Shown here piece after piece: positions 1 through 64,000 of a DNA stretch of 64,000 bases. Numbering within the stretch: the first letter of the stretch is position 1; the number at the start of each line of letters is the position of its first letter. Where the stretch lies: the NCBI RefSeq assembly GCF_001677475.2, contig NZ_CP015229.1. One strand, given 5' to 3'. The translations under genes were made by a program, and so were the position numbers. Source of the stretch: Escherichia coli (GTDB lineage Bacteria > Pseudomonadota > Gammaproteobacteria > Enterobacterales > Enterobacteriaceae). The notes beneath the pieces were generated by a model that saw only the letters and a list, made by a program, of their open reading frames with translations, made no database searches and was not told the origin of the DNA.

Positions 1-212
1 CGGTTCCCCGCTTCTTTGATTTCCAGCTCTTGCACCAGGTGTGCTTCGAGCATCTCACGGACAATTTTAGTGATACTGGCAGGAGCCAGTTGCGCCAGAC
101 GGGAAAGATCGATACGCGAGACTGGACCAAGCTGATCAATCAGGCGATATACCGCGCCCGCGTTGGTCTGCTTTATTTGATCAATGTGCCCAGGCTGGTT
201 TTCAGCAACCAC
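1..212 (-). CDS. mlc: ROK-family repressor Mlc (DgsA), N-terminal ~70 codons only; gene continues beyond window start
   Basis: Own reverse-complement translation of 1-212 gives MVAENQPGHIDQIKQTNAGAVYRLIDQLGPVSRIDLSRLAQLAPASITKIVREMLEAHLVQELEIKEAGNR from a GTG at 210-212; absent from ORF track because truncated; position upstream of ynfL fits synteny. Confidence 0.8.
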   Translation of the reverse strand, partial: MVAENQPGHIDQIKQTNAGAVYRLIDQLGPVSRIDLSRLAQLAPASITKIVREMLEAHLVQELEIKEAGN

Positions 213-346
213 CGCATACTCCCTATATTTTCGCGCTCCGAAATAATCTGTAGGCTATGGTGAAGCACTTCAATACGTGTCGTCAAATTTTTACTTAGGC
301 ATGTGATTAACAGCACATTTTTCGGGCTTTTTCGCTGAAATTTCCC

Positions 347-1240
347 TCACCTGAGAGCATTCAGCAGATGAATACGAAAGTTTCGCGCAGCTGGACTTTG
401 TTCATGATGTTTCGGCCAGACCAACCACATTTCAGAAACCGCATCCTCTTCAGCAATCGGCACCCAGCGCATTTCGTTGAGCTGAACACGTTTAAATGAC
501 GCAGGCAAAATTGAAACACCCAGACCGGCGGAAACCAGACCGATGATGGTCATAGCCTCACCCACCTCCTGAGTGATGACGGGCGTCAAATGGTAACGTC
601 GCATCAGTCCGAGAATATCGTCATACAGCCCTGTCCCTACGTGCGGATCAAAAAAGACAAAGGGTTCTTTCGCCAGTTCAGCCAGCGTTACATTCGGGTT
701 ATTTGCCAGGGGATGATCGTGCGGGATCATCGCCATAAGCGGTTCATGGACGATGACTGCGTGTTCAAGCGTCTCCGGTAACGCTGTGTTACGCAGCAAT
801 CCCATATCCAGCGTTCCTTCAATGAGCGGGGCGATTTGCTCGCGAGTGTTCATTTCGCGGGTTTGTAAATGGACATCAGGATAATCACGGCGAAACAGCG
901 ATAACGTATCAGACACCGCCCGAATAAAAGGAGCGGACGAAGTAAAACCAATACGCAACTCCCCCGCTTCACCCTGATGCAGTCTTTCCGCTCGAGCGGC
1001 AGCGTCATCCACCATAGACAGGATTTGCCGACTATCTGCAAGAAACTGTTTTCCTGCTGCTGTCAGCAATACACTGCGATTGGTTCGTGCCAGCAGTCGG
1101 GCACCAATTTGTTGCTCCAGCGCTTGAATCTGCTGACTTAGCGGCGGTTGCGAAATATTCAGGCGGGCAGCGGCGCGCCCGAAATGCAGCTCTTCCGCAA
1201 CAGCAACAAAGTAACGCAGATGACGAAGTTCAATATTCAT
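347..1240 (-). CDS. ynfL: LysR-family transcriptional regulator
   Basis: ORF track 297 aa; N-terminal LysR HTH (MNIELRHLRYFVAVAEELHFGRAAARLNISQPPLSQQIQALE); divergent from MFS transporter. Confidence 0.9.
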   Translation of the reverse strand: MNIELRHLRYFVAVAEELHFGRAAARLNISQPPLSQQIQALEQQIGARLLARTNRSVLLTAAGKQFLADSRQILSMVDDAAARAERLHQGEAGELRIGFTSSAPFIRAVSDTLSLFRRDYPDVHLQTREMNTREQIAPLIEGTLDMGLLRNTALPETLEHAVIVHEPLMAMIPHDHPLANNPNVTLAELAKEPFVFFDPHVGTGLYDDILGLMRRYHLTPVITQEVGEAMTIIGLVSAGLGVSILPASFKRVQLNEMRWVPIAEEDAVSEMWLVWPKHHEQSPAARNFRIHLLNALR

Positions 1241-1346
1241 ATTTAAAACATCTTATTTGAGATTATTAATATATTAGACAGAACAATTCGATTTTCCTAC
1301 CCTATGTATAAGCCTGATCCACAGGCATATTTAGCAAGGATTTCAA

Positions 1347-2600
1347 GTGAGCCGTACTACAACTGTTGATGGCGCTCCGGCAAGCGACACTGACAAGCAA
1401 AGCATTTCTCAGCCAAATCAATTTATTAAACGCGGTACGCCGCAATTTATGCGCGTCACCCTGGCGCTGTTCTCTGCCGGACTGGCAACCTTTGCACTTC
1501 TCTATTGTGTGCAGCCTATCCTTCCGGTGCTTTCGCAGGAGTTTGGCTTAACGCCCGCGAACAGTAGTATTTCACTGTCCATTTCCACGGCGATGTTGGC
1601 TATCGGTTTGCTGTTTACTGGCCCGCTATCCGATGCCATTGGGCGCAAACCAGTGATGGTAACGGCGCTACTGTTGGCCTCCATTTGTACGTTACTTTCG
1701 ACAATGATGACCAGCTGGCACGGCATTTTGATTATGCGCGCCTTGATTGGGCTTTCGTTAAGTGGCGTGGCTGCTGTTGGCATGACTTATCTTAGCGAGG
1801 AAATCCACCCCAGTTTCGTGGCCTTTTCGATGGGGTTGTATATCAGCGGCAACTCAATTGGCGGCATGAGCGGACGCTTAATTAGTGGTGTCTTCACGGA
1901 CTTTTTCAACTGGCGAATTGCTCTGGCGGCAATCGGTTGTTTCGCGCTAGCCTCGGCGTTGATGTTCTGGAAAATCCTCCCGGAATCACGCCATTTTCGC
2001 CCGACTTCGCTGAGACCTAAGACGTTGTTTATCAACTTTCGTCTGCACTGGCGTGACCGGGGATTACCGTTATTGTTCGCAGAAGGCTTTTTGCTGATGG
2101 GGTCGTTCGTCACGCTGTTTAATTACATCGGCTATCGGTTGATGCTCTCCCCCTGGCATGTCAGTCAGGCCGTGGTTGGCTTATTATCGCTGGCCTATTT
2201 GACCGGTACATGGAGCTCACCCAAAGCCGGAACCATGACCACCCGCTATGGGCGCGGTCCAGTGATGTTGTTTTCGACGGGGGTTATGCTGTTTGGTTTA
2301 CTGATGACCTTATTTAGCTCGCTGTGGCTGATCTTTGCCGGAATGTTACTCTTCTCAGCCGGGTTCTTCGCAGCCCACTCAGTAGCCAGCAGCTGGATCG
2401 GCCCCCGCGCAAAACGCGCTAAAGGCCAGGCCTCCTCGCTGTATCTGTTCAGTTACTATCTGGGGTCGAGTATTGCCGGGACGCTGGGTGGTGTTTTCTG
2501 GCATAACTATGGCTGGAACGGCGTCGGCGCATTTATTGCTCTGATGCTGGTCATTGCTCTGCTGGTCGGGACGCGTTTGCATCGTCGTCTGCACGCCTGA
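1347..2600 (+). CDS. ynfM: MFS-family inner membrane transporter
   Basis: ORF track 417 aa, GTG start, multiple hydrophobic TM segments. Confidence 0.9.
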   Translation: MSRTTTVDGAPASDTDKQSISQPNQFIKRGTPQFMRVTLALFSAGLATFALLYCVQPILPVLSQEFGLTPANSSISLSISTAMLAIGLLFTGPLSDAIGRKPVMVTALLLASICTLLSTMMTSWHGILIMRALIGLSLSGVAAVGMTYLSEEIHPSFVAFSMGLYISGNSIGGMSGRLISGVFTDFFNWRIALAAIGCFALASALMFWKILPESRHFRPTSLRPKTLFINFRLHWRDRGLPLLFAEGFLLMGSFVTLFNYIGYRLMLSPWHVSQAVVGLLSLAYLTGTWSSPKAGTMTTRYGRGPVMLFSTGVMLFGLLMTLFSSLWLIFAGMLLFSAGFFAAHSVASSWIGPRAKRAKGQASSLYLFSYYLGSSIAGTLGGVFWHNYGWNGVGAFIALMLVIALLVGTRLHRRLHA

Positions 2601-2603
2601 AAA

Positions 2604-2641
2604 ATAAGTCCGGACTGCGGTAAATACCCATCCGGACTTAT
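2604..2641 (+). terminator. Perfect 11-bp inverted repeat (ATAAGTCCGGA / TCCGGACTTAT) just after ynfM stop; weak T-tract
   Basis: Read directly from sequence; only two T after stem so rho-independent function is uncertain. Confidence 0.35.
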
Positions 2642-2906
2642 TGCCTGCTCAAACCAACGTTAATAGCCATCCTAAAATAGACGAAGCGCCAGCCAATTCC
2701 CGCAGCGCATCTAGCGTCATCAGGATTATAAGTACCCAAATAAACGGATTCATTTTGCTGTGTGTCATTTATTACTGATGCGCAGTTATTCTACCGCTTT
2801 GTAAGTAGTAAAATAGTTAACCCGATCAAGACTACTATTATTGGTAGCTAAATTTCCCTTAAGTCACAATGCGTTATTATCAATGCTGTAATTTATTCAG
2901 CATTTG

Positions 2907-2920
2907 TACATATCGTTACA
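2907..2920 (+). promoter_or_regulatory. RstA box (TACATATCGTTACA, fits TACATNTNGTTACA) in asr promoter
   Basis: Exact match to the published RstA-box consensus ~100 bp upstream of asr start; asr is a known RstA/PhoB-dependent acid-induced gene. Confidence 0.6.
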
Positions 2921-3023
2921 CGCTGAAACCAACCACTCACGGAAGTCTGCCATTCCCAAAGATATAGTTATTTCAACGGCCCCGCAGTGGGGTTAAATGA
3001 AAAAACAAATTGAGGGTATGACA

Positions 3024-3332
3024 ATGAAAAAAGTATTAGCTCTGGTTGTTGCCGCTGCTATGGGTCTGTCTTCTGCCGCCTTTGCTGCAGAGACTGCGAC
3101 CACTCCTGCTCCGACTGCGACGACCACCAAAGCAGCGCCTGCGAAAACCACACATCATAAAAAACAGCATAAAGCAGCACCTGCCCAGAAAGCGCAGGCG
3201 GCTAAAAAGCATCATAAAAATGCGAAAGCTGAACAGAAAGCCCCTGAACAAAAAGCGCAGGCAGCGAAGAAACACGCCAGGAAACACAGCCATCAGCAAC
3301 CGACAAAACCTGCTGCACAACCCGCAGCGTAA
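3024..3332 (+). CDS. asr: Acid shock protein Asr (periplasmic, low-complexity Ala/Lys/His/Gln-rich)
   Basis: ORF track 2997..3332; likely true start is internal ATG giving [21 protein letters not shown] signal peptide, 102 aa. Confidence 0.85.
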
Positions 3333-3424
3333 GTTTTCAACAGTAATGCTGGCGCGCCCCCTCGCGCCTGAAAATTACGGTGCTAAGCGGGTAACGTTTA
3401 GCACCGCCTTTAGCGGAGGGTAGT

Positions 3425-3508
3425 ATGGTGGGCCGTTATCGCTTTGAGTTCATTCTTATCATCCTTATTTTATGCGCACTGATTGCCGCCCGTTTTTATC
3501 TTTCCTGA
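3425..3508 (+). CDS. ydgU: 27-aa small hydrophobic membrane protein (MVGRYRFEFILIILILCALIAARFYLS)
   Basis: Own translation; GGAGGG Shine-Dalgarno 5-10 nt upstream of ATG; matches known E. coli small protein YdgU; below ORF-track length cut-off. Confidence 0.7.
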   Translation: MVGRYRFEFILIILILCALIAARFYLS

Positions 3509-3607
3509 TCGTAGTTATCTGATTTTACTCCCACTTTCATCCCGTCCCGTCTATAGTATTTATGAGGGTTTGCTTTTAATAATCATAATTACCCACCAGA
3601 GTGTGAT

Positions 3608-4429
3608 ATGCGTACAACCATTGCTGTAGTGTTGGGTGCAATTAGTTTGACGTCTGCTTTTGTGTTTGCAGATAAACCAGACGTTGCCAAATCGGCAAAC
3701 GATGAGGTCAGCACCCTGTTTTTTGGTCATGATGATCGTGTGCCAGTGAATGACACGACCCAATCACCGTGGGATGCGGTTGGGCAACTGGAAACGGCCA
3801 GCGGCAATTTATGTACGGCGACGCTGATTGCACCCAATCTGGCATTAACAGCAGGACACTGTTTATTGACGCCGCCTAAGGGTAAAGCCGATAAAGCGGT
3901 GGCGCTGCGTTTTGTGTCAAATAAAGGTCTTTGGCGCTATGAGATCCACGACATAGAAGGCCGCGTTGATCCGACACTGGGAAAGCGGTTAAAAGCAGAT
4001 GGGGATGGTTGGATTGTTCCTCCCGCAGCTGCGCCGTGGGACTTCGGTTTGATTGTGCTACGTAATCCCCCTTCTGGCATTACACCGTTGCCGTTATTTG
4101 AGGGAGATAAAGCCGCGCTTACCGCCGCATTAAAATCGGCTGGTCGTAAAGTCACTCAGGCGGGATACCCAGAAGATCATCTCGATACGTTGTACAGTCA
4201 TCAAAACTGTGAAGTGACTGGCTGGGCGCAAACGTCGGTAATGTCACATCAGTGCGATACCTTGCCGGGTGACAGCGGTTCGCCTCTGATGTTGCATACC
4301 GATAACGGCTGGCAATTAATTGGGGTACAAAGTTCGGCTCCTGCTGCGAAAGATCGCTGGCGCGCCGATAATCGGGCCATTTCTGTTACCGGTTTTCGTG
4401 ACAAGCTGGATCAACTGTCACAAAAATAA
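3608..4429 (+). CDS. ydgD: Secreted trypsin-like serine peptidase (S1 family; TAGHC His motif, GDSGSP Ser motif)
   Basis: ORF track 273 aa with signal peptide and catalytic-triad motifs. Confidence 0.85.
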
Positions 4430-4467
4430 TGTTCAAACGCTGCCCGACAGCGCGGGCAGCGTGTTCA

Positions 4468-4797
4468 TCAGGCAAGTTTCACCATGATCATTCCAGCCAA
4501 CAGCAAGACCAGGCCAATCCAGCCTTTACGATTTAACCGTTGACCAAACAAGATCCAACCTGCGGCTAACGTGGCGGCAATACCAAACCCGCCCCACAAT
4601 GCATAAGCGACAGACAAGTCGATCCCTTTAACGGCCTGAGAAAGCGCACTAAAGGCAGCCAGCACCGCTGCCAGGGAGAGCAAGCCAAATATTTTGCGAC
4701 GAAAGCCGTCAGAAAATTTCAAAAAGACGTTAGCAACGATTTCCAGCACGATTGCCAATGCCAGCCAGGCGGCGTGAACCCATTCAAACTGCGCCAT
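4468..4797 (-). CDS. mdtI: SMR-family spermidine exporter subunit MdtI
   Basis: ORF track 109 aa, four TM helices, overlaps mdtJ by 14 nt. Confidence 0.9.
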
Positions 4798-5149
4798 GGT
4801 TCACCTCCAGTTCAGGTTTACGCGCTTTACGGGTACCTGATTTGATCAACACAATCCCGGCGACCAGGGTGGTTAACCCGGCAATTTTCATCAGCGATAA
4901 ACTTTCGTCGAATAACAAAACGCTAAACAAGGTAATAAATAAAATACCGATACCTTCCCACAGCGCATAAGCCACGCCTAAGGCTATTTTTTTAACGGCG
5001 AAAGAGAGAAATATATACGACAGAGAAATCATCACCAGCATTAAAATAAAGCCGCCATTTCCCTCACTGACGCTCGCCCATTTCATAGACAGCGTACCGG
5101 TAATTTCTGTAGCAATAGCCAGACCTAATAAAATCCAATAAATATACAT
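4784..5149 (-). CDS. mdtJ: SMR-family spermidine exporter subunit MdtJ
   Basis: ORF track 121 aa, SMR-like hydrophobic protein. Confidence 0.9.
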
Positions 5150-5560
5150 TATCCTTCTCCTGCAAGAGAATTATTTTAATTTTCGCTTAATTCAGCGAAA
5201 CCAAAGTAAAGTGGTCAAGCCCCGCGCATAGGGCAAGCTTAGGCAGAAGAAAGGACTAAAGCGCGTTGCGCCAGTGCTGCTCACCTACGAGCAAGATAGT
5301 GGATGAGGTACGAAGATGGGTAAATGTAGAAAATAACGTCCTGAACAAATTGTCCATAATATTACAATTATCCGCAGTGTTGCTTCTCGTCATCGCGGAT
5401 GATAATTGTCCTCGGTAGTTGAACACGCCTTTTTTGTATCATAGCTTAAGAATTAACTCAAAATATTTTCATTTCTTTACCTGAGCGGTTTGATTTTCGT
5501 TATGATGACGGAGCGAAAAAGACATTATTATTAGCAAAGGAAGAAAAAACGGGGACAAGC

Positions 5561-6595
5561 ATGGCAAAGCCGATCATCACGCTCAATGGCCTAAAAATCG
5601 TCATTATGTTGGGAATGCTGGTCATTATTCTCTGCGGTATCCGTTTTGCCGCCGAGATCATCGTGCCGTTTATTCTCGCATTATTTATTGCTGTTATTCT
5701 TAACCCGCTGGTGCAACATATGGTCCGCTGGCGAGTGCCGCGTGTACTGGCGGTGTCGATTTTGATGACCATCATCGTGATGGCGATGGTGTTGCTATTA
5801 GCTTATCTGGGTTCCGCGCTCAACGAGTTGACGCGGACGTTACCGCAATATCGCAACTCTATTATGACGCCGCTGCAAGCTCTTGAGCCGTTGTTGCAAC
5901 GCGTAGGGATTGACGTCTCAGTTGACCAACTGGCGCATTACATAGATCCGAACGCGGCGATGACGTTGCTCACCAACTTATTGACGCAGTTATCTAATGC
6001 CATGTCATCAATCTTTTTATTGCTGCTGACGGTGCTGTTTATGCTGCTCGAAGTGCCACAATTGCCCGGAAAATTTCAGCAAATGATGGCGCGTCCGGTT
6101 GAAGGGATGGCGGCGATTCAACGTGCGATTGACAGTGTTTCTCATTATCTGGTGCTGAAAACAGCCATCAGCATCATCACCGGCCTGGTCGCCTGGGCGA
6201 TGCTCGCCGCACTCGATGTTCGCTTCGCTTTTGTCTGGGGATTGCTGGCCTTTGCGCTTAATTACATCCCTAATATTGGTTCAGTTCTCGCGGCAATCCC
6301 CCCTATCGCTCAGGTACTGGTGTTTAATGGCTTCTACGAAGCGTTGCTGGTGCTGGCGGGATATCTGCTGATTAATCTGGTCTTCGGCAATATTCTGGAG
6401 CCGCGCATCATGGGACGTGGGCTGAGGCTTTCGACATTGGTGGTATTTTTGTCGTTGATTTTTTGGGGATGGTTGTTAGGACCGGTGGGTATGCTGCTTT
6501 CCGTGCCGTTGACAATTATTGTCAAAATTGCGCTTGAACAAACAGCGGGAGGTCAAAGCATCGCCGTTCTGTTAAGCGATCTCAATAAAGAGTGA
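5561..6595 (+). CDS. tqsA: AI-2 transport protein TqsA (AI-2E family membrane protein)
   Basis: ORF track 344 aa polytopic membrane protein. Confidence 0.9.
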
Positions 6596-6619
6596 CGGCC
6601 TCCGCAGAGGCCGTCAGGG

Positions 6620-8011
<1,392 letters not shown>

Positions 8012-8018
8012 TTACCCC

Positions 8019-9614
<1,596 letters not shown>

Positions 9615-10074
9615 TCATGTACGAGCTAAATGTTACTCCGTTAAAATAAATTAGTAACAAACGCCCTATAACGTACTGAAAATTATGCCTGTGATCTAGC
9701 GCCAAAAATCAGTATTTCGGCGTGAACTCGCAAAATATTAACGATTCAGCCGTGATAGTGGGATAAACACCTTAGAACGCCGGATAAAGACTGATAATTG
9801 TCTTCGACGGTCAGGTAAAACGAGACATCGCCCCGGTACGAATCACTACTTAACATTAAATTAACTTATACAATTCAGTTGCTTCAGCAGTATTGATGCT
9901 GATACGGCTGTTTTTTAAGCATCGACGGTCATTTGAGCACGATTAAAATTGGCTTAAGGAATGTGATATGAAAAATGACGCAGACAGTTACACCGTTTAA
10001 ATGCAATAATCAGCCACGTTTCTCGTTAATAACAATACCAGTACCTGGTTTGCGCAAGGCGAAGGATTATTTTT

Positions 10075-11019
10075 ATGAAGCTTAAGAACACCCTCCTGGC
10101 GTCGGCACTGCTTTCTGCTACGGCATTCTCCGTTAACGCAGCAACAGAACTGACACCGGAGCAAGCGGCAGCGGTTAAACCTTTTGACCGTGTAGTGGTT
10201 ACCGGTCGTTTTAATGCTATTGGCGAAGCGGTGAAAGCCGTTTCTCGTCGCGCAGATAAAGAAGGTGCCGCCTCTTTTTATGTTGTCGACACTTCTGATT
10301 TTGGTAACAGCGGTAACTGGCGTGTGGTCGCTGACCTCTATAAAGCCGATGCTGAAAAAGCAGAAGAAACAAGTAATCGCGTAATTAACGGTGTTGTCGA
10401 ACTGCCGAAAGATCAGGCTGTTCTGATTGAACCGTTTGACACGGTCACCGTCCAGGGCTTCTATCGTAGCCAGCCAGAAGTCAATGATGCCATCACCAAA
10501 GCGGCAAAAGCGAAAGGTGCCTACTCTTTCTACATCGTTCGTCAAATCGATGCCAACCAGGGCGGCAACCAGCGTATTACTGCATTCATCTATAAAAAAG
10601 ATGCGAAGAAACGTATCGTCCAGAGCCCGGATGTGATCCCGGCAGATTCCGAAGCAGGACGTGCAGCTCTGGCTGCCGGTGGCGAAGCTGCGAAGAAAGT
10701 TGAGATCCCGGGTGTTGCGACTACCGCATCACCAAGTTCTGAAGTCGGTCGCTTCTTTGAAACCCAGTCATCAAAAGGCGGGCGTTACACCGTCACGCTC
10801 CCGGATGGCACTAAAGTCGAAGAACTCAACAAAGCGACCGCAGCGATGATGGTCCCGTTCGACAGCATCAAATTCTCTGGCAACTACGGCAACATGACCG
10901 AAGTCTCCTATCAGGTTGCGAAACGTGCCGCGAAGAAAGGTGCTAAGTATTACCACATCACCCGCCAGTGGCAGGAACGTGGTAATAACCTGACCGTCAG
11001 CGCAGATCTGTATAAATAA
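10075..11019 (+). CDS. ydgH: Periplasmic protein with three YdgH/BhsA/McbA-type (DUF1471) repeats
   Basis: ORF track 314 aa; signal peptide; three internal repeats visible in translation (FDRVVVTGRF.../FDTVTVQGFY.../FDSIKFSGNY...). Confidence 0.9.
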   Translation: MKLKNTLLASALLSATAFSVNAATELTPEQAAAVKPFDRVVVTGRFNAIGEAVKAVSRRADKEGAASFYVVDTSDFGNSGNWRVVADLYKADAEKAEETSNRVINGVVELPKDQAVLIEPFDTVTVQGFYRSQPEVNDAITKAAKAKGAYSFYIVRQIDANQGGNQRITAFIYKKDAKKRIVQSPDVIPADSEAGRAALAAGGEAAKKVEIPGVATTASPSSEVGRFFETQSSKGGRYTVTLPDGTKVEELNKATAAMMVPFDSIKFSGNYGNMTEVSYQVAKRAAKKGAKYYHITRQWQERGNNLTVSADLYK

Positions 11020-11037
11020 CTATTCAGTTACTCCTAT

Positions 11038-11069
11038 AAGGCGGCTTGATGCCGCCTTTCGCATTTTTA
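11038..11069 (+). terminator. Rho-independent terminator after ydgH (AAGGCGGC-TTGAT-GCCGCCTT + T-rich tail)
   Basis: Hairpin read from sequence. Confidence 0.6.
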
Positions 11070-11204
11070 GTCACAAATTTCCCCGCGACCATTGCATGCA
11101 GACACATCTCTTCGTAAAATCCCGCGCTTCAGTGGCAAACTCCATTTTTATGCGTTTTGCCCTAATATTTATTCTTCTTATCACGTTTTAATCACTGGAT
11201 ATCG

Positions 11205-12587
11205 ATGGAAAAGAAACTGGGACTGAGCGCACTCACCGCGCTGGTATTAAGCTCAATGCTGGGCGCGGGTGTTTTCAGTCTGCCGCAAAATATGGCGGCA
11301 GTTGCCAGCCCGGCAGCACTGCTCATCGGCTGGGGTATTACTGGCGCTGGCATTTTATTGCTGGCCTTTGCCATGCTGATCCTCACGCGCATTCGTCCCG
11401 AACTTGACGGCGGTATCTTTACCTATGCCCGCGAAGGGTTTGGCGAGCTAATCGGCTTTTGTTCCGCATGGGGATACTGGCTGTGCGCAGTCATCGCCAA
11501 CGTCTCCTATCTGGTGATCGTTTTTTCCGCGTTAAGCTTTTTTACGGACACGCCGGAATTGCGCCTGTTTGGCGATGGTAATACCTGGCAATCGATAGTC
11601 GGTGCATCGGCTTTATTGTGGATTGTTCACTTTTTGATCCTGCGCGGGGTGCAAACCGCTGCCAGTATTAACCTGGTGGCGACACTGGCAAAATTGTTGC
11701 CGCTTGGTCTGTTTGTCGTGCTGGCGATGATGATGTTCAAACTGGATACCTTCAAGCTCGACTTCACCGGACTTGCACTTGGCGTACCCGTTTGGGAACA
11801 GGTGAAAAACACCATGCTGATCACCCTGTGGGTTTTCATTGGTGTGGAAGGTGCCGTGGTTGTTTCTGCGCGTGCGCGTAATAAACGTGATGTTGGCAAA
11901 GCGACACTGCTGGCGGTTCTCTCCGCTCTGGGCGTTTACTTGCTGGTAACGCTGCTTTCGCTGGGTGTGGTGGCACGTCCTGAACTGGCTGAAATTCGTA
12001 ACCCGTCAATGGCCGGTCTGATGGTGGAAATGATGGGACCGTGGGGCGAAATCATCATCGCTGCCGGTTTGATCGTTTCCGTTTGCGGCGCGTACTTAAG
12101 CTGGACCATCATGGCGGCGGAAGTTCCGTTTCTTGCAGCCACTCATAAAGCATTCCCGCGCATTTTTGCGCGCCAGAACGCACAAGCTGCGCCGTCCGCT
12201 TCACTATGGCTGACCAACATCTGCGTGCAAATTTGTCTGGTACTCATCTGGCTGACCGGTTCCGATTACAACACATTGCTGACCATCGCCTCAGAAATGA
12301 TTCTGGTGCCCTATTTCCTGGTCGGCGCGTTCTTGCTGAAAATCGCAACCCGTCCACTGCATAAGGCGGTAGGTGTCGGTGCCTGCATTTATGGCTTATG
12401 GTTACTGTACGCCTCTGGTCCAATGCACTTGCTGTTATCCGTTGTTCTGTATGCACCGGGGCTGCTGGTTTTCCTGTATGCGCGCAAAACGCATACACAT
12501 GATAATGTACTGAACCGTCAGGAAATGGTGCTGATTGGCATGCTGTTAATTGCCTCAGTTCCGGCGACCTGGATGCTGGTGGGATAA
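11205..12587 (+). CDS. ydgI: APC-superfamily amino acid antiporter (arginine:ornithine antiporter-like)
   Basis: ORF track 460 aa polytopic membrane protein. Confidence 0.9.
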   Translation: MEKKLGLSALTALVLSSMLGAGVFSLPQNMAAVASPAALLIGWGITGAGILLLAFAMLILTRIRPELDGGIFTYAREGFGELIGFCSAWGYWLCAVIANVSYLVIVFSALSFFTDTPELRLFGDGNTWQSIVGASALLWIVHFLILRGVQTAASINLVATLAKLLPLGLFVVLAMMMFKLDTFKLDFTGLALGVPVWEQVKNTMLITLWVFIGVEGAVVVSARARNKRDVGKATLLAVLSALGVYLLVTLLSLGVVARPELAEIRNPSMAGLMVEMMGPWGEIIIAAGLIVSVCGAYLSWTIMAAEVPFLAATHKAFPRIFARQNAQAAPSASLWLTNICVQICLVLIWLTGSDYNTLLTIASEMILVPYFLVGAFLLKIATRPLHKAVGVGACIYGLWLLYASGPMHLLLSVVLYAPGLLVFLYARKTHTHDNVLNRQEMVLIGMLLIASVPATWMLVG

Positions 12588-12623
12588 CGTTCATCCCATC
12601 GTTGGATAGCAAAGGAGATAACG

Positions 12624-13346
12624 ATGGGTAAAACCCAGCCCTTGCCAATATTAATTACTGGCGGAGGTCGTCGCATCGGCCTCGCCCTCGCATGGCATTT
12701 CATTAATCAAAAGCAACCGGTGATTGTCAGCTATCGGACACACTATCCAGCCATTGATGGACTGATTAATGCAGGTGCGCAGTGTATTCAGGCTGATTTT
12801 TCGACCAACGACGGTGTGATGGCGTTTGCCAATGAAGTACTAAAAAGCACCCATGGTCTGCGTGCTATTTTGCATAACGCCAGTGCGTGGATGGCGGAAA
12901 AACCGAGTGCGCCACTGGCCGACGTGCTGGCTTGCATGATGCAGATCCACGTTAATACCCCATACCTGCTCAACCATGCGCTGGAAAGATTACTGCGTGG
13001 GCACGGACACGCCGCCAGCGATATCATTCACTTTACCGATTATGTGGTGGAGCGCGGTAGCGACAAACATATTGCGTATGCTGCAAGCAAAGCGGCACTG
13101 GATAATATGACCCGCTCGTTTGCCCGCAAGCTGGCACCGGAAGTGAAAGTGAATTCTATTGCGCCATCGCTGATCCTGTTTAATGAACATGATGATGCCG
13201 AATATCGACAACAGGCGCTGAATAAATCACTGATGAAAACCGCGCCTGGCGAGAAAGAAGTGATCGACCTGGTCGATTACTTACTTATCAGCTGCTTTGC
13301 CACCGGACGCAGTTTCCCACTTGATGGCGGTCGTCATCTGCGTTAA
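12624..13346 (+). CDS. folM: Dihydromonapterin reductase / alternative dihydrofolate reductase (SDR family)
   Basis: ORF track 240 aa, N-terminal TGGGRRIG Rossmann motif. Confidence 0.9.
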   Translation: MGKTQPLPILITGGGRRIGLALAWHFINQKQPVIVSYRTHYPAIDGLINAGAQCIQADFSTNDGVMAFANEVLKSTHGLRAILHNASAWMAEKPSAPLADVLACMMQIHVNTPYLLNHALERLLRGHGHAASDIIHFTDYVVERGSDKHIAYAASKAALDNMTRSFARKLAPEVKVNSIAPSLILFNEHDDAEYRQQALNKSLMKTAPGEKEVIDLVDYLLISCFATGRSFPLDGGRHLR

Positions 13347-13678
13347 TGCAGCTTTATCCAGCATATAATCAACACCCATGCGCTTATTCCCCAGCACGCA
13401 ACAGAACCAACAAAAGCAGCGGGTAAGCGCATCATTCCGGTGAAATACCACAGCGACACCAGGTAAACAAAATAGGGAATAATCGACCACATGCTAAAAA
13501 TGATGGTTGCGCGCAAGGCTTCAATGCCGCGTTCGCTGGCAACAATATAATGCGCGATGAGTGCAAAGGTCGGGAAAAGTGGTATCAGCCCGGCGATATA
13601 ATAATTTTTCGTTTTTGCTAAAACACCAATCAACAGCACTACCAGCGCACCGAGCGCGGCTTTGATTACCAGCCCCAT
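13343..13678 (-). CDS. ydgC: GlpM-family inner membrane protein
   Basis: ORF track 111 aa; 3' end overlaps folM stop (convergent). Confidence 0.85.
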   Translation of the reverse strand: MGLVIKAALGALVVLLIGVLAKTKNYYIAGLIPLFPTFALIAHYIVASERGIEALRATIIFSMWSIIPYFVYLVSLWYFTGMMRLPAAFVGSVACWGISAWVLIICWIKLH

Positions 13679-13806
13679 CTTTTTACCTTAACACTTCCAT
13701 AACAAGTCATCAGTAGAATACCTGATGAAACCTTGTTTAGAAACGATTGATAGTAAGTAAAAACAGCGGGGTGTATTGTGACGTTTTTATATCTACCGTG
13801 AATGTT

Positions 13807-14526
13807 ATGAACACTATCGTATTTGTGGAAGATGATGCGGAAGTCGGTTCACTGATTGCTGCGTACCTGGCAAAACATGATATGCAGGTTACCGTGGAAC
13901 CGCGCGGCGACCGGGCCGAAGAAACTATTTTGCGAGAAAATCCGGATTTGGTGTTACTCGACATCATGCTACCAGGCAAGGACGGCATGACCATTTGTCG
14001 TGATTTACGCGCAAAGTGGTCCGGACCGATTGTTCTTCTAACCTCTCTCGATAGCGATATGAACCACATCCTGGCACTGGAAATGGGTGCCTGCGACTAT
14101 ATTCTCAAAACGACGCCCCCTGCTGTTTTGCTAGCGCGTTTACGTTTGCATTTGCGTCAGAATGAGCAAGCCACACTGACCAAAGGTCTACAGGAAACGT
14201 CTCTGACTCCCTACAAAGCCCTGCATTTCGGCACATTGACCATCGATCCCATCAACCGCGTAGTCACCCTGGCTAACACTGAAATCTCGCTCTCGACAGC
14301 TGATTTCGAATTATTGTGGGAATTAGCTACCCATGCCGGGCAAATCATGGACCGCGATGCATTGCTGAAAAATTTACGCGGCGTCAGTTATGACGGACTG
14401 GATCGTAGCGTGGACGTGGCTATTTCGCGGTTAAGAAAAAAACTGCTCGATAACGCCGCAGAACCTTATCGCATTAAAACTGTGCGTAACAAAGGCTATC
14501 TATTTGCGCCTCATGCATGGGAATAA
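13807..14526 (+). CDS. rstA: Two-component response regulator RstA (OmpR family)
   Basis: ORF track 13747..14526; likely start at MNTIVFVEDD (239 aa); receiver and winged-helix domains. Confidence 0.9.
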   Translation: MNTIVFVEDDAEVGSLIAAYLAKHDMQVTVEPRGDRAEETILRENPDLVLLDIMLPGKDGMTICRDLRAKWSGPIVLLTSLDSDMNHILALEMGACDYILKTTPPAVLLARLRLHLRQNEQATLTKGLQETSLTPYKALHFGTLTIDPINRVVTLANTEISLSTADFELLWELATHAGQIMDRDALLKNLRGVSYDGLDRSVDVAISRLRKKLLDNAAEPYRIKTVRNKGYLFAPHAWE

Positions 14527-14529
14527 GCG

Positions 14530-15831
14530 ATGAAAAAATTGTTTATCCAGTTTTACCTGTTATTGTTTGTCTGCTTCCTTGTGATGTCTCTGCTGGTTGG
14601 GCTGGTGTACAAATTTACCGCCGAACGCGCGGGCAAACAGTCGCTGGATGATTTGATGAACAGTTCGCTGTATCTGATGCGCAGCGAATTGCGTGAGATC
14701 CCCCCACACGACTGGGGTAAGACGCTGAAAGAGATGGATTTAAATCTCTCTTTCGATCTGCGTGTCGAGCCACTGAGTAAATACCATCTTGATGATATTT
14801 CCATGCACCGACTGCGTGGCGGCGAAATTGTCGCCCTGGACGATCAGTACACGTTTTTGCAACGTATCCCGCGCAGCCACTACGTGCTGGCAGTTGGTCC
14901 TGTTCCTTATCTTTATTATCTCCATCAGATGCGATTGCTGGATATCGCCCTGATCGCTTTTATTGCTATTTCCCTCGCCTTTCCGGTGTTTATCTGGATG
15001 CGTCCGCACTGGCAGGATATGTTAAAACTGGAAGCAGCGGCGCAACGATTTGGCGATGGGCATCTCAATGAACGTATCCACTTTGATGAGGGTTCGAGCT
15101 TTGAACGACTTGGTATCGCATTTAACCAGATGGCCGACAATATCAACGCCTTGATTGCCAGCAAAAAACAGCTTATTGACGGTATCGCTCACGAACTGCG
15201 AACACCGTTAGTGCGCCTGCGTTATCGACTGGAGATGAGCGATAACCTGAGCGCCGCCGAATCCCAGGCGTTGAATCGCGATATCAGTCAACTTGAAGCT
15301 TTAATTGAAGAGCTGCTGACTTATGCCCGACTCGATCGCCCACAAAACGAGCTTCATCTTAGCGAACCAGACCTGCCGTTGTGGCTGTCAACGCATCTGG
15401 CAGACATTCAGGCAGTAACACCCGATAAAACGGTACGGATTAAAACGCTCGCGCAAGGCCATTATGCGGCGTTGGATATGCGCTTAATGGAGCGCGTGCT
15501 GGATAATTTGCTCAATAACGCCCTGCGCTACTGTCATTCAACGGTTGAAACCAGCCTGCTACTGTCGGGGAATAGAGCGACATTAATTGTTGAGGATGAT
15601 GGCCCAGGGATTGCCCCAGAAAACCGCGAACATATCTTTGAACCTTTTGTTCGCCTCGATCCCAGCCGGGATCGCTCAACCGGCGGCTGCGGGCTGGGGT
15701 TGGCAATTGTCCACTCTATAGCACTAGCAATGGGCGGTACGGTTAATTGTGACACCAGCGAACTGGGTGGTGCCCGCTTCTCGTTTAGCTGGCCGTTATG
15801 GCATAACATCCCGCAATTTACCTCTGCTTGA
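14530..15831 (+). CDS. rstB: Sensor histidine kinase RstB
   Basis: ORF track 433 aa; H-box IAHELRTPL, HATPase motifs. Confidence 0.9.
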   Translation: MKKLFIQFYLLLFVCFLVMSLLVGLVYKFTAERAGKQSLDDLMNSSLYLMRSELREIPPHDWGKTLKEMDLNLSFDLRVEPLSKYHLDDISMHRLRGGEIVALDDQYTFLQRIPRSHYVLAVGPVPYLYYLHQMRLLDIALIAFIAISLAFPVFIWMRPHWQDMLKLEAAAQRFGDGHLNERIHFDEGSSFERLGIAFNQMADNINALIASKKQLIDGIAHELRTPLVRLRYRLEMSDNLSAAESQALNRDISQLEALIEELLTYARLDRPQNELHLSEPDLPLWLSTHLADIQAVTPDKTVRIKTLAQGHYAALDMRLMERVLDNLLNNALRYCHSTVETSLLLSGNRATLIVEDDGPGIAPENREHIFEPFVRLDPSRDRSTGGCGLGLAIVHSIALAMGGTVNCDTSELGGARFSFSWPLWHNIPQFTSA

Positions 15832-15872
15832 CACTACGCGCACGGTGGTCAAGTCACCACCACTGTGCTATA

Positions 15873-18236
<2,364 letters not shown>

Positions 18237-18362
18237 GGCCTGCTCCTCACCTGATTAATTTTTTCTTTCTGTTTTGCTTTCGCTAAGCAACTTTTAGCTC
18301 ACTCATTATTTACCATTTGATAACAAATGTTTGGTCTTTCGTGCCATGTAAAAAAACCGCCC

Positions 18363-18366
18363 CGAA
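18363..18366. repeat. Target-site duplication CGAA (left copy)
   Basis: Identical CGAA directly abuts both IS ends (second copy 19808..19811). Confidence 0.7.
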
Positions 18367-18384
18367 TGAACTGCACCCCAAAAG

Positions 18385-18939
18385 TTGGACACTCAACGAA
18401 GTAAGGTGCAGTTTTTTATGAGTAAATATTCTCTCAGCTTTAAGCTTGAGGTTGTGCAGCACTATCTTTCCGGCATGGAAGGGCAGAAAGCGACTGCAAA
18501 GCGTTTTGGTATCGATCACAGTGCCGTTCGTAAGTGGACTGCTGCCTGGAAGCTTCATGGCGAAGCCGGACTTACCACCCGGCATTTCGCCTATTCTCCC
18601 GTCTTTAAAGAGTCCGTTATCCTGCATATGCGTGAGCACCGGTTGTCTGTTCGCGAAGTCTGTGCAAAATTCACTATTCCGGCTTTCTCCACGGTCCTTC
18701 TGTGGGAACGCCTGTATGATGAAGGGGGATTAGAAGCCCTCACTGACAGCCGACGCGGGAGAAAAACGATGCCAGAACGCCCTGAAAATAACCCGGCACC
18801 TTCTTTACAGGCTCCTCTTAACCATGATGAACGAGAGGAACTTGAACAACTGCGTGTTGAAGTGGCTTATCTAAAAAAGTTGCAGGCCTTGCTCAGGGAA
18901 AAAAGCACGTCAAAACGCGGGATAAAACGCAGATCGTGA
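18385..18939 (+). CDS. IS3-family transposase OrfA (HTH DNA-binding, leucine-zipper C-terminus)
   Basis: ORF track 184 aa; resembles IS150-group OrfA architecture; contains in-frame A_AAA_AAG slippery heptamer. Confidence 0.85.
   Translation: MDTQRSKVQFFMSKYSLSFKLEVVQHYLSGMEGQKATAKRFGIDHSAVRKWTAAWKLHGEAGLTTRHFAYSPVFKESVILHMREHRLSVREVCAKFTIPAFSTVLLWERLYDEGGLEALTDSRRGRKTMPERPENNPAPSLQAPLNHDEREELEQLRVEVAYLKKLQALLREKSTSKRGIKRRS
18873..18879 (+). promoter_or_regulatory. Programmed -1 ribosomal frameshift slippery heptamer A_AAA_AAG
   Basis: In orfA frame codons CTA AAA AAG; -1 frame is open from here into orfB (checked codon by codon to 18936). Confidence 0.7.
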
Positions 18940-19775
18940 ATGAGTTAAGGCCGGACTTCCCTCTTGCGCGCTTGTTAAAAGCGGCAGGGCTGGCGAGAAG
19001 TACGTTCTACTGGCAACTGGCGAGCGGTAAAAAACCAGACAAATATGCCGATGATAAGCGGCAGATTTTAACGCTGTTCCATAAACATAAAGGACGGTAT
19101 GGATACAGGCGAATCACGCTGGCTATCCGCCGGGAAGGAAGCTTACTGAACCATAAAAAGGTTCAGAGGTTAATGAAGGCGTTAGATTTAACCTGCTGTA
19201 TCAGAAGGAAGAAATACAACTCTTACAGAGGCCGGTATGGGAAAGTGGCGGGTAATGTGCTGAACCGGCAGTTCAGTGCGGATAAGCCCAACCAGAAGTG
19301 GGTAACAGATGTCACGGAATTTAAAATCAGCGGAGAAAAACTGTATCTGTCCCCCGTTCTGGATCTGTATAACGGAGAAATAGTTGCGTATCAGATGGCG
19401 TCCCGTCCTCTTCTGTCGATGGTGGATGACATGCTGTTGAAGGCTGTATCTGTACTGGGTAAAGACGAATACCCGCTGCTCCACTCAGATCAGGGCTGGC
19501 AATATCAGATGGCGCATTATCAGAACCGGCTTAAGGAGGCTGGTCTGAAACAGAGCATGTCAAGGAAGGGGAACTGTCATGACAATGCGGTGATGGAAAG
19601 CTTCTTCGGCACGCTGAAATCTGAGTGTTTTTACCTGATGGAACACAAGAATATCAGCGAGTTGCGCATGGCTATCGATAATTACATCCACTATTACAAC
19701 CATGAAAGAATAAAACAGAAACTGAAAGGCCTGAGTCCGGTAGAGTACCGAACCCAGGCCCTGATAGCCGCTTAA
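18936..19775 (+). CDS. IS3-family transposase OrfB (DDE catalytic domain), probably expressed as OrfAB fusion
   Basis: ORF track 279 aa; motifs HSDQGWQYQ and NCHDNAVMESFFGTLKSE typical of IS3-family integrase core. Confidence 0.85.
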   Translation: MNELRPDFPLARLLKAAGLARSTFYWQLASGKKPDKYADDKRQILTLFHKHKGRYGYRRITLAIRREGSLLNHKKVQRLMKALDLTCCIRRKKYNSYRGRYGKVAGNVLNRQFSADKPNQKWVTDVTEFKISGEKLYLSPVLDLYNGEIVAYQMASRPLLSMVDDMLLKAVSVLGKDEYPLLHSDQGWQYQMAHYQNRLKEAGLKQSMSRKGNCHDNAVMESFFGTLKSECFYLMEHKNISELRMAIDNYIHYYNHERIKQKLKGLSPVEYRTQALIAA

Positions 19776-19807
19776 TATAAACCGTCCAACATTATGGGGT
19801 CAGTTCA

Positions 19808-19811
19808 CGAA
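19808..19811. repeat. Target-site duplication CGAA (right copy)
   Basis: See left copy. Confidence 0.7.
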
Positions 19812-19823
19812 GGGCGGCTCTGT

Positions 19824-21470
19824 TTATTTCACACAGCGGGTGCATTGTGTGAGTTGTATCTGCTGGAAGAAGTCATTTCCTTTATCATCCACAAGGATAA
19901 ACGCCGGGAAATCTTCCACTTCAATTTTCCAGATGGCTTCCATTCCCAGTTCCGGATATTCAACACATTCCAGGCTCTTAATACTTCCCTGCGCCAATAC
20001 AGCTGCCGGACCACCGATACTGCCGAGGTAGAAGCCGCCGTGTTTTTTACAAGCATCCGTCACCTGCTGGCTGCGGTTGCCTTTCGCCAGCATGATCATA
20101 CTTCCGCCCTGCGCTTGCAGTTGATCGACATAAGAATCCATCCGTCCGGCGGTCGTTGGGCCAAGAGAACCGGAGGCATAACCTTCCGGCGTTTTGGCCG
20201 GACCCGCGTAGTAAATCGGATGATCTTTAATGTACTGCGGCAGCCCTTCACCGTTATCCATCCGCTCTTTCAGTTTGGCGTGAGCAATATCACGACCAAC
20301 GATAATCGTGCCATTCAGCGATAAGCGTGTAGAAACGGGATACTGCGACAACTGTGCGAGGATCTCTTTCATCGGACGGTTAAGGTCAACGCGCACCGCT
20401 TCGCCTTCTCCCGCTTTGCGCAGCTCTTCCGGGATATATTTGCCTGGATTATGTTCCAGTTTTTCGATCCAGACACCCTGACGGTTGATCTTCGCTTTGA
20501 TATTACGGTCAGCAGAACAGGAGACACCCATACCGACCGGGCAGGATGCGCCGTGACGTGGCAGGCGAATCACGCGGATGTCGTGAGCGAAGTATTTACC
20601 ACCAAACTGCGCACCCAGACCAAGATTTTGCGCTTCGATCAGCAATTCTTTTTCCAGTTCCACATCGCGGAACGCCTGACCGTGCTCATTCCCTTCCGTT
20701 GGTAGTTCATCATAGTATTTCGCGGAAGCCAGTTTCACCGTTTTAAGGTTCGTTTCTGCAGAAGTTCCACCAATAACGAACGCAATATGATACGGAGGAC
20801 AGGCCGCCGTACCCAGAGTGCGCATCTTCTCAACCAGGTAATTTTTCAGTTTCCCCGGCGTTAGTAACGCTTTGGTTTCCTGATAGAGATACGTCTTGTT
20901 TGCCGAACCACCACCTTTGGCGATACAGAGGAATTTGTACTCGTCGCCATCAACGGCATAAAGATCGATCTGCGCTGGCAGATTGGTGCCGGTATTCACC
21001 TCTTTATACATATCCAGTGGCGCGTTTTGCGAGTAGCGCAGATTATCTTCGATATAAGTGTTATAGACACCGCGCGCCAGCGCCGCTTCATCACCACCAC
21101 CGGTCCATACACGCTGCCCTTTTTTACCAACAATAATCGCGGTGCCGGTATCCTGACAGGTCGGCAGAATGCCTTTCGCCGCGATGTCGGAGTTACGCAG
21201 GAATTGCAGCGCCACATATTTATCATTTTCGCTGGCTTCTGGGTCACGCAGAATGTCGGCCACCTGTTGTTGGTGAGCCGGACGCAGCATAAACGACGCA
21301 TCATGAAACGCCTGACGCGCCAACAAAGTTAACGCTTCGGGTGCGACTTTCAAAATCTCCTGCCCTTCAAATTCAGATACGCTAACGTGTTCGCTGGTTA
21401 GCAGGTAATACTCAGTATCATCTTTTTTGAGTGGAAAAGGAGCCTGATAATGAAAGGGTTTGTTTGACAT
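19824..21470 (-). CDS. fumA: Fumarate hydratase class I (Fe-S, aerobic)
   Basis: ORF track 548 aa. Confidence 0.95.
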
Positions 21471-21668
21471 TGTTCTCTCACTTACTGCCTGGTTTGGTTA
21501 TGCTCTGGGCGGGTGTTCCGTTGCCCTGTTAAAAGCGAGTAACAATATCCTACACACTTTTTTAACAAAAACTGAGACTAGTACGACTTTTTGCGGCTCC
21601 AGGTTACTTCCCGTAGGATTCTTGCTTTAATAGCGGGATTAATTTCCACATTAAAACAGGGATTGATC

Positions 21669-22844
21669 ATGCAAAAACTCATTAACTCAGTGCAAAACTA
21701 TGCCTGGGGCAGCAAAACGGCGTTGACTGAACTTTATGGTATGGAAAATCCGTCCAGCCAGCCGATGGCCGAGCTGTGGATGGGCGCACATCCGAAAAGC
21801 AGTTCACGGGTGCAGAATGCCGCCGGAGATATCGTTTCACTGCGTGATGTGATTGAGAGTGATAAATCGACTCTGCTCGGAGAGGCCGTTGCCAAACGCT
21901 TTGGCGAACTGCCTTTCCTGTTCAAAGTATTATGCGCAGCACAGCCGCTCTCCATTCAGGTTCATCCAAACAAACGCAATTCTGAAATCGGTTTTGCCAA
22001 AGAAAATGCCGCAGGTATTCCGATGGATGCCGCCGAGCGTAACTATAAAGATCCTAACCACAAGCCGGAGCTGGTTTTTGCGCTGACGCCTTTCCTTGCG
22101 ATGAACGCGTTTCGAGAGTTTTCCGAGATTGTCTCCCTACTCCAGCCGGTCGCAGGTGCACATCCGGCGATTGCTCACTTTTTACAACAGCCTGATGCCG
22201 AACGTTTAAGCGAACTGTTCGCCAGCCTGTTGAATATGCAGGGTGAAGAAAAATCCCGCGCGCTAGCGATTTTAAAATCGTCCCTCGATAGCCAGCAGGG
22301 TGAACCGTGGCAAACGATTCGTTTAATTTCTGAATTTTACCCGGAAGACAGCGGTCTGTTCTCCCCGCTATTGCTGAATGTGGTGAAATTGAATCCTGGC
22401 GAAGCGATGTTCCTGTTCGCTGAAACACCGCACGCTTACCTGCAAGGCGTGGCACTGGAAGTGATGGCGAACTCCGATAACGTGCTGCGTGCGGGTCTGA
22501 CCCCTAAATACATTGATATTCCGGAACTGGTTGCCAATGTGAAGTTCGAAGCCAAACCGGCTAACCAGTTGTTGACCCAGCCGGTGAAACAAGGTGCAGA
22601 ACTGGACTTCCCGATTCCTGTGGATGATTTTGCCTTCTCGCTGCATGACCTTAGTGATAAAGAAACCACCATTAGCCAGCAGAGTGCCGCCATTTTGTTC
22701 TGCGTCGAAGGCGATGCAACGCTGTGTAAAGGTTCTCAACAGTTACAGCTTAAACCGGGTGAATCAGCGTTTATTGCCGCCAACGAATCACCGGTGACTG
22801 TCAAAGGCCACGGCCGTTTAGCGCGTGTTTACAACAAGCTGTAA
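21669..22844 (+). CDS. manA: Mannose-6-phosphate isomerase
   Basis: ORF track 21591..22844; true start likely MQKLINSVQNYAWGSK (391 aa). Confidence 0.95.
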   Translation: MQKLINSVQNYAWGSKTALTELYGMENPSSQPMAELWMGAHPKSSSRVQNAAGDIVSLRDVIESDKSTLLGEAVAKRFGELPFLFKVLCAAQPLSIQVHPNKRNSEIGFAKENAAGIPMDAAERNYKDPNHKPELVFALTPFLAMNAFREFSEIVSLLQPVAGAHPAIAHFLQQPDAERLSELFASLLNMQGEEKSRALAILKSSLDSQQGEPWQTIRLISEFYPEDSGLFSPLLLNVVKLNPGEAMFLFAETPHAYLQGVALEVMANSDNVLRAGLTPKYIDIPELVANVKFEAKPANQLLTQPVKQGAELDFPIPVDDFAFSLHDLSDKETTISQQSAAILFCVEGDATLCKGSQQLQLKPGESAFIAANESPVTVKGHGRLARVYNKL

Positions 22845-22903
22845 GAGCTTACTGAAAAAATTAACATCTCTTGCTAAGCTTATTAAAGGCTTATAACACC
22901 TTC

Positions 22904-22931
22904 AGGCGGCCAGTCCGCCTGATTTCATTTT
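22904..22931 (+). terminator. Hairpin AGGCGG-CCAGT-CCGCCT followed by GATTTCATTTT after manA
   Basis: Read from sequence. Confidence 0.5.
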
Positions 22932-22944
22932 ATGGATAATCATT

Positions 22945-24453
22945 ATGAATAAATCGCTGGTAGCGGTAGGCGTCATTGTTGCGCTAGGCGTAGTCTGGAC
23001 AGGCGGCGCATGGTATACAGGCAAGAAGATTGAAACCCATCTCGAAGACATGGTCGCGCAAGCGAACGCGCAACTCAAACTGACAGCTCCTGAATCCAAC
23101 CTGGAAGTCAGTTATCAAAACTATCATCGCGGCGTATTCAGCAGCCAGTTGCAACTGTTGTTGAAACCCATTGCCGGGAAAGAAAATCCGTGGATTAAAA
23201 GCGGTCAGAGCGTCATCTTCAACGAATCGGTTGATCATGGTCCCTTTCCCCTTGCCCAGCTCAAAAAACTGAACCTGATCCCGTCGATGGCATCAATTCA
23301 AACCACGCTGGTTAATAACGAAGTAAGCAAACCACTGTTTGATATGGCAAAAGGTGAAACGCCTTTTGAGATTAACTCCCGCATTGGTTACAGCGGAGAT
23401 TCCAGTTCCGATATTTCGCTCAAACCACTGAATTACGCGCAAAAGGATGAAAAAGTCGCCTTTAGCGGCGGCGAGTTCCAGTTAAATGCTGACAGAGACG
23501 GCAAAGCTATCTCCCTTTCCGGGGAGGCGCAAAGTGGTCGGATAGACGCAGTTAACGAATACAACCAGAAAGTGCAGTTGACCTTTAATAATCTGAAAAC
23601 CGACGGTTCCAGCACGCTGGCAAGTTTTGGTGAGCGCGTAGGAAACCAAAAACTGTCACTGGAAAAAATGACCATTTCAGTGGAAGGCAAAGAACTGGCA
23701 CTGCTGGAAGGCATGGAGATCAGCGGTAAATCGGATCTGGTCAATGATGGTAAAACGATCAATAGCCAACTGGATTACTCGCTAAACAGCCTGAAGGTAC
23801 AGAATCAGGATCTGGGCAGCGGCAAGCTGACTTTAAAAGTCGGCCAGATTGATGGTGAAGCCTGGCATCAGTTTAGCCAGCAATATAACGCGCAAACTCA
23901 GGCGCTGCTGGCACAGCCAGAAATTGCCAACAATCCCGAACTTTATCAGGAGAAAGTGACAGAAGCCTTCTTTAGCGCCCTGCCGCTGTTGCTGAAAGGC
24001 GATCCGGTGATTACTATTGCGCCGCTAAGCTGGAAAAACAGTCAGGGTGAAAGTGCGCTGAATCTTTCGCTGTTCCTGAAAGATCCGGCAACGACTAAAG
24101 AAGCGCCGCAAACGCTAGCGCAGGAAGTAGACCGCTCGGTTAAATCTCTGGATGCGAAACTTACCATTCCGGTGGATATGGCAACTGAGTTGATGACTCA
24201 GGTAGCGAAGCTGGAAGGTTATCAGGAAGATCAAGCGAAAAAACTGGCGAAACAGCAAGTTGAAGGTGCATCAGCAATGGGGCAGATGTTCCGTCTGACC
24301 ACCTTGCAGGACAATACCATCACCACCAGCCTGCAATATGCTAACGGTCAGATCACGTTAAACGGGCAGAAAATGCCACTGGAAGATTTTGTTGGGATGT
24401 TTGCGATGCCGGCATTAAACGTTCCGGCTGTACCCGCTATTCCGCAGCAGTAA
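22945..24453 (+). CDS. ydgA: DUF945-family secreted/periplasmic protein
   Basis: ORF track 502 aa with N-terminal signal anchor. Confidence 0.85.
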   Translation: MNKSLVAVGVIVALGVVWTGGAWYTGKKIETHLEDMVAQANAQLKLTAPESNLEVSYQNYHRGVFSSQLQLLLKPIAGKENPWIKSGQSVIFNESVDHGPFPLAQLKKLNLIPSMASIQTTLVNNEVSKPLFDMAKGETPFEINSRIGYSGDSSSDISLKPLNYAQKDEKVAFSGGEFQLNADRDGKAISLSGEAQSGRIDAVNEYNQKVQLTFNNLKTDGSSTLASFGERVGNQKLSLEKMTISVEGKELALLEGMEISGKSDLVNDGKTINSQLDYSLNSLKVQNQDLGSGKLTLKVGQIDGEAWHQFSQQYNAQTQALLAQPEIANNPELYQEKVTEAFFSALPLLLKGDPVITIAPLSWKNSQGESALNLSLFLKDPATTKEAPQTLAQEVDRSVKSLDAKLTIPVDMATELMTQVAKLEGYQEDQAKKLAKQQVEGASAMGQMFRLTTLQDNTITTSLQYANGQITLNGQKMPLEDFVGMFAMPALNVPAVPAIPQQ

Positions 24454-24466
24454 TTCACAGCCAAAA

Positions 24467-24497
24467 CGCCGGAGATTTTTCTCTCCGGCGTTATTTC
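24467..24497. terminator. Bidirectional terminator hairpin (CGCCGGAGA-TTTTTC-TCTCCGGCG) between convergent ydgA and uidC
   Basis: Stem-loop with T-runs on both strands. Confidence 0.6.
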
Positions 24498-25763
24498 TTA
24501 CTTCAACATAAAGTCATACTGAATACTCATTTTCACATCCCAGTAATTCAGGCGATCGCCCAGAGTACTGCCATCGCGCTTTTCCCGCCCTTTATCGGCA
24601 GCAAGAAAGAAATTCATCCCTTGTAACGGCCCTTCGCTGACCCGATAGTTCATACCACCTAAGATACCCGCGCCTTCAATCCGCACATCTCGTTTACTGG
24701 ATTCATAGCCGCGAGTCACAATCGGTGCAAATGTCAGCGTAAATTGCGGAGTTACACGGTAGTTAACGCCCAATTGCCAGGACTGCATTCCTTCACGGTT
24801 ACGATCAAGACTTAATGAAAAGGGATAGCCAATGTCGGTATCCACCACGGCACCATTCATTGCATGGCGCAAATAACCACCACTGCCAAATACGCTTCCC
24901 CACGGCGCATTCCAGGTCAATTGTCCACTAACCAACGCCGTTTCATTGGGCTGGCTGGTATTACGACTTAAACCTTCGAGCTGCGCGTAAAAGCCGAGCA
25001 ACTCCCCTTTCAACGTATAATTCGGGTCGAGCGGTATGCTTTTCTCAAGAATACTTTGTATCTGATTGGAAACATCTTTCTGTACCGATGCCCCCAGAGA
25101 ATAGCGACTGGTATTATCATGCCAACTGGCGGCTAAAAAAGAACGTGCGCGGTGTTTATCGTATTTTCCCGTCTGGCTGTTATACACCCCTTCATCACGA
25201 ATACCGGTTGTTGAATCGGTCCATAAAAATACTCGTGAACGCCACATTCCCCACAGATCAATATTTGGCGTTAAAGCCCAATAACCTAATGCTCCTTCAG
25301 AAACTGTCGGTAATGTACGTTGCGAACTGCCAGCCATTAACGGAATACGATAAGGTAAGCTACCATAACTATAATCCGTCCCGAAGCGACCTAATTTAAG
25401 TAGGCTATTTTCACTGGGTTTTATTTTTACTGCTCCCAGGGCAAAGCCAAAACTTTTATCACCATCAAGATACCACCGGGTACTCATATCAGCACGAGCA
25501 CCTAATTTATAAACATAATACGCCCCGCCTTCAACGCCAATAATATTGGAATAATAACCACTATTGAAATCGAGCAATCCTCCCTGTACCCATGCGTAAA
25601 TATCTCTTCCCGCGCCAGCACTGGGCTTATCAGCCCTGCGTAATTCATTTTTCAGTCTGATGCGCAGTCCCGCTTCATCGTCAGCCAGTTGCGCCGCGTA
25701 AGCAGAGGTAAGGCCAGAGGCAGCCGTCAGGCAAATAACGGCCATGGCCACTATTTTTCTCAT
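24498..25763 (-). CDS. uidC: Outer membrane porin for glucuronides
   Basis: ORF track 421 aa, signal peptide, C-terminal aromatic residue typical of beta-barrels. Confidence 0.9.
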   Translation of the reverse strand: MRKIVAMAVICLTAASGLTSAYAAQLADDEAGLRIRLKNELRRADKPSAGAGRDIYAWVQGGLLDFNSGYYSNIIGVEGGAYYVYKLGARADMSTRWYLDGDKSFGFALGAVKIKPSENSLLKLGRFGTDYSYGSLPYRIPLMAGSSQRTLPTVSEGALGYWALTPNIDLWGMWRSRVFLWTDSTTGIRDEGVYNSQTGKYDKHRARSFLAASWHDNTSRYSLGASVQKDVSNQIQSILEKSIPLDPNYTLKGELLGFYAQLEGLSRNTSQPNETALVSGQLTWNAPWGSVFGSGGYLRHAMNGAVVDTDIGYPFSLSLDRNREGMQSWQLGVNYRVTPQFTLTFAPIVTRGYESSKRDVRIEGAGILGGMNYRVSEGPLQGMNFFLAADKGREKRDGSTLGDRLNYWDVKMSIQYDFMLK

Positions 25764-25801
25764 AGTTGCACCTTTGATGTTCTGATTATTTTTATTGAAT
25801 A

Positions 25802-29034
<3,233 letters not shown>

Positions 29035-29371
29035 TTAACCAATTCTGTGTTGCACACAGTTATCTGTGAGAAACCCATGGAAGAGAAATGGAAATAAAAA
29101 GAACTGACACCGCGATCAAAAAACCAAAAACTGCAATACCCACAGCGTGATATAGATCGCATTAATCTTTCAAACAGCGTTGACAGAAGCCATAAAATAA
29201 GCAATCGAACGTTCGTTCGAGCGTCTTGAGAACGATAAACTCTCATGACATATGGCTACGGTGAATATTTTTGGGGGAATTCTCCGATCCCGGGGAGATT
29301 GTATTTTGTACAGGGAAATTAAAGTATGAAACGCGGGCTCAGTTGTCACCAGCCCGCGGAAAGAGAGAGGA

Positions 29372-29962
29372 TCAGGATGCGGTTAAGATACCGCCAATCA
29401 TCGCGCGTAATCCCTGAGCAAACGACGCTTCACGCGCCAGATCTTCCGCTTCGATATCGGCCAGTACACCGTAGGTCAGATCCAGCAGTAAACGTGAAGT
29501 CATTGCCGTGTTGATGTCTGGGCTTATCTCGCCTTTTTGCTGGGCATCACGCATCCGCTGGGCAACAAATTCCGTGATCGTCATATGCTTATTTTTAAGC
29601 ATGGCGGCGACCTGTGGGTTACGCATCCCTTCCGCCATAATTTCGACCACCAACGCCCGTTGTCCAAAGGCTTCATGGGTGAGAGAGACAATAGACTCGA
29701 CCATATAGTCAACGAAATGAATCCCTTCAATCGGTTCCCGGAAACGGGCCAGCGCCCTCTCCTGGTCCTGTAAGATAATCGCCTGAATCAGGGCTTCTTT
29801 GGAGATGAAATGGTGATAGAGCGTCCCGGGACTAATGGCGCAAGATTTACAGATGGCTTTCATCGAGGCACTGTGAAATCCATTTTCTGAAAAAATCTCT
29901 CTGGCAGCATTGAGGATCCGGGTCCGTGTCGGTTGTGCTTCAGTCTGCATGTTATCCATCAT
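29372..29962 (-). CDS. uidR: TetR-family repressor of the uid operon
   Basis: ORF track 196 aa, N-terminal TetR HTH. Confidence 0.9.
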   Translation of the reverse strand: MMDNMQTEAQPTRTRILNAAREIFSENGFHSASMKAICKSCAISPGTLYHHFISKEALIQAIILQDQERALARFREPIEGIHFVDYMVESIVSLTHEAFGQRALVVEIMAEGMRNPQVAAMLKNKHMTITEFVAQRMRDAQQKGEISPDINTAMTSRLLLDLTYGVLADIEAEDLAREASFAQGLRAMIGGILTAS

Positions 29963-30075
29963 AAAACCATTATAGTTAGCGTGAATAACTAGTTTACCGC
30001 GTTGTCAGGTGAGCGCCTATCATTGCTGTTGAATAGTGCGAAGGCACACTCTATTCGTATACTTTTCACCCAGCA

Positions 30076-30089
30076 ATTGGTTAACCAAT
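30076..30089. promoter_or_regulatory. Perfect 14-bp palindrome ATTGGTTAACCAAT upstream of uidR (candidate UidR operator)
   Basis: Read from sequence; related half-site GTTAACCAAT also upstream of uidA at ~29035..29044. Confidence 0.45.
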
Positions 30090-30190
30090 AGCCGTGATTT
30101 GGCTGCCAGTTGTTTCGCAGAGACGTTGATGAATTGCACACGCTATCCCGGTAAACAACACATACGGCTGTTTACCGGTTCGTTAGTGTA

Positions 30191-30958
30191 TTAATTCAGC
30201 TCCTGTACCCCACCACCGGAGACGGTGAGAATTTGTCCGCTTACCCAGCTGGCTGCAGGCGAGCAAAGGAACAGCGCCGCGTTAGCAATATCTTGCGGTT
30301 GGCCCAGACGTCTGATCGGCGTGTGCTGTAACATTTTTTGTTCAATTTCTGGTGTAATAACGGATTTCAAGGCATCGGTTAATATTGCCCCCGGCGCAAT
30401 GCCATTCACCCGAATATTTTTTTCACCCAGGTCAAACGCCATATTTCTGACCAGATGACTGGCCGCAGCTTTAGATGATGCATAAGAAGTCATGTTTATA
30501 TTTTTATTTTCTGCCGCCATAGAAGTGATGGTCAGAATAACGCCACCGCCATTTTTTTCCATTTCTGGCGCAACAAGTTGTGACAGATGGAAAAAAGAAA
30601 ACACATTCAGTTCATAAGCACGGCGAAAATCTGCCATTGGCATATCAAACGGTTTAGGACCACCGCCACCGGCGTTGTTAACCAGGATATCAACTTTACC
30701 CAGCTTACTGACGGCAAAGTCTGCCAGTGCAGAGAGTTCCTGTTCGGAAGTAATATCACAACGGCAGGCAAATGCCTGACCACCCAGTTGTTGAATTTCA
30801 TCTACAACATGGTTAGCTGCGTCGGCGTTAATATCACTGACCACCACAGATGCGCCAGCTGTCGCGAATGTAATGGCAATTTCTTTACCAATACCTGCAC
30901 CGGCACCTGTGATGATGGCACATTTTCCGTCGAGTCTCAGGTTGTCAGAATTAAACAC
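30191..30958 (-). CDS. hdhA: 7-alpha-hydroxysteroid dehydrogenase (SDR family)
   Basis: ORF track 255 aa, GxxxGxG Rossmann motif. Confidence 0.9.
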   Translation of the reverse strand: MFNSDNLRLDGKCAIITGAGAGIGKEIAITFATAGASVVVSDINADAANHVVDEIQQLGGQAFACRCDITSEQELSALADFAVSKLGKVDILVNNAGGGGPKPFDMPMADFRRAYELNVFSFFHLSQLVAPEMEKNGGGVILTITSMAAENKNINMTSYASSKAAASHLVRNMAFDLGEKNIRVNGIAPGAILTDALKSVITPEIEQKMLQHTPIRRLGQPQDIANAALFLCSPAASWVSGQILTVSGGGVQELN

Positions 30959-30991
30959 ATAAACCTCCTGTGAACTTCAGTAAAAATAAAA

Positions 30992-31008
30992 GGCACCGCC
31001 TGTGTGCC
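30992..31008 (-). terminator. Hairpin GGCAC-N7-GTGCC flanked by T-runs on both strands, downstream of malI
   Basis: Read from sequence. Confidence 0.45.
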
Positions 31009-31069
31009 ACATTTTTTATCATTAACCTTGAGGAAAGGACACTACCAGGTATAGCAGATAAAGAGAGGA

Positions 31070-32233
<1,164 letters not shown>

Positions 32234-32234
32234 A

Positions 32235-33865
<1,631 letters not shown>

Positions 33866-33874
33866 GGATAAGAT

Positions 33875-35047
33875 ATGTTCGATTTTTCAAAGGTCGTGGA
33901 TCGTCATGGCACATGGTGTACGCAGTGGGATTATGTCGCTGACCGTTTCGGCACTGCTGACCTGTTACCGTTCACGATTTCAGACATGGATTTTGCCACT
34001 GCCCCCTGCATTATCGAGGCGCTGAATCAGCGCCTGATACACGGCGTGTTTGGCTACAGCCGCTGGAAAAACGATGAGTTTCTCGCGGCTATTGCCCACT
34101 GGTTTTCCACCCAGCATTACACCGCCATTGATACGCAGTCGGTGGTGTATGGCCCTTCTGTTATCTACATGGTCTCGGAACTGATTCGTCAGTGGTCTGA
34201 AAAAGGTGAAGGCGTGGTGATCCACACACCCGCCTATGACGCATTTTACAAGGCCATTGAAGGTAACCAGCGCACAGTAATGCCCGTCGCTTTAGAGAAG
34301 CGGGCTGACGGCTGGTTTTGCGATATGGGCAAGCTGGAAGCCGTGTTGGCGAAACCAGAATGTAAAATTATGCTCCTGTGTAGCCCACAGAATCCTACCG
34401 GGAAAGTGTGGACGTGCGATGAACTGGAGATCATGGCTGACCTGTGCGAGCGTCATGGTGTGCGGGTTATTTCCGATGAAATCCATATGGATATGGTTTG
34501 GGGCGAGCAGCCGCATATTCCCTGGAGTAATGTGGCGCGCGGAGACTGGGCATTGCTAACGTCGGGATCGAAAAGTTTCAATATTCCCGCCCTGACCGGT
34601 GCTTACGGGATTATAGAAAATAGCAGCAGCCGTGATGCCTATTTATCGGCACTGAAAGGACGTGATGGCCTTTCTTCCCCTTCAGTACTGGCGTTAACTG
34701 CCCATATCGCCGCCTATCAGCAAGGCGCGCCGTGGCTGGATGCCTTACGCGTCTATCTGAAAGATAACCTGACGTATATCGCAGATAAAATGAACGCCGC
34801 GTTCCCTGAACTCAACTGGCAGATCCCGCAATCCACTTATCTAGCCTGGATTGATCTACGTCCGTTGAATATTGACGACAACGCGTTGCAAAATGCGCTT
34901 ATCGAGCAAGAAAAGGTCGCGATCATGCCGGGATATACCTACGGTGAAGAAGGTCGTGGTTTTGTCCGACTCAATGCCGGCTGCCCACGTTCGAAACTGG
35001 AAAAAGGTGTGGCTGGATTAATTAACGCCATCCGCGCTGTTCGTTAA
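33875..35047 (+). CDS. malY: PLP-dependent cystathionine beta-lyase / Mal regulon modulator
   Basis: ORF track 390 aa. Confidence 0.9.
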   Translation: MFDFSKVVDRHGTWCTQWDYVADRFGTADLLPFTISDMDFATAPCIIEALNQRLIHGVFGYSRWKNDEFLAAIAHWFSTQHYTAIDTQSVVYGPSVIYMVSELIRQWSEKGEGVVIHTPAYDAFYKAIEGNQRTVMPVALEKRADGWFCDMGKLEAVLAKPECKIMLLCSPQNPTGKVWTCDELEIMADLCERHGVRVISDEIHMDMVWGEQPHIPWSNVARGDWALLTSGSKSFNIPALTGAYGIIENSSSRDAYLSALKGRDGLSSPSVLALTAHIAAYQQGAPWLDALRVYLKDNLTYIADKMNAAFPELNWQIPQSTYLAWIDLRPLNIDDNALQNALIEQEKVAIMPGYTYGEEGRGFVRLNAGCPRSKLEKGVAGLINAIRAVR

Positions 35048-35150
35048 CCCCAATTGCGCAACGTAAAAAATCGTTGCGCAATCGTGGATTTTTACCCTGC
35101 TTTGTTTTTATAATGGTGCGCACTTTTATATCCAGAAAAAGAGTGCGACC

Positions 35151-36152
35151 ATGATTGATACCACCCTGCCATTAACTGATATCCATCGCCACCTTGATGG
35201 CAACATTCGTCCCCAGACCATTCTTGAACTTGGCCGCCAGTATAATATCTCGCTTCCTGCACAATCCCTGGAAACACTGATTCCCCACGTTCAGGTCATT
35301 GCCAACGAACCCGATCTTGTGAGCTTTCTGACCAAACTTGACTGGGGCGTTAAAGTTCTCGCCTCTCTTGATGCCTGTCGCCGCGTGGCATTTGAAAACA
35401 TTGAAGATGCAGCCCGTCACGGCCTGCACTATGTCGAGCTGCGTTTTTCACCAGGCTACATGGCAATGGCACATCAGCTGCCTGTAGCGGGTGTTGTCGA
35501 AGCGGTGATCGATGGCGTACGTGAGGGTTGCCGCACCTTTGGTGTGCAGGCGAAGCTTATCGGCATTATGAGCCGGACCTTCGGTGAAGCCGCCTGTCAG
35601 CAAGAGCTGGAGGCCTTTTTAGCCCACCGTGACCAGATTACCGCACTTGATTTAGCCGGTGATGAACTTGGTTTCCCGGGAAGTCTGTTCCTTTCTCACT
35701 TCAACCGCGCGCGTGATGCGGGCTGGCATATTACCGTCCATGCAGGCGAAGCTGCCGGGCCGGAAAGCATCTGGCAGGCGATTCGTGAACTGGGGGCGGA
35801 ACGTATTGGACATGGCGTAAAAGCCATTGAAGATCGGGCGCTGATGGATTTTCTCGCCGAGCAGCAAATTGGTATTGAATCCTGTCTGACCTCCAATATT
35901 CAGACCAGCACCGTGGCAGAGCTGGCGGCACATCCGCTGAAAACGTTCCTTGAGCATGGCATTCGTGCCAGCATTAACACTGACGATCCCGGCGTACAGG
36001 GAGTGGATATCATTCACGAATATACCGTTGCCGCGCCGGCTGCTGGGTTATCCCGCGAGCAAATCCGCCAGGCGCAGATTAATGGTCTGGAAATGGCTTT
36101 CCTCAGCGCAGAGGAAAAACGCGCACTGCGAGAAAAAGTCGCTGCGAAGTAA
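35151..36152 (+). CDS. add: Adenosine deaminase
   Basis: ORF track 333 aa. Confidence 0.95.
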
Positions 36153-36159
36153 CAAAAAT

Positions 36160-36188
36160 GGATGGTGCTAATTGCACCATCCTCTTTT
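36160..36188. terminator. Hairpin GGATGGTGC-TAATT-GCACCATCC + TCTTTT between convergent add and ydgJ
   Basis: Read from sequence. Confidence 0.6.
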
Positions 36189-37228
36189 CACGCAAGGCAC
36201 AGCGTCGCGCGATGTTTGGCGGATTCGATGCCCAGCTCAATCAACTCCATTACCTGGATTGCCTGACTTGCCGGAACCGGATTTTCACCATCGCCATTTA
36301 ACGCATCACGAATAGCCGCATAGTAAGCCGGATAATTCCCTGGTACTGTCAACAGCGTTTCTTCGACACGTTCCTCACCTTCCACGCGGGTAAGTACGCC
36401 ATCACGCATATCGTAGCCCCAGTCTTCCTGCGGCAGACGCTCGCCATTTTTCAGACGTTCTTCCTGTGGATCGAGGCCATATTTCACATAACTGCCTCGG
36501 GATCCATGCACGATATACCGTGCTGACTCAGCGGCTGCCAGCATGGTACCGTGTAAAATGACTCGCCGCTGCGGATAGGACAAGATGGCGTGGAAATAAT
36601 CGGTCGACTGCGCTCCGGGCCGTAACTGTGCCAAGTCCACCGTCATGCTGACCGGTAAACCAAATAGCGTAATGACCTGATCAAGAAGATGCGGTGCTAA
36701 ATCGTACCAGATACCGCTGCCTGGGCCGCCCTGTTCACGCCAACGATCGCGCACCTGCGGACGGAAGCGGTCAAAATGAGACTCAAAGTAAGTAACTTCA
36801 CCCAGCACGCCTTCCGCGAGCAAACCTTTTAGCGTCAAGAAATCGCTATCCCAGCGACGGTTATGGAATACAGACAGCACACGCCCCAGGCTTTTTGCCA
36901 GCGCATCCAGCTCTCGCGCTTGTGACAGTGTCACGGTAAAGGGTTTATCAACGACCACATGTTTACCCGCCTCAAGCGCCGCTTTGGCTAACGGGAAATG
37001 GGTATCGTTGGGTGTAGGGATGACAATCAGGTCTATGTTGGGATCGTTAAACAGATGCTTCGGCTCAGAGACAACCGTAACCGTTGGCCAGTCGGCTTTT
37101 ACTTTTGTTTCATCGCTGCTGGAGATTACCGCCAGTTCCAGCCCGGGCGTGCCCGCAATCAGGGGCGCATGGAAGGTTTTGCTCGCATAACCATACCCAA
37201 TCAACCCAACACGGATGTTGTCGCTCAT
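36188..37228 (-). CDS. ydgJ: Gfo/Idh/MocA-family NAD(P)-dependent oxidoreductase
   Basis: ORF track 36188..37267; likely start MSDNIRVGLIGYG (346 aa). Confidence 0.85.
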   Translation of the reverse strand: MSDNIRVGLIGYGYASKTFHAPLIAGTPGLELAVISSSDETKVKADWPTVTVVSEPKHLFNDPNIDLIVIPTPNDTHFPLAKAALEAGKHVVVDKPFTVTLSQARELDALAKSLGRVLSVFHNRRWDSDFLTLKGLLAEGVLGEVTYFESHFDRFRPQVRDRWREQGGPGSGIWYDLAPHLLDQVITLFGLPVSMTVDLAQLRPGAQSTDYFHAILSYPQRRVILHGTMLAAAESARYIVHGSRGSYVKYGLDPQEERLKNGERLPQEDWGYDMRDGVLTRVEGEERVEETLLTVPGNYPAYYAAIRDALNGDGENPVPASQAIQVMELIELGIESAKHRATLCLA

Positions 37229-37470
37229 GTCATTGCCTCTCATTGAAGTATGATGGCTATTTGACACTATCCTTTACCCTCGCTCAACAGTTTAATAACC
37301 TGCCAGCAATAAGGGATGTTGTTTAACTTAAGTCAAAAAAATAGCGAATTTTCCAACGACAAAAGCTAAATATCGCAAAAACCTCAGTAAAAATCTTGCT
37401 GGAGCTATTATTGCTAAGTAACATTTACCCCCTGAAGTTAATGGATCAATCAACAGAGATGTGGGCTGTA

Positions 37471-37596
37471 ATGAATCGTCTTATTGAATTAACAGGTTGG
37501 ATCGTTCTTGTCGTTTCAGTCATTCTTCTTGGCGTGGCGAGTCACATTGACAACTATCAGCCACCTGAACAGAGTACTTCGATACAACACAAGTAA
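37471..37596 (+). CDS. blr: 41-aa small membrane protein Blr
   Basis: Internal Met of ORF 37396..37596; MNRLIELTGWIVLVVSVILLGVASHIDNYQPPEQS... Confidence 0.7.
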   Translation: MNRLIELTGWIVLVVSVILLGVASHIDNYQPPEQSTSIQHK

Positions 37597-37868
37597 GCTC
37601 TGCGCTTGTAGAGCGACATGCTGCCCGTCAGGGTGCATGTTTTCACTTGTCGGATATTAAACCAGGAATTTATTATCTTGTTCGATGTTGTTGGTGATTG
37701 TCAGGGATAGTAAAGCGCGTTACTCTTTTCAGAGCAGTTTTTCATCCCTGAATATTTGCCATCAGCGCATTCTTATTATTGTAATAACGCAAGCGTTCAC
37801 TTTTGGTGAAATTTTATCATCACTAATAATACCTACCCCTTTGGTATTAATTATTTTATGGACCTTTT

Positions 37869-38084
37869 ATGACTGTTCAGGACTACTTATTAAAATTTCG
37901 CAAAATCAGTTCACTCGAAAGTCTGGAAAAACTCTACGACCATCTTAATTACACCCTGACGGACGATCAGGAACTGATCAATATGTACCGTGCTGCCGAT
38001 CACCGTCGCGCAGAGCTGGTTTCTGGCGGGCGTTTGTTTGACCTCGGCCAGGTACCGAAGTCCGTCTGGCACTATGTTCAATAA
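37869..38084 (+). CDS. cnu: Hha-family oriC-binding nucleoid modulator Cnu (YdgT)
   Basis: ORF track 71 aa. Confidence 0.9.
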
Positions 38085-38169
38085 AGAAAGTAGCGATCGG
38101 TTATAAAAGCCTTATAATAACGCCCCTAAAATTAGATTTGCCTGTTTGCGTCGCTATTCTGGAGAACCT

Positions 38170-38610
38170 ATGACCACCACAACGCCACAACGTATTGGAG
38201 GCTGGTTGCTTGGCCCATTGGCCTGGCTTTTAGTCGCTCTGTTAAGTACGACGCTGGCGTTGTTGCTGTATACCGCTGCGTTATCTTCTCCGCAAACATT
38301 TCAAACGCTCGGCGAACAAGCACTGACGACACAAATCTTATGGGGCGTTTCTTTTATTACCGCTATCGCCATGTGGTATTACACACTGTGGTTGACCATC
38401 GCTTTCTTTAAACGTCGGCGTTGTGTTCCTAAACACTATATTATCTGGCTGCTTATTTCCGTATTGCTGGCAGTAAAAGCGTTCGCTTTTTCACCCGTGG
38501 AAGATGGCATAGCCGTTCGCCAGTTGCTGTTTACTTTGTTGGCAACCGCATTGATCGTCCCCTATTTCAAACGCTCGTCGCGGGTGAAAGCGACGTTTGT
38601 GAATCCGTAA
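38170..38610 (+). CDS. ydgK: DUF2569-family inner membrane protein
   Basis: ORF track 38146..38610; likely start MTTTTPQR. Confidence 0.8.
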   Translation: MTTTTPQRIGGWLLGPLAWLLVALLSTTLALLLYTAALSSPQTFQTLGEQALTTQILWGVSFITAIAMWYYTLWLTIAFFKRRRCVPKHYIIWLLISVLLAVKAFAFSPVEDGIAVRQLLFTLLATALIVPYFKRSSRVKATFVNP

Positions 38611-38686
38611 TAACCTTACAGTTAACCTGTTGTCGCCTGCTCTGGATTAACGGATAATAGGCGGCTTTTTTATTTCAGGCCGAAAA

Positions 38687-39267
38687 ATGACTGACTACCT
38701 GTTACTGTTTGTCGGAACTGTACTGGTCAATAACTTTGTACTGGTCAAGTTTCTCGGTCTCTGTCCGTTTATGGGGGTTTCCAAAAAGCTGGAAACCGCG
38801 ATGGGCATGGGGCTGGCAACAACGTTTGTGATGACGCTGGCGTCTATTTGCGCCTGGCTTATCGATACGTGGATTTTGATCCCACTTAATCTGATTTACC
38901 TGCGTACCCTGGCGTTTATTCTGGTGATTGCTGTGGTTGTGCAGTTCACCGAGATGGTGGTGCGCAAAACCAGCCCGGTGCTTTACCGTCTGCTGGGGAT
39001 TTTTTTGCCGCTTATCACCACCAACTGTGCAGTGCTCGGCGTGGCGTTGCTGAATATCAATCTCGGGCACAATTTCTTGCAGTCGGCGCTGTACGGTTTT
39101 TCCGCCGCTGTCGGTTTCTCGCTGGTGATGGTGCTCTTCGCCGCCATCCGCGAACGCCTTGCTGTGGCTGATGTCCCGGCACCTTTTCGCGGTAATGCCA
39201 TTGCGTTAATTACCGCAGGTCTTATGTCTCTGGCCTTTATGGGCTTTAGTGGTTTGGTGAAGTTGTA

Positions 39268-39268
<1 letters not shown>
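38687..39268 (+). CDS. rsxA: Rnf/Rsx electron transport complex subunit A
   Basis: ORF track 193 aa. Confidence 0.95.
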
Positions 39269-42061
<2,793 letters not shown>

Positions 42062-43120
42062 ATGGTATTCAGAATAGCTAGCTCCCCTTATACCCATAAC
42101 CAGCGCCAGACATCGCGCATTATGCTGTTGGTGTTGCTCGCAGCCGTGCCAGGAATCGCAGCGCAACTGTGGTTTTTTGGTTGGGGTACTCTCGTTCAGA
42201 TCCTGTTGGCGTCGGTCAGTGCTCTGTTAGCCGAAGCTCTCGTACTCAAACTACGCAAGCAGTCGGTAGCCGCAACGTTGAAAGATAACTCAGCATTGCT
42301 GACAGGCTTATTGCTGGCGGTAAGTATTCCCCCCCTCGCGCCATGGTGGATGGTCGTACTGGGTACGGTGTTTGCGGTGATCATCGCTAAACAGTTGTAT
42401 GGCGGTCTGGGGCAAAACCCGTTTAATCCGGCAATGATTGGTTATGTGGTCTTACTGATCTCCTTCCCGGTGCAGATGACCAGCTGGTTACCGCCACATG
42501 AAATTGCGGTCAACATCCCTGGTTTTATCGACGCCATACAGGTTATTTTCAGCGGACATACCACCAGTGGTGGTGATATGAACACGCTACGCTTAGGTAT
42601 TGATGGCATTAGTCAGGCGACACCGCTGGATACATTTAAAACCTCTGTCCGTGCCGGTCATTCGGTTGAACAGATTATGCAATATCCGATCTACAGCGGT
42701 ATGCTGGCGGGCGTTGGTTGGCAATGGGTAAATCTCGCCTGGCTGGCTGGCGGCGTATGGTTGCTGTGGCAGAAAGCGATTCGCTGGCATATTCCCCTCA
42801 GCTTCTTAGTAACGCTGGCGTTATGCGCAACGTTGGGCTGGTTGTTCTCACCAGAAACACTGGCAGCACCGCAAATTCATCTGCTGTCTGGAGCGACCAT
42901 GCTCGGGGCATTCTTTATTTTGACTGACCCGGTTACCGCTTCTACGACCAATCGTGGTCGTCTTATTTTCGGCGCGCTGGCGGGCTTATTAGTCTGGTTG
43001 ATCCGCAGTTTCGGCGGCTATCCTGACGGCGTGGCTTTTGCCGTCCTGCTGGCGAACATCACGGTTCCTCTGATCGATTACTACACGCGTCCGCGCGTCT
43101 ACGGCCATCGCAAAGGGTAA
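42062..43120 (+). CDS. rsxD: Rsx complex subunit D
   Basis: ORF track 352 aa. Confidence 0.95.
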
Positions 43121-43123
43121 ACC

Positions 43124-43744
43124 ATGCTGAAAACTATCCGAAAACACGGCATTACGTTGGCGCTATTTGCAGCGGGTTCAACAGGGTTAACTGCGGCCAT
43201 CAACCAGATGACCAAAACGACGATTGCTGAACAGGCCAGTCTGCAACAAAAGGCGTTATTTGATCAGGTGCTGCCAGCCGAACGCTATAACAATGCGCTG
43301 GCACAGAGTTGCTATCTGGTCACTGCGCCAGAGTTAGGTAAAGGTGAGCATCGGGTTTACATCGCCAAACAGGATGACAAACCGGTAGCCGCCGTTCTGG
43401 AAACAACCGCGCCAGATGGCTATTCCGGAGCGATTCAGCTGCTGGTGGGAGCCGATTTTAACGGCACGGTACTTGGCACACGCGTGACAGAGCACCACGA
43501 AACGCCAGGGCTTGGCGATAAAATCGAACTGCGCCTTTCTGACTGGATCACCCATTTTGCGGGTAAAAAAATCAGTGGTGCGGATGATGCGCACTGGGCG
43601 GTGAAGAAAGATGGTGGTGATTTCGACCAGTTCACCGGCGCGACGATTACTCCCCGCGCGGTGGTTAATGCGGTAAAACGCGCCGGATTGTACGCTCAGA
43701 CGTTACCGTCACAACTTTCTCAACTTCCTGCCTGTGGAGAATAA
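43124..43744 (+). CDS. rsxG: Rsx complex subunit G (FMN-binding)
   Basis: ORF track 206 aa. Confidence 0.95.
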
Positions 43745-43747
43745 AGC

Positions 43748-44443
43748 GTGAGCGAAATTAAAGACGTTATTGTTCAGGGGTTGTGGAAAAACAACTCTGC
43801 GCTGGTCCAGCTGCTCGGCCTCTGTCCGCTATTGGCGGTCACGTCCACTGCCACTAACGCTCTGGGTTTAGGACTTGCGACTACGCTGGTACTGACGCTG
43901 ACCAACTTGACCATTTCGACGCTGCGTCACTGGACGCCAGCCGAGATCCGCATTCCCATTTACGTGATGATCATCGCCTCGGTGGTCAGCGCTGTACAGA
44001 TGCTGATCAACGCCTACGCCTTTGGCCTGTATCAATCATTAGGGATTTTTATTCCGCTGATTGTCACTAACTGTATCGTTGTGGGCCGCGCTGAAGCCTT
44101 CGCCGCCAAAAAAGGTCCGGCGCTTTCGGCACTGGACGGCTTTTCAATTGGTATGGGCGCAACCTGCGCCATGTTCGTGCTGGGTTCACTACGCGAAATA
44201 ATCGGCAATGGCACGTTGTTTGACGGTGCAGATGCGCTGTTAGGTAGCTGGGCAAAAGTATTACGCGTGGAGATTTTCCACACCGACTCCCCTTTCCTGC
44301 TGGCGATGCTGCCACCAGGTGCATTTATTGGCCTGGGACTGATGCTGGCAGGGAAATACCTGATTGATGAAAGAATGAAAAAGCGCCGTACTGAAGCAGC
44401 TGCCGAACGTGCATTGCCAAACGGTGAAACAAGGAATGTCTGA
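43748..44443 (+). CDS. rsxE: Rsx complex subunit E
   Basis: ORF track 231 aa, GTG start. Confidence 0.95.
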
Positions 44444-45078
44444 TGAACAAAGCAAAACGCCTGGAGATCCTCACTCGCCTGCGTGAGAACAATCCTCATC
44501 CCACCACCGAGCTTAATTTCAGTTCGCCTTTTGAATTGCTGATTGCCGTACTGCTTTCCGCTCAGGCGACCGATGTCAGTGTTAATAAGGCGACGGCGAA
44601 ACTCTACCCGGTGGCTAATACACCTGCAGCGATGCTTGAACTGGGCGTCGAAGGGGTGAAAACCTATATCAAAACCATTGGGCTTTATAACAGCAAAGCA
44701 GAAAATATCATCAAAACCTGCCGTATCTTACTGGAACAGCATAATGGCGAGGTTCCGGAAGATCGTGCTGCGCTTGAAGCCCTGCCTGGTGTAGGTCGTA
44801 AAACAGCCAACGTCGTATTAAACACTGCATTCGGCTGGCCGACTATTGCTGTCGACACGCACATTTTCCGCGTTTGTAATCGTACTCAATTTGCGCCGGG
44901 GAAAAACGTCGAACAGGTAGAGGAAAAGCTACTGAAAGTGGTTCCGGCAGAGTTTAAAGTCGACTGCCACCATTGGTTGATCCTGCACGGGCGTTATACC
45001 TGTATTGCCCGCAAGCCTCGTTGTGGCTCTTGTATTATTGAAGATCTTTGTGAATACAAAGAGAAAGTTGACATCTGA
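44443..45078 (+). CDS. nth: Endonuclease III (DNA glycosylase/AP lyase, 4Fe-4S)
   Basis: ORF track 211 aa; C-x6-C-x2-C-x5-C cluster at C-terminus; start overlaps rsxE stop (ATGA). Confidence 0.95.
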   Translation: MNKAKRLEILTRLRENNPHPTTELNFSSPFELLIAVLLSAQATDVSVNKATAKLYPVANTPAAMLELGVEGVKTYIKTIGLYNSKAENIIKTCRILLEQHNGEVPEDRAALEALPGVGRKTANVVLNTAFGWPTIAVDTHIFRVCNRTQFAPGKNVEQVEEKLLKVVPAEFKVDCHHWLILHGRYTCIARKPRCGSCIIEDLCEYKEKVDI

Positions 45079-45249
45079 AGAAAAGGGGTAACACCGATTA
45101 CCCCATTGATAACCTTTCTTTATCCTCTTTTAAAACATCTTTTTAACGTCAATGATGCCATTGCTTAGCGTTATCATCAGGTAATCCGTTTGCGGATAAC
45201 CAAAAATGCAGGTTAATTGTTTTTTTAATAGCGAAATTTTCTATTCATT

Positions 45250-45265
45250 CGTGATCAAGATCACG
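45250..45265. promoter_or_regulatory. Palindrome CGTGATCAAGATCACG (CRP-like GTGA-N6-TCAC core, two GATC Dam sites) in dtpA upstream region
   Basis: Read from sequence; function inferred only. Confidence 0.35.
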
Positions 45266-45688
45266 ATGCTGTGGCAATGTAAAAACATTGCAAGAACTAG
45301 GTTAAAATCATTTAAATTTACACACGCAACAAATATTGACCTACAAAACATTACACTGGCTATTTTTCAGAAACTGGACTATCTCACTAGGAAAAACGCT
45401 AAATAGCAGAATATATCGCCGTTAAGCCATCATCCCCCTCTCAGGGTAGTGAAAAAATCTGCCGTTACGTTTTTTGAAAAATTTAACGCTGGATAACATT
45501 TCCCGGAATGGTTGAATTCCCCGCCTCAGTTATATGTAACAGATTATTACAAAGGACTTGTCTGAAAGTGCAAGATAGTGAACATTACCTGCCGTTTCCC
45601 CTCCCACTATAACAATTGCGCGTATGTTTTTTAGGCATAACGCGAGAAAGCACCCCCGTTAATATGGGATGTAAAAAAAGAGGTAAAA

Positions 45689-47191
45689 GTGTCCACTGCA
45701 AACCAAAAACCAACTGAAAGCGTCAGTTTGAACGCTTTCAAACAACCGAAGGCGTTCTATCTCATCTTCTCGATTGAGTTATGGGAACGTTTTGGTTATT
45801 ACGGCCTACAAGGAATTATGGCTGTTTACCTGGTTAAACAACTGGGTATGTCTGAAGCGGATTCAATCACCCTTTTCTCTTCCTTTAGTGCCCTGGTTTA
45901 TGGTCTGGTCGCTATCGGCGGCTGGTTAGGTGACAAGGTACTGGGTACTAAACGCGTAATTATGCTTGGCGCTATTGTGCTGGCGATTGGTTATGCTCTG
46001 GTTGCCTGGTCTGGTCACGACGCCGGTATCGTTTATATGGGTATGGCGGCTATTGCGGTCGGTAACGGCCTGTTTAAAGCTAACCCGTCTTCTCTGCTTT
46101 CTACATGCTATGAGAAAAACGACCCGCGTCTGGACGGTGCATTCACCATGTACTACATGTCCGTCAACATCGGCTCTTTCTTCTCTATGATCGCCACCCC
46201 GTGGCTGGCCGCGAAATACGGCTGGAGTGTTGCGTTTGCGTTGAGCGTTGTAGGCCTGCTGATCACTATCGTTAACTTCGCCTTCTGCCAACGCTGGGTT
46301 AAACAGTACGGTTCAAAACCAGACTTCGAGCCTATCAACTACCGTAACCTGCTGCTGACCATTATTGGTGTTGTGGCACTGATCGCTATCGCCACCTGGC
46401 TGCTGCACAATCAGGAAGTTGCGCGTATGGCGCTGGGCGTTGTTGCCTTTGGTATCGTGGTTATCTTCGGTAAAGAAGCCTTCGCGATGAAAGGTGCTGC
46501 GCGTCGTAAAATGATCGTTGCCTTCATCCTGATGCTCGAAGCCATTATCTTCTTCGTGCTGTACAGCCAGATGCCAACGTCACTGAACTTCTTTGCGATT
46601 CGTAACGTTGAACACACCATTCTGGGCCTGGCCGTAGAACCTGAGCAGTATCAGGCACTGAATCCGTTCTGGATCATCATTGGTAGCCCGATTCTGGCCG
46701 CTATCTATAACAAGATGGGCGATACCCTGCCGATGCCAACTAAGTTTGCAATCGGTATGGTGATGTGTTCTGGTGCGTTCCTGATTCTGCCGCTGGGTGC
46801 GAAATTCGCGTCTGACGCAGGTATCGTGTCTGTAAGCTGGCTGGTCGCGAGCTATGGCCTGCAGAGTATCGGGGAACTGATGATCTCTGGTCTGGGTCTG
46901 GCAATGGTTGCACAACTCGTTCCGCAGCGTCTGATGGGCTTCATTATGGGTAGCTGGTTCCTGACCACTGCCGGTGCAAACCTGATTGGTGGTTATGTTG
47001 CGGGTATGATGGCTGTGCCGGATAACGTTACCGATCCGCTGATGTCACTGGAAGTCTATGGTCGCGTATTCTTGCAGATTGGTGTCGCTACTGCCGTTAT
47101 TGCAGTACTGATGCTGCTCACCGCGCCGAAACTGCACCGCATGACGCAGGATGACGCTGCAGACAAAGCGGCGAAAGCTGCTGTAGCGTAA
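45689..47191 (+). CDS. dtpA: Proton-dependent di/tripeptide permease (POT family)
   Basis: ORF track 500 aa, GTG start. Confidence 0.95.
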
Positions 47192-47213
47192 AATTCAGGG
47201 AAACTCTTTTACA

Positions 47214-47247
47214 AGCCGCTAACTTTTCGTTAGCGGCTTTTTTTTTG
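47214..47247 (+). terminator. Rho-independent terminator after dtpA (AGCCGCTAA-loop-TTAGCGGCT + T9)
   Basis: Strong hairpin and T-tract. Confidence 0.75.
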
Positions 47248-47296
47248 TTCAGCAACGCACTACCATACTTTAAACCACAGACAAAAGGAGTTACCG

Positions 47297-47902
47297 ATGA
47301 AATTGTTCTACAAACCGGGTGCCTGCTCTCTCGCTTCCCATATCACCCTGCGTGAGAGCGGAAAGGATTTTACGCTCGTCAGTGTGGATTTAATGAAAAA
47401 ACGTCTCGAAAACGGTGACGATTACTTTGCCGTTAACCCTAAGGGACAGGTGCCTGCATTGCTGCTGGACGATGGTACTTTGCTGACGGAAGGCGTAGCA
47501 ATTATGCAGTATCTTGCCGACAGCGTCCCCGACCGCCAGTTGCTGGCACCGGTAAACAGTATTTCCCGCTATAAAACCATCGAATGGCTGAATTACATCG
47601 CCACCGAGCTGCATAAAGGCTTCACACCTCTGTTTCGCCCTGATACACCGGAAGAGTACAAATCAACAGTTCGCGCGCAGCTGGAGAAAAAGCTGCAATA
47701 TGTGAACGATGCTCTGAAGGATGAGCACTGGATCTGCGGGCAACGATTTACAATTGCTGATGCCTATCTGTTTACGGTTCTGCGCTGGGCATACGCGGTG
47801 AAACTGAATCTGGAAGGGTTAGAGCACATTGCGGCATTTATGCAACGTATGGCTGAACGTCCGGAAGTACAAGACGCGCTGTCAGCGGAAGGCTTAAAGT
47901 AA
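47297..47902 (+). CDS. gstA: Glutathione S-transferase
   Basis: ORF track 201 aa. Confidence 0.95.
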
Positions 47903-47945
47903 TAGCCATCGGCCCACAGGTCGTTGTGGGCCGAAATGAGATATT

Positions 47946-48809
47946 TCAGAGCTTTGTTGCGCTGAAGTAATGTTCTGGTTTGGCAATACGATCCTGAGCA
48001 GCCACCACTTGCAGCTCATATTCCTGCATTGCTTTGGTGGTCACCATGATTTCGTAGACTGCAGCGGTCACATGTTCCAGGGCCTCCTGCAGCGTTGCCC
48101 CCTGAAGCAGTTTCACCAGCAGTAAACCGCTCGTCACATCACCAACACCTACCGGCTGGCGCATACCAAAATCCACCAGCGGACGGCTGATATGCCAGGC
48201 TTCATCGGCGGTGACCAGCAACATTTCAAAACGGTCACGGCTGTAGCCAGCTCGCGCCAGGTGTTTAACCAACACAATTTGCGGCCCTTGCGCAATGAGT
48301 TCGCGCGCTGCCAGAACCGCTTCTTCGACATTATTTACCGGATGCTCACAGAGTATTTCCAGCTCAACCAGATTCGGCGCAATGATATCGCTGGCAGGCA
48401 AACCGTGCCGTACATGAAACTCTGCGACGCCCGGTGCCACGATACAGCCTTTTTCCGGATGACCCATTACCGGATCGCAAAAATATTTCGCCTGCGGATT
48501 CGCTGCTTTCACCTGACGGACGATACCGAGGATATGTTCACCCTGCTCCGCCGATCCCAGATAGCCACTTAATACGGCATCACAGGTGTGTAATTTATCA
48601 ATGGCGGCAATGCCTTGCACAATTTCGGTTAAATGGCTGGGCGGCATCACGCAGCCAGTCCATTTGCCGTATTGGGTGTGATTAGAAAATTGAACGGTGT
48701 TCAGCGGCCAGACGTTCGCGCCCAGGCGGCGCATCGGAAACTCTGCCGCACTGTTACCCGCATGACCATAAACAACGTGAGACTGGATAGCGAGAATATT
48801 TTTCATCAT
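47946..48809 (-). CDS. pdxY: Pyridoxal kinase 2
   Basis: ORF track 287 aa. Confidence 0.9.
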
Positions 48810-48868
48810 GTTCCCTGTATAAAAACCAGGGGGAGTGATTTCTCACTCCCCCCTTTCCACTTAATGCA

Positions 48869-50143
48869 TTATTTCCAGCAAATCAGACAGTAATTCTTTT
48901 TGCCGCGACGCAGTAAGGTAAAACGACCAAACAGACGATCTTCTTCTTTAAAGAAGTATTCAGGATCGGACTGTTTTTCACCGTTAATGGTGATGGCATT
49001 GGAGGCGATAGTTTTACGCGCCTGACCACGGGAAGGTTGCAGTTCAGAATCGACCAGCGCCTGCATCAGGTCTGCGCCTTTTTCCATCTCAACCATCGGT
49101 ACGCCGTCCTGCGCCAGCTGTTCGAAGTCCGCTTCACTCAGCGCACTCAAGGAACCGCTGAACAGGCATTCGGTAATACGTTTTGCCGCCTGCAAACCTT
49201 CTTCACCATGCACCAGACGTGTCACCTGTTCCGCCAGTACATACTGGGCGCGCGGTGCTTTACCACTGTTTTTATCTTCTTCTTCCAGGGCGTTGATCTC
49301 TTCAATGCTCATGAAGGTGAAGAACTTCAGGAAGCGGTAAACGTCGGCATCCGCAGTGTTAATCCAGAACTGGTAGAATTTGTACGGGCTGGTTTTCTTC
49401 GGATCCAACCAGACTGCGCCGCCTTCAGTTTTACCAAATTTGGTGCCGTCTGCTTTGGTGATCAGCGGAACGGTCAGGCCAAACACCTGATTCTGATGCA
49501 GACGACGGGTCAGGTCGATACCAGAAGTGATGTTACCCCACTGGTCAGAACCACCAATTTGCAGCACCACACCGTACTGTTTGTTCAGACAGGCGAAGTC
49601 ATAACCCTGCAACAGGTTGTAGGAAAACTCAGTGAACGAAATCCCCTGATCTTCACGGTTGAGACGCTGCTTAACCGCTTCTTTGTTGATCATCTGGTTA
49701 ACGGAGAAGTGTTTGCCAATATCGCGCAGGAAGGTCAGCACATTCATATTGCCGAACCAGTCATAGTTGTTCGCCGCGATAGCAGAGTTTTCTCCACAGT
49801 CGAAATCGAGGAACGGGGCAACCTGCTTGCGGATTTTGTCCACCCATTCCTGAACAGTTTCTTCGGTGTTCAGCTTACGCTCAGCAGCTTTGAAGCTCGG
49901 GTCGCCAATCAGACCCGTCGCGCCGCCTACCAGCGCAACCGGCTTGTGGCCCGCCTGCTGGAAGCGTTTCAGGCATAACAATGGAACAAGATGCCCCAAA
50001 TGCAAGCTGTCAGCGGTAGGATCGAAGCCGCAATAGAGCGCGATCGGGCCTTGCGCCAGTCGCTCTGCTAACGCTTCCTCGTCCGTCACCTGGGCTACCA
50101 GCCCCCGCTCTTGCAATTGTTTAATCAAGTTACTGCTTGCCAT
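48869..50143 (-). CDS. tyrS: Tyrosyl-tRNA synthetase
   Basis: ORF track 48869..50155; HIGH (HLGH) and KMSKS-like (KFGKT) motifs; start likely MASSNLIKQ (424 aa). Confidence 0.95.
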
Positions 50144-50271
50144 CAAAATCTCCATGTATATAACGACTGCACCTTTGCCGGTACACGACTTTTCGCCAGA
50201 TGCGAAAGAGACATAGAATAAAGTGCCAGAATCAGGAGTACCAGCGATTAAAGCAAGATTTTTGCATCTTT

Positions 50272-50928
50272 TCAGGGGGCAAGACGATCAATCTTCCACG
50301 CATCATTTTCACGCTGGTACAAAAAGCGGTCATGCAGGCGATGCTCACCGCCCTGCCAGAACTCAATCTGTTCAAGGCTGACGCGAAAACCGCCCCAAAA
50401 ACTCGGCAATGGCACTTCGCCCTGTTGAAACTTCTGCTTCAGCTCCAGGAATTTACTTTCAAGGATACCGCGGGCAGAAATGCGACTGGACTGCTTCGAA
50501 ACCCATGCACCAATCTGGCTATCACGTGGGCGACTATGAAAATATTTCATCACTTCGAGAGTCGAAAGTCGTTCCGCTTTACCGATCACCATCACCTGGC
50601 GCTCAAGGGTATGCCACGGGAACAGCAGGCTAACGCGCGGATTATTTTCGATTTGATGTGCTTTACGGCTGCCGAGGTTGGTGTAAAACACCATGCCTTT
50701 TTCGTCGTAATGTTTGAGTAAAACGATGCGCTGATAAGGCTGACCATGTTCATCCACGGTAGCGACCACCATCGCGGTAGGGTCCGCCAGTTTGGCTTCA
50801 CAAGCCTGAGAGAGCCAGCGTTCAAAAAGGGTTAATGGCTCGGCAGGAAGATCGCGGCGGCGTAACCCGCCTTTGGTGTATTCACGGCGCAGATGCGCGA
50901 TTTGCTGCAATTCGTCGTTATCAGACAT
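50272..50928 (-). CDS. pdxH: Pyridoxine/pyridoxamine 5'-phosphate oxidase
   Basis: ORF track 218 aa. Confidence 0.95.
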
Positions 50929-50986
50929 GGTTTTCTTTACGGATTGTCAGTGGGTGACGCTATTGTGCGCCGCCCCTGGAAAAATC

Positions 50987-51316
50987 TCAACGCTGTGGAT
51001 TTTGTAACTGACAGTTATTCAAGACGATGCGGTCACGTTTATAGACAGTCGCTTCCTCGCCTTTCGACCAGAAAACATAGATTCCGTCAGTGTAACGCGC
51101 GCCAGAGGCTGAAATGCCCTGTTTGAGATGCAGTAGTTGATTATCGTATACAAAACTGACCTCCTGGCGCGGATTATTCAGTTTGACCGTCAACGGTTTT
51201 TCATCACACTGGTATTCCAGCGTATCGGTTTGCATGCGCTCAACCAGCTGATTGAACGCGCTACAGCCGGTGAGAAGCACCGGCAAACAGATCAGTAACA
51301 GTTTTTTCATAGACAT
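50987..51316 (-). CDS. mliC: Membrane-bound lysozyme inhibitor of C-type lysozyme (lipoprotein)
   Basis: ORF track 109 aa with lipobox LTGC. Confidence 0.9.
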
Positions 51317-51413
51317 ATCCCGAAGACTTTCCTGGTCTGGAGGGCAATACGCCCTCCCTAACGTTCCAAGTGTAACGGCAGACGCGGTAAGAAAAATTCA
51401 GTTAACTCTGATA

Positions 51414-52517
51414 TCACGGGTTAGCGGGGAAAATAGCCCCGAGTACCGTCTCCTGGCTTGCGCCAGTGACGGAAGGCAGATTTCCTGGTAATCCCGCAAG
51501 CGTCCGCCAGGCAAGCCAGGCGAAAGCCAATGCTTCCATGTCATCGCCACTAATGCCAACGGCATCGGTGGTGGTGACTTCTGTGCCTGGCAGTAATGCC
51601 GCCAGACGCGCCATGAGTAGCGGATTACGACTTCCTCCACCACATACCATCAATCGTTCGCAGCCACCGCTCAACAAAACTTGTTCAGAAATGGTCACGG
51701 CGGTGAGTTCTGCCAGTGTCGCCTGTACATCTCGGGGATCAACACCCGGAAAATGGCGCAAATGGCGCTCCAGCCAACCGTAGTTAAAGTATTCGCGTCC
51801 GGTGCTTTTCGGTGCAGGTTGCGAGAAATACGGGTCGCTAAGCATATTTTGCAGCAGTGGGAGAATGACTTTACCCGCCCGTGCCCACTCGGCATCTTTA
51901 TCGTAAGGTTTACCGGCCTGACGCCAGATCCAGGCATCCATCAGCATGTTACCAGGGCCGGTATCGTAGCCCCCTACCGGCTGCCCAGGAATGAGCAGTG
52001 ACAGATTGGCGATGCCGCCAATATTGAGCACCATTCGTCGCTCGGTTGGGTGAGCCAGCAGCGCATGATGGAACGCAGGTACCAGCGGTGCGCCTTGTCC
52101 TCCCAAGGCAATATCGCGACGGCGAAAATCACCGACAACCGTAATTCCGGTGCGTGCCACAATTTGATTGTTATCGCCAATCTGTAAAGTGTGTGGTGCC
52201 ACGCCCGTCGGTTCATGCCAGACGGTTTGACCGTGACAGCCGATCGCAACGATATCTCTCGCCTGCAGGTTTTGTTCCTTAAGCAAGGCATTGACCGCAT
52301 CAGCAAAAAGTCGCCCGAGTTGAGTATCAAGCTGTCCAAACTGCGTAAGCTGCTGGCCCTGGCAAATATCCAGTACAGCCTGTTTCAGAGACACCGGGAT
52401 CGGCCAGCTCAAACTTGCCAGCTGTGCGACCCGGTGTTCATCAATTGTCGCCAACACAACATCAACACCATCAAGGCTGGTGCCTGACATAACGCCAATA
52501 AAGCGGCCCGATTTCAT
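51414..52517 (-). CDS. anmK: Anhydro-N-acetylmuramic acid kinase
   Basis: ORF track 367 aa. Confidence 0.9.
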
Positions 52518-52650
52518 AGTTCATCCTTTTTCAATCTGACGTTTGCGCACCACTCAAACATAAACTTTTCGTGAATACCATGCGGAATGACCGATTTTTA
52601 CCGTTGGTAGTAAAACATTATCTTCAAATCAATAATCATCATGAATGTTT

Positions 52651-52667
52651 TGTTTATAATTGGTTGA
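52651..52667 (+). promoter_or_regulatory. PhoP-box-like direct repeat TGTTTA-N5-GGTTGA upstream of slyB
   Basis: Fits (T/G)GTTTA-N5-(T/G)GTTTA at 11/12 positions; slyB is a known PhoP-activated gene. Confidence 0.45.
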
Positions 52668-52790
52668 TCCTACTTTCATTATGATTTGCTCATATTTGGT
52701 AGAACATGTAACCATGGATTCACATATGCCATATACTTTGACCATGAGGGATGCTTGCGTGGCGTTTCATGGTGAACAGGAGATTTTTCA

Positions 52791-53258
52791 ATGATTAAAC
52801 GCGTATTGGTTGTTTCAATGGTAGGTCTGTCTCTTGTCGGTTGTGTTAATAACGACACCCTGTCAGGGGATGTTTATACCGCTTCTGAAGCGAAACAAGT
52901 ACAGAATGTCAGCTATGGCACCATCGTTAACGTACGTCCGGTACAGATTCAGGGCGGTGATGATTCCAACGTTATCGGCGCAATTGGCGGTGCTGTTCTT
53001 GGTGGTTTCCTGGGGAATACTGTTGGTGGCGGAACCGGGCGTTCTCTGGCTACTGCAGCAGGCGCTGTTGCAGGTGGCGTAGCCGGTCAGGGCGTACAGA
53101 GTGCAATGAACAAAACGCAGGGTGTCGAGCTGGAAATTCGTAAAGACGATGGTAATACCATCATGGTGGTACAGAAACAAGGCAACACTCGTTTCTCTCC
53201 GGGCCAACGTGTCGTACTGGCCAGCAATGGCAGTCAGGTGACCGTTTCTCCGCGCTAA
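52791..53258 (+). CDS. slyB: Outer membrane lipoprotein SlyB (glycine-zipper)
   Basis: ORF track 155 aa; lipobox LVGC; Gly-rich segment. Confidence 0.95.
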   Translation: MIKRVLVVSMVGLSLVGCVNNDTLSGDVYTASEAKQVQNVSYGTIVNVRPVQIQGGDDSNVIGAIGGAVLGGFLGNTVGGGTGRSLATAAGAVAGGVAGQGVQSAMNKTQGVELEIRKDDGNTIMVVQKQGNTRFSPGQRVVLASNGSQVTVSPR

Positions 53259-53266
53259 ATAAGTTT

Positions 53267-53294
53267 GCGTGTGGTCAGGTTACTGACCACACGC
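53267..53294. terminator. Hairpin GCGTGTGGTCAG-GTTA-CTGACCACACGC between convergent slyB and slyA
   Basis: 12-bp perfect stem read from sequence. Confidence 0.55.
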
Positions 53295-53304
53295 CCCCTT
53301 CATT

Positions 53305-53745
53305 TCACCCTTTGGCCTGTAACTCAATGATATTATGCTCAAGTTTTGCGATGAGCGTAATCAGTTGTTCCAGTTCCTCTGCGGAGATGCCATGTAAGAT
53401 TTCCGCGCGGGTTTTGTTAATAACAGCTTCCATTTCGCTGATCAGTGGCTCTGCCTTTTCCGTCAGTTTAATACGTTTAGCCCGACGATCGCTGGCACAA
53501 GTTTGACGCGAAATTAACCCTTTTTCTTCCAGTTGGTCCAGAGTACGGACCAGTGATGGCTGCTCGATGCCAATCGCTTTTGCCAGTTGAATTTGCGACT
53601 GGTCTGGAGGTAACTGATGGATATTGTGTAACGTAACCCAATGGGTTTGTGTTAACTCCAGCGGTTTCAGGCGATGGTCTATCAGAGCACGCCATATGCG
53701 CACCAACCGTGCCAGATCAGAACCTAGTGGCGATTCCAATTTCAT
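53305..53745 (-). CDS. slyA: MarR-family transcriptional regulator SlyA
   Basis: ORF track 146 aa; true start may be the TTG at 53737..53739 (144 aa). Confidence 0.9.
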
Positions 53746-53755
53746 CTCCTTATAA

Positions 53756-53767
53756 TTAGCTTGCTAA
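53756..53767 (-). promoter_or_regulatory. SlyA box TTAGCAAGCTAA (exact consensus on minus strand) immediately upstream of slyA start
   Basis: Read from sequence; established SlyA recognition consensus. Confidence 0.6.
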
Positions 53768-53939
53768 GATATTATGCGGCTTTTAGAATAGTGTGCAGCA
53801 ATTGTATTGCTAAAACAAATGTATTGCTGCATTTGGTTACCGTCAGACATATTTTTCAGAAATTGCGCGTAAATTTTTCGCACTTAAAGAATATTTATTA
53901 ATCTAACGCAATATATTCGGTCGTAAAGGAATCTACTTT

Positions 53940-54176
53940 GTGAAGTTTATGCTCAATGCAACAGGATTGCCCTTACAAGATCTGGTGTTCGGTGCGTCCG
54001 TCTATTTTCCTCCGTTTTTCAAAGCCTTCGCGTTTGGATTCGTCATCTGGCTTGTCGTACACCGCCTGCTTCGTGGCTGGATCTACGCCGGTGACATCTG
54101 GCATCCCTTGTTAATGGATTTATCGCTGTTTGCGATTTGCGTTTGCCTTGCTCTGGCAATACTGATTGCGTGGTAA
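53940..54176 (+). CDS. ydhI: Small inner membrane protein (DUF1656), AaeX-like
   Basis: ORF track 78 aa, GTG start. Confidence 0.85.
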
Positions 54177-54178
54177 CT

Positions 54179-55036
54179 ATGTCAATTAAAACAATTAAGT
54201 ATTTCTCAACAATTATTGTAGCGGTAGTTGCGGTTCTTGCCGGATGGTGGCTGTGGAATTATTACATGCAATCTCCGTGGACACGCGACGGGAAAATACG
54301 CGCAGAACAGGTTTCTATCACCCCACAGGTGTCGGGACGTATTGTTGAGCTGAATATAAAAGACAACCAACTGGTTAACGCGGGGGATCTTCTGCTCACG
54401 ATCGATAAAACGCCCTTTCAGATCACCGAGCTGAATGCACAGGCTCAGCTGGCGAAAGCGCAATCTGACCTCGCAAAAGCCAATAACGAAGCGAATCGTC
54501 GTCGTCATCTCTCACAAAATTTTATTTCTGCCGAAGAACTCGATACCGCTAACCTCAATGTTAAAGCGATGCAGGCCAGTGTTGATGCCGCACAGGCGAC
54601 GCTGAAACAGGCACAATGGCAACTGGCGCAAACGGAAATTCGCGCCCCGGTGAGCGGATGGGTGACTAATCTTACTACCCGCATCGGCGATTACGCTGAC
54701 ACCGGGAAACCGCTGTTTGCTCTTGTCGATAGCCACTCGTTTTACGTCATTGGTTATTTTGAAGAAACCAAGTTGCGCCATATCCGCGAAGGTGCACCAG
54801 CACAAATAACCCTCTATAGTGATAACAAAACGTTACAGGGTCACGTTTCCAGTATCGGTCGGGCGATTTATGATCAGAGCGTTGAAAGTGACTCAAGCCT
54901 TATTCCGGATGTGAAACCTAACGTCCCCTGGGTTCGCCTCGCCCAACGCGTTCCGGTCCGCTTTGCGCTGGATAAAGTCCCAGGCGATGTCACGCTGGTG
55001 TCGGGCACCACCTGTAGCATTGCCGTAGGTCAATAA
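54179..55036 (+). CDS. ydhJ: HlyD-family membrane fusion protein (AaeA-like)
   Basis: ORF track 54137..55036; likely start MSIKTIKYF (285 aa). Confidence 0.85.
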
Positions 55037-57048
55037 TGAACGCATCGTCATGGTCCTTGCGCAATTTGCCCTGGTTCAGGGCCACGCTGGCGCAATGGCG
55101 TTATGCGTTACGCAATACCATTGCCATGTGTCTGGCGCTGACGGTTGCCTATTATTTGAATCTGGATGAGCCCTATTGGGCGATGACCTCGGCTGCAGTG
55201 GTTAGCTTTCCCACCGTTGGCGGTGTCATCAGCAAAAGCCTCGGACGCATCGCTGGCAGTTTACTGGGAGCCATAGCAGCACTGATTCTTGCCGGGCATA
55301 CGCTCAATGAGCCATGGTTTTTTCTATTGAGCATGTCGGCGTGGCTTGGCTTTTGTACCTGGGCCTGTGCGCACTTCACGAATAACGTCGCGTATGCATT
55401 TCAACTGGCGGGCTACACGGCTGCCATCATCGCCTTTCCGATGGTTAATATTACTGAGGCCAGCCAGCTGTGGGATATCGCTCAGGCGCGCGTTTGCGAG
55501 GTGATAGTCGGTATTTTGTGCGGCGGCATGATGATGATGATCCTGCCGAGCAGTTCCGATGCTACAGCCCTTTTAACCGCATTGAAAAACATGCACGCCC
55601 GATTACTGGAACATGCCAGTTTACTCTGGCAGCCTGAAACAACCGATGCCATTCGTGCAGCACATGAGGGGGTGATTGGGCAGATACTGACCATGAATTT
55701 GCTGCGTATCCAGGCTTTCTGGAGCCACTATCGTTTTCGCCAGCAAAACGCGCGCCTTAATGCGCTACTCCACCAGCAATTACGTATGACCAGTGTCATC
55801 TCCAGCCTGCGACGTATGTTGCTCAACTGGCCCTCACCGCCAGGTGCAACACGAGAAATTCTCGAACAGTTGCTGACGGCGCTCGCCAGTTCGCAAACAG
55901 ATGTTTACACCGTCGCACGTATTATCGCCCCGCTACGCCCGACCAACGTCGCCGACTACCGGCACGTCGCCTTCTGGCAGCGACTACGTTATTTTTGCCG
56001 CCTTTATCTGCAAAGTAGTCAGGAATTACATCGTCTGCAAAGCGGTGTGGATGATCATACCAGACTCCCACGGACATCCGGCCTGGCTCGTCATACCGAT
56101 AACGCCGAAGCTATGTGGAGCGGACTGCGTACATTTTGTACGTTGATGATGATTGGCACATGGAGTATTGCTTCGCAATGGGATGCCGGTGCCAATGCAT
56201 TAACGCTGGCAGCAATTAGCTGCGTACTCTACTCCGCCGTCGCAGCTCCATTTAAGTCGTTGTCACTGCTGATGCGCACGCTGGTGTTACTTTCGCTATT
56301 CAGCTTTGTGGTCAAATTTGGCCTGATGGTCCAGATTACCGATCTGTGGCAATTTTTACTGTTTCTCTTTCCACTGCTTGCGACAATGCAGCTTCTTAAA
56401 TTGCAGATGCCCAAATTTGCCGCATTGTGGGGGCAACTGATTGTTTTTATGGGTTCGTTTATCGCTGTCACTAATCCCCCGATGTATGATTTTGCTGATT
56501 TTCTTAACGATAATCTGGCAAAAATCGTTGGCGTTGCGCTGGCGTGGTTAGCGTTCGCCATTCTGCGTCCAGGATCGGATGCTCGTAAAAGTCGCCGTCA
56601 TATTCGCGCGCTGCGCCGGGATTTTGTCGATCAACTAAGCCGCCATCCATCACTGAGTGAAAGCGAATTTGAATCACTCACTTATCATCACGTCAGTCAG
56701 TTGAGTAACAGCCAGGATGCGCTGGCTCGCCGTTGGTTATTACGCTGGGGTGTAGTGCTGCTGAACTGTTCTCATGTTGTCTGGCAATTGCGCGACTGGG
56801 AATCGCGTTCCGATCCGTTATCGCGAGTACGGGATAACTGTATTTCACTGTTGCGCGGAGTGATGAGTGAGCGTGGCGTTCAGCAAAAATCACTGGCGGC
56901 CACACTTGAAGAATTACAGCGAATTTGCGACAGCCTTGCCCGTCATCATCAACCTGCCGCCCGTGAGCTGGCGGCAATTGTCTGGCGGCTGTACTGCTCG
57001 CTTTCGCAACTTGAGCAAGCACAACCGCAAGGTACGCTGGCCTCTTAA
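55036..57048 (+). CDS. ydhK: Fusaric-acid-resistance/AaeB-like (ArAE family) efflux permease
   Basis: ORF track 670 aa. Confidence 0.85.
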
Positions 57049-57570
57049 TTACTTAATTACACCACAGGCATAGCGTTCACCGCCACCGCCCAGCGGTTTA
57101 GGTTGATCGGACATATTATCGCCGCCAACGTGGACCATCAGCGCTTTGTCTTTGATTTCATCCAGTGATTTCAGACGAGGCGCGATGACGGCATCGGTAG
57201 CTTTGCCGTCATTATTGACGACCAGTGCAGGCAGATCGCCTAAATGCCCGGCACCTTCTGGCCCTTCATGTTTACCGGTATTTTGTGGATCAAGATGCCC
57301 GCCTGCGGATTCCGCGGCGCTGGCTTTGCCATCTTTGGTGGCTGGCTGGCAGCTTCCTTTGGCATGAATATGGAAGCCATGTTCACCGGGGGGTAATGCT
57401 TTCAGATCGGGCGAAAACTCCAGACCTTTATCGGTTTCAGTAATGGTGACGCTACCAATTGACTGCCCAACCCCTTGCGACGTGACGAGGTTCATCTCGA
57501 CTTTTTCACTGGCAGCTTGTGCGCCGGTCGCAACAACCAGCGCCAGAATGGCCAGACTAAAACGTTTCAT
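57049..57570 (-). CDS. sodC: Periplasmic Cu,Zn superoxide dismutase
   Basis: ORF track 57049..57621; start likely MKRFSLAILALVVATGAQA (173 aa); His-rich Cu/Zn ligand motifs. Confidence 0.95.
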   Translation of the reverse strand: MKRFSLAILALVVATGAQAASEKVEMNLVTSQGVGQSIGSVTITETDKGLEFSPDLKALPPGEHGFHIHAKGSCQPATKDGKASAAESAGGHLDPQNTGKHEGPEGAGHLGDLPALVVNNDGKATDAVIAPRLKSLDEIKDKALMVHVGGDNMSDQPKPLGGGGERYACGVIK

Positions 57571-57650
57571 AGGACCTCCGTTCATTGTGCATTCCTGAAT
57601 AAGTGTAAACCAGTGACACATTTTTGAACGGCGGCTATTCCTAAAAGTGC

Positions 57651-58547
57651 TTACGGTACGTCGTAACCCAGTGCCGCTTTACGGATACGGAACCATTGTT
57701 GACGGGTCATTTTCAGTGTTTCAGCTTCGACAGCTGCCCGTACGCGCTCAATTTTACCTGAGCCGATAATTGGCAGCGGCTGCGACGGTAAACGTAATAC
57801 CCAGGCGTAAACCACCTGTTCAATCGAGCCCGCGTTTAACTCCTCCGCCACCACAGCCAGTTCATCACGCAGCGGCTGGAAATAATCATCATTAAACAGA
57901 CGACCACCACCAAGGCAGGACCACGCCATCGGACGAACACGCAGTTGTTGCAGTTGGTCGAGCGTGCCATCCAGCAGTAACGGCTGATGCACCGGGGATA
58001 TTTCCACCTGATTAGTGGCAAGGGTAAACGGCAGGCGTGATTGCAACAGGGCAAATTGCGCGGGCGTGAAGTTGGATACGCCAAAATGGCGCACTTTGCC
58101 GCTCTGATGCAGATGTTTAAACGCGTCCGCCACTTCATCGGCATCCATTAACGGGTCTGGTCGGTGGATTAACAGCAGATCGAGATGATCGGTCGCGAGA
58201 TTAATTAGCGACTGTTCGGCGCTCTTAATGATGTGATCGCGGTCAGTGATGTAATGACCAATGACGTTTTCTTCACGCGCGGTCGTCGCGATACCGCATT
58301 TACTGACGATTTCCATCCGTTCACGCAGGTGAGGAGCCAGTTTCAGCGCCTCGCCAAACGCCGCTTCGCACTGATAGCCACCATAAATATCAGCATGGTC
58401 CACGGTGGTCACGCCGAGATCCAGATGCTCTTCAATAAAACTGACCAGCTGGCGGGCGGACATATTCCAGTCCATCAATCGCCAGTAGCCCATCACAAAA
58501 CGGGAAAACTCCGGGCCTTGCGGCGCAATAGTAATACGCTGAACCAT
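57651..58547 (-). CDS. ydhF: Aldo/keto reductase family oxidoreductase
   Basis: ORF track 298 aa. Confidence 0.85.
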   Translation of the reverse strand: MVQRITIAPQGPEFSRFVMGYWRLMDWNMSARQLVSFIEEHLDLGVTTVDHADIYGGYQCEAAFGEALKLAPHLRERMEIVSKCGIATTAREENVIGHYITDRDHIIKSAEQSLINLATDHLDLLLIHRPDPLMDADEVADAFKHLHQSGKVRHFGVSNFTPAQFALLQSRLPFTLATNQVEISPVHQPLLLDGTLDQLQQLRVRPMAWSCLGGGRLFNDDYFQPLRDELAVVAEELNAGSIEQVVYAWVLRLPSQPLPIIGSGKIERVRAAVEAETLKMTRQQWFRIRKAALGYDVP

Positions 58548-58595
58548 AATCGCTTCCTCTTATCAGATATGAGAGGAGTATACGCAAGATTAGGC

Positions 58596-58835
58596 TCAAA
58601 AGAGTGATGGTTGCTCCGGTTCGTCTGATGACGCTGGCTTATTTGCGCGTAATTTGCGCATTAATCGCTGCCGACAAAGGCGCAGCACCTCTTGTTTTTC
58701 GCCATCGCTCATTTTATTCCAGTTAAAACGCTCATCCCGACTACGAAAACAGCCGCGACAAAACCCGCGTTCGTCAGACTGGCAAATTCCCCGGCACGGG
58801 CTCTGGACGGGAAAGAACTCTAATTGCTCCGCCAC
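58596..58835 (-). CDS. ydhL: DUF1289 small Cys-rich protein
   Basis: ORF track 79 aa; CRGICQSDERGFCRGCFRS motif. Confidence 0.8.
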   Translation of the reverse strand: MAEQLEFFPVQSPCRGICQSDERGFCRGCFRSRDERFNWNKMSDGEKQEVLRLCRQRLMRKLRANKPASSDEPEQPSLF

Positions 58836-59031
58836 TTCGCCCTCCTCAGATAAGTTTTACTCTAAATAATTCGAGTTGCAGGAAGGCGACGAGTGAATGA
58901 ATCCCCTGGAGCTTACTAAAGTAAGTGACTGGGGTGAGTGAACGTGGTCGCAGCACATGCAACTTGAAGTATGACGAGTGTATTACCACTATTGAAGCTC
59001 TTAATACCCAAAGTAGCAACTTTGCTTGCAC

Positions 59032-59047
59032 TAGACCGACTGGTCTA
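59032..59047. promoter_or_regulatory. NemR box TAGACCGACTGGTCTA (inverted TAGACC arms) in ydhL/nemR divergent region
   Basis: Matches published NemR operator; 15 bp upstream of nemR start. Confidence 0.7.
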
Positions 59048-59061
59048 CTACACTCCAACGC

Positions 59062-59661
59062 ATGAACAAACACACCGAACATGATACTCGCGAACATCTC
59101 CTGGCGACGGGCGAGCAACTTTGCCTGCAACGTGGATTCACCGGGATGGGGCTAAGCGAATTACTAAAAACCGCTGAAGTGCCGAAAGGTTCCTTCTATC
59201 ACTACTTTCGCTCTAAAGAAGCGTTTGGCGTTGCTATGCTTGAGCGCCATTACGCCGCATATCACCAGCGACTGACTGAGTTGCTGCAATCCGGTGAAGG
59301 TAACTACCGCGACCGCATACTGGCTTATTACCAGCAAACACTGAACCAGTTTTGCCAACATGGAACCATCAGTGGTTGCCTGACAGTAAAACTCTCTGCC
59401 GAAGTGTGCGATCTGTCAGAAGATATGCGTAGCGCGATGGATAAAGGCGCTCGCGGCGTGATCGCCCTGCTCTCGCAGGCGCTGGAAAATGGCCGTGATA
59501 GCCATTGTTTAACCTTTTGTGGCGAACCGCTGCAACAGGCACAAGTGCTTTACGCACTATGGCTGGGTGCGAATCTGCAGGCCAAAATTTCGCGCAATTC
59601 CGAGCCACTGGAAAACGCGCTGGCACATGTAAAAACCATTATTGCGACGCCTGCCGTTTAG
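59062..59661 (+). CDS. nemR: TetR-family electrophile-sensing repressor NemR
   Basis: ORF track 199 aa. Confidence 0.9.
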   Translation: MNKHTEHDTREHLLATGEQLCLQRGFTGMGLSELLKTAEVPKGSFYHYFRSKEAFGVAMLERHYAAYHQRLTELLQSGEGNYRDRILAYYQQTLNQFCQHGTISGCLTVKLSAEVCDLSEDMRSAMDKGARGVIALLSQALENGRDSHCLTFCGEPLQQAQVLYALWLGANLQAKISRNSEPLENALAHVKTIIATPAV

Positions 59662-59697
59662 CAGGCATTTTTTATCACCAGACGACCGGGAGCCTTT

Positions 59698-60795
59698 ATG
59701 TCATCTGAAAAACTGTATTCCCCACTGAAAGTGGGCGCAATAACTGCGGCAAACCGTATTTTTATGGCACCGCTGACGCGTCTGCGCAGTATTGAACCGG
59801 GTGACATCCCTACCCCGTTGATGGCGGAATACTATCGCCAACGTGCCAGTGCCGGTTTGATTATTAGCGAAGCCACGCAAATTTCTGCCCAGGCAAAAGG
59901 GTATGCTGGTGCACCTGGCATCCATAGTCCGGAACAAATTGCCGCATGGAAAAAAATTACCGCTGGCGTTCATGCTGAAAATGGTCATATGGCCGTACAG
60001 CTGTGGCACACTGGACGAATTTCTCACGCCAGCCTGCAACCTGGCGGTCAGGCACCGGTAGCGCCTTCAGCACTTAGCGCGGGAACTCGTACTTCTCTGC
60101 GCGATGAAAATGGTCAGGCGATCCGTGTTGAAACATCCATGCCGCGTGCGCTTGAACTGGAAGAGATTCCGGGTATCGTCAATGATTTCCGTCAGGCCAT
60201 TGCTAACGCGCGTGAAGCCGGTTTTGATCTGGTAGAGCTCCACTCTGCTCATGGTTATTTGCTGCATCAGTTCCTTTCTCCTTCTTCAAACCATCGTACC
60301 GATCAGTACGGCGGCAGCGTGGAAAATCGCGCACGTCTGGTGCTGGAAGTGGTCGATGCAGGGATTGAAGAATGGGGTGCCGATCGCATTGGCATTCGCG
60401 TTTCGCCAATCGGTACTTTCCAGAACACAGATAACGGCCCGAATGAAGAAGCCGATGCACTGTATCTGATTGAACAACTGGGTAAACGCGGCATTGCTTA
60501 TCTGCATATGTCAGAACCAGATTGGGCGGGGGGTGAACCGTATACTGATGCGTTCCGCGAAAAAGTACGCGCCCGTTTCCACGGTCCGATTATCGGCGCA
60601 GGTGCATACACGGTAGAAAAAGCCGAAACGCTGATCGGCAAAGGGTTAATTGATGCGGTGGCATTTGGTCGTGACTGGATTGCGAACCCGGATCTGGTCG
60701 CCCGCTTGCAACGCAAAGCTGAGCTTAACCCACAGCGTGCCGAAAGTTTTTACGGTGGCGGCGCGGAAGGCTACACTGATTACCCGACGCTGTAA
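59698..60795 (+). CDS. nemA: N-ethylmaleimide reductase (Old Yellow Enzyme family, FMN)
   Basis: ORF track 365 aa. Confidence 0.95.
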
Positions 60796-60875
60796 TCCAA
60801 CATTGCGAGCGGCGCAAAGCCGCCGCTATACTAAAACAACATTTTGAATCTGTTAGCCATTTTGAGGATATAAAG

Positions 60876-61283
60876 ATGCGTCTTCTTCATACCATGCTGC
60901 GCGTTGGCGATCTGCAACGCTCCATCGATTTTTATACCAAAGTACTGGGCATGAAACTGCTGCGTACCAGCGAAAACCCGGAATACAAATACTCACTGGC
61001 GTTTGTTGGCTACGGCCCGGAAACCGAAGAAGCGGTGATTGAACTGACCTACAACTGGGGCGTGGATAAATACGAACTCGGCACTGCTTATGGTCACATC
61101 GCGCTTAGCGTTGATAACGCCGCTGAAGCGTGCGAAAAAATCCGTCAAAACGGGGGTAACGTGACCCGTGAAGCGGGTCCGGTAAAAGGCGGTACTACGA
61201 TTATCGCGTTTGTGGAAGATCCGGACGGTTACAAAATTGAGTTAATCGAAGAGAAAGACGCCGGTCGCGGTCTGGGCAACTAA
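60876..61283 (+). CDS. gloA: Glyoxalase I (lactoylglutathione lyase)
   Basis: ORF track 135 aa. Confidence 0.95.
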
Positions 61284-61385
61284 TCTCCTGCCGGGCGTGA
61301 ACTCCTCGCGCCCGCATCTTTACTGCATCGACAAGTAATATTTGTCATAATGCGCGCTGCAATTTATCCGTATTAAGAGAATCAG

Positions 61386-62033
61386 ATGTCCGATAACGCT
61401 CAACTTACCGGTCTGTGCGACCGTTTTCGTGGTTTTTATCCTGTTGTGATCGATGTTGAAACAGCCGGATTTAACGCCAAAACCGATGCGCTGCTTGAGA
61501 TTGCCACCATCACCCTGAAAATGGATGAACAAGGCTGGCTGATGCCGGACACCACATTACATTTCCACGTCGAACCATTTGTCGACGCAAATTTGCAGCC
61601 AGAGGCCCTCGCCTTCAACGGCATTGACCCGAACGATCCCGATCGCGGCGCGGTCAGCGAATACGAGGCGCTACACGAAATTTTTAAAGTTGTGCGTAAA
61701 GGTATTAAAGCGAGCGGTTGTAACCGCGCCATTATGGTGGCGCACAACGCCAATTTCGATCACAGCTTTATGATGGCCGCCGCAGAACGCGCCTCACTGA
61801 AACGTAACCCGTTCCACCCTTTCGCCACTTTTGACACTGCTGCACTGGCCGGGCTGGCACTCGGACAAACCGTATTGTCAAAGGCTTGCCAGACCGCTGG
61901 CATGGACTTCGACAGCACCCAGGCGCACTCCGCGCTGTACGACACCGAACGCACTGCTGTGCTGTTTTGTGAAATCGTCAACCGCTGGAAACGTCTGGGA
62001 GGCTGGCCGCTACCTGCCGCCGAAGAGGTGTAA
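61386..62033 (+). CDS. rnt: Ribonuclease T (DEDDh exonuclease)
   Basis: ORF track 215 aa. Confidence 0.95.
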
Positions 62034-62125
62034 TCGAGTCGATGCCTGATGACATGCAATGATTCAGGCATCTATAGTGAGGCTATTCCACGCATCATGC
62101 ATGATATTCACGGGGAATAGCGTTA

Positions 62126-64000
62126 ATGGCAGATAATCCAAACCTTTCATCGCCCCTGCCGGACGTGTTTTCACCGGCAACCCGCGACTGGTTTCTTCGC
62201 GCCTTTAAACAGCCGACCGCTGTCCAGTCGCAAACCTGGCATGTGGCGGCGCGAGGCGAACATGCGCTGGTGATTGCACCGACTGGCTCCGGGAAAACGC
62301 TGGCAGCATTTCTCTACGCCCTCGATCAGCTCTTCCGCGAAGGCGGCGAAGATACCCGCGAGGCGCATAAACGTAAAACCTCACGCATCCTCTATATTTC
62401 ACCGATAAAAGCCCTTGGCACCGACGTTCAGCGCAACTTGCAGATCCCGTTACAGGGGATTGCCGATGAACGGCGGCGGCGCGGCGAAACGGAAGTCAAT
62501 CTTCGCGTGGGGATCCGTACTGGCGATACGCCTGCACAGGAACGCAGCAAACTCACCCGTAATCCGCCGGATATTCTGATCACCACACCCGAATCACTCT
62601 ATCTGATGCTGACCTCCCGCGCGCGCGAAACGCTACGCGGCGTCGAAACGGTAATTATTGATGAAGTCCACGCGGTAGCAGGCAGTAAACGTGGTGCGCA
62701 TCTGGCGTTAAGTCTGGAGCGGCTCGATGCGCTGCTCCACACCTCAGCACAGCGAATTGGCCTTTCTGCCACTGTGCGTTCAGCCAGCGATGTGGCAGCA
62801 TTTCTTGGTGGCGATCGCCCGGTTACGGTAGTCAACCCGCCCGCAATGCGCCATCCGCAGATACGGATTGTCGTACCGGTCGCCAATATGGATGATGTCT
62901 CATCGGTCGCCAGCGGCACCGGCGAAGACAGCCATGCCGGCCGAGAAGGCTCCATCTGGCCATATATTGAAACGGGTATCCTTGATGAAGTGTTGCGCCA
63001 TCGCTCGACCATTGTCTTTACTAATTCGCGGGGGCTGGCGGAAAAACTGACGGCACGATTAAATGAGCTTTACGCCGCACGCTTACAGCGTTCCCCGTCT
63101 ATCGCCGTTGATGCGGCCCATTTCGAGTCGACCTCTGGCGCAACCTCTAACCGTGTACAAAGTAGCGACGTTTTTATTGCCCGCTCACACCACGGCTCCG
63201 TCTCTAAAGAACAACGAGCAATCACCGAACAGGCGCTGAAATCGGGTGAATTACGCTGCGTGGTCGCAACCTCCAGTCTCGAACTGGGGATTGATATGGG
63301 CGCAGTGGATCTGGTGATTCAGGTGGCAACGCCGCTTTCTGTTGCCAGTGGGTTACAACGCATTGGACGTGCCGGACACCAGGTAGGTGGTATCTCCAAA
63401 GGGCTTTTTTTTCCCCGAACCCGGCGTGACTTAGTCGATTCCGCAGTCATTGTAGAGTGTATGTTTGCAGGCAGGCTGGAAAACCTGACACCGCCGCATA
63501 ATCCACTCGACGTCCTTGCGCAGCAAACCGTTGCCGCCGCGGCCATGGATGCATTACAGGTAGACGAATGGTACTCCCGCGTACGCCGTGCCGCACCGTG
63601 GAAAGATCTGCCAAGACGTGTTTTTGACGCCACGCTGGATATGCTTTCCGGGCGCTATCCCTCTGGCGATTTTTCTGCTTTTCGCCCCAAACTGGTCTGG
63701 AACAGGGAGACCGGGATATTGACCGCCCGACCCGGCGCTCAGCTGTTGGCGGTTACCAGCGGTGGCACCATTCCGGATCGTGGCATGTATAGCGTGTTAT
63801 TACCCGAAGGTGAAGAACAGGCCGGTTCGCGGCGGGTGGGTGAACTGGATGAGGAGATGGTATATGAGTCGCGGGTGAACGACATTATCACTCTCGGCGC
63901 TACCTCATGGCGGATCCAGCAAATCACCCGCGATCAGGTGATTGTGACTCCTGCTCCGGGTCGTTCTGCCCGGCTCCCCTTCTGGCGTGGTGAAGGTAAC
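62126..64000 (+). CDS. lhr: Lhr-type large ATP-dependent helicase, N-terminal part (runs off window end)
   Basis: Own translation from ATG 62126: MADNPNLSSPLPDVFSPATRDWF...; Walker A APTGSGKT, DEVH box; no stop before window end, hence absent from ORF track. Confidence 0.85.
   Translation, partial: MADNPNLSSPLPDVFSPATRDWFLRAFKQPTAVQSQTWHVAARGEHALVIAPTGSGKTLAAFLYALDQLFREGGEDTREAHKRKTSRILYISPIKALGTDVQRNLQIPLQGIADERRRRGETEVNLRVGIRTGDTPAQERSKLTRNPPDILITTPESLYLMLTSRARETLRGVETVIIDEVHAVAGSKRGAHLALSLERLDALLHTSAQRIGLSATVRSASDVAAFLGGDRPVTVVNPPAMRHPQIRIVVPVANMDDVSSVASGTGEDSHAGREGSIWPYIETGILDEVLRHRSTIVFTNSRGLAEKLTARLNELYAARLQRSPSIAVDAAHFESTSGATSNRVQSSDVFIARSHHGSVSKEQRAITEQALKSGELRCVVATSSLELGIDMGAVDLVIQVATPLSVASGLQRIGRAGHQVGGISKGLFFPRTRRDLVDSAVIVECMFAGRLENLTPPHNPLDVLAQQTVAAAAMDALQVDEWYSRVRRAAPWKDLPRRVFDATLDMLSGRYPSGDFSAFRPKLVWNRETGILTARPGAQLLAVTSGGTIPDRGMYSVLLPEGEEQAGSRRVGELDEEMVYESRVNDIITLGATSWRIQQITRDQVIVTPAPGRSARLPFWRGEGN

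Follow-up and report, generated by a model that had tools for sequence, protein, structure and literature searches.

The DNA analysed here is a 64,000-nucleotide stretch of Escherichia coli, referred to below as the window, with all positions counted from its first letter. Within it, the last base of the gene nth is 45078 and the GTG start codon of dtpA begins at 45689, leaving a 610-bp spacer whose GC content is 37.0%, against 50.7% for the whole window. The spacer contains the palindrome CGTGATCAAGATCACG / cgtgatcaagatcacg at 45250-45265, together with two GATC sites (45253-45256 and 45259-45262) that are the only GATCs between the two genes. In these respects the locus is as described in the original prediction, which had been made from the sequence alone and had named a 610-bp AT-rich spacer with a palindrome and two GATCs. 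The inverted repeat that it reported is also real, but its arms are longer than the 7 bp given there: they are perfect over 8 bp (TCGTGATC/GATCACGA, 45249-45266) around a 2-bp AA centre. The same 16-mer is found in K-12 MG1655 at 1712330-1712345. The spacer was matched in 5422 of 5426 complete E. coli genomes with 95-100% identity, and in the RefSeq annotation of the matching genomes the gene order is rsxD-rsxG-rsxE-nth and dtpA-gstA, with no gene annotated in the spacer. The features of the region, with the basis of each in parentheses, are as follows.

44443-45078, plus strand: nth (endonuclease III), last gene of rsxABCDGE-nth (open reading frame and RefSeq annotation)
45206-45406, plus strand: 66-codon open reading frame overlapping the CRP site, mechanical and not a gene (length, frame and start codon unconserved)
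45209-45248, no strand: block left of the CRP site, with CAGGTTAAT, a run of seven T and TAGCGAAATTTTCTA at 45229-45243 (conservation profile and ortholog strings)
45250-45265, no strand: cAMP-CRP site, 16-mer CGTGA-TCAAGA-TCACG, with a 22-bp context at 45247-45268 and its centre at 45257.5 (matrix, published binding and conservation)
45253-45262, no strand: two Dam GATC sites within the CRP site (sequence)
45266-45292, no strand: block right of the CRP site, TGATAAC..ATGTTAA..TTG in most genera (conservation)
45343-45501, no strand: upstream blocks at about 45343-72, 45377-90, 45403-21, 45448-60 and 45479-501 (no indels between them)
45529-45555, plus strand: promoter-proximal OmpR-type repeats GTTATATGTAACAGATTATTACAAAGG (near-invariant, just upstream of the -35 element)
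45558-45593, plus strand: known dtpA core promoter region, with putative -35 TTGTCT at 45558-63, a 17-bp spacer and putative -10 AACATT at 45581-86
45689-47191, plus strand: dtpA (tppB, ydgR), proton-dependent di/tripeptide permease of 500 aa (open reading frame and RefSeq annotation of matching genomes)

CRP binding at the palindrome

A CRP matrix was trained on 39 other strong (high-affinity) CRP sites, whose median score is 16.9 bits. The palindrome scores 20.6 bits, which is the top of the 64-kb window, ahead of the runner-up in the uidR-uidA spacer (19.3 bits) and above the best score among 20 shuffles of the window (18.3 bits). Its two inverted TGTGA-type half-sites lie 6 bp apart, and it matches the ideal CRP site at 15 of 22 bases and at 8 of 10 half-site bases, with both the GTGA and the TCAC core perfect. 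The exact 16-mer with at most two mismatches is expected 0.07 times in the window. The bare core GTGA-N6-TCAC is not rare, being expected 0.72 times, found twice, and found at least twice in 13 of 100 shuffles; likewise, perfect inverted repeats with 8-bp arms number 25 in the window vs 6.7 in shuffles, and most of them are terminators. Thus palindromy by itself is not significant, and it is the matrix score, the conservation across genera and the published binding data that place the palindrome above chance. There is no second strong CRP site in the nth-dtpA spacer, where the next-best matrix score is 8.4 bits.

Several other matches were noted elsewhere in the window. At 29144-29163, AGCGTGATATAGATCGCATT ranks second in the matrix scan with 19.3 bits; it lies in the uidR-uidA spacer and presumably corresponds to the CRP site already known for the uidA promoter. 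A perfect 16-bp palindrome in the malI-malX spacer, GATAAAACGTTTTATC at 32207-32222, resembles a MalI operator, and 8 bp to its left is a weaker CRP-type match (32180-32199, 9.2 bits). Another CRP-type match, CATGTGATTAACAGCACATT at 300-319 (13.6 bits), lies just downstream of a 297-aa minus-strand open reading frame (347-1240), probably in the region upstream of mlc. The other occurrence of GTGA-N6-TCAC, CGTGAGCAATATCACG at 20279-20294, scores 11.9 bits and falls inside the coding sequence of a class I fumarate hydratase; given this location and score it is probably a chance match.

CRP binding has been published for the palindrome itself. Table 1 of a Footprint-seq preprint (Wang, Stringer and Wade, January 2026) lists ttCGTGAtcaagaTCACGatg with region centre 1712342 and gene dtpA, and gives an estimated Kd of about 2.1 nM for purified CRP in vitro. 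The study, in which a total of 1,217 regions were footprinted by CRP in vitro, places the dtpA site among 40 “novel CRP sites” that have a Kd of at most 10 nM and lie more than 500 bp from described sites. By genomic SELEX, tppB (the same gene as dtpA) was identified as one of 119 new CRP targets (Shimada et al. 2011). Furthermore, CRP ChIP-seq in V. cholerae showed in vivo binding next to a gene that is annotated as tppB, which we count as a physiological fit for CRP input to dtpA. CRP binding at the palindrome is experimentally established in vitro. With this footprint and the highest matrix score of the window, the palindrome is almost certainly a real cAMP-CRP binding site, and the CRP-like character suspected in the original prediction, which had proposed a matrix scan, is borne out.

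The presence of a CRP binding site upstream of dtpA is therefore already known, and its discovery adds little; the regulatory effect on dtpA is still a proposal. What is added here is the analysis of conservation and fixed spacing, and the rejection of the leader, open reading frame and methylation readings of the locus. In the searchable supplements of Crp ChIP-exo, start-site, 3'-end and methylome studies, the nth-dtpA spacer has no entry, and the literature retrieved contains no in vivo CRP occupancy, crp-dependent change of dtpA or start-site map for the E. coli spacer. The “transcription_start_site” column in supplement S1 of PMC5957442 apparently gives the 3' end of transcription units, e.g., 5020 for thrLABC and 1710182 for rsxABCDGE-nth, the latter being where nth ends in U00096.2 coordinates.

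Conservation of the site and its distance to the dtpA promoter

Orthologous spacers were recovered together with DtpA from 80 enterobacterial species representatives. In 59 of the 80 species at least 8 of the 10 half-site bases are present at a common position, 435-440 bp ahead of the dtpA start, and 50 species have the exact GTGA-N6-TCAC core. Among the 59 orthologous sites, columns 2-5 are conserved in all 59 and columns 12-15 in 55-59, whereas the centre is free to vary (column 8, A22/G22/C9/T6; column 9, A27/C17/G8/T7). Constrained half-sites around a free centre are the signature of a dimeric operator. The genera with the site include Escherichia, Salmonella, Citrobacter, Klebsiella, Enterobacter, Trabulsiella, Lelliottia, Yokenella, Franconibacter, Siccibacter and Leclercia, and 5025 of 5423 complete E. 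coli genomes share the same 30-mer around it. In the other 21 of the 80 species, among them Kluyvera, most Kosakonia, Pseudocitrobacter and the C. freundii group, the site is lost or degraded and the flanking blocks are kept, so the site is dispensable in some lineages. One half-site is degraded between intact flanking blocks in Kluyvera (L021-L023, L027, L028, L035) and in the Citrobacter freundii group (L013, L015, L017), for example by TCAC becoming TCAT or GTGA becoming GCTGA. CRP input appears to have been lost several times independently among these lineages.

These patterns bear on the question of whether a strong CRP site could be without function, i.e., bound without any regulatory consequence. 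The number of regions bound by CRP in vitro (1,217) is far above the number of known regulated promoters, and no mapped promoter is near the site, which several lineages have lost. However, its eight core bases are invariant over more than 12 genera in which the spacer bases and most of the surroundings have diverged, its distance to the promoter is fixed (see below), and the 30-mer is retained across E. coli genomes, none of which is neutral behaviour. A functionless site is thus disfavoured by conservation, and as judged from these alignments it would be an improbable explanation.

The orthologs also bear on whether the palindrome could be an FNR site (TTGAT-N4-ATCAA), with which it shares a 14-bp geometry (gTGAT-CAAG-ATCAc). 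Binding of FNR would account for the anaerobic induction of tppB in Salmonella; that induction, however, is reportedly independent of fnr (oxrA). The base that tells the two kinds of site apart is G (GTGA) for CRP and T (TTGA) for FNR. It is G in both half-sites of all 59 orthologs, and it is CRP for which binding has been directly demonstrated, so that FNR can be given next to no credence here.

A conservation profile of the nth-dtpA spacer was built from 37 sequences. Conservation begins abruptly at 45209 and continues to dtpA as blocks of 12-30 bp separated by diverged but indel-free stretches. The block at 45209-45248 forms the upstream limit of conservation in the spacer, and the distance from CAGGTTAAT to the CRP core is 42 bp in 45 of 47 species. 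In the same block, TAGCGAAATTTTCTA (45229-45243) differs at one position from the Lrp SELEX consensus YAGHAWATTWTDCTR, read on the minus strand; it is the only such match in the window, with 0.53 expected by chance. Its resemblance to an Lrp site is a lead only. Salmonella tppB is reportedly leucine-responsive. On the right of the CRP site, the Escherichia version of the conserved block is a palindrome with 7-bp arms, GCAATGT-N4-ACATTGC (N4 = AAAA), at 45274-45291. Position 45273 is G in the window vs C in K-12. A sigma-54 reading of TGGCA...TTGCA at 45272-45292 was rejected for its wrong spacing and for the TGTCGCA that K-12 has instead. Closer to dtpA, the blocks are spaced 76, 55 and 41 bp apart without variation in 56-62 species; the rigidity seen at 45343-45555 is unusual for 370 bp of non-coding DNA without a conserved open reading frame or RNA fold.

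The dtpA promoter can be placed with the help of published mutations and fusions. A recurrent A-to-T mutation of long-term stationary-phase cultures, nth/dtpA (+503/-108), increases the level of dtpA mRNA about 23-fold and has been located “adjacent to the -10.” It corresponds to position 45581 of the window, 108 bp before the dtpA start codon, and by our reading of the sequence it would change the -10 element from AACATT to TACATT. The start site is accordingly predicted near 45586-45595, in a core promoter block that is invariant across orthologs. In published work, tppB/dtpA is a direct OmpR target that is activated at low and repressed at high OmpR, and a -201..+15 fusion keeps OmpR-dependent expression. 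The repeats at 45529-45555 resemble OmpR half-sites by eye and are candidate OmpR sites.

Relative to this OmpR-dependent promoter, the centre of the CRP site (45257.5) is at about -330. The CRP core and the -10 block are separated by 322 bp in 44 species and by 323 bp in six, whereas the total length of the nth-dtpA spacer varies among species from 570 to 641 bp; indels have thus accumulated toward nth. The mutation at 45581 and the OmpR control retained by the -201..+15 fusion indicate that the CRP site is part of the upstream DNA and not of the transcript. As that fusion lacks the site and still depends on OmpR, the promoter can function at its basal level without it.

The placement of the palindrome in a “long dtpA leader region,” as originally predicted, does not hold, for it is about 330 bp upstream of the known start and there is no conserved RNA structure. 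RNAalifold (20 genera, 432 columns) gave -9.4 kcal/mol with covariation at 2 of 24 pairs and no conserved fold on the upstream side of the promoter, and a long structured leader was rejected. The sole 5-pair hairpin with invariant G-C pairs is located about 30-45 nt before the dtpA start codon, inside the true leader. An Rfam scan of 44900-45800 with E up to 1 returned a chance snoRNA match only. The palindrome was also rejected as a hairpin or terminator, having a 7-bp stem, -6 kcal/mol, z = -2.4 and no T-run. The 66-codon open reading frame that overlaps the site had been called spurious, rightly so: it exists mechanically, but it is not conserved across relatives, being cut to 38 codons in the closest Escherichia species and missing from E. 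albertii, with unrelated frames at its place in other relatives, ATA instead of its ATG in most genera and no RefSeq annotation. All other frames in the spacer are likewise unconserved.

A position of about -330 is far outside the known range of CRP activation through contact with RNA polymerase, and distal CRP action is rare. The site is at none of the class I, II or III positions (-41.5, -61.5, -71.5, -82.5 and -92.5) relative to the dtpA promoter, and no conserved -10 element was found on either strand at a class I or class II distance from it. With this distance and no conserved -10, the class I/II contact of CRP with the alpha subunit is unavailable at dtpA.

The main rival to a distal role is that the site drives an unmapped CRP-dependent promoter nearby, either a second dtpA promoter (P2) with a leader of ~380 nt or a promoter for a leftward non-coding transcript that heads for the nth 3' end. 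High-affinity CRP sites in intergenic regions mostly act on a promoter no more than ~100 bp away, and the Footprint-seq preprint regards intergenic novel sites as probably regulatory. For a rightward transcript, E. coli has a -10-like TAAAAT at 45303-45308, but the stretch that contains it (45297-45342) is poorly conserved, and the long leader implied would be without conserved RNA structure. For a leftward transcript, Salmonella arizonae has TAGAAA-16-TATGAT on the minus strand, using a conserved ATAGAAA block, and E. coli has a terminator-like hairpin with TTTTCTT on the minus strand directly after the nth stop codon (45104 to 45085); against this, the sequence left of 45209 is unconserved and the E. 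coli hairpin was not seen in three other genera. With the candidate -10 elements, which are not conserved, CRP would be centred near -58 on the plus strand or near -48 on the minus strand and would miss the -41.5, -61.5 and -71.5 faces. Consensus scans found no sigma-70-like promoter pair on either strand of the E. coli spacer and none in Enterobacter, and the only match in Klebsiella is ~300 bp from the CRP site on the minus strand; among the Salmonella, Enterobacter and Klebsiella spacers no promoter and no terminator is shared. On balance, a promoter near the site seems unlikely, though it deserves more attention than the other alternatives. The GC-rich hairpin itself (45085-45104) has its T-run on the minus strand and not on the nth strand, and may either terminate transcription in both directions or mark where an unannotated leftward transcript ends.

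The GATC sites

Two GATCs are present inside the regulator site, at 45253 and 45259, as the original prediction had pointed out. Among the 59 orthologous CRP sites, 33 have both, 20 have one and six, E. albertii included, have none; the right-hand GATC is found in 52 and the left-hand one in 34. In the comparison set of 39 other strong CRP sites, a GATC (half-site followed by TC) occurs at 17 of 54 intact half-sites, and two GATCs occur in 2 of 39 sites. GATCs are therefore more frequent in the dtpA orthologs than the generic rate for CRP sites, a comparison confounded by the shared ancestry of the orthologs. The ideal CRP consensus TGTGATCTAGATCACA itself contains GATC, and positions 6-7 and 10-11 of the site also add to affinity. 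As GATC is the flank preferred by CRP, the two sites need no extra explanation.

Binding of CRP can affect Dam. In MG1655, GATCs in annotated CRP sites are less methylated on average than the genome median, which makes partial protection from Dam plausible while CRP is bound. CRP-dependent under-methylation, together with bistability, has been described at Salmonella loci such as nanA, and CRP blocks Dam at some GATCs. On this basis, CRP and Dam could compete at the two GATCs to produce a stable under- or hemimethylated state that feeds back on binding and causes cell-to-cell differences in dtpA expression. The presence of two GATCs within a protein-binding site, and their excess in orthologs over other strong sites, would fit such an epigenetic element. 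However, this excess is confounded as noted above, the GATC is already part of the consensus, and orthologs with intact half-sites retain one GATC in 20 of 59 cases and none in six. The palindrome locus is not named in the accessible E. coli methylome papers and their searchable supplements, and the text of the Salmonella under-methylation study makes no mention of tppB, dtpA or nth. We know of no demonstration that methylation alters CRP binding, and the Salmonella and MG1655 papers report none. The proposal of a methylation-sensitive regulator site consequently finds no support, and a true methylation-dependent switch at the palindrome is unlikely, with a heritable Dam-based element deserving very little weight. 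The two GATCs are most probably a by-product of the CRP consensus and not a control element, and may be partly shielded from Dam by bound CRP.

Proposed role and known systems

The explanation we favour, at a probability of roughly 0.55, is that the high-affinity CRP site forms the distal end of the dtpA regulatory region and provides an architectural CRP input. A mode without polymerase contact is proposed on the grounds that the distance to the promoter is locked at 322-323 bp, that the site is at the edge of the conserved blocks, and that no conserved -10 element exists at a class I or class II distance. A cAMP-CRP dimer would bind the palindrome at the distal edge of the conserved, indel-free blocks and would act without the usual direct contact with RNA polymerase. 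The CRP-induced bend of roughly 90 degrees could fold the upstream region into a nucleoprotein complex, in which the partners would be OmpR and at least one further factor on the flanking blocks, and the outcome would be a coupling of peptide uptake to carbon limitation. That the site is a functional input to dtpA at all seems reasonably probable, and about half of that probability belongs to an architectural or looping mode as opposed to an unmapped nearby promoter. The fixed spacing between CRP site and promoter could instead reflect constraints among other sites.

A bolder and quite improbable extension of the architectural reading would make 45209-45590 a ~370-bp spacing-locked, enhancer-like region, in which CRP bending and a factor at the Lrp-like site would bring distal DNA in a loop to the OmpR-dependent dtpA promoter and the twin GATCs would record CRP occupancy. 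If Dam did record the occupancy of CRP, peptide uptake would show heritable heterogeneity in starvation.

Carbon sensing by dtpA matters for starvation physiology, as its product is the main proton-driven di/tripeptide permease and promoter-up mutations of dtpA sweep repeatedly in long-term stationary-phase cultures. With nanomolar affinity, a distance of ~330 bp and a spacing fixed across genera, the dtpA CRP site is well suited to testing whether CRP can act independently of distance. The locus is of practical concern too. The nth-ydgR spacer (45079-45688) serves as the “terminus” landing pad, supposedly neutral, for genome-integrated promoter-reporter libraries. Conserved regulatory DNA takes up about 480 bp of this spacer, which also holds the 2-nM CRP site, so that an insertion may interfere with the control of dtpA or leave the reporter beside a strong bend induced by CRP.

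Compared with the canonical CRP operators (lac at -61.5, galP1 at -41.5), the dtpA site involves the same protein and the same 16-bp TGTGA-N6-TCACA geometry, and it shares with them a nanomolar affinity, flanks rich in A/T and the GATC inner flanks of the ideal consensus. It differs in that the outer T/A of the half-sites are C/G (CGTGA..TCACG), and in that the only promoter mapped is about 330 bp away, with no conserved -10 element at an activating distance on either strand. Like Salmonella nanA and dgoR, dtpA has GATC in or beside a CRP site, where bound CRP may hinder the access of Dam; unlike at those loci, the GATCs of dtpA are inconsistently conserved and no bistability is known for the gene.

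Other parallels are offered by distal or architectural CRP sites, namely that of papBA at about -215, which works with Lrp and Dam, and the CRP cluster of malEp-malKp, which works with MalT. In both, CRP is bound far upstream amid conserved protein-binding blocks, and bending or complex formation has been proposed. The Lrp-consensus-like block 6 bp from the dtpA CRP site is reminiscent of Lrp at papBA, although the regulatory GATCs of pap are in Lrp sites and those of dtpA in the CRP site. CRP action at papBA and malEp-malKp has been proven genetically and biochemically, whereas the dtpA site is known from binding only and its distance is larger (about 330 bp).

A distal element is also known at ompF, where the OmpR site F4 lies at about -380 to -350 and a loop is assisted by IHF. 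The distal element of dtpA, unlike that of ompF, binds CRP and not OmpR, no IHF site was found in its region, and looping is hypothetical. In other respects the two genes are alike. Both are OmpR-regulated genes of envelope or transport function, both have a long conserved upstream region with a far element at a fixed distance, and dtpA resembles ompF in being activated when OmpR is low and repressed when it is high.

Follow-up and report, generated by a model that had tools for sequence, protein, structure and literature searches.

A conserved PhoP box in the Escherichia coli slyB promoter and candidate regulatory elements in the slyB leader

Introduction

SlyB guards the outer membrane under stress. 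In the ten enteric species studied by Perez et al. (2009, PMC2650801), no direct PhoP targets other than slyB and phoPQ are common to all, and SlyB lowers PhoP activity, a negative feedback (same source). The E. coli and Shigella slyB promoters carry the same PhoP box, with no difference in sequence (Minagawa et al. 2003; Lin et al. 2018, PMC5775216). In Shigella flexneri 301 the box was given as ttGTTTAtaattGGTTgAt. Phospho-PhoP shifted the slyB upstream fragment that carries it in an electrophoretic mobility shift assay (EMSA), and deletion of phoPQ lowered slyB expression to 0.41x on arrays and 0.19x by qRT-PCR (Lin et al. 2018, PMC5775216). Optogenetic induction of PhoP in E. coli raised both slyB mRNA and expression from PslyB-gfp. 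Perez et al. (2009, PMC2650801) credit direct regulation of slyB in E. coli to Minagawa et al. 2003 (J Bacteriol 185:3696), and the footprint evidence specific to E. coli is second-hand here.

The Salmonella slyB promoter has been characterized directly, with the start mapped by S1 nuclease and the phosphorylated PhoP (PhoP-P) footprint by DNase I (Zwir et al. 2012, PMC3335776). PhoP chromatin immunoprecipitation (ChIP) was also positive in vivo at Salmonella slyB. Like the E. coli promoter, that of Salmonella has a single direct box (TCGTTTAAGATTGGTTAAT), 12 nt from box to the -10 hexamer TATGAT and 6 nt from there to +1; its leader is 100 nt, vs 99 nt in E. coli (Zwir et al. 2012, PMC3335776). 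The boxes themselves differ (CGTTTA-AGATT-GGTTAA in Salmonella, TGTTTA-TAATT-GGTTGA in E. coli), and Harari et al. (2010) placed the two in different PhoP-box submotifs. On Yersinia pestis slyB a footprint of PhoP was likewise obtained, and a PhoP-dependent transcription start site (TSS) was mapped (Perez et al. 2009, PMC2650801).

A 12-nt spacing between box and -10 defines architecture I, the promoter class of mgtA, phoP, yrbL and slyB (Zwir et al. 2012, PMC3335776). mgtA and phoP of E. coli and Salmonella, the prototypes of the PhoP box, share with slyB the direct repeat (T/G)GTTTA-N5-(T/G)GTTTA, the 12-nt spacing and induction by low Mg2+. However, both half-sites are perfect in mgtA (GGTTTA-TCGTT-GGTTTA) and in phoP, whereas the downstream half-site of slyB is imperfect and is conserved in that form across genera.

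Here we describe the slyB upstream region in a 64-kb stretch of E. coli DNA (the window; all positions are window positions unless stated). A preliminary description of the window had reported a PhoP-box-like repeat upstream of slyB.

Results

The slyB locus and its correspondence to K-12

Of 5,426 complete E. coli genomes, 5,425 contain a match of 95-100% identity to the 901 bases around the box, and the features annotated under this match in RefSeq are anmK and slyB. The identity of slyB rests on the RefSeq annotation in these 5,425 genomes. The gene order is tyrS-pdxH-mliC-anmK (- strand), then slyB (+), slyA (-) and ydhIJK (+). slyB shares its upstream region of 273 bp with the divergent anmK. 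The following features frame the gene.

52791-53258, + strand: slyB coding sequence, a 155-residue outer-membrane lipoprotein (open reading frame and RefSeq annotation)
52778-52782, + strand: Shine-Dalgarno sequence AGGAG of slyB (from the sequence; invariant in alignments)
53267-53294, no strand assigned: 12-bp G+C-rich inverted repeat, terminator-like (terminator scan), between the convergent slyB and slyA

The terminator scan called the inverted repeat on the slyA (-) strand, where the T-rich tail sits. It probably serves slyB as well as slyA.

The anmK-slyB intergenic region (52518-52800) is the same as that of K-12 MG1655, base for base (100%). This allows published coordinates of K-12 to be carried over to the window, in which a position equals the NC_000913.3 position − 1,667,085, or the NC_000913.2 position − 1,665,109.

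A near-consensus PhoP box upstream of slyB

The sequence TGTTTATAATTGGTTGA occupies 52651-52667 on the slyB strand. The preliminary description had read it as TGTTTA-TAATT-GGTTGA, about 125 bp upstream of slyB. Both the letters and the coordinates are exact, and the distance from the end of the box to the slyB ATG (52791) is 124 nt. The figure of about 125 bp was right, but its end point was the ATG; what matters is the 25 nt between the box and the TSS. The elements of the promoter are as follows.

52651-52667, + strand: PhoP box, TGTTTA (52651-52656)-TAATT-GGTTGA (52662-52667), at -41 to -25 relative to the P1 start of slyB
52668-52679, + strand: 12-nt spacer from box to -10 hexamer, conserved in length and not in sequence
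52680-52685, + strand: -10 hexamer TATGAT of the PhoP-dependent promoter P1, at -12 to -7; TA...T is invariant in a 25-genus alignment
52692, + strand: slyB transcription start (+1, an A), transferred from the TSS of Kim et al. 2012 through the identity with MG1655
52692-52790, + strand: slyB 5' leader of 99 nt, from the same TSS

The box agrees with the consensus (T/G)GTTTA-N5-(T/G)GTTTA at 11 of its 12 specified positions. The sole mismatch is in the second half-site (GGTTGA), where position 5 is G and not T. As in architecture I promoters, there is one box only and its orientation is direct, box and slyB both being on the + strand.

A near-consensus repeat might arise by chance in A+T-rich intergenic DNA, with PhoP acting on slyB from elsewhere or indirectly, and we asked how unusual the site is in its surroundings. 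The pattern KGTTKA-N5-KGTTKA has one match across the 64 kb, counting both strands, and that match is the slyB box. Dinucleotide shuffles of the window (n=100) contained 0.16 matches on average, with at least one match in 13/100. When all 128,000 positions on the two strands were scored against the consensus, two reached 11/12, none reached 12/12 and 19 scored at least 10/12. Uniqueness within 64 kb is thus weak evidence, and alone only mildly unusual. The case against chance comes from the placement of the site. The runner-up in the intergenic region scores no more than 9/12 and is on the strand opposite to slyB. Chance is excluded because the box is on the slyB strand, inside the 273-bp upstream region and exactly 12 nt before TATGAT, with the mapped start 25 nt from its end.

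The mapped start places the box over the -35 position

The supplement of Kim et al. (2012) lists one slyB TSS, at NC_000913.2 1717801 (+), with 193 reads and a 5'UTR of 99 nt. The 51-mer given upstream of it is TGAATGTTTTGTTTATAATTGGTTGATCCTACTTTCATTATGATTTGCTCA, ending in ...TATGATTTGCTCA. That map records primary 5' ends, enriched for 5'-triphosphates, in MG1655 at mid-log phase in glucose minimal medium (Kim et al. 2012). The medium was an ordinary minimal one and not low in Mg2+, so the map fixes the position of the start and not its dependence on PhoP.

With the start at A52692, which is NC_000913.3 1,719,777, the box lies at -41 to -25. The -10 hexamer lies at -12 to -7. The preliminary description had made its reading depend on a start compatible with activation from the box, and the mapped start is compatible. 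TATGAT matches the -10 consensus at 5/6 positions, and the start lies 6 nt past it, within the 6-7 nt of architecture I. The sequence at the -35 position, TAATTG (52657-52662), matches TTGACA at 1/6. The box overlaps this position and ends 12 nt upstream of the -10. This layout from box to start is the geometry of a class II, architecture I PhoP promoter, as at mgtA and phoP.

A generic sigma-70 scan called no promoter upstream of slyB. The silence is explained by the lack of a -35 hexamer, and is expected of a class II promoter.

The mapped starts also bear on whether the box serves the divergent anmK (start codon 52517, - strand), or both genes, and not slyB alone. Within the shared 273-bp region, 134 nt separate the box from the start codon of anmK, and PhoP boxes are described in the literature as functional in either orientation. 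However, slyB is the gene faced both by the mapped start and by the -10 with its 12-nt phasing to the box. Kim et al. (2012) list no minus-strand TSS in the intergenic region, and the sole start they assign to anmK is 624 nt upstream, inside slyB. anmK is also absent from the PhoP targets named in Perez 2009, Zwir 2012 and Lin 2018. We consider a role for the box at anmK very improbable, and take it to be the PhoP box of slyB.

Two observations concern anmK itself. The start assigned to it is a weak minus-strand TSS at 53141 (11 reads), antisense within slyB and giving a 624-nt leader (Kim et al. 2012); this is a hint that transcription of anmK may cross slyB and the slyB PhoP promoter from the opposite direction. 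Separately, a block AATGCTATG...TAATAnTTTTTAACAAT, at 52560-52600 on the anmK side of the intergenic region, is conserved in most genera. On the minus strand it resembles an anmK promoter (-35 TTGTTA / 18 nt / -10 TAGCAT). The resemblance is less clear in E. coli.

PhoP binds a Shigella fragment that carries the same box

The 19-mer reported as the Shigella flexneri 301 box is identical to 52650-52668 (Lin et al. 2018, PMC5775216). The fragment shifted by phospho-PhoP in that work therefore contained the same box, which also speaks against chance resemblance. The proposal in the preliminary description, that the repeat is a PhoP box in agreement with Mg2+/PhoP control of slyB, is supported by the mapped start and the architecture I spacing together with the Shigella EMSA shift and the phoPQ-dependence of slyB there.

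A different regulator of the OmpR/PhoB family (e.g., RstA, PmrA or CpxR) could in principle be the primary one, with the effect of PhoP passing indirectly through a cascade. Other regulators of the family recognize sites of similar form and periodicity, direct repeats of a hexamer with an 11-bp period. PhoP activates rstA, which lies in the same window with a box of its own, and the second half-site at slyB departs from the PhoP consensus in most species. However, the conserved core GTTTA/GTTnA is unlike the motifs of CpxR (GTAAA), PmrA (CTTAAT) and RstA (TACA-N6-TACA). Purified PhoP-P gives footprints on slyB promoters of Salmonella and Y. pestis and an EMSA shift with the slyB fragment of Shigella, and PhoP ChIP is positive in vivo. 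These data leave little room for another primary regulator, which we regard as a slight possibility. Direct control by PhoP is the reading that we adopt.

Independence of the alpha-subunit C-terminal domain (alpha-CTD) was demonstrated for mgtA only, and class II activation of slyB was predicted from the position of the box over -35 (Zwir et al. 2012, PMC3335776). By analogy with mgtA, which has the same architecture, we infer that class II contacts would be made at slyB and that alpha-CTD would not be needed.

The rstA gene (ATG 13808) provides a second site of the same kind. A PhoP-box-like repeat, TGTTTAGAAACGATTGA, is found at 13734-13750 on the + strand, 58 nt before the start codon, and scores 10/12. 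Both Perez et al. (2009, PMC2650801) and Lin et al. (2018, PMC5775216) count rstA/rstAB among the targets of PhoP. Given the box and this published status, the window contains two members of the PhoP regulon.

The box and its spacing are conserved in Enterobacterales

We examined the orthologous upstream regions in one genome per species. Genomes were scanned with a degenerate pattern for the slyB coding sequence, not the promoter, and 300-nt upstream regions were collected from 106 species. A composite site was defined as a box scoring at least 9/12, followed by exactly 12 nt and TAnnnT.

The composite site was present on the slyB strand in 87/106 Enterobacterales species, and on the opposite strand in 0. 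In contrast, shuffled upstream regions contained it in 2.0±1.3 of 106, with a maximum of 7. Position and phase are thus kept far beyond the roughly 2 species expected, which further excludes chance. Taken with the phase in E. coli and the binding data, the conservation effectively refutes chance resemblance, which we now regard as the least probable of the explanations considered, with a probability close to nil.

The positive species belong to more than 25 genera and include Enterobacteriaceae, Yersiniaceae, Erwiniaceae and Sodalis-like symbionts. The box is thus retained upstream of slyB orthologues across enteric genera, as for a member of the core PhoP regulon. The remaining 19 species are mainly Pantoea, Rosenbergiella and symbionts, most of them with a weaker box at the same position (for example, AATTGA-N5-TGTTGA + 12 nt + TATGCT). 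The composite site is 135-150 nt before the ATG in Enterobacteriaceae and at about -210 in Yersinia. Yersinia loci have CGTTTAATATTGGTTGA + 12 nt + TAAGCT upstream of slyB, and the distance of ~210 nt from box to ATG, vs 140 nt in E. coli, indicates a longer leader in Yersinia.

An unbiased MAFFT alignment of 25 genera gave the same picture. GTTTA-N6-GTT-A and TA..AT stand out as conserved islands, and the 12-nt spacer and the upstream flank are free to vary. Position 5 of the downstream half-site (52666), where E. coli has its mismatch, is T in only 13/86 distinct sequences; A is found in 47, G in 20 and C in 6. T is rare at this position, and the apparent imperfection of the E. coli box is therefore the norm for the family. 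At the first base of the upstream half-site the most frequent base is a non-consensus C.

Within E. coli, an identical 48-mer was present in 4,152/5,425 genomes. We inspected two variant strains. One has a G→A change four bases upstream of the box, and the other (TUM17543) has GGTTAA in place of GGTTGA. Both variants fall outside the box or at a position that is already non-consensus.

Candidate elements in the slyB leader

The leader between the P1 start and the Shine-Dalgarno sequence contains further elements that we consider candidates.

52732-52737, + strand: -10-like hexamer TATACT of a candidate PhoP-independent promoter, P2 (from the 25-genus alignment)
52741-52773, + strand: predicted leader hairpin, with outer stem ACCAUGA/UCAUGGU and inner stem GAUGCU/GGCGUU (minimum free energy [MFE] fold)
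52749-52762, + strand: GGAUGCUUGCGUGG, candidate pairing site for MgrR, a small RNA (sRNA) activated by PhoP; 14 contiguous bp with MgrR nt 58-71
L125 3818-3915, - strand: mgrR (outside the leader, in a separate locus with its own coordinates)

The sequence ATGCCATATAATTT, 40 nt into the leader, forms a second block that is almost invariant over the 25 genera, with TATAAT in most genera and TATACT in E. coli. A weak -35-like GTAACC (52708-52713) lies 18 nt upstream of TATACT. Zwir et al. (2012, PMC3335776) state that, in both Salmonella and E. coli, slyB is also transcribed from another start that is independent of PhoP. The ATGCCATATAATTT block is a candidate for the -10 of this PhoP-independent promoter.

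The putative hairpin sits just 5' of the Shine-Dalgarno sequence and directly downstream of the TATACT block. In 52 Enterobacteriaceae sequences, and with the full hairpin specified by hand for the covariation test, pairing was found in 81% of cells vs 37-53% with slid partners. In the same set, double-change cells numbered 41 vs 19±3 in shuffles. RNAalifold predicted no fold from either the order-wide or the 68-sequence alignment of leaders, and from the 52-sequence set only a 3-pair core. The fold of the E. coli leader was no stabler than that of shuffles (z = 0.16), and Rfam returned no family match at E≤1 over 52500-53320. In Yersinia, Erwinia and Tatumella, which are not Enterobacteriaceae, inspection by eye suggests hairpins of other sequence at the same place.

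MgrR nt 58-71 (CCAUGCAAGCAUUC) can pair with slyB 52749-52762 at a calculated -23.9 kcal/mol. A contiguous helix of 14 bp was reached by 24/1000 shuffles (P ~0.024) in a longest-contiguous-helix test. This test replaced a full-length RNAduplex comparison of MgrR and slyB, which returned an unrealistic 87-nt interaction no better than shuffles. MgrR nt 58-71 are conserved and single-stranded in Rfam STnc560. On the slyB side, conservation in other genera is limited to GGAUGCU. slyB is among the MgrR partners shared by TRIC-seq and RIL-seq; the TRIC-seq supplement gives no coordinates for MgrR-slyB.

This complementarity suggests an incoherent feed-forward loop, in which PhoP activates both slyB and MgrR, and MgrR would act on slyB mRNA. 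In the fuller scheme the PhoP box would be the first layer of a denser and in part undescribed control region, combined with a P2 transcript that would start at the hairpin and MgrR pairing in such a loop. This scheme is a tentative one, and we think it rather less probable than not.

Discussion

Based on these results we are confident, to the point of near certainty, that in E. coli 52651-52667 serves the PhoP-dependent slyB promoter as its PhoP box, an activator site of class II (architecture I). In the mechanism that we propose, low periplasmic Mg2+ or other PhoQ signals lead PhoQ to phosphorylate PhoP. A head-to-tail dimer of phospho-PhoP would then occupy the two direct half-sites of TGTTTA-N5-GGTTGA (-41 to -25) and stand in for the missing -35 hexamer. 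Together with TATGAT 12 nt downstream, it would allow sigma-70 RNA polymerase to start at A52692, and the product would be a slyB mRNA with a 99-nt leader. The circuit runs from low Mg2+ through PhoQ and PhoP-P to slyB, and SlyB then reduces PhoP activity.

The slyB PhoP box is an already known, well-characterized and ordinary operator. Its confirmation here adds no new biology; it is a textbook ancestral operator of a two-component system. Our analysis widens a published nine-species comparison to ~100 species with a quantified control, and the confirmation shows that a first-stage reader can spot a genuine regulatory site from sequence alone. Forward-looking value is found only in the leader, in the candidate P2, the hairpin and the complementarity to MgrR. 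If the feed-forward loop is true, it would shape the timing or the ceiling of SlyB production.

Follow-up and report, generated by a model that had tools for sequence, protein, structure and literature searches.

The DNA analysed here, referred to as the window throughout, is a 64-kb stretch of the E. coli chromosome that carries the genes anmK–slyB–slyA–ydhIJK, and in it slyA stands with its slyB and ydhIJK neighbours. The slyA coding sequence (144 aa plus stop) occupies 53305..53739 on the minus strand, with the stop codon at 53307..53305. Both a profile match and a structure match identify its product: SlyA scores 278.7 bits against the NCBIfam equivalog NF002926 (cut-off 120), covering residues 1–143 of the 144-position model, and matches the PDB SlyA entry 3q5f with E = 1.9e-79. 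SlyA is a DNA-binding regulator of the MarR family with a DNA-recognition helix and wing, and in enteric bacteria the SlyA/RovA regulators govern virulence, capsule, fimbriae and the counter-silencing of H-NS. The locus is present in 5424 of 5426 complete E. coli genomes in the order anmK, slyB, slyA, ydhI, ydhJ, and the 111 bp around the SlyA box described below are at least 99% identical in 5420 of 5423 genomes of the species. Yersinia aldovae and Hafnia have the same slyA neighbours; the Serratia locus has slyB and a ydhJ-like gene, with no called ydhI. On the other side of the gene, between the convergent slyA and slyB, positions 53267-53294 hold a 12-bp GC-rich hairpin (GCGTGTGGTCAG TAAC CTGACCACACGC) with a T-rich tail, which is probably a shared bidirectional terminator.

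Around the start of slyA the minus strand reads, in order, ATC, TTAGCAAGCTAA, TTAT, AAGGAG, ATG, AAA, TTG, GAA, TCG, CCA. The 12-mer TTAGCAAGCTAA at 53767..53756 (minus strand) is a high-affinity SlyA operator that has already been described; it matches the SlyA consensus at 12 of 12 positions and also fits the pattern TTAN6TAA. It spans −28..−17 from the TTG start of slyA, +18..+29 of the slyA transcript and −40..−29 of a distal ydhIJK promoter. The original prediction had placed an exact SlyA box on the minus strand 11 bp upstream of the first in-frame ATG, and its coordinates and distances are right: 10 bases separate the box from that ATG, and the last box base is −11 from the A. A search of both strands of the 64-kb window gave a single copy of the exact 12-mer, compared with a naive expectation of about 0.008 and with none in 100 dinucleotide shuffles.

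The AT-rich 200-bp slyA–ydhI intergenic region contains three distinct box-like sites, against 0.49 in shuffles (P about 0.013). The two weaker SlyA-like sites each match at 9 of 12 positions: TTAGCAATACAA, at 53802..53813 on the minus strand, lies upstream of the slyA transcription start site (TSS) and varies between genera, and TTATTAATCTAA, at 53895..53906 on the plus strand, fits TTAN6TAA and is closely followed by the proximal ydhIJK TSS at 53910. A perfect inverted repeat, AGCAAT-ACA-ATTGCT (53797-53811, minus strand), overlaps TTAGCAATACAA shortly before the slyA TSS; E. coli and E. albertii have it, Salmonella and Klebsiella do not.

The footprints behind the SlyA consensus were reportedly made on the Salmonella slyA promoter itself, and the Salmonella box is identical, so that the exact match at slyA is partly circular and does not count as independent evidence. 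The consensus TTAGCAAGCTAA is credited to Stapleton 2002 and TTAN6TAA to Haider 2008; according to Curran 2017, the consensus was derived from footprinting and limited SELEX with Salmonella SlyA. Table 3 of Curran 2017 (PMC5797941) lists TTAGCAAGCTAA for PslyA of E. coli K-12, 22 bp upstream of slyA, a distance that is consistent with the TTG start, and the same paper gives the site at 53895..53906 as TTAGATTAATAA, 161 bp upstream of slyA. Published work shows SlyA binding to this region: in EMSA, E. coli SlyA shifted the 200-bp slyA–ydhI intergenic fragment with an apparent Kd of about 50-100 nM (Curran 2017), and McVicker 2011 also reported that SlyA binds its own promoter.

We compared the locus with those of 80 other Enterobacteriaceae species (81 sequences including the E. 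coli window). The exact box was present in 77 of the 80, the Shine-Dalgarno (SD) sequence was invariant in all 80, and the string AAGGAG-ATGAAA-TTG was invariant in all except two loci, L074 and L042. Across the 81 sequences, majority-base conservation was 0.998 over −27..+2, 0.80 at the third codon positions of the first 50 codons and 0.55 over −200..−91; Will 2019 also described the distal upstream part as hypervariable. The operator is thus conserved at its orthologous position beyond neutral expectation. The Salmonella subspecies in the set have an identical box–SD–ATGAAATTG string, and the operator of the S. Typhimurium slyA promoter is the same 12-mer as that of E. coli in the same position relative to slyA. 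Beyond the family, box-like sites with one or two mismatches occur at the identical −28..−17 position in Serratia (TTAGCATGCTAA), Hafnia (TTAGCACGCTAA) and Yersinia (CTAGCACGCTAA), whereas Photorhabdus, Sodalis and Moellerella have a degenerate site or none. The gene for Yersinia RovA resembles slyA in its TTG start and in its box-like sequence at −28, but differs in its two box mismatches, in the missing upstream ATG and in the rest of the upstream region. From the invariance within Enterobacteriaceae and the unchanged position in the outgroups, we conclude that operator, SD and UUG start form an old and strongly constrained module.

It is vanishingly improbable that the exact 12-mer arose by chance and has no function. 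Such a reading can point to relaxed box matches (three or fewer mismatches), which are not enriched across the window (40 found versus 52.6 expected). Against it stand the shuffles and the published binding to the slyA–ydhI fragment, and it is refuted by the conservation of the box, which 77 of the 80 other species keep although synonymous sites nearby vary.

Immediately downstream of the box lies the SD sequence UAAGGAG (53746..53752, minus strand; AAGGAG at 53751..53746), which can form a 7-bp duplex with the 3′ end of 16S rRNA (−9.3 kcal/mol) and ends at nucleotide 39 of the 5′ untranslated region (UTR). Two in-frame codons follow that might serve as starts: ATG at 53745..53743, with a 0-nt spacer to the SD, and TTG at 53739..53737, with a 6-nt spacer. 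The original prediction had noted the TTG two codons past the ATG as an alternative start of a 144-aa protein, and the open reading frames bear this out, with 146 aa from the ATG and 144 aa from the TTG. The optimum SD-to-start spacer is about 5-9 nt. A functional SD is therefore present at canonical spacing from the UUG, and none is so placed for the AUG. RefSeq and MG1655 both annotate the 435-nt coding sequence that begins at the TTG (144 aa). The suggestion that the box overlaps the ribosome-binding region fails, in contrast, because there is a gap of three to four bases (TTAT) between the box and the SD.

Published work points to the same start. Kawakami 1999 is cited for UUG as the start of Salmonella slyA, and the protein N-terminal sequencing evidence is from Salmonella, not from E. 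coli. For E. coli there is the indirect evidence that replacement of the native UUG with AUG raised SlyA more than 5-fold (McVicker 2011). A NAR 2024 paper places the AUG immediately after the SD and has Salmonella initiating at a conserved UUG two codons downstream, and primers for Y. pestis rovA begin with TTGGAATCG. The arrangement of AAGGAG, ATGAAA and TTG in the window does not differ from that of the UUG start credited to Kawakami 1999 for Salmonella and shown by McVicker 2011 for E. coli. What the present comparison adds is two natural variants that have lost the ATG and seven outgroup genera without it, and this is additional support only.

In the first variant, L074, AGG replaces the upstream ATG and SlyA is intact. 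In the second, L042 from Cedecea sulfonylureivorans (1496-1503), a 1-nt deletion turns AAATTG into AAATG, which puts an ATG exactly at the TTG position of a 144-aa SlyA and leaves the upstream ATG out of frame, at the head of a 6-aa peptide. If the UUG-to-AUG result of McVicker 2011 transfers, SlyA translation in this species should be several-fold higher. Other Cedecea proteins (entries P0112 and P0114) have an extra Ser-Pro after residue 3. Among the outgroups, the start is TTG in Yersinia, Hafnia, Edwardsiella, Photorhabdus, Sodalis and Moellerella and GTG in Serratia, and all seven genera (eight loci) lack the upstream ATG. The corresponding spacers read GGGCAA in Yersinia (GAGCAA at the Y. 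pestis locus), GGGTAA in Serratia, AATAAA in Hafnia, ATTAAA in Edwardsiella, GGACAA in Photorhabdus, AGAGAA in Sodalis and GGAAAA in Moellerella. The start position, as TTG or GTG, is thus conserved across Enterobacterales, also where the alternative AUG is missing. Since the outgroups keep TTG or GTG without a spacer ATG, we conclude that the non-AUG start is ancestral and that the ATG is a lineage-specific spacer.

We consider it very unlikely that the ATG at 53745..53743 is a real or co-used start that yields a 146-aa protein beginning MKLESPLG. The codon is in frame, 78 of 80 Enterobacteriaceae have it, and many database entries for Salmonella, Klebsiella and Enterobacter use the 146-aa form. 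However, its conservation is non-specific, as the whole stretch from −27 to +11 is conserved base for base; it abuts the SD with no spacer; SlyA is intact in both loci in which it is lost or out of frame; and the outgroup genera that lack it retain TTG or GTG. The published evidence favours the UUG, and the TTG product aligns over its full length with the curated 144-position NCBIfam model. slyA translation starts at the UUG at 53739..53737, and the ATG two codons upstream is just spacer.

The start-codon ambiguity noted in the original prediction is real in the sense that protein databases hold both 146-aa and 144-aa versions of SlyA; the literature, the RefSeq and MG1655 annotation and the comparative data settle it as TTG. 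The split between 144-aa and 146-aa annotations was seen in one homologue search, which returned relatives of at least 82% identity. Large clusters annotated with the 146-aa MKLESPLG form are P0014, P0065 and P0072 (1556, 1006 and 62 member sequences) from Salmonella, Klebsiella and Enterobacter, whereas the E. coli entries have the 144-aa form. The 146-aa entries for these three genera are over-extended by two codons. A 9-bp hairpin with three G–U pairs is predicted at 53716-53740 (minus strand; nucleotides 45-69 of the slyA mRNA) and contains the UUG; it is weak and no better than those of shuffles, and if it forms it could further damp initiation.

Transcription starts at the locus were taken from SMRT-Cappable-seq Supplementary Data 2 (PMC6131387), which lists a TSS for slyA (b1642) at 1720869 reverse and TSSs for ydhIJ (b1643/b1644) at 1720881 and 1720995 forward, together with lacZ at 366343 and ompA at 1020186. 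A window coordinate is the MG1655 coordinate minus 1667085, anchored on slyA at 1720390..1720824 in NC_000913.3. The lacZ and ompA positions, which we take to be the canonical values, serve as a control for the table. Converted in this way, the slyA TSS lies at 53784 on the minus strand, giving a 45-nt 5′ UTR, and the two ydhIJK TSSs lie on the plus strand at 53796 (distal) and 53910 (proximal, 1720995 forward).

Combining a promoter scan with the mapped TSS placed a distal ydhIJK promoter at 53761..53796 on the plus strand, with a −35 element TTGCTA at 53761-53766, a 17-bp spacer, a −10 element TAGAAT at 53784-53789 and a TSS at 53796. Its −35 element lies wholly inside the SlyA box, and the predicted and observed TSSs agree to the base. 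The operator therefore overlaps a core promoter element of the divergent operon, as at MarR-type loci, although the scan match alone is not above chance (one promoter-like site on the plus strand versus 1.4 expected). Both hexamers are conserved in Enterobacteriaceae, and this conservation and the coincidence of the TSSs make the distal promoter credible. It may be a minor one, since Will 2019 assigned the −35-proximal SlyA site of Salmonella ydhI to a 75%-match sequence and not to the perfect box.

The slyA TSS at 53784 and the distal ydhIJ TSS at 53796 are 12 bp apart on opposite strands, and two −10-like hexamers overlap there with a 1-bp offset (TAGAAT at 53784-53789 and TATTCT at 53790-53785). 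Overlapping −10 elements on the two strands are a described geometry of bacterial bidirectional promoters, at which polymerases compete and the typical TSS distance is 18 bp. The 53784-53796 segment looks like such a bidirectional promoter.

For slyA itself, a minus-strand promoter scan and inspection found no canonical −10 element at a proper distance from the TSS at 53784. The best candidate, TATTCT at 53790-53785, ends 1 nt before the TSS, an unworkable distance; TACAAT at 53806-53801 is 16 nt too far; CATAAT at 53776-53771 is downstream of the TSS that it would have to serve; and a sigma-54-like TAGCAA-N5-TTGCT was rejected because the GG is missing and the sequence is not kept in Salmonella or Klebsiella. 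The TSS falls at the start of an A4 run; initiation may be reiterative, or the promoter may be of a non-standard kind. The hexamer 4 nt upstream of the box is a perfect TATAAT in most genera and CATAAT in E. coli; a promoter that used it would start inside the operator. The slyA TSS differs between species (Will 2019).

The mapped TSS places the box within the slyA mRNA, at nucleotides 18-29 of the 45-nt UTR, and the box is a near-palindrome. Both facts would suit a role as RNA, in which a 5′ UTR structure or a binding site hides the ribosome-binding site, but we regard this as extremely unlikely. The predicted fold of an 85-nt segment of leader and early coding region has z = +1.07, with 178 of 200 shuffles at least as stable; the SD is unpaired in that fold; and as RNA the palindrome could form a 4-bp stem at most. 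SlyA, for which structures exist in the PDB, is described as a DNA-binding protein equipped with a DNA-recognition helix and a wing. We rejected the RNA-level role because the leader fold is no more stable than shuffles.

Since SlyA is described as DNA-binding, what matters is the position of the box relative to the promoters and not to the ribosome-binding site. This removes the basis for the tight autorepression that the original prediction had drawn from an overlap with the ribosome-binding site: there is no overlap, the ribosome-binding site is an RNA feature, and the effect of SlyA is moderate and of disputed sign. The original prediction is right about a SlyA autoregulatory site and about TTG as a candidate start, while the mechanism and the strength that it supposed are wrong or unsupported.

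Will 2019 found, by in vitro transcription in the Salmonella system, that SlyA lowers transcription of slyA 5.3-fold and that of ydhI about 19-fold, and that salicylate lifts the repression in both cases. For E. coli, Corbett 2007 is cited as reporting positive autoregulation of slyA, and Curran 2017 took a small increase in transcript with a multicopy plasmid as a sign of autoregulation. In the latter study ydhIJK went up 2.2-fold, not down, on SlyA overproduction. The reported regulatory outcome thus differs between species that share the 12-mer, with repression in Salmonella in vitro and positive autoregulation in E. coli.

Taken together, the 12-mer is very probably the known high-affinity SlyA operator of the slyA–ydhIJK region, followed by a strong SD and the true UUG start, with moderate autoregulation at the DNA level. 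A SlyA dimer on the box would act on DNA, where it could block RNA polymerase from the distal ydhIJK promoter in the manner of classical MarR-type repression, and the same dimer may be a downstream block or modulator of slyA transcription. The expected outcome would be autoregulation of moderate strength, with a net sign that is under dispute for E. coli in vivo. Published experiments show that the weak start codon is a further limit: with UUG, SlyA output is about 5-fold lower than with an AUG at that place.

A different weighting of the two promoters would assign the box chiefly to the distal ydhIJK promoter, as an operator that occludes its −35, with a secondary effect on slyA: with polymerase blocked in the ydhI orientation there would be less competition between polymerases, and thus more slyA transcription, which would account for the positive autoregulation reported for E. 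coli. The −35 inside the box, the promoter that matches TSS 53796 to the base and the overlapping −10 hexamers with their 1-bp offset, as in competing bidirectional promoters, are in favour of this, as are the repression of ydhI by about 19-fold in Salmonella in vitro and the positive autoregulation credited to Corbett 2007. Yet ydhIJK rose on SlyA overproduction in E. coli, SlyA represses the Salmonella slyA, whose box is identical, in vitro, the mapped TSSs lie 12 bp from each other rather than the typical 18 bp, and the promoter scan match is at chance level. We hold this weighting to be rather improbable.

The perfect box could also be a shared switch in a back-to-back promoter, where one SlyA dimer would decide the direction of the polymerase. 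This is a tentative idea that we think unlikely; if true, it could reconcile Salmonella autorepression in vitro with E. coli positive autoregulation in vivo. An explicit account of the switch geometry, with the distal ydhIJK −35 and the slyA +18..+29 site, was not found in the accessible literature.

The locus resembles marRAB and slyA–ydhIJK as treated by Will 2019 in its palindromic operator between a regulator gene and a divergent efflux operon. It also resembles MarR-type loci in the overlap of the operator with the −35 of the divergent promoter and, in the Salmonella system, in the relief by salicylate. Unlike classical MarR-type loci, it has its operator downstream of the TSS of its own gene, not over the −35 or −10 of that gene, and SlyA is also an H-NS counter-silencer at many other promoters. 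The amount of SlyA decides whether the cell can counter-silence (Will 2019). Operator and weak UUG start are two knobs that set the SlyA level, and both are already documented.

Because the operator and the TTG start are both in the literature, the finding is real but ordinary. Its practical value is small: it bears out the 144-aa TTG annotation as correct, and it draws attention to the coincidence of the operator with the −35 of the mapped divergent ydhIJK promoter, the only mildly new detail, and a modest one. Further upstream, at 53812-53825 on the minus strand, lies the motif ATACATTTGT(T/G)TTT, which is conserved, amid diverging flanks, not only within Enterobacteriaceae but likewise in Yersinia, Serratia and Hafnia, and which stands about 75-90 nt upstream of the start in the loci L083-L085. 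By its sequence, it could be a PhoP half-site (TGTTTA-like) or the site of another regulator.

Follow-up and report, generated by a model that had tools for sequence, protein, structure and literature searches.

The slyA-divergent ydhIJK operon of Escherichia coli encodes a conserved FUSC/ArAE-type system that probably exports aromatic carboxylates

Among described systems, AaeXAB (E. coli yhcRQP, TC 2.A.85) contains the best NCBIfam match of each YdhIJK protein, namely the corresponding Aae subunit. It has the same order of genes, first for a DUF1656 protein, then for a short adaptor with TM anchor and last for a FUSC permease. Like YdhIJK it belongs to the 80-residue hairpin class and its operon carries no outer-membrane factor gene; a standard review writes this paralogue as 'AaeAB-?' with the exit partner left blank (PMC8277102). 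In contrast, AaeXAB depends on the LysR-type activator AaeR, ydhIJK on a MarR repressor and sigma-E, and the substrates of AaeXAB are known, unlike the natural substrate of YdhIJK. A previous sequence-only reading of the locus had termed the module AaeXAB-like, which is borne out by the best matches. The scores of YdhI, YdhJ and YdhK for the equivalogs NF008615, NF007850 and NF007916 are 21 vs 82, 241 vs 400 and 121 vs 870 bits, respectively. Since all three are far below the equivalog cut-offs, YdhIJK are, judged by sequence, paralogues and not orthologues of AaeXAB. The reported identity is 34% for the A and 21% for the B subunit (PMC12506092).

In MdtNOP, FusABCDE and FuaABC, too, the inner-membrane component belongs to the FUSC family and is paired with an adaptor of the HlyD type. 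Fus and Fua accept fusaric acid as a substrate, and Salmonella YdhIJK confers a protection phenotype against it. Unlike YdhIJK, these systems have their own NodT/OEP outer-membrane factor, i.e. MdtP, FusA and FuaC (PMC3517613 and annotation). Moreover, the gene in front of mdtNOP is ytcA, which encodes a lipoprotein, instead of a DUF1656 gene, MdtN has a long, EmrA-like hairpin (133 residues vs 80 in YdhJ), and FuaR is an AraC-type regulator, unlike SlyA. FuaABC is CCCP-sensitive (PMC3517613).

EmrAB-TolC (PDB 8zar, 8zal) resembles YdhIJK in its adaptor. EmrA and YdhJ are each anchored by an N-terminal TM segment and devoid of a membrane-proximal domain, and their respective inner-membrane partners have no large periplasmic domain. 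A MarR-family regulator gene adjoins either operon (mprA in case of emrAB). However, EmrB is an MFS and not a FUSC transporter, the EmrA hairpin comprises 127 residues and there is no DUF1656 subunit. The plant ALMT/QUAC channels (AtALMT1, AtALMT9, GmALMT12) and the mycobacterial FUSC protein Rv2571c are single-module homodimers, in contrast to the covalent pseudo-dimer predicted for YdhK. The partners of YdhK are an adaptor and a DUF1656 subunit, whereas ALMT-type channels have neither, and a glutamate next to the pore arginine (Glu155 in YdhK) is found in most FUSC proteins but not in ALMTs.

The window, i.e. the whole 64-kb stretch of E. coli DNA that was analysed, contains the following genes in this region:

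53305..53739, minus strand: slyA, MarR-family regulator, divergent from ydhI
53940..54176, plus strand: ydhI, GTG start, 78 aa, DUF1656/AaeX family
54179..55036, plus strand: ydhJ, 285 aa, inner-membrane-anchored membrane-fusion (periplasmic adaptor) protein
55036..57048, plus strand: ydhK, 670 aa, FUSC/ArAE (TC 2.A.85) inner-membrane transporter
57049..57570, minus strand: sodC, convergent neighbour outside the operon, from annotation

Three genes with overlapping or abutting frames had been proposed for 53940-57048, divergent from slyA. Plus-strand open reading frames lie exactly there, separated by 2 nt (ydhI/ydhJ) or overlapping by 1 nt (ydhJ/ydhK, TAATG), and slyA is located on the minus strand 200 bp upstream of ydhI. 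The three genes are translationally coupled. Their boundaries coincide with the RefSeq E. coli annotation. Of 5426 complete E. coli genomes, 5425 contain the locus, and all three genes are intact in each of 80 further Enterobacteriaceae species. In comparison to E. albertii dN/dS is 0.05-0.07 per gene, even for the 78 codons of ydhI (0.07). YdhI, YdhJ and YdhK differ from K-12 by 0, 1 and 6 residues, whereby 37 nucleotide differences in ydhK account for only the 6 changes. Presence, intactness, low dN/dS and near-identity to K-12 together indicate that ydhIJK are real genes and not chance open reading frames. slyA adjoins ydhIJK in 79 of the 80 orthologous loci. At the other end, the stop codons of ydhK and sodC abut with a spacer of 0 nt, while in other genera the coding regions overlap by 8-25 nt.

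A search of genomes with an alignment of closer homologues returned Enterobacteriaceae orthologues only, and the homologue search with YdhJ only near-identical orthologues. The contexts of more distant FUSC genes were therefore taken from exact-protein look-ups, for which 9 of 10 proteins were on record. No RNA family was found by an Rfam scan of 52500-58000 (E up to 1), and no defence system by PADLOC. The terminator scan gave no candidate above shuffled expectation and none 3' of ydhK.

The proposed set of a small membrane protein, an HlyD-type adaptor and an AaeB-like permease is supported by the domain matches of all three products. YdhI matches Pfam DUF1656 (PF07869) with an E-value of 1.8e-14 and contains two hydrophobic segments as judged by eye. 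Its orthologues have a GTG start in 79/80 and 78 codons in 78/80 cases. P24 and the motif W54-H55-P56 are common to YdhI, AaeX and distant DUF1656 proteins; within the DUF1656 sequences both prolines are invariant, and W54 and H55 occur in at least 90%. The PF07869 match, the conserved proline in TM1 and the WHP motif thus fit the small subunit of the DUF1656/AaeX type. DUF1656 genes occur next to those for FUSC proteins and adaptors, the order of the genes varying. YdhI may represent an obligatory small membrane subunit, as suggested by this co-occurrence and by DUF1656-pump co-fitness from the literature.

YdhK matches the FUSC profile PF04632 over nearly its full length (positions 1-658 of 660; E 9e-139, 464 bits vs a cut-off of 30.9). 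The helix map of the AF2 model divides into two modules that both comprise six TM helices plus a helical domain in the cytosol. The two halves of the protein are homologous according to HHalign (probability 96.4%, E 1.3e-9). Plant ALMT anion channels are the sole match of the confident YdhK model among solved structures, and the family profile also finds ALMT9 by sequence (E 2e-8). To our knowledge, there is no solved structure of a bacterial FUSC member. YdhK hence shows the full-length profile match, the internal duplication and the ALMT-like fold with pore arginines on TM3 and TM6 that characterize the FUSC/ArAE family, and is, according to the model, a covalent, asymmetric ALMT-like pseudo-dimer.

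The asymmetry concerns the pore. K67, R71 and R152 of YdhK align with the ALMT lysine, R80 and R165 (AtALMT1 numbering), through which these plant channels bind their organic anion. Among 91 family members K67, R71 and R152 are found in 89, 90 and 91 sequences, respectively, while the equivalents in the C-terminal half are degenerate. Conservation of the Lys/Arg cluster in the first module only suggests a single carboxylate site in the central pore. The cluster provides concrete residues for mutation. E155 is located one helical turn past R152. It was set aside as a universal proton-coupling residue because only 67/91 family members carry it; given this frequency and its absence from ALMTs, proton coupling may still apply.

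YdhJ was identified as an adaptor by HlyD/CusB-type domains in Pfam (E ~1e-17) as well as by NCBIfam adaptor matches. The AF2 model (pLDDT 82.9) has its TM helix at residues 3-31, two hairpin helices at 78-109 and 118-150, a lipoyl domain and a beta-barrel extending to the C-terminus. A membrane-proximal domain is missing as in EmrA. Foldseek yields EmrA of EmrAB-TolC as the best structural match (8zar, E 2e-21), and EmrA, AcrA, MacA and MexA are all matched with probability 1.0. With lipoyl, alpha-hairpin and beta-barrel domains the protein has the full set of a periplasmic adaptor. At the hairpin tip all of 42 sequences have R107, L111 and S117 (R-x3-L-x5-S). The aligned AcrA residues are R128, L132 and S139, whereby the loop of YdhJ is one residue shorter. 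The motif also aligns with MacA and MdtN and is kept in AaeA. In AcrA and MacA it mediates tip-to-tip docking with the outer-membrane factor.

The absence of a dedicated outer-membrane partner, which had been noticed in the sequence, extends to the family. No outer-membrane factor gene (MdtP-like) occurs within 7 kb in any of the 80 orthologous loci, and none is annotated in the part of K-12 that matches positions ~1-60,000 of the window, collinearity assumed. Of a tripartite system, ydhIJK therefore lacks the dedicated factor gene in or beside the operon. Nor does such a gene occur at the four distant FUSC loci (including L085, L086 and L088) whose flanking DNA was long enough. However, in three other distant FUSC operons (L093, L095 and L096) the gene for an adaptor with 80-residue hairpin is accompanied by one for an outer-membrane factor of the OEP family. 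No factor gene in 80 of 80 species, combined with three distant short-adaptor operons that have one, makes a borrowed channel likely, by analogy probably TolC.

Hairpin length was considered separately. It amounts to 80 residues in YdhJ and AaeA, 127 in EmrA and 133 in MdtN; AcrA is similar to YdhJ. YdhJ and AaeA have neither a membrane-proximal domain nor a periplasmic transporter domain to work with, and a short hairpin would be expected in a system without outer-membrane factor. The idea that the YdhJ hairpin is too short for such a factor was rejected because the adaptors of L093, L095 and L096 are of equal length beside an OEP-family factor. Orthologous hairpins of YdhJ vary by whole heptads, resulting in 80, 94 or 108 residues.

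SlyA is a regulator central to enterobacterial virulence, and ydhIJK is its ancestral target. The slyA product of the window scores 277 bits with the NCBIfam SlyA equivalog (cut-off 120) and does not differ from K-12 SlyA. The following elements are located between slyA and ydhI:

53740..53939, no strand: slyA-ydhI control region, 200 bp, identical to K-12 (100%)
53756..53767, no strand: exact palindromic SlyA consensus box TTAGCTTGCTAA (the reverse complement of TTAGCAAGCTAA), sole zero-mismatch match in the 64-kb window
53761..53789, plus strand: putative sigma-70-like promoter toward ydhI, TTGCTA-17-TAGAAT, 9/12 in a consensus scan
53802..53813, no strand: SlyA-like box TTGTATTGCTAA, 9/12 match
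53880..53906, plus strand: sigma-E-like promoter GCACTT-N16-TCTAA, 34 nt upstream of the ydhI start
53895-53906, no strand: third SlyA-like box, 9/12, overlapping the sigma-E-like promoter
53925..53930, plus strand: ydhI ribosome-binding site AAAGGA, 9 nt 5' of the GTG, read from the sequence

With up to three mismatches, 3 SlyA-like sites are found in the 200-bp region compared to 0.12 sites per 200 bp as background over the window. The position of the exact box, at a distance of 17 nt from the start of slyA, is shared by the window and 79 of 80 species. The predicted -35 hexamer lies inside this box and the putative sigma-70-like promoter within a conserved block. The slyA-proximal half of the region is >95% conserved across the 80 species. 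The ydhI-proximal half is unalignable outside Escherichia, with the ribosome-binding site being the only element there that is conserved across genera. A divergent MarR-family gene and operator-like sites in the common intergenic region correspond to the pattern of MarR-type control.

Control by SlyA, so far suggested as plausible from the gene arrangement, has in fact been demonstrated. In Salmonella, SlyA represses ydhI ~19-fold in vitro and salicylate relieves the repression (PMC6401476); repression of ydhIJK is also seen by RNA-seq (PMC12506092). In Klebsiella, loss of the slyA orthologue kvrA increases YdhJ 45- to >100-fold (bioRxiv 10.1101/845925). E. coli SlyA binds the slyA-ydhI intergenic fragment in EMSA (PMC5797941). 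In K-12, SlyA overproduction raised ydhIJK 2.2-fold (PMC5797941), an effect opposite in sign to the repression in Salmonella and Klebsiella.

A further layer, which the sequence-only reading had missed, is sigma-E. ydhIJK is reported to be sigma-E dependent with RNA levels rising ~20-fold after sigma-E induction (PMC7075262), and ydhK was handled as a sigma-E regulon gene whose overexpression reduces viability (PMC2685091). The pattern G[AC]ACTT-N16-TCN[AG]A matches once in the window when both strands are scanned, and the motif upstream of ydhI is confined to Escherichia. The main text of PMC1312014 (Rhodius 2006), searched for the ydhI sigma-E promoter, does not mention the gene, so that we infer from sequence that 53880-53906 would correspond to the published promoter of ydhIJK.

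Taken together, ydhIJK probably is a conserved enterobacterial FUSC/ArAE-type exporter of aromatic or heteroaromatic carboxylate anions. Besides our own data this relies on published work (PMC6401476, PMC12506092, bioRxiv 10.1101/845925, PMC5797941, PMC7075262, PMC2685091, PMC3517613, bioRxiv 10.1101/072470). Salmonella ydhIJK mutants grow late in fusaric acid while a slyA mutant has a growth advantage there (PMC6401476). This shows protection against the compound in Salmonella, in the form of a growth delay and not of a MIC shift or flux measurement. The authors of PMC12506092 believe that fusaric acid is not the physiological substrate of YdhIJK. SlyA would repress the operon via the boxes in the 200-bp region, with repression itself shown in Salmonella and Klebsiella. 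Salicylate-like aromatic carboxylates would bind SlyA and release the repression, as in Salmonella. In E. coli the sigma-E promoter would add induction by envelope stress, consistent with the literature and the motif found here. YdhK would form the inner-membrane conduit, one polypeptide with two ALMT-like modules, and transport is presumably driven by membrane potential or proton-motive force, which is shown for the relative FuaABC only, by its CCCP sensitivity. YdhJ, anchored by one TM helix, is probably an oligomeric periplasmic sleeve like EmrA, and its R-x3-L-x5-S tip would dock an outer-membrane factor, most likely shared TolC.

Other readings concern substrate, route and purpose of transport. 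YdhIJK may act as a metabolic relief valve in SlyA-ligand homeostasis, exporting an endogenous aromatic inhibitor of SlyA in a feedback loop with xenobiotic resistance being incidental. This reading differs from the exporter described above in the substrate only. We consider it a real possibility, if not the expected one. Export of an endogenous compound is held likelier as the primary function, efflux (tolC) mutants lose SlyA activity, and 4-hydroxybenzoate and related acids leave the cell via the paralogue AaeAB (PMC12506092 and citation therein). Moreover, an exporter of alpha-ketoglutarate is described among the mycobacterial FUSC-domain proteins (bioRxiv 10.64898/2026.03.10.710584), and a UPEC transposon screen in the bloodstream scored ydhK as a fitness gene (PMC3855560). 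However, no endogenous substrate has been named to date, and repeated loss of ydhIJK with slyA kept (PMC6401476) implies a SlyA function independent of the operon. A stress-related purpose, in which the E. coli operon would mainly serve the sigma-E response, e.g. by exporting a compound accumulating upon damage, with vestigial SlyA control, appears highly improbable. The ~20-fold induction (PMC7075262), the viability loss of the sigma-E regulon gene ydhK upon overexpression (PMC2685091) and the unique motif at 53880-53906 fit to it, but this motif is restricted to Escherichia as opposed to a family-wide operon and SlyA box, the searched literature holds no envelope phenotype of ydhIJK mutants, and toxicity of overexpression is common among membrane proteins.

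Concerning the route, transport might end in the periplasm, with YdhJ as a collar and AcrAB-TolC or porins completing the exit instead of an own outer-membrane channel. The missing factor genes in 80 species and at four distant FUSC loci (including L085, L086 and L088), the blank in the AaeAB system (PMC8277102) and the hairpin drift between 80, 94 and 108 residues, odd for a fixed docking geometry, are in line with this. Nevertheless it is unlikely considering the R/L/S tip invariant across YdhJ orthologues, AaeA and MdtN, the 80-residue hairpins in the OEP-factor operons L093, L095 and L096, and EmrA, the closest solved homologue, which works with TolC. As to the mode of transport, YdhK and other adaptor-linked FUSC proteins could be ALMT-type anion channels or uniporters driven by membrane potential and not proton antiporters, which we regard as rather doubtful. 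The first module of YdhK may then keep one Lys/Arg carboxylate site while the second serves as gate or scaffold. Our evidence and the Rv2571c preprint allow such a channel but do not establish it. ALMTs being channels, the label 'pump' may be wrong in detail for the modelled YdhK. If true, an adaptor and an outer-membrane duct would be fed by a channel-like protein in a trans-envelope YdhIJK, a mode of energisation apart from RND, ABC and MFS tripartite pumps.

For the carboxylate exporter as a whole, the finding is already known: annotations of every E. coli genome include the operon, and the SlyA link and the aromatic-acid phenotype are published. As experiments on slyA dependence and aromatic acids have thus largely been reported, ydhIJK is not a new finding. 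New are the ALMT-like fused pseudo-dimer of YdhK with its anion cluster in the first half, the closeness of YdhJ to EmrA and the survey of outer-membrane factors. The description of the role as poorly defined agrees with the literature, since the function is 'to be determined' (PMC12506092, 2025) and YdhK (TC 2.A.85.1.6) is listed as uncharacterised (PMC10971958, 2024). Likewise, in view of how K-12 is annotated over the collinear region (~1-60,000), it is reasonable to rank ydhIJK as the least characterised multi-gene unit. The remaining interest lies in the in vivo substrate, in the outer-membrane channel of FUSC systems without own factor and in the FUSC transport mechanism. What YdhIJK exports in vivo matters, as the operon is the ancestral target of SlyA and ydhK scored as a fitness gene in the UPEC bloodstream screen.

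The sequence-only reading had placed an AaeXAB-like efflux module of three tightly joined genes at 53940-57048. The ORF list gives:

53940-54176, + strand, ydhI, 78 aa, GTG start
54179-55036, + strand, ydhJ, 285 aa counted from the annotated ATG
55036-57048, + strand, ydhK, 670 aa

ydhI and ydhJ are separated by 2 nt, and ydhJ and ydhK overlap by one base (TAATG). RefSeq boundaries are the same as those of the ORFs, and Pfam assigns DUF1656 to YdhI (E 1.8e-14), HlyD/CusB-type adaptor domains to YdhJ and FUSC over the full length to YdhK (E 9e-139), which together confirm the module. Its likeness to AaeXAB holds at the paralogue level. The top NCBIfam matches of YdhI, YdhJ and YdhK are AaeX, AaeA and AaeB, respectively, but the scores (21, 241 and 121 bits) are far under the equivalog cut-offs (82, 400 and 870). 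Hence the module is a paralogue of AaeXAB, not an orthologue.

A 5-kb query around ydhIJK is matched by 5425 of 5426 complete E. coli genomes (~98.8% identity). Compared to K-12 MG1655, YdhI and SlyA show no differences, YdhJ one changed residue and YdhK six (37 nucleotide differences in ydhK). The window thus comes from E. coli or a very close relative. A scan with one genome per species yielded 298 loci, of which the best 80, all Enterobacteriaceae, were analysed. Among these best 80, ydhI, ydhJ and ydhK are intact throughout, slyA adjoins in 79 and slyB is present in 75; the ydhI/ydhJ gap is 2-10 nt, and ydhJ and ydhK overlap by up to 4 nt or lie up to 8 nt apart. dN/dS versus E. albertii is 0.05 for both ydhJ and ydhK. 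The tiny ydhI is under strong purifying selection (dN/dS 0.07) and keeps its non-ATG start, with GTG in 79/80 and exactly 78 codons in 78/80 of the best 80 loci. The sequence-only reading was correct; ydhIJK is a known, annotated and universally conserved operon.

Contig CACSKA010000003.1, titled 'Chryseobacterium sp. 18061' (L079), carries a typical enterobacterial slyB-slyA-ydhIJK-sodC-ydhF locus with 74-89% protein identity to E. coli and is probably mislabelled or contaminated. Fusions of YdhJ and YdhK, with adaptor and FUSC domains in a single chain, occur in public databases as P0002 (845 aa) and P0048 (900 aa, Salmonella enterica); the probable cause is a frameshift or a sequencing error where the ydhJ stop and the ydhK start overlap. 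In E. coli A16 the annotation marks anmK as frameshifted (L001 1414-2518); in the window it is an intact 367-aa ORF at 51414-52517 (369 aa annotated in K-12).

The 200-bp slyA-ydhI spacer (53740-53939) is 100% identical to K-12 MG1655, so K-12 experiments on it apply directly. It contains the following sites:

53756-53767, exact SlyA consensus TTAGCAAGCTAA, the only one in the window
53761-53789, predicted sigma-70-like promoter towards ydhI, its -35 hexamer within the exact SlyA box
53802-53813, SlyA-like site, 9/12
53880-53906, sigma-E-like motif GCACTT-N16-TCTAA, matched nowhere else in the window, both strands considered
53895-53906, SlyA-like site, 9/12 (third box), overlapped by the sigma-E-like motif

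The background of 9/12 sites in the window is 0.12 per 200 bp. In 79/80 species (best 80 of 298 loci) the exact box keeps its position, 17 nt from the start of slyA. Conservation across the 80 species exceeds 95% in the slyA-proximal half of the spacer; the half next to ydhI cannot be aligned outside Escherichia except for the AAAGGA ribosome-binding site, which agrees with the turnover of cis-regulatory sequence reported in PMC6401476. The sigma-E-like motif is likewise confined to Escherichia. Between the convergent slyB and slyA, at 53267-53294, lies a strong hairpin of terminator type (12 pairs, 8 G-C), the sole convincing terminator in the scanned stretch.

Control by SlyA, previously suggested as plausible, is already established, and published work in Salmonella, Klebsiella and E. 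coli covers most of the proposed tests. In Salmonella, SlyA represses ydhI ~19-fold in vitro with relief by salicylate, and its footprint covers a 9/12 box close to the ydhI -35; at 30 ug/ml fusaric acid ydhIJK mutants grow late and slyA mutants better (PMC6401476). Repression in Salmonella was confirmed by RNA-seq (PMC12506092). Disruption of kvrA, the slyA orthologue of Klebsiella pneumoniae, raises YdhJ 45- to over 100-fold (bioRxiv 10.1101/845925). In E. coli K-12 SlyA binds the slyA-ydhI fragment; however, ydhIJK rises 2.2-fold on SlyA overproduction, which conflicts in sign with the repression in Salmonella and Klebsiella (PMC5797941). A second input, sigma-E, had been overlooked: ydhIJK is counted among the operons of the sigma-E regulon, with RNA ~20-fold up after sigma-E induction (PMC7075262). 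Overexpression of ydhK lowers viability (PMC2685091).

Downstream, ydhK (+) meets the convergent sodC (-) stop to stop (57046-57051; spacer 0 nt), and the terminator scan shows no terminator-like hairpin between the two. Upon induction, transcription of ydhIJK would continue into sodC in antisense. In other genera the coding regions overlap by 8, 22 or 25 nt; sodC is not next to ydhK in 14/80 species (best 80 of 298 loci).

The substrate and role of the module are indeed poorly defined: YdhK was entered as uncharacterised in 2024 (PMC10971958), and the role of ydhIJK was 'to be determined' in 2025 (PMC12506092). A transposon screen of UPEC in systemic infection gave ydhK as a candidate fitness gene (PMC3855560), and ydhIJK is elevated in leuS mutants selected with ciprofloxacin (see the review PMC10971285).

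No solved structure of any bacterial FUSC protein was detectable by sequence search. The AlphaFold2 model of YdhK (91-sequence alignment) is confident (pLDDT 92.7, pTM 0.90), and its nine best PDB matches in Foldseek are all plant anion channels, AtALMT1 or AtALMT9. The YdhK family profile also detects ALMT9 by sequence (E 2e-8), and HHalign detects homology between its N and C halves (probability 96.4%, E 1.3e-9 for YdhK). K67, R71 and R152 align with a Lys, the TM3 Arg (R80) and the TM6 Arg (R165) of ALMTs (AtALMT1 numbering), the two arginines being those to which malate coordination in the pore is ascribed (2026 preprint, bioRxiv 10.64898/2026.03.10.710584). K67, R71 and R152 are conserved in 89/91, 90/91 and 91/91 family members; the second-half equivalents are degenerate. 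Based on fold, homologous halves and this first-half cluster, the best description of YdhK is a putative ALMT-like pseudo-dimer, covalent and asymmetric, with one cationic site, which would fit a monocarboxylate substrate. FUSC-ALMT kinship is already implicit in TC family 2.A.85, and the same preprint drew on it explicitly for Rv2571c, a FUSC protein of mycobacteria (bioRxiv 10.64898/2026.03.10.710584). YdhK may conduct as a channel does or couple to protons; Glu155, adjacent to Arg152, occurs in 67/91 members and is absent from ALMTs. That FUSC 'pumps' such as YdhK are channel-type, potential-driven anion exporters is conceivable, though less likely than not.

YdhI, AaeX and distant DUF1656 proteins share an invariant Pro in the first hydrophobic segment and a WHP motif. 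DUF1656 genes are found beside FUSC and adaptor genes in differing orders, and co-fitness of DUF1656 with its pump is reported from a study of transposon fitness (bioRxiv 10.1101/072470). YdhI is very probably an obligatory subunit.

The absence of a dedicated outer-membrane partner held up. An MdtP-like factor gene occurs within 7 kb in none of the 80 orthologous loci (best 80 of 298), nor does the K-12 annotation of the region corresponding to window positions about 1-60,000 contain any such factor. In contrast, the E. coli paralogue mdtNOP has its own, mdtP. A standard review enters a paralogue of YdhIJK as 'AaeAB-?' (PMC8277102). The short YdhJ hairpin was considered as a mark of factor-less systems. 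Counted as residues between the two lipoyl half-motifs, it is 80 in YdhJ and AaeA, 81 in AcrA, 95 in MacA, 127 in EmrA and 133 in MdtN. Three of ten distant FUSC proteins looked up (L093, L095, L096) lie in operons of the type OEP-(MarR)-FUSC-(DUF1656)-adaptor, OEP being the outer-membrane factor family, and their adaptors show the same 80 residues, so this explanation was rejected; the distant loci L085, L086 and L088 are without an OEP gene. The YdhJ model (pLDDT 82.9) comprises a TM helix (3-31) and hairpin helices (78-109 and 118-150), lacks the membrane-proximal domain, and has EmrA of the EmrAB-TolC complex as closest solved structure (E 2e-21). R107, L111 and S117 at the hairpin tip are invariant (n=42 sequences) and align with AcrA R128, L132 and S139. 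YdhJ is thus modelled as an EmrA-like adaptor with a putative outer-membrane-docking tip motif. OEP genes alongside the same hairpin, the R/L/S tip and the EmrA match favour a borrowed outer-membrane channel for YdhIJK, most plausibly TolC.

The YdhJ alpha-hairpin (residues 76-157, window 54404-54649) differs among orthologues by insertion of whole heptads, symmetric in both arms (L047, L052, L068, L074, L079). Orthologues from Escherichia, Salmonella, Citrobacter and Enterobacter have 80 residues, those from Klebsiella and Raoultella 94, and a few from other Enterobacteriaceae 108.

Taken together, operon, boundaries and SlyA control were already known, and the additions of the present analysis are structural: YdhK as a predicted asymmetric pseudo-dimer of ALMT type that keeps one conserved cationic site, and YdhJ as a likely EmrA-like adaptor whose short hairpin class is also found in operons encoding an outer-membrane factor.

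Follow-up and report, generated by a model that had tools for sequence, protein, structure and literature searches.

The six redox and electrophile-detoxification genes that adjoin at positions 57049 to 61283 of the window (the whole 64-kb stretch of Escherichia coli DNA analysed here) very probably form an ordinary E. coli neighbourhood, in which sodC-ydhF-ydhL and the divergent nemR-nemA-gloA lie between ydhK and rnt as independent transcription units, in an order inherited within Enterobacterales. A preliminary description of this DNA had suggested that sodC, ydhF and ydhL might share a stress-response context with nemRA-gloA. The support for this proved thin: the common theme stood, together with a functional hint from an overexpression screen, but each test of regulatory or evolutionary coupling that we ran was negative or neutral, and a single co-regulated stress system of all six genes is a weakly supported idea.

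Identity and arrangement of the gene block

Open reading frames and family scans confirmed all six genes at their positions, and the RefSeq annotation of the best-matching E. coli genome gave identical gene names and order. The gene identifications of the preliminary description were correct, as judged from the family scans and from identity to Swiss-Prot entries, and a role in the chemistry of reactive oxygen or electrophiles is plausible for each of the six products. sodC, ydhF, and ydhL lie on the minus strand and nemR, nemA, and gloA on the plus strand; in plus-strand numbering, the sodC stop codon has its last base at 57049, and the gloA stop falls at 61283. The block is flanked by ydhK (FUSC efflux), which is convergent with sodC and has an abutting stop codon (57048/57049), and on the other side by rnt-lhr. 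It was found in 5420 of 5426 complete E. coli genomes. The clustering is the species-wide standard chromosomal layout, with nothing peculiar to the window; the locus is already known, and the finding is ordinary, textbook E. coli.

The nemRA-gloA unit and its operator

The plus strand carries the following features.

59026 to 59054, plus strand: nemR promoter (TTGCAC-17-TACACT, read from the sequence), its spacer filled by the NemR box TAGACCGACTGGTCTA (59032 to 59047)
59062 to 59661, plus strand: nemR, TetR-family electrophile and HOCl sensor-repressor (TetR_N, PF00440; TetR_C_13, PF16925)
59649 to 59673, plus strand: hairpin GCCTGC-N6-GCAGGC plus T6 over the nemR stop, a putative weak terminator or attenuator (terminator-like site scan)
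59698 to 60795, plus strand: nemA, Old Yellow Enzyme-family N-ethylmaleimide reductase (NF007899, 765 bits against a cut-off of 403; PF00724)
60803 to 60832, plus strand: predicted promoter of gloA itself (TTGCGA-18-TATACT) in the nemA-gloA spacer (promoter scan)
60876 to 61283, plus strand: gloA, glyoxalase I (NF007629, 305 bits against a cut-off of 246)
61292 to 61314, plus strand: terminator-like hairpin after gloA, with a 9-bp stem and 7 GC pairs (scan)

The NemR operator pattern TAGACCnnnnGGTCTA matched only once in the 64-kb window (0.04 matches expected), between the TTGCAC and TACACT of the nemR promoter. Among 61 species, a NemR box was present no more than 60 nt upstream of nemR in 54, and a comparable hairpin with a T-run was found at the end of nemR in 44. 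Cys21, Cys98, Cys106, Cys116, Cys149, Cys153, and Lys175 are all present in NemR, as residues described in PMC5297802, in which roles in sensing are assigned to Cys21, Cys106, Cys116, and Lys175 and NemR is reported not to respond to ROS. NemA matched NF007899 over its full length and is identical to NEMA_ECOLI of K-12, and GloA has the metal ligands H5, E56, H74, and E122.

With nemR, nemA, and gloA in this order on one strand and a promoter before gloA, the layout matches the readthrough operon of PMC3739934. The scan detected no terminator in the nemA-gloA spacer, an arrangement that agrees with the model of two promoters plus readthrough for gloA (PMC3739934, PMC5297802), and the hairpin 3' of gloA marks the end of the unit before rnt (61386 to 62033). 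Co-transcription and electrophile induction of nemRA-gloA have been described in the same two papers, and this is, as initially stated, the only known operon among the six genes. According to the mechanism in the literature, NemR would repress its own promoter through the single palindromic operator occupying the promoter spacer, and would be released upon modification of its cysteines by electrophiles or HOCl. Transcription would cross nemR, the weak hairpin, and nemA and read through into gloA, which would be transcribed from its own promoter as well and has the terminator-like hairpin on its 3' side.

The unit resembles that of E. coli K-12 in gene order, in the six NemR cysteines and Lys175, in the one box within the promoter spacer, in the terminator-free nemA-gloA junction with a separate gloA promoter, and in the identical NemA. 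We found no substantial difference, the window lineage adding an ERIC repeat. The electrophile-response operon of K-12 is that of Umezawa (2008) and of Lee, Ozyamak, and Gray (all 2013). Compared with most relatives, in which a terminator-like hairpin and a second palindrome precede nemA, the E. coli 'nemRA operon' layout is a derived state. The second palindrome is NemR-box-like and was lost in Escherichia.

Minus-strand genes and their promoter elements

The minus-strand genes and the elements between them and nemR are as follows.

57049 to 57570, minus strand: sodC, periplasmic Cu,Zn superoxide dismutase of 173 aa (equivalog NF007628, 365 bits against a cut-off of 165; PF00080)
57602 to 57628, minus strand: sodC promoter, TTCAAA-15-TACACT(TA), the same sequence as the promoter in PMC3946193
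57651 to 58547, minus strand: ydhF, NADPH-dependent aldo-keto reductase (PF00248; PDB 1OG6/1UR3)
58577 to 58582, minus strand: -10-like TATACT in the ydhL-ydhF spacer, probable ydhF promoter (conservation across species)
58596 to 58835, minus strand: ydhL, DUF1289 protein of 79 aa with a GTG start (PF06945, 69 bits)
58856 to 58980, no strand assigned: lineage-specific ERIC/IRU-type dispersed repeat in the ydhL 5' UTR (125-bp insertion relative to the empty site)
58991 to 59019, minus strand: ydhL promoter-like element, TTGCTA-N17-TTCAAT (conservation across species)

SodC matched NF007628 over its full length and above the curated equivalog cut-off, is identical to SODC_ECOLI, and begins with a signal-peptide-like N-terminus (MKRFSLAILALVVATGAQA). 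YdhF is identical to the Swiss-Prot entry YDHF_ECOLI and matched PDB 1OG6 'YdhF' full-length (residues 1 to 298, E 2.5e-201); the purified enzyme reduces an alpha-hydroxyketone (PMC12084309). For YdhL, searches by sequence and by fold returned no solved structural relative. Across 41 diverse homologues, C14, C18, C26, and C29 are invariant, as are R31, R33, E35, and W39, and this Cys4 protein might serve as a metal or Fe-S factor that is sensitive to redox state. Overexpression of ydhL confers resistance to H2O2 and HOCl, and gloA was recovered from the same screen (PMC8228696), which is the functional hint in favour of a shared stress context. It is also a counterpoint to independence, HOCl being a stress sensed by NemR.

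Upstream of each of these genes, separately conserved elements would place a promoter about 30 nt 5' of the start codon. TTGCnn-N17-TTCA[AC]T occurred 24 to 34 nt 5' of ydhL in 63 of 80 species (0.5% of control windows), TATA[AC]T 29 to 42 nt 5' of ydhF in 59/68 (0.9% of controls), and a TAnRCTT[AT] -10 at 29 to 37 nt 5' of sodC in 49/57 (0.5% of control windows). The ydhL element was kept whether the upstream neighbour was nemR, an eptA-like gene, or a LysR gene, and was missing from most loci with gloA as direct neighbour. Its -10-like TTCAAT and the -35 regions match the sigma-70 consensus weakly and were missed by a generic promoter scan. From their conservation, we infer that the -10-like elements of sodC, ydhF, and ydhL are active promoters. 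No terminator-like site was detected by scanning the ydhL-ydhF and ydhF-sodC spacers, and some readthrough along the minus strand may therefore occur.

The E. coli sodC gene is monocistronic, with RpoS as its inducer and FNR as its repressor (PMC3349551), regulators unrelated to NemR. The gene in the window does not differ from it in any respect that we found, having the identical protein and, in the ydhF-sodC spacer, the published promoter, which is given as a constitutive RpoD promoter in PMC3946193. We considered whether sodC, ydhF, and ydhL could share stationary-phase, sigma-S-dependent expression, parallel to and unconnected with NemR control, and regard this as unlikely. The TAnRCTTA shape is typical of sigma-S promoters, and the sodC -10 has this shape in 47 of 57 species; together with the RpoS induction of sodC, the conserved C before the ydhL -10 (cTTCAAT), the TATACT of ydhF, and the terminator-free spacers, this is consistent with such a grouping. 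However, no RpoS dependence of ydhL or ydhF was found, published or computed, arguments from promoter shape are weak, and sodC and ydhF are missing from 21 and 11 of 68 loci, respectively.

Neither the NemR box search of the 64-kb window nor the conservation of upstream elements revealed an operator or promoter common to all six genes, and we infer that the minus-strand genes are not NemR-controlled. A counterpoint comes from Escherichia, Citrobacter, and Salmonella, where about 14 nt separate the end of the NemR box from the downstream ydhL -35, so that NemR could influence ydhL in these genera. Taken further, the single operator in the 102-bp ydhL-nemR spacer would also control ydhL and, by readthrough, ydhF in Escherichia and close relatives, which would make ydhL-ydhF an unrecognised arm of the electrophile/HOCl response. 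The overexpression phenotype of ydhL fits this reading, as does the position of the box 88 to 73 nt upstream of the ydhL start, a distance that is fixed in the Escherichia, Citrobacter, and Salmonella loci. Counted from the inferred ydhL start site, however, the box centre lies near -57, an atypical position for a repressor. In Kosakonia and Phytobacter, the box is about 20 nt further from ydhL, and about 47 of 80 loci (those of Enterobacter, Buttiauxella, Yersinia, and Erwinia among them) lack a box up to 200 nt from ydhL, most of them keeping the ydhL promoter element.

RNA-polymerase ChIP-chip data and selection on honey can likewise be read in two ways. One methylglyoxal-induced region spans 60% of ydhL, but a probe within nemR lies at the centre of the induced regions, and since this nemR-internal probe marks the peak in both lists, the overlap is probably region spill-over. 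Neither ydhF nor sodC is among the methylglyoxal-induced regions listed, which bear on correlated expression of the six genes indirectly. Methylglyoxal-rich honey selects mutations in the ydhL-nemR spacer, yet these are explained by de-repression of nemRA-gloA (PMC8127710). On balance, NemR control of ydhL and ydhF is improbable. The yqhC-yqhD-dkgA system of glyoxal/furfural detoxification also has a local regulator beside carbonyl-detoxifying reductases, including an aldo-keto reductase, much as ydhF lies near nemR. There, the aldo-keto reductase is demonstrably under the local regulator, whereas ydhF is separated from the NemR box by two promoters and one gene, is on the opposite strand, and gave no evidence of NemR control.

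The 125-bp repeat in the ydhL leader, which we take to be ERIC/IRU on the basis of the ERIC consensus, has no counterpart in E. coli WB61. It resembles ERIC/IRU elements in length, as an imperfect palindrome, in its intergenic and probably transcribed position, in its central motif (GAGCTTAC..AAGTAAGTGACTGGGGTGAG), and in its roughly ten copies per E. coli genome (median 10 places at ≥80% coverage in 5425 genomes). This copy is distinguished by its site, which was unoccupied in every one of the 5426 complete E. coli genomes in RefSeq, none of them covering the repeat junctions, and is filled in E. albertii. The insertion was also found in two E. coli draft assemblies (L099 and L100), each 99.9% identical to the window. 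In the window lineage, 46 bp separate the repeat from the nemR -35, the repeat being on the side towards ydhL, and the nemR promoter and operator are intact. Part of it can pair with the ydhL ribosome-binding site, by which the repeat might conceivably retune ydhL translation in the window lineage.

Conservation of the neighbourhood across Enterobacterales

Among 68 species with full flanks, the genes found near ydhL were gloA (67), rnt (65), nemA (59), ydhF (57), nemR (55), ydhK (53), and sodC (47). ydhL adjoins gloA in 67 of the 68, another counterpoint to independence. In nine species, rnt-gloA alone stands beside ydhL, which is thus next to gloA even without nemRA, ydhF, and sodC, as is also seen in locus L015. 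ydhF, where present, nearly always lies 44 to 59 bp downstream of ydhL. The comparison shows sodC, ydhF, and nemRA to be modules, present in some species and missing from others, around a core of rnt-gloA and ydhL that is conserved. The junction between ydhL and nemR is broken in 25 of the 55 species with nemR nearby, where an interval of 0.75 to 3.5 kb holds other genes; the insert encoded an EptA-type transferase in all three loci examined, with SDR and LysR genes added in one. Outside Enterobacterales, no aldo-keto reductase, SodC, TetR, Old Yellow Enzyme, or glyoxalase gene lay within 5 kb of the ydhL homologue in Photobacterium, a Pseudomonas-like genome, Shewanella, or Aeromonas, and two metagenomic contigs showed no linkage of ydhL to block genes. 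Linkage beyond background synteny was thus found neither in Enterobacterales nor in these outside samples.

These patterns could also mean that the redox theme is a historical accident, a by-product of common oxidoreductase-type genes, and that adjacency is meaningless beyond the nemRA-gloA unit. The wider neighbourhood is conserved en bloc regardless of function (slyA, ydhIJK, and rnt, with grxD and sodB farther along in Pluralibacter), the ydhL-nemR junction freely accepts insertions of unrelated genes, and the linkage was not found in the four sampled genera outside Enterobacterales. Such a reading is possible but doubtful, given the persistence of ydhL beside gloA in the reduced loci, the nearly constant ydhL-ydhF spacing, and the overlapping overexpression phenotypes of ydhL and gloA. 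The opposite view is that ydhL, with ydhF downstream, is an unrecognised oxidant/electrophile defence module with a functional tie to glyoxalase I that dates back to the ancestor of Enterobacterales, with ERIC retuning it in the window lineage. The near-universal gloA adjacency and the neighbouring NemR operator in Escherichia, Citrobacter, and Salmonella point in this direction, although we consider it a long shot.

As it stands, the locus is of little consequence, and a link of the neighbours to nemRA-gloA was unsupported by operator, promoter, or comparative evidence. The analysis flags the lineage-specific ERIC insertion in the ydhL leader and yields, as a by-product, testable promoter positions for the poorly characterised ydhL and ydhF. 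DUF1289 is an uncharacterised family of 1316 clusters at 50% identity; if YdhL were a real oxidant-defence factor linked to glyoxalase, this would provide a function for it.

The six genes and the lineage of the locus

The ORF listing and family scans of the window, which defined the gene set, bore out the six genes at the places assigned to them in the preliminary description, whose gene calls and naming of nemRA-gloA as the only known operon were correct.

Genes of the locus and its flanks
55036-57048, plus strand: ydhK, FUSC family, flanking gene
57049-57570, minus strand: sodC (NF007628, 365 bits against a cut-off of 165)
57651-58547, minus strand: ydhF, aldo-keto reductase (PF00248)
58596-58835, minus strand: ydhL, GTG start, DUF1289 (PF06945)
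59062-59661, plus strand: nemR (TetR_N and TetR_C_13)
59698-60795, plus strand: nemA (NF007899, 765 bits against 403)
60876-61283, plus strand: gloA (NF007629, 305 bits against 246)
61386-62033, plus strand: rnt, flanking gene on the other side

The K-12 Swiss-Prot sequences of NemA, YdhF, and SodC were identical to the window proteins, and YdhF matched PDB 1OG6/1UR3 over its full length. NemR carried Cys21, 98, 106, 116, 149, and 153 as well as Lys175, and all four metal ligands were present in GloA. For YdhL, residues P13, C14, C18, C26, C29, R31, R33, E35, and W39 were invariant among 41 diverse homologues, and a confident AlphaFold model (pLDDT 83) showed a predicted cysteine knuckle followed by a long basic helix; the label "Predicted Fe-S protein" is a source annotation only.

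By megablast, the six-gene block was present in 5420 of 5426 complete E. coli genomes, and the RefSeq annotation of complete E. coli gave the same gene names in the same order. The six-gene arrangement is thus that of the standard E. coli chromosome, already known, and not peculiar to the window. The best complete RefSeq E. coli genomes were 99.1% identical to the window, and two draft assemblies (L099 and L100) reached 99.9% across 7 to 9 kb, including an ERIC repeat upstream of ydhL. An assignment to E. albertii, suggested by a 100% identical YdhL, was rejected, as DNA identity to that species was only 91%; the window comes from a natural lineage of E. coli. It was also noted that the stop codons of ydhK (plus) and sodC (minus) abut at 57046-57051, so that these genes converge with neither spacer nor terminator, and transcription of each would enter the opposite gene.

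The NemR operator and the plus-strand unit

The NemR box TAGACCnnnnGGTCTA had a single match in the 64 kb, at 59032-59047 (0.04 expected by chance), and control of sodC and ydhF by NemR through sites of their own was therefore rejected. The box exactly fills the 17-nt spacer between TTGCAC (59026-59031) and TACACT (59049-59054), which is the classical geometry of repression. NemR is inactivated through cysteine modification by electrophiles, quinones, glyoxals, and HOCl, ROS give no NemR response, and gloA is reached by readthrough on de-repression and also has its own CRP-sensitive promoter (PMC3739934; PMC5297802). The plus-strand sequence fits this published nemRA-gloA model; no terminator-like site was found in the nemA-gloA spacer.

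Other plus-strand features
59649-59697, nemR-nemA spacer: palindrome and hairpin region (compared with loci L021-L097 from relatives)
60803-60832, plus strand: promoter-like TTGCGA-18-TATACT of gloA, in the nemA-gloA spacer
61292-61314: hairpin with a 9-bp stem, 3' of gloA

In the nemR-nemA spacer, 54 of 61 Enterobacterales carried a second NemR-box-like palindrome, TAGAC-N5-GTCTA, ending 10 to 18 nt ahead of the nemA ATG (TAGACGACCGGTCTA in Citrobacter and Salmonella), and a hairpin with a T-run spanned the nemR stop codon in 44 of the 61. Escherichia (the window and comparison locus L020) retained a weaker hairpin, at 59649-59673 in the window, and the palindrome had lost its right half-site with a deletion of about 9 bp, leaving the degenerate CCAGACGACCGGGAG in the window. 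From this comparison, the nemRA layout of E. coli looks derived. We found no mention of a second NemR-box-like site before nemA in the searchable literature.

The nemR -10 sequence TACACT ends 7 nt short of the ATG (59049-59064 in the window), with the same geometry in Citrobacter, and no Shine-Dalgarno sequence is present ahead of nemR. Together, these features suggest a leaderless or near-leaderless nemR mRNA.

Probable promoters of the minus-strand genes and the ydhL leader

Upstream regions were compared in ydhL-anchored loci from 80 Enterobacterales species, each represented by one genome, which were retrieved with a narrow YdhL alignment that returned Enterobacterales only; orthologues of the window proteins were mapped in them by tblastn. 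Each of sodC, ydhF, and ydhL had its own conserved -10-type element approximately 30 nt upstream of the start codon.

Conserved elements upstream of the minus-strand genes
59019-58991, minus strand: ydhL, TTGCnn-N17-TTCA[AC]T, 24 to 34 nt upstream of the start (63/80 species; 0.5% of control windows)
58582-58577, minus strand: ydhF, TATA[AC]T, 29 to 42 nt upstream of the start (59/68 species; 0.9% of control windows)
57628-57602, minus strand: sodC, TAnRCTT[AT], 29 to 37 nt upstream of the start (49/57 species; 0.5% of control windows)

At sodC, the window carries TTCAAA-15-TACACT, the promoter reported previously for this gene (PMC3946193). For the elements of ydhL and ydhF, there appears to be no earlier description. 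From their conservation, we infer that the elements may act as promoters, with predicted start sites about 7 nt downstream of 58991 (ydhL), 58577 (ydhF), and 57602 (sodC), and of 59054 for nemR. The aligned sequences upstream of ydhL fitted none of the sigma-54, sigma-E, or sigma-32 readings. The conserved 49-bp gap between ydhL and ydhF could indicate a simple bicistronic operon; this reading was weakened by an invariant TATACT within the gap. Given the separate elements, the minus-strand genes are best viewed as having three consecutive promoters and not as a single operon, although no terminator-like site was found in the ydhL-ydhF or the ydhF-sodC spacer, and transcription from ydhL may thus continue into ydhF and sodC.

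In Escherichia, Citrobacter, and Salmonella, the NemR box occupies the stretch 88 to 73 nt ahead of the ydhL start; the ydhL -35 follows about 14 nt after it, and the center of the box is at approximately -57 from the inferred start site. The box was about 20 nt more distant in Kosakonia and Phytobacter, and in some 47 of the 80 loci the 200 nt next to ydhL contained none, most of these loci still retaining the ydhL promoter element. Among the 55 species with full flanks and a nearby nemR, the distance between nemR and ydhL was 99 to 224 bp in 30 and 0.75 to 3.5 kb in 25, making this junction a gene-insertion hot spot. An EptA/EptB-type phosphoethanolamine transferase (PF08019 and PF00884) was encoded between the two genes in all three loci examined.

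Insertions between nemR and ydhL
L042 (Enterobacter): 5212-6969
L081 (Yersinia): 5190-6827
L068 (Winslowiella): 3529-6930, additionally encoding an NAD(P)H-binding protein and a LysR regulator

Retention of the element where the box is missing, together with these insertions, indicates that the ydhL promoter travels with ydhL and not with nemR.

The ydhL-nemR spacer is 226 bp in the window against 102 bp, with a 125-bp ERIC/IRU-type repeat inserted at approximately 58856-58980, downstream of the ydhL promoter element and ahead of the Shine-Dalgarno sequence of the gene. This placement would lengthen the inferred ydhL leader, otherwise about 23 nt, to about 150 nt. None of the 5426 complete RefSeq E. 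coli genomes had an ERIC insertion at this site (genomes carry a median of 10 members of the repeat family); the site was filled in drafts L099 and L100 and in E. albertii NBRC 107761, whose copy was about 92% identical to that of the window (flanks, 91%; best paralogue, 92%), values that fit an orthologous copy and a separate insertion equally well. In the RNAfold prediction, CGCCUUCCU in the repeat pairs with AGGAGGGCG, the ydhL ribosome-binding site; the fold as a whole was unexceptional (z = -1.76). Two Citrobacter species (L035 and L037, approximately 6920-7000) had a different, unrelated insert at the same spot of the ydhL 5' UTR, some 51 nt long and with inverted repeats, and small repeats may target this site recurrently.

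Stress evidence and conservation of gene order

The preliminary description had proposed that sodC, ydhF, and ydhL may share a stress context with nemRA-gloA. SodC expression is induced by RpoS and repressed by FNR (PMC3349551). In the RNA-polymerase ChIP-chip data of Ozyamak et al., the methylglyoxal-induced region covers ydhM (nemR) by 100%, nemA by 56 to 74% and, in one list, ydhL by 60%, while ydhF and sodC are absent among the induced regions in the part of the supplement covered. The region was called from one probe, at position 1724134, which lies past the ydhL end of either called region, within the ydhM part, and the overlap with ydhL is most simply explained as a region of 1.5 kb spilling over. 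Methylglyoxal-rich honey selects mutations in nemR or the ydhL-nemR spacer, which the authors ascribed to nemRA-gloA de-repression (PMC8127710). Purified YdhF reduces an alpha-hydroxyketone (PMC12084309). In an ASKA overexpression screen, ydhL was recovered for resistance to H2O2 (also at 3x MIC) and HOCl, and gloA was in both sets (PMC8228696), which counts in favor of a common theme. No link of ydhF or ydhL expression to NemR was found in the searchable literature, and the text on the PRECISE-1K compendium names none of these genes.

Gene order was compared in the 68 species whose loci extended at least 6 kb beyond ydhL on its upstream side and 5 kb on its downstream side. Near ydhL, gloA was found in 67 species, rnt in 65, nemA in 59, ydhF in 57, nemR in 55, ydhK in 53, and sodC in 47, with the complete set of seven in 43. 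Nine species (Photorhabdus, Dickeya, and Erwinia psidii) had ydhL as the direct, divergent neighbor of gloA-rnt alone, with no nemRA, ydhF, sodC, or ydhIJK, and a metagenomic relative (L015) shared this bare layout (L015, L075, L078, L079, L083, L085, L090, L094, L095, and L098). The ydhL-gloA adjacency is therefore the most persistent in the region, and rnt-gloA beside ydhL the stable core, around which nemRA, ydhF, sodC, and ydhIJK are modules gained and lost. The surrounding region was syntenic too (slyA, slyB, anmK and, further out, grxD and sodB), so conservation of the six-gene block is indistinguishable from background synteny. Repeated independent clustering would indicate functional coupling; there was no sign of it in the loci sampled outside Enterobacterales. 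The ydhL family comprises 1316 clusters at 50% identity, and no AKR, SodC, TetR, OYE, or glyoxalase gene was found within 5 kb of the ydhL homologue in Photobacterium, a Pseudomonas-like genome, Shewanella, or Aeromonas, nor near it on two metagenomic contigs.

The proposed extension of the known nemRA-gloA locus to its neighbors is thus mostly not supported. Evidence from regulation (the single box, the separate promoter elements, and RpoS/FNR control of sodC) and from evolution (modular gene order and no linkage in the sampled non-Enterobacterales) points away from coupling, less clearly so for ydhL alone. Even there, we consider it quite improbable that ydhL, perhaps with ydhF, is functionally linked to the glyoxalase and influenced by NemR in Escherichia. 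What sodC, ydhF, and ydhL share with nemRA-gloA is at best a thematic stress context.

What the first reader, a model, noticed from the sequence alone, without database searches (positions are those of the whole stretch)
58596..59061. ydhL shares the NemR-box intergenic region with nemR
The small Cys-rich DUF1289 protein gene ydhL is transcribed divergently from nemR, and the NemR operator lies between them. ydhL could be co-regulated by electrophile or chlorine stress, and its CxxxC...CxxC motif suggests a metal or redox role.
Basis: inference. Interest (0 to 1): 0.35.

Follow-up and report, generated by a model that had tools for sequence, protein, structure and literature searches.

The report
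ydhL beside the nemR operator
The small cysteine-rich gene ydhL does sit back-to-back with nemR, but the NemR operator belongs to nemR's own promoter, ydhL has a separate conserved promoter, and the only unusual local feature is a repeat element (ERIC) inserted in ydhL's leader.

Summary
ydhL (58596-58835, minus strand, 79 aa, DUF1289, C14-x3-C18-x7-C26-x2-C29) diverges from nemR (59062-59661). A perfect NemR palindrome, TAGACCGACTGGTCTA, lies between them at 59032-59047.

The co-regulation idea is not supported.
- The box fills the 17-bp spacer of the leaderless nemR promoter. It lies at -48 to -63 from the ydhL start site.
- Across 80 Enterobacterales loci the box stays 14-18 nt (26 in one Yersinia locus) from the nemR ATG. 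Its distance to ydhL ranges from 70 to 3,487 bp.
- No second box appears upstream of ydhL where other genes separate the pair.
- ydhL keeps its own promoter (TTGCnn-N16-18-TTCA[AC]T), which matches a published K-12 start site. It is probably co-transcribed with ydhF.
- Published RNA polymerase ChIP-chip after methylglyoxal covers nemR-nemA but never ydhF.

It lengthens the leader from 25 to 149 nt. It is absent from all 5,426 complete E. coli genomes searched and present at the same site in E. albertii and E. whittamii.

One speculative lead: DUF1289 proteins carry strongly enriched terminal QxxLF motifs that resemble beta-clamp-binding motifs.

The finding is ordinary overall.

The parts
58596..58835 (-). 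ydhL coding sequence (GTG start, 79 aa, DUF1289; Cys14, 18, 26, 29; N-terminal QLEFF and C-terminal QPSLF)
   Evidence: ORF list. Pfam PF06945 at 69.3 bits. The exact protein is widespread in E. coli assemblies. Conserved columns shown.
58840..58847 (-). ydhL Shine-Dalgarno sequence GAGGAGGG, 4 nt before the GTG
   Evidence: Read directly from the sequence. Conserved in related loci.
58857..58980 (.). ERIC (enterobacterial repetitive intergenic consensus) element, 124 bp, inserted at +5 of the ydhL transcript. Terminal inverted arms 58859-58880 and 58958-58979; central palindrome 58903-58934.
   Evidence: Appears as a 124-column gap against E. coli. No genome among 5,426 complete E. coli genomes carries it at this site. 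The family has a median of 10 copies per E. coli genome. 21 of 22 bases match the ERIC2 primer sequence, recalled from memory. Inverted repeats found. A weak full-length Rfam hit to V_AS5 spans 58855-58978. Copies at the same site in E. whittamii (96.9% identical) and E. albertii (89.1%). The allele is confirmed in two independent NCBI assemblies.
58984..58984 (-). Inferred ydhL transcription start site (A), giving a 149-nt 5' UTR here against 25 nt in K-12
   Evidence: Placed by homology to the K-12 start site at 1723969, with upstream sequence ...TTGCTACTTTGGACATTAACAGCTTCAATAATGGTA (Kim et al. 2012 supplement). Coordinates computed.
58991..58996 (-). ydhL promoter -10 hexamer TTCAAT
   Evidence: The pattern TTGCnn-N16-18-TTCA[AC]T occurs in 62 of 80 loci, including 21 of 22 where nemR is not adjacent.
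59014..59019 (-). ydhL promoter -35 hexamer TTGCTA (17-bp spacer)
59026..59031 (+). nemR promoter -35-like hexamer TTGCAC, 6 bp from the ydhL -35 (back-to-back promoters)
   Evidence: Inferred from spacing relative to the published K-12 nemR start site and the sequence.
59032..59047 (.). NemR operator (NemR box), the perfect palindrome TAGACC-N4-GGTCTA. It fills the nemR promoter spacer and lies at -48 to -63 from the ydhL start site.
   Evidence: Fixed 14-18 nt (26 in one Yersinia locus) from the nemR ATG across related loci. A G-to-A change at -19 of nemR, inside the GGTCTA half-site, was selected in four honey-evolved isolates.
59049..59054 (+). nemR promoter -10-like hexamer TACACT
   Evidence: Seven nt upstream of the published start site, which is the A of the ATG.
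59062..59661 (+). nemR coding sequence (TetR-family repressor). The mRNA is leaderless, starting at 59062.
   Evidence: The 5' UTR length is 0 in both E. coli and K. pneumoniae.
57651..58547 (-). ydhF (aldo-keto reductase), 48 bp downstream of ydhL on the same strand; probably the second gene of a ydhL-ydhF transcript
   Evidence: No separate start site appears in the K-12 list. ydhF follows ydhL on the same strand in 70 of 80 loci. No terminator-like site lies in the gap.

Best explanation
This is the known ydhL/nemR divergent region of Escherichia. It holds two back-to-back, separate sigma-70 promoters.

The nemR promoter (-35 TTGCAC, -10 TACACT) makes a leaderless nemRA-gloA mRNA. NemR shuts it off by binding the 16-bp palindrome that fills its spacer. 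Electrophiles and HOCl release NemR.

ydhL is driven by its own conserved promoter (TTGCTA-N17-TTCAAT, start site at 58984). It is probably co-transcribed with the aldo-keto reductase gene ydhF. From the ydhL side the NemR box lies at -48 to -63, upstream of the core promoter, so NemR is not expected to occlude it. Sharing the intergenic region is a consequence of gene order, not a conserved regulatory link.

In this lineage a 124-bp ERIC element is inserted at +5 of the ydhL transcript. The mRNA therefore carries a 149-nt leader, and the element's CCUUCC stretch may pair with the ydhL Shine-Dalgarno sequence and dampen translation.

YdhL is most likely a small metal-binding Cys4 domain (zinc or iron-sulfur) followed by a basic helix, with conserved short peptide motifs at both ends that dock it onto a partner protein.

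What is shown: the coordinates, the start sites (from the K-12 literature), the comparative behaviour of the box, and the ERIC polymorphism. What is inferred: NemR-independence of ydhL, the ydhL-ydhF operon, any effect of ERIC on expression, and the biochemical role of YdhL.
For: - ORFs and domains.
- Box position.
- K-12 start sites: the ydhL 5' UTR is 25 nt with a TTGCTA/TTCAAT promoter, and nemR is leaderless, also in K. pneumoniae.
- The box stays 14-18 nt (26 in one Yersinia locus) from the nemR ATG in all lineages that have nemR. Its distance to ydhL is 70-3,487 bp, and no box (up to 2 mismatches) lies upstream of ydhL when the two genes are separated.
- The ydhL promoter is conserved in 21 of 22 separated lineages.
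- SELEX gives nemR as the single target and nemRA-gloA as the regulon.
- An operator point mutation selected under methylglyoxal-rich honey lies in the GGTCTA half-site.
- RNA polymerase ChIP-chip after methylglyoxal is asymmetric, extending toward nemA.
- There is no ydhF start site, and ydhF adjacency is conserved.
- ERIC evidence.
- Predicted Shine-Dalgarno accessibility is 0.002-0.07 with ERIC against 0.33 without it.
- The four Cys and basic residues are nearly invariant, and the AlphaFold2 core is confident (pLDDT above 88 for residues 11-60).
Against: - No direct ydhL expression measurement in a nemR mutant or under NEM/HOCl could be retrieved. The primary NemR papers (Umezawa 2008, Gray 2013) were not held.
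- In one ChIP-chip experiment the methylglyoxal-enriched segment covers 60% of ydhL. In a UPEC HOCl RNA-seq a neighbouring locus tag, c2040, rises about 2-fold. Its identity (ydhF, ydhL or another ORF) could not be verified.
- ydhL overexpression gave H2O2 and HOCl resistance in an ASKA screen, which is compatible with a stress role.
- The K-12 ydhL start site rests on only 2 reads.
- The predicted Shine-Dalgarno occlusion by ERIC is no stronger than in 25% of shuffled-insert controls.
- The start site in this ERIC-bearing lineage is inferred by homology, not measured.
Confidence: 0.7

Rival explanations
1. One reading: NemR bound at the shared operator also represses ydhL (and ydhF). In that case electrophiles or HOCl would co-induce ydhL-ydhF with nemRA-gloA, and YdhL would act in redox or electrophile defence.
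For: - The operator is only 12 bp from the ydhL -35, and TetR-family footprints can exceed the palindrome (inference).
- ydhF is an aldo-keto reductase, a plausible aldehyde-detoxifying partner of NemA and GloA.
- ASKA overexpression of ydhL, and of gloA, gave both H2O2 and HOCl resistance.
- The ChIP-chip segment reaches 60% of ydhL in one experiment.
- c2040 rises about 2-fold under HOCl.
- An early SELEX summary counted 2 peaks and 4 possible targets for NemR.
Against: - The box tracks nemR, never ydhL, across lineages.
- ydhL keeps the same promoter without any box when it is separated from nemR, or where nemR is absent.
- The box lies outside the ydhL core promoter, at -48 to -63.
- A later SELEX summary lists nemR as the single target.
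- Methylglyoxal-induced polymerase occupancy never covers ydhF.
- In this window's lineage, ERIC additionally separates the ydhL coding sequence from the promoter region.
Confidence: 0.15
2. Promoter interference: the two -35 elements are only 6 bp apart, so RNA polymerase at a derepressed nemR promoter would compete with polymerase at the ydhL promoter. ydhL would then be unaffected or slightly reduced when NemR is released, an inverse coupling rather than co-induction.
For: The geometry: start sites 78 bp apart, and -35 hexamers at 59014-59019 and 59026-59031. The usual polymerase upstream contacts reach about -55 (general knowledge, inference).
Against: No data bear on it. Divergent transcription can also stimulate a neighbour through negative supercoiling. 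The roughly 2-fold rise of c2040 under HOCl, if c2040 is ydhF or ydhL, would argue against a decrease.
Confidence: 0.1
3. On function: YdhL is a small Cys4 adaptor that binds the beta sliding clamp (DnaN) through its N-terminal QLEFF and C-terminal QPSLF motifs, and acts in replication or DNA-damage tolerance rather than in electrophile chemistry.
For: - Motif enrichment in 138 DUF1289 representatives. 113 have QxxhF (h = L, I, V, M or F) N-terminal of the Cys core; shuffles give a mean of 5.6 and a maximum of 13. 61 have one or more in the tail, 101 motifs in all; shuffles give 7.4. A stricter motif gives 65 tail motifs against 1.0 in shuffles.
- The last motif ends at, or 1 residue before, the C-terminus in 40 of those 61. 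Long-tailed members carry 2-4 copies such as QFDLF, QLDMF and QADLF.
- The motifs match the clamp-binding consensus QL[SD]LF (Dalrymple 2001, recalled from memory; clamp-binding motifs are described as penta- or hexapeptides in the abstracts).
- Keio ydhL deletion mutants show reduced ciprofloxacin tolerance. They also lose rifampin-induced ofloxacin persistence, in the same list as priA, uvrD, ruvA, recA, recC, recG and recN.
Against: - The AlphaFold2 run on a DnaN-linker-YdhL fusion was uninformative: DnaN itself folded poorly and both YdhL termini scored 41-44 pLDDT.
- The genomic neighbourhoods of distant homologues show no consistent DNA-metabolism linkage.
- Short motifs can serve other partners.
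- The Keio phenotypes could be polar effects on ydhF or nemR.
- No listed result of the full-text search linked ydhL to the clamp.
Confidence: 0.3

Closest known systems
E. coli K-12 ydhL (b1648) / nemR (b1649) intergenic region with the NemR box (Umezawa et al. 2008, recalled from memory; nemRA-gloA operon in Ozyamak 2013, Gray 2013, Lee 2013)
   Same: Same gene order. The NemR palindrome, the nemR -35/-10 and the ydhL -35/-10 match K-12 apart from one base in the discriminator just downstream of the ydhL -10. NemA and YdhF are identical to the K-12 UniProt entries NEMA_ECOLI and YDHF_ECOLI, and NemR and YdhL exactly match common E. coli alleles.
   Different: This lineage has a 124-bp ERIC element between the ydhL promoter and the ydhL ribosome-binding site. 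The intergenic region is 226 bp instead of 102 bp, and the inferred ydhL leader is 149 nt instead of 25 nt.
ERIC / IRU elements (Hulton et al. 1991; De Gregorio et al. 2005 for effects on transcripts; both recalled from memory)
   Same: About 125 bp, an imperfect palindrome, dispersed at a median of 10 copies per E. coli genome, and located in a transcribed non-coding region next to a gene.
   Different: This insertion site is empty in all 5,426 complete E. coli genomes searched and filled in E. albertii, E. whittamii and this lineage. Its effect on ydhL is only predicted.
TetR-family autorepressors with the operator inside their own promoter and a divergent neighbour (e.g. tetR/tetA, acrR/acrAB)
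   Same: A palindromic operator in an intergenic region between divergent genes, with the repressor released by ligand or modification.
   Different: In the classic cases the divergent gene is the regulated target and the operators overlap both promoters. Here the regulated genes (nemA, gloA) lie downstream of nemR in the same operon. The divergent neighbour, ydhL, has its core promoter outside the operator and does not keep the operator when separated.
Bacterial beta-clamp-binding proteins carrying QL[SD]LF-type motifs (Pol II, Pol IV, UmuC, Hda, DnaE; recalled from memory)
   Same: Terminal penta-peptides QLEFF and QPSLF in YdhL, and QFDLF, QLDMF or QADLF, often at the extreme C-terminus, in homologues.
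   Different: No binding has been shown, and the structure-prediction test was inconclusive. The Cys4 domain has no similarity to known clamp partners or to any solved fold.

Membership tests
Pfam DUF1289 (PF06945) | HMM match above the gathering threshold | tested here: met
   69.3 bits against a cut-off of 27, E = 2.4e-19, residues 12-57.
Pfam DUF1289 (PF06945) | Four conserved N-terminal cysteines | tested here: met
   C14, C18, C26 and C29 are each conserved in at least 90% of 40 diverse homologues. 138 of 148 representatives contain Cx3C-x5-9-CxxC.
NemR regulon (for ydhL) | NemR operator overlapping the core promoter of the gene | tested here: not met
   The box at 59032-59047 lies at -48 to -63 from the ydhL start site and 12 bp upstream of the ydhL -35. 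It fills the nemR promoter spacer instead.
NemR regulon (for ydhL) | Operator retained with the gene across lineages | tested here: not met
   The box stays 14-18 nt (26 in one Yersinia locus) from nemR. No box (up to 2 mismatches) lies upstream of ydhL in the 22 loci where other genes intervene, nor in Photorhabdus, which lacks nemR.
NemR regulon (for ydhL) | Derepression in a nemR mutant or by NEM, methylglyoxal or HOCl | tested here: inconclusive
   Only indirect published data were available. ChIP-chip after methylglyoxal covers nemR-nemA, at most 60% of ydhL in one experiment, and never ydhF. An HOCl RNA-seq shows nemR up about 8-fold and a neighbouring tag, c2040, up about 2-fold, with that tag's identity unverified. 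SELEX gives a single target.
NemR (TetR family) for the neighbouring gene | TetR_N helix-turn-helix domain plus TetR_C_13 domain, and identity to E. coli NemR | tested here: met
   Pfam hits. The exact sequence is held under the name NemR [Escherichia coli].
ERIC / IRU repeat | An imperfect palindrome of about 125 bp with terminal inverted arms | tested here: met
   The insertion is 124 bp. Arms at 58859-58880 and 58958-58979 are 77% complementary, and there is a central palindrome.
ERIC / IRU repeat | Dispersed multi-copy family in enterobacterial genomes with the conserved core sequence | tested here: met
   2-16 places per E. coli genome (median 10), with the best copies about 90% identical. 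21 of 22 bases match AAGTAAGTGACTGGGGTGAGCG, the ERIC2 primer recalled from memory.
Leaderless mRNA (nemR) | Transcription start at the A of the start codon | tested here: met
   In K-12 the start site at 1724047 equals the first base of the coding sequence, and the K. pneumoniae orthologue also has a 0-nt 5' UTR (Kim et al. 2012 supplement). The promoter sequence in the window is identical. This was not measured in this strain.
Beta-clamp-binding proteins | QL[SD]LF-like penta-peptide in a terminal or disordered region | tested here: met
   QLEFF at residues 4-8 and QPSLF at residues 75-79. The family-wide enrichment far exceeds shuffled controls.
Beta-clamp-binding proteins | Physical docking of the motif in the clamp's hydrophobic cleft | tested here: inconclusive
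   The AlphaFold2 model of the DnaN-linker-YdhL fusion was poor, with mean pLDDT 61.7 and the motif blocks at 41-44. Biochemistry cannot be done with these tools.
Metal-binding (zinc or iron-sulfur) small protein | Bound metal or cluster | not testable with these tools
   Only the conserved Cys4 pattern and a confident compact core are available. No fold match identifies the site type.

The most novel reading that the evidence does not exclude
YdhL/DUF1289 may be an unrecognised family of small Cys4 proteins that bind the beta sliding clamp through QLxLF-type motifs at one or both termini, with several copies in long-tailed homologues. It would act in replication or DNA-damage tolerance. That would account for the fluoroquinolone-persistence phenotypes of ydhL deletion mutants and possibly for the oxidant resistance seen on overexpression. 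Its position next to nemR would then be incidental.
Probability: 0.3. Interest if true: 0.6.

Novelty: already known. Interest (0 to 1): 0.22.

Why it matters
As written, the finding restates a known gene arrangement. The NemR box, the nemRA-gloA operon and both K-12 start sites are already published.

The practical lesson is a caution. An operator lying between divergent genes does not make both genes targets. Here the comparative data show the operator belongs to nemR alone.

Two side results could be worth small follow-ups:
- A natural pair of alleles with and without ERIC in the ydhL leader, which allows a test of how ERIC elements change expression of a downstream gene.
- The terminal QxxLF motifs of DUF1289. 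If they bind the beta clamp, a function would be assigned to a widespread uncharacterised family (1,316 clusters at 50% identity) and to an E. coli y-gene with quinolone-tolerance phenotypes.

Tried and rejected
- The consensus promoter and terminator scan of 58400-59300 found no promoter at its threshold and only one weak terminator-like site inside ydhL. The promoters were instead defined from published start sites and conservation.
- Rfam gave only a sub-threshold hit to V_AS5, which I take to be an ERIC-like copy.
- The primary NemR papers (Umezawa 2008, Gray 2013), Thomason 2015 and the Conway 2014 supplement were not held.
- The identity of CFT073 locus tag c2040, about 2-fold up under HOCl, could not be established.
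- A first MAFFT alignment for the fusion mis-aligned the YdhL homologues onto DnaN (A3) and was discarded. The paired-fusion alignment (A4) gave a poor AlphaFold2 model, so the clamp-docking test is inconclusive.
- ERIC-mediated masking of the ydhL Shine-Dalgarno sequence is predicted, orientation-specific and seen in all three ERIC alleles. However, 25% of shuffled inserts do as well, so I do not claim it as significant. The z-score of the fold was only -1.6.
- Neighbourhoods of distant DUF1289 genes showed no TetR or nemR linkage and no consistent operon.
- A second NemR-box-like site at 24128-24143 has 2 mismatches and is at the level expected by chance.
- The source organism could not be named. 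I considered Shigella and think it unlikely, because the 64-kb window aligns to E. coli genomes with no sign of an IS insertion and near-identical contigs are labelled E. coli.
Full report
**Observation**

The window around 58-60 kb carries ydhK, sodC, ydhF and ydhL, then nemR, nemA, gloA and rnt in the opposite direction. This is the standard Escherichia arrangement.

- ydhL is the minus-strand ORF 58596-58835, with a GTG start and 79 aa. It matches Pfam DUF1289 at 69.3 bits against a cut-off of 27. Its cysteines are C14-x3-C18-x7-C26-x2-C29.
- nemR runs 59062-59661 on the plus strand. It has TetR_N and TetR_C_13 domains, and its sequence is held as E. coli NemR.
- The perfect palindrome TAGACCGACTGGTCTA lies at 59032-59047. 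It is the only exact match in the window.

The intergenic region here is 226 bp, against 102 bp in E. coli. An alignment with an E. coli B genome shows a single 124-bp insertion at about 58857-58980.

- None of 5,426 complete RefSeq E. coli genomes covers 80% or more of 58780-59120, so none carries the insertion at this site.
- The inserted sequence belongs to a dispersed family with 2-16 copies per E. coli genome, median 10.
- It is an imperfect palindrome.
- It matches the ERIC2 primer sequence at 21 of 22 bases (primer recalled from memory).
- It gives a weak full-length hit to Rfam V_AS5.

I call it an ERIC element.

The same site is filled in E. whittamii (copy 96.9% identical) and E. albertii (89.1%). 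It is empty in Escherichia sp. E1V33 and in the E. coli representative genomes. Two independent NCBI assemblies, 99.92-99.97% identical to the window, also carry it, so it is not an assembly artefact.

The whole window is at best 98.5-98.9% identical to any complete E. coli genome searched. Its lineage is therefore not represented in that collection.

**Promoter anatomy**

Published start-site profiling for K-12 (Kim et al. 2012, supplement) gives two start sites.

- The ydhL start site is at 1723969. The 5' UTR is 25 nt and the upstream sequence is ...TTGCTACTTTGGACATTAACAGCTTCAATAATGGTA. This rests on only 2 reads.
- The nemR start site falls exactly on the A of its ATG, so the mRNA is leaderless. 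This rests on 15 reads, and the K. pneumoniae orthologue is also leaderless.

Transferred to the window:

| Element | ydhL (minus strand) | nemR (plus strand) |
|---|---|---|
| -35 | TTGCTA, 59019-59014 | TTGCAC, 59026-59031 |
| -10 | TTCAAT, 58996-58991 | TACACT, 59049-59054 |
| Start site | 58984 | 59062 |

The NemR box fills the 17-bp nemR spacer, the classic position for repression by occlusion. From the ydhL side it lies at -48 to -63, outside the core promoter. The two -35 elements are 6 bp apart, back to back.

Experimental evolution supports the operator assignment. A G-to-A change at -84/-19 (ydhL/nemR) is the second G of the GGTCTA half-site. It arose in four isolates evolved on methylglyoxal-rich honey, alongside nemR coding mutations in other isolates.

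**Comparative test of co-regulation**

I fetched 80 Enterobacterales loci around ydhL and mapped the neighbouring genes.

- In every lineage with nemR, the box (0-2 mismatches) sits 14-18 nt upstream of the nemR ATG, except 26 nt in one Yersinia locus. Its distance to ydhL ranges from 70 to 3,487 bp.
- In Lelliottia, Pseudenterobacter, Enterobacter, Buttiauxella, Cedecea, Yersinia, Erwinia and Winslowiella, other DNA separates the two genes. In the two such loci I inspected (Lelliottia L013, Yersinia L073) it is an EptA-like gene. In all of these lineages the box stays with nemR and no box lies upstream of ydhL.
- Photorhabdus has ydhL next to gloA, with neither nemR nor a box.
- By contrast, the ydhL promoter pattern TTGCnn-N16-18-TTCA[AC]T, placed 25-34 nt before the start codon, occurs in 62 of 80 loci. 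That includes 21 of the 22 separated ones.
- ydhF follows ydhL on the same strand in 70 of 80 loci, usually 47-59 bp downstream.
- The K-12 start-site list has no ydhF start site, and the gap holds no terminator-like site. A ydhL-ydhF transcript is therefore likely.

**Published expression evidence**

- The genomic SELEX summary lists nemR as NemR's single target and nemRA-gloA as its regulon. An earlier summary counted 2 peaks and 4 possible targets.
- RNA polymerase ChIP-chip after methylglyoxal gives an enriched 1.5-kb segment starting at 1724000 or at 1723800. It covers nemR fully and nemA 56-74%. It covers ydhL at 0% or 60%, and never ydhF. At ChIP-chip resolution this looks like spill-over from the promoter peak.
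- In UPEC HOCl RNA-seq, nemR, nemA and gloA change by log2 3.0, 2.7 and 1.0. A neighbouring tag, c2040, changes by 0.97, but I could not verify which gene it is.
- ASKA overexpression of ydhL gave H2O2 and HOCl resistance.

None of this demonstrates NemR control of ydhL. A modest indirect effect is not excluded.

**The ERIC element and ydhL**

The insertion point is +5 of the inferred ydhL transcript, so the element would be transcribed as part of a 149-nt leader.

Partition-function folding predicts that the element's CGCCUUCCU stretch pairs with the ydhL Shine-Dalgarno sequence.

| Leader | Probability that the Shine-Dalgarno sequence is unpaired |
|---|---|
| Three ERIC-bearing alleles | 0.002-0.074 |
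| ERIC-less alleles | 0.33 |
| ERIC inverted (control) | 0.34 |

However, 25% of shuffled inserts reach the same occlusion, and the fold z-score is only -1.6. I treat this as a weak prediction.

**The YdhL protein**

- YdhL is at least 78% identical across Enterobacteriaceae. DUF1289 spans 1,316 clusters at 50% identity.
- The nearly invariant positions are Q4, F8, P13, the four Cys, G24, G28, R31, R33, E35, R36, W39 and R57.
- AlphaFold2 gives a confident core: pLDDT above 88 for residues 11-60, short bridges, then helices 33-37 and 44-65.
- A metal site (zinc or iron-sulfur) is plausible but untested.

**An unexpected feature: terminal QxxLF motifs**

The family carries QxxLF-type motifs at both ends. 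In 138 representatives:

| Measure | Observed | Shuffled controls |
|---|---|---|
| Proteins with QxxhF N-terminal of the Cys core | 113 | mean 5.6, max 13 |
| Proteins with one or more in the C-terminal tail | 61 (101 motifs) | mean 7.4 proteins |
| Stricter motif, tail copies | 65 | mean 1.0 |

The last motif ends at, or 1 residue before, the C-terminus in 40 of the 61. Long-tailed members have 2-4 copies such as QFDLF, QLDMF and QADLF.

These motifs resemble the beta-clamp-binding consensus QL[SD]LF (recalled from memory; clamp-binding motifs are described as penta- or hexapeptides in the abstracts).

Keio ydhL deletion mutants have reduced ciprofloxacin tolerance. They also lose rifampin-induced ofloxacin persistence, in the same list as priA, uvrD, ruvA, recA, recC, recG and recN.

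An AlphaFold2 run on a DnaN-linker-YdhL fusion was uninformative because DnaN itself folded poorly. Neighbourhoods of distant homologues show no consistent linkage to DNA metabolism or to TetR regulators. I rate clamp binding at about 0.3.

**Verdict**

The co-regulation reading is not supported by operator position, comparative genomics or the available expression data, although no decisive expression experiment was accessible. The ERIC-bearing allele is a minor new instance of a known element. The clamp-motif lead is the only part with real potential, and it is speculative.

Noticed in passing
window 59333-59349 (minus strand), inside nemR: A sigma-54-type site, CTGGTTCAGTGTTTGCT, lies antisense within nemR and points toward ydhL. 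It is identical to the ChIP-seq site IA14 of Bonocora et al. 2015, listed there 363 bp from ydhL in K-12. With the ERIC insertion it would be about 487 bp away here.
   Followed up: partly
whole window 1-64000: The best identity to any of 5,426 complete RefSeq E. coli genomes is only 98.5-98.9%, with full-length collinear coverage and no sign of an IS insertion. Near-identical contigs (99.92-99.97%) exist in NCBI assemblies GCA_019138635.1 and GCA_019137315.1. NemA and YdhF are identical to the K-12 proteins despite about 1.5% DNA divergence.
   Followed up: partly
window 58596-58835 (YdhL residues 4-8 and 75-79); homologues P0121-P0268: DUF1289 proteins carry conserved QLEFF/QLELF motifs at the N-terminus and QxSLF/QFDLF/QLDMF motifs at or near the C-terminus, with up to 4 copies in long tails. 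They resemble beta-clamp-binding motifs and are far more frequent than in shuffled controls.
   Followed up: partly
L013 2224-4029 and L073 2190-3827: In Lelliottia and Yersinia, an ORF of about 545-600 aa resembling EptA (a membrane sulfatase-family protein) lies between ydhL and nemR, divergent from ydhL. The other separated lineages were not inspected. In these two loci ydhL shares its upstream region with that gene rather than with nemR.
   Followed up: partly
window 57651-58547 / 58548-58595: ydhF starts 48 bp after the ydhL stop codon with no terminator-like site between them. The K-12 start-site list has no ydhF start site, so ydhL-ydhF is probably one transcript. That list also has an internal start site assigned to sodC, inside ydhF (K-12 position 1722884).
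   Followed up: partly
proteins P0144 and P0220: Some DUF1289 proteins are fused to a C-terminal bacterial SH3 domain (SH3_3). In a marine gammaproteobacterial group the gene sits in a recurring nth - gloA - methyltransferase - cold-shock gene - DUF1289 neighbourhood, so linkage to gloA predates the nemRA genes.
   Followed up: no
window 24128-24143: A second NemR-box-like site, TAGACCGCTCGGTTAA, with 2 mismatches. This is at the frequency expected by chance: 29 of 100 shuffles give 2 or more matches.
   Followed up: no
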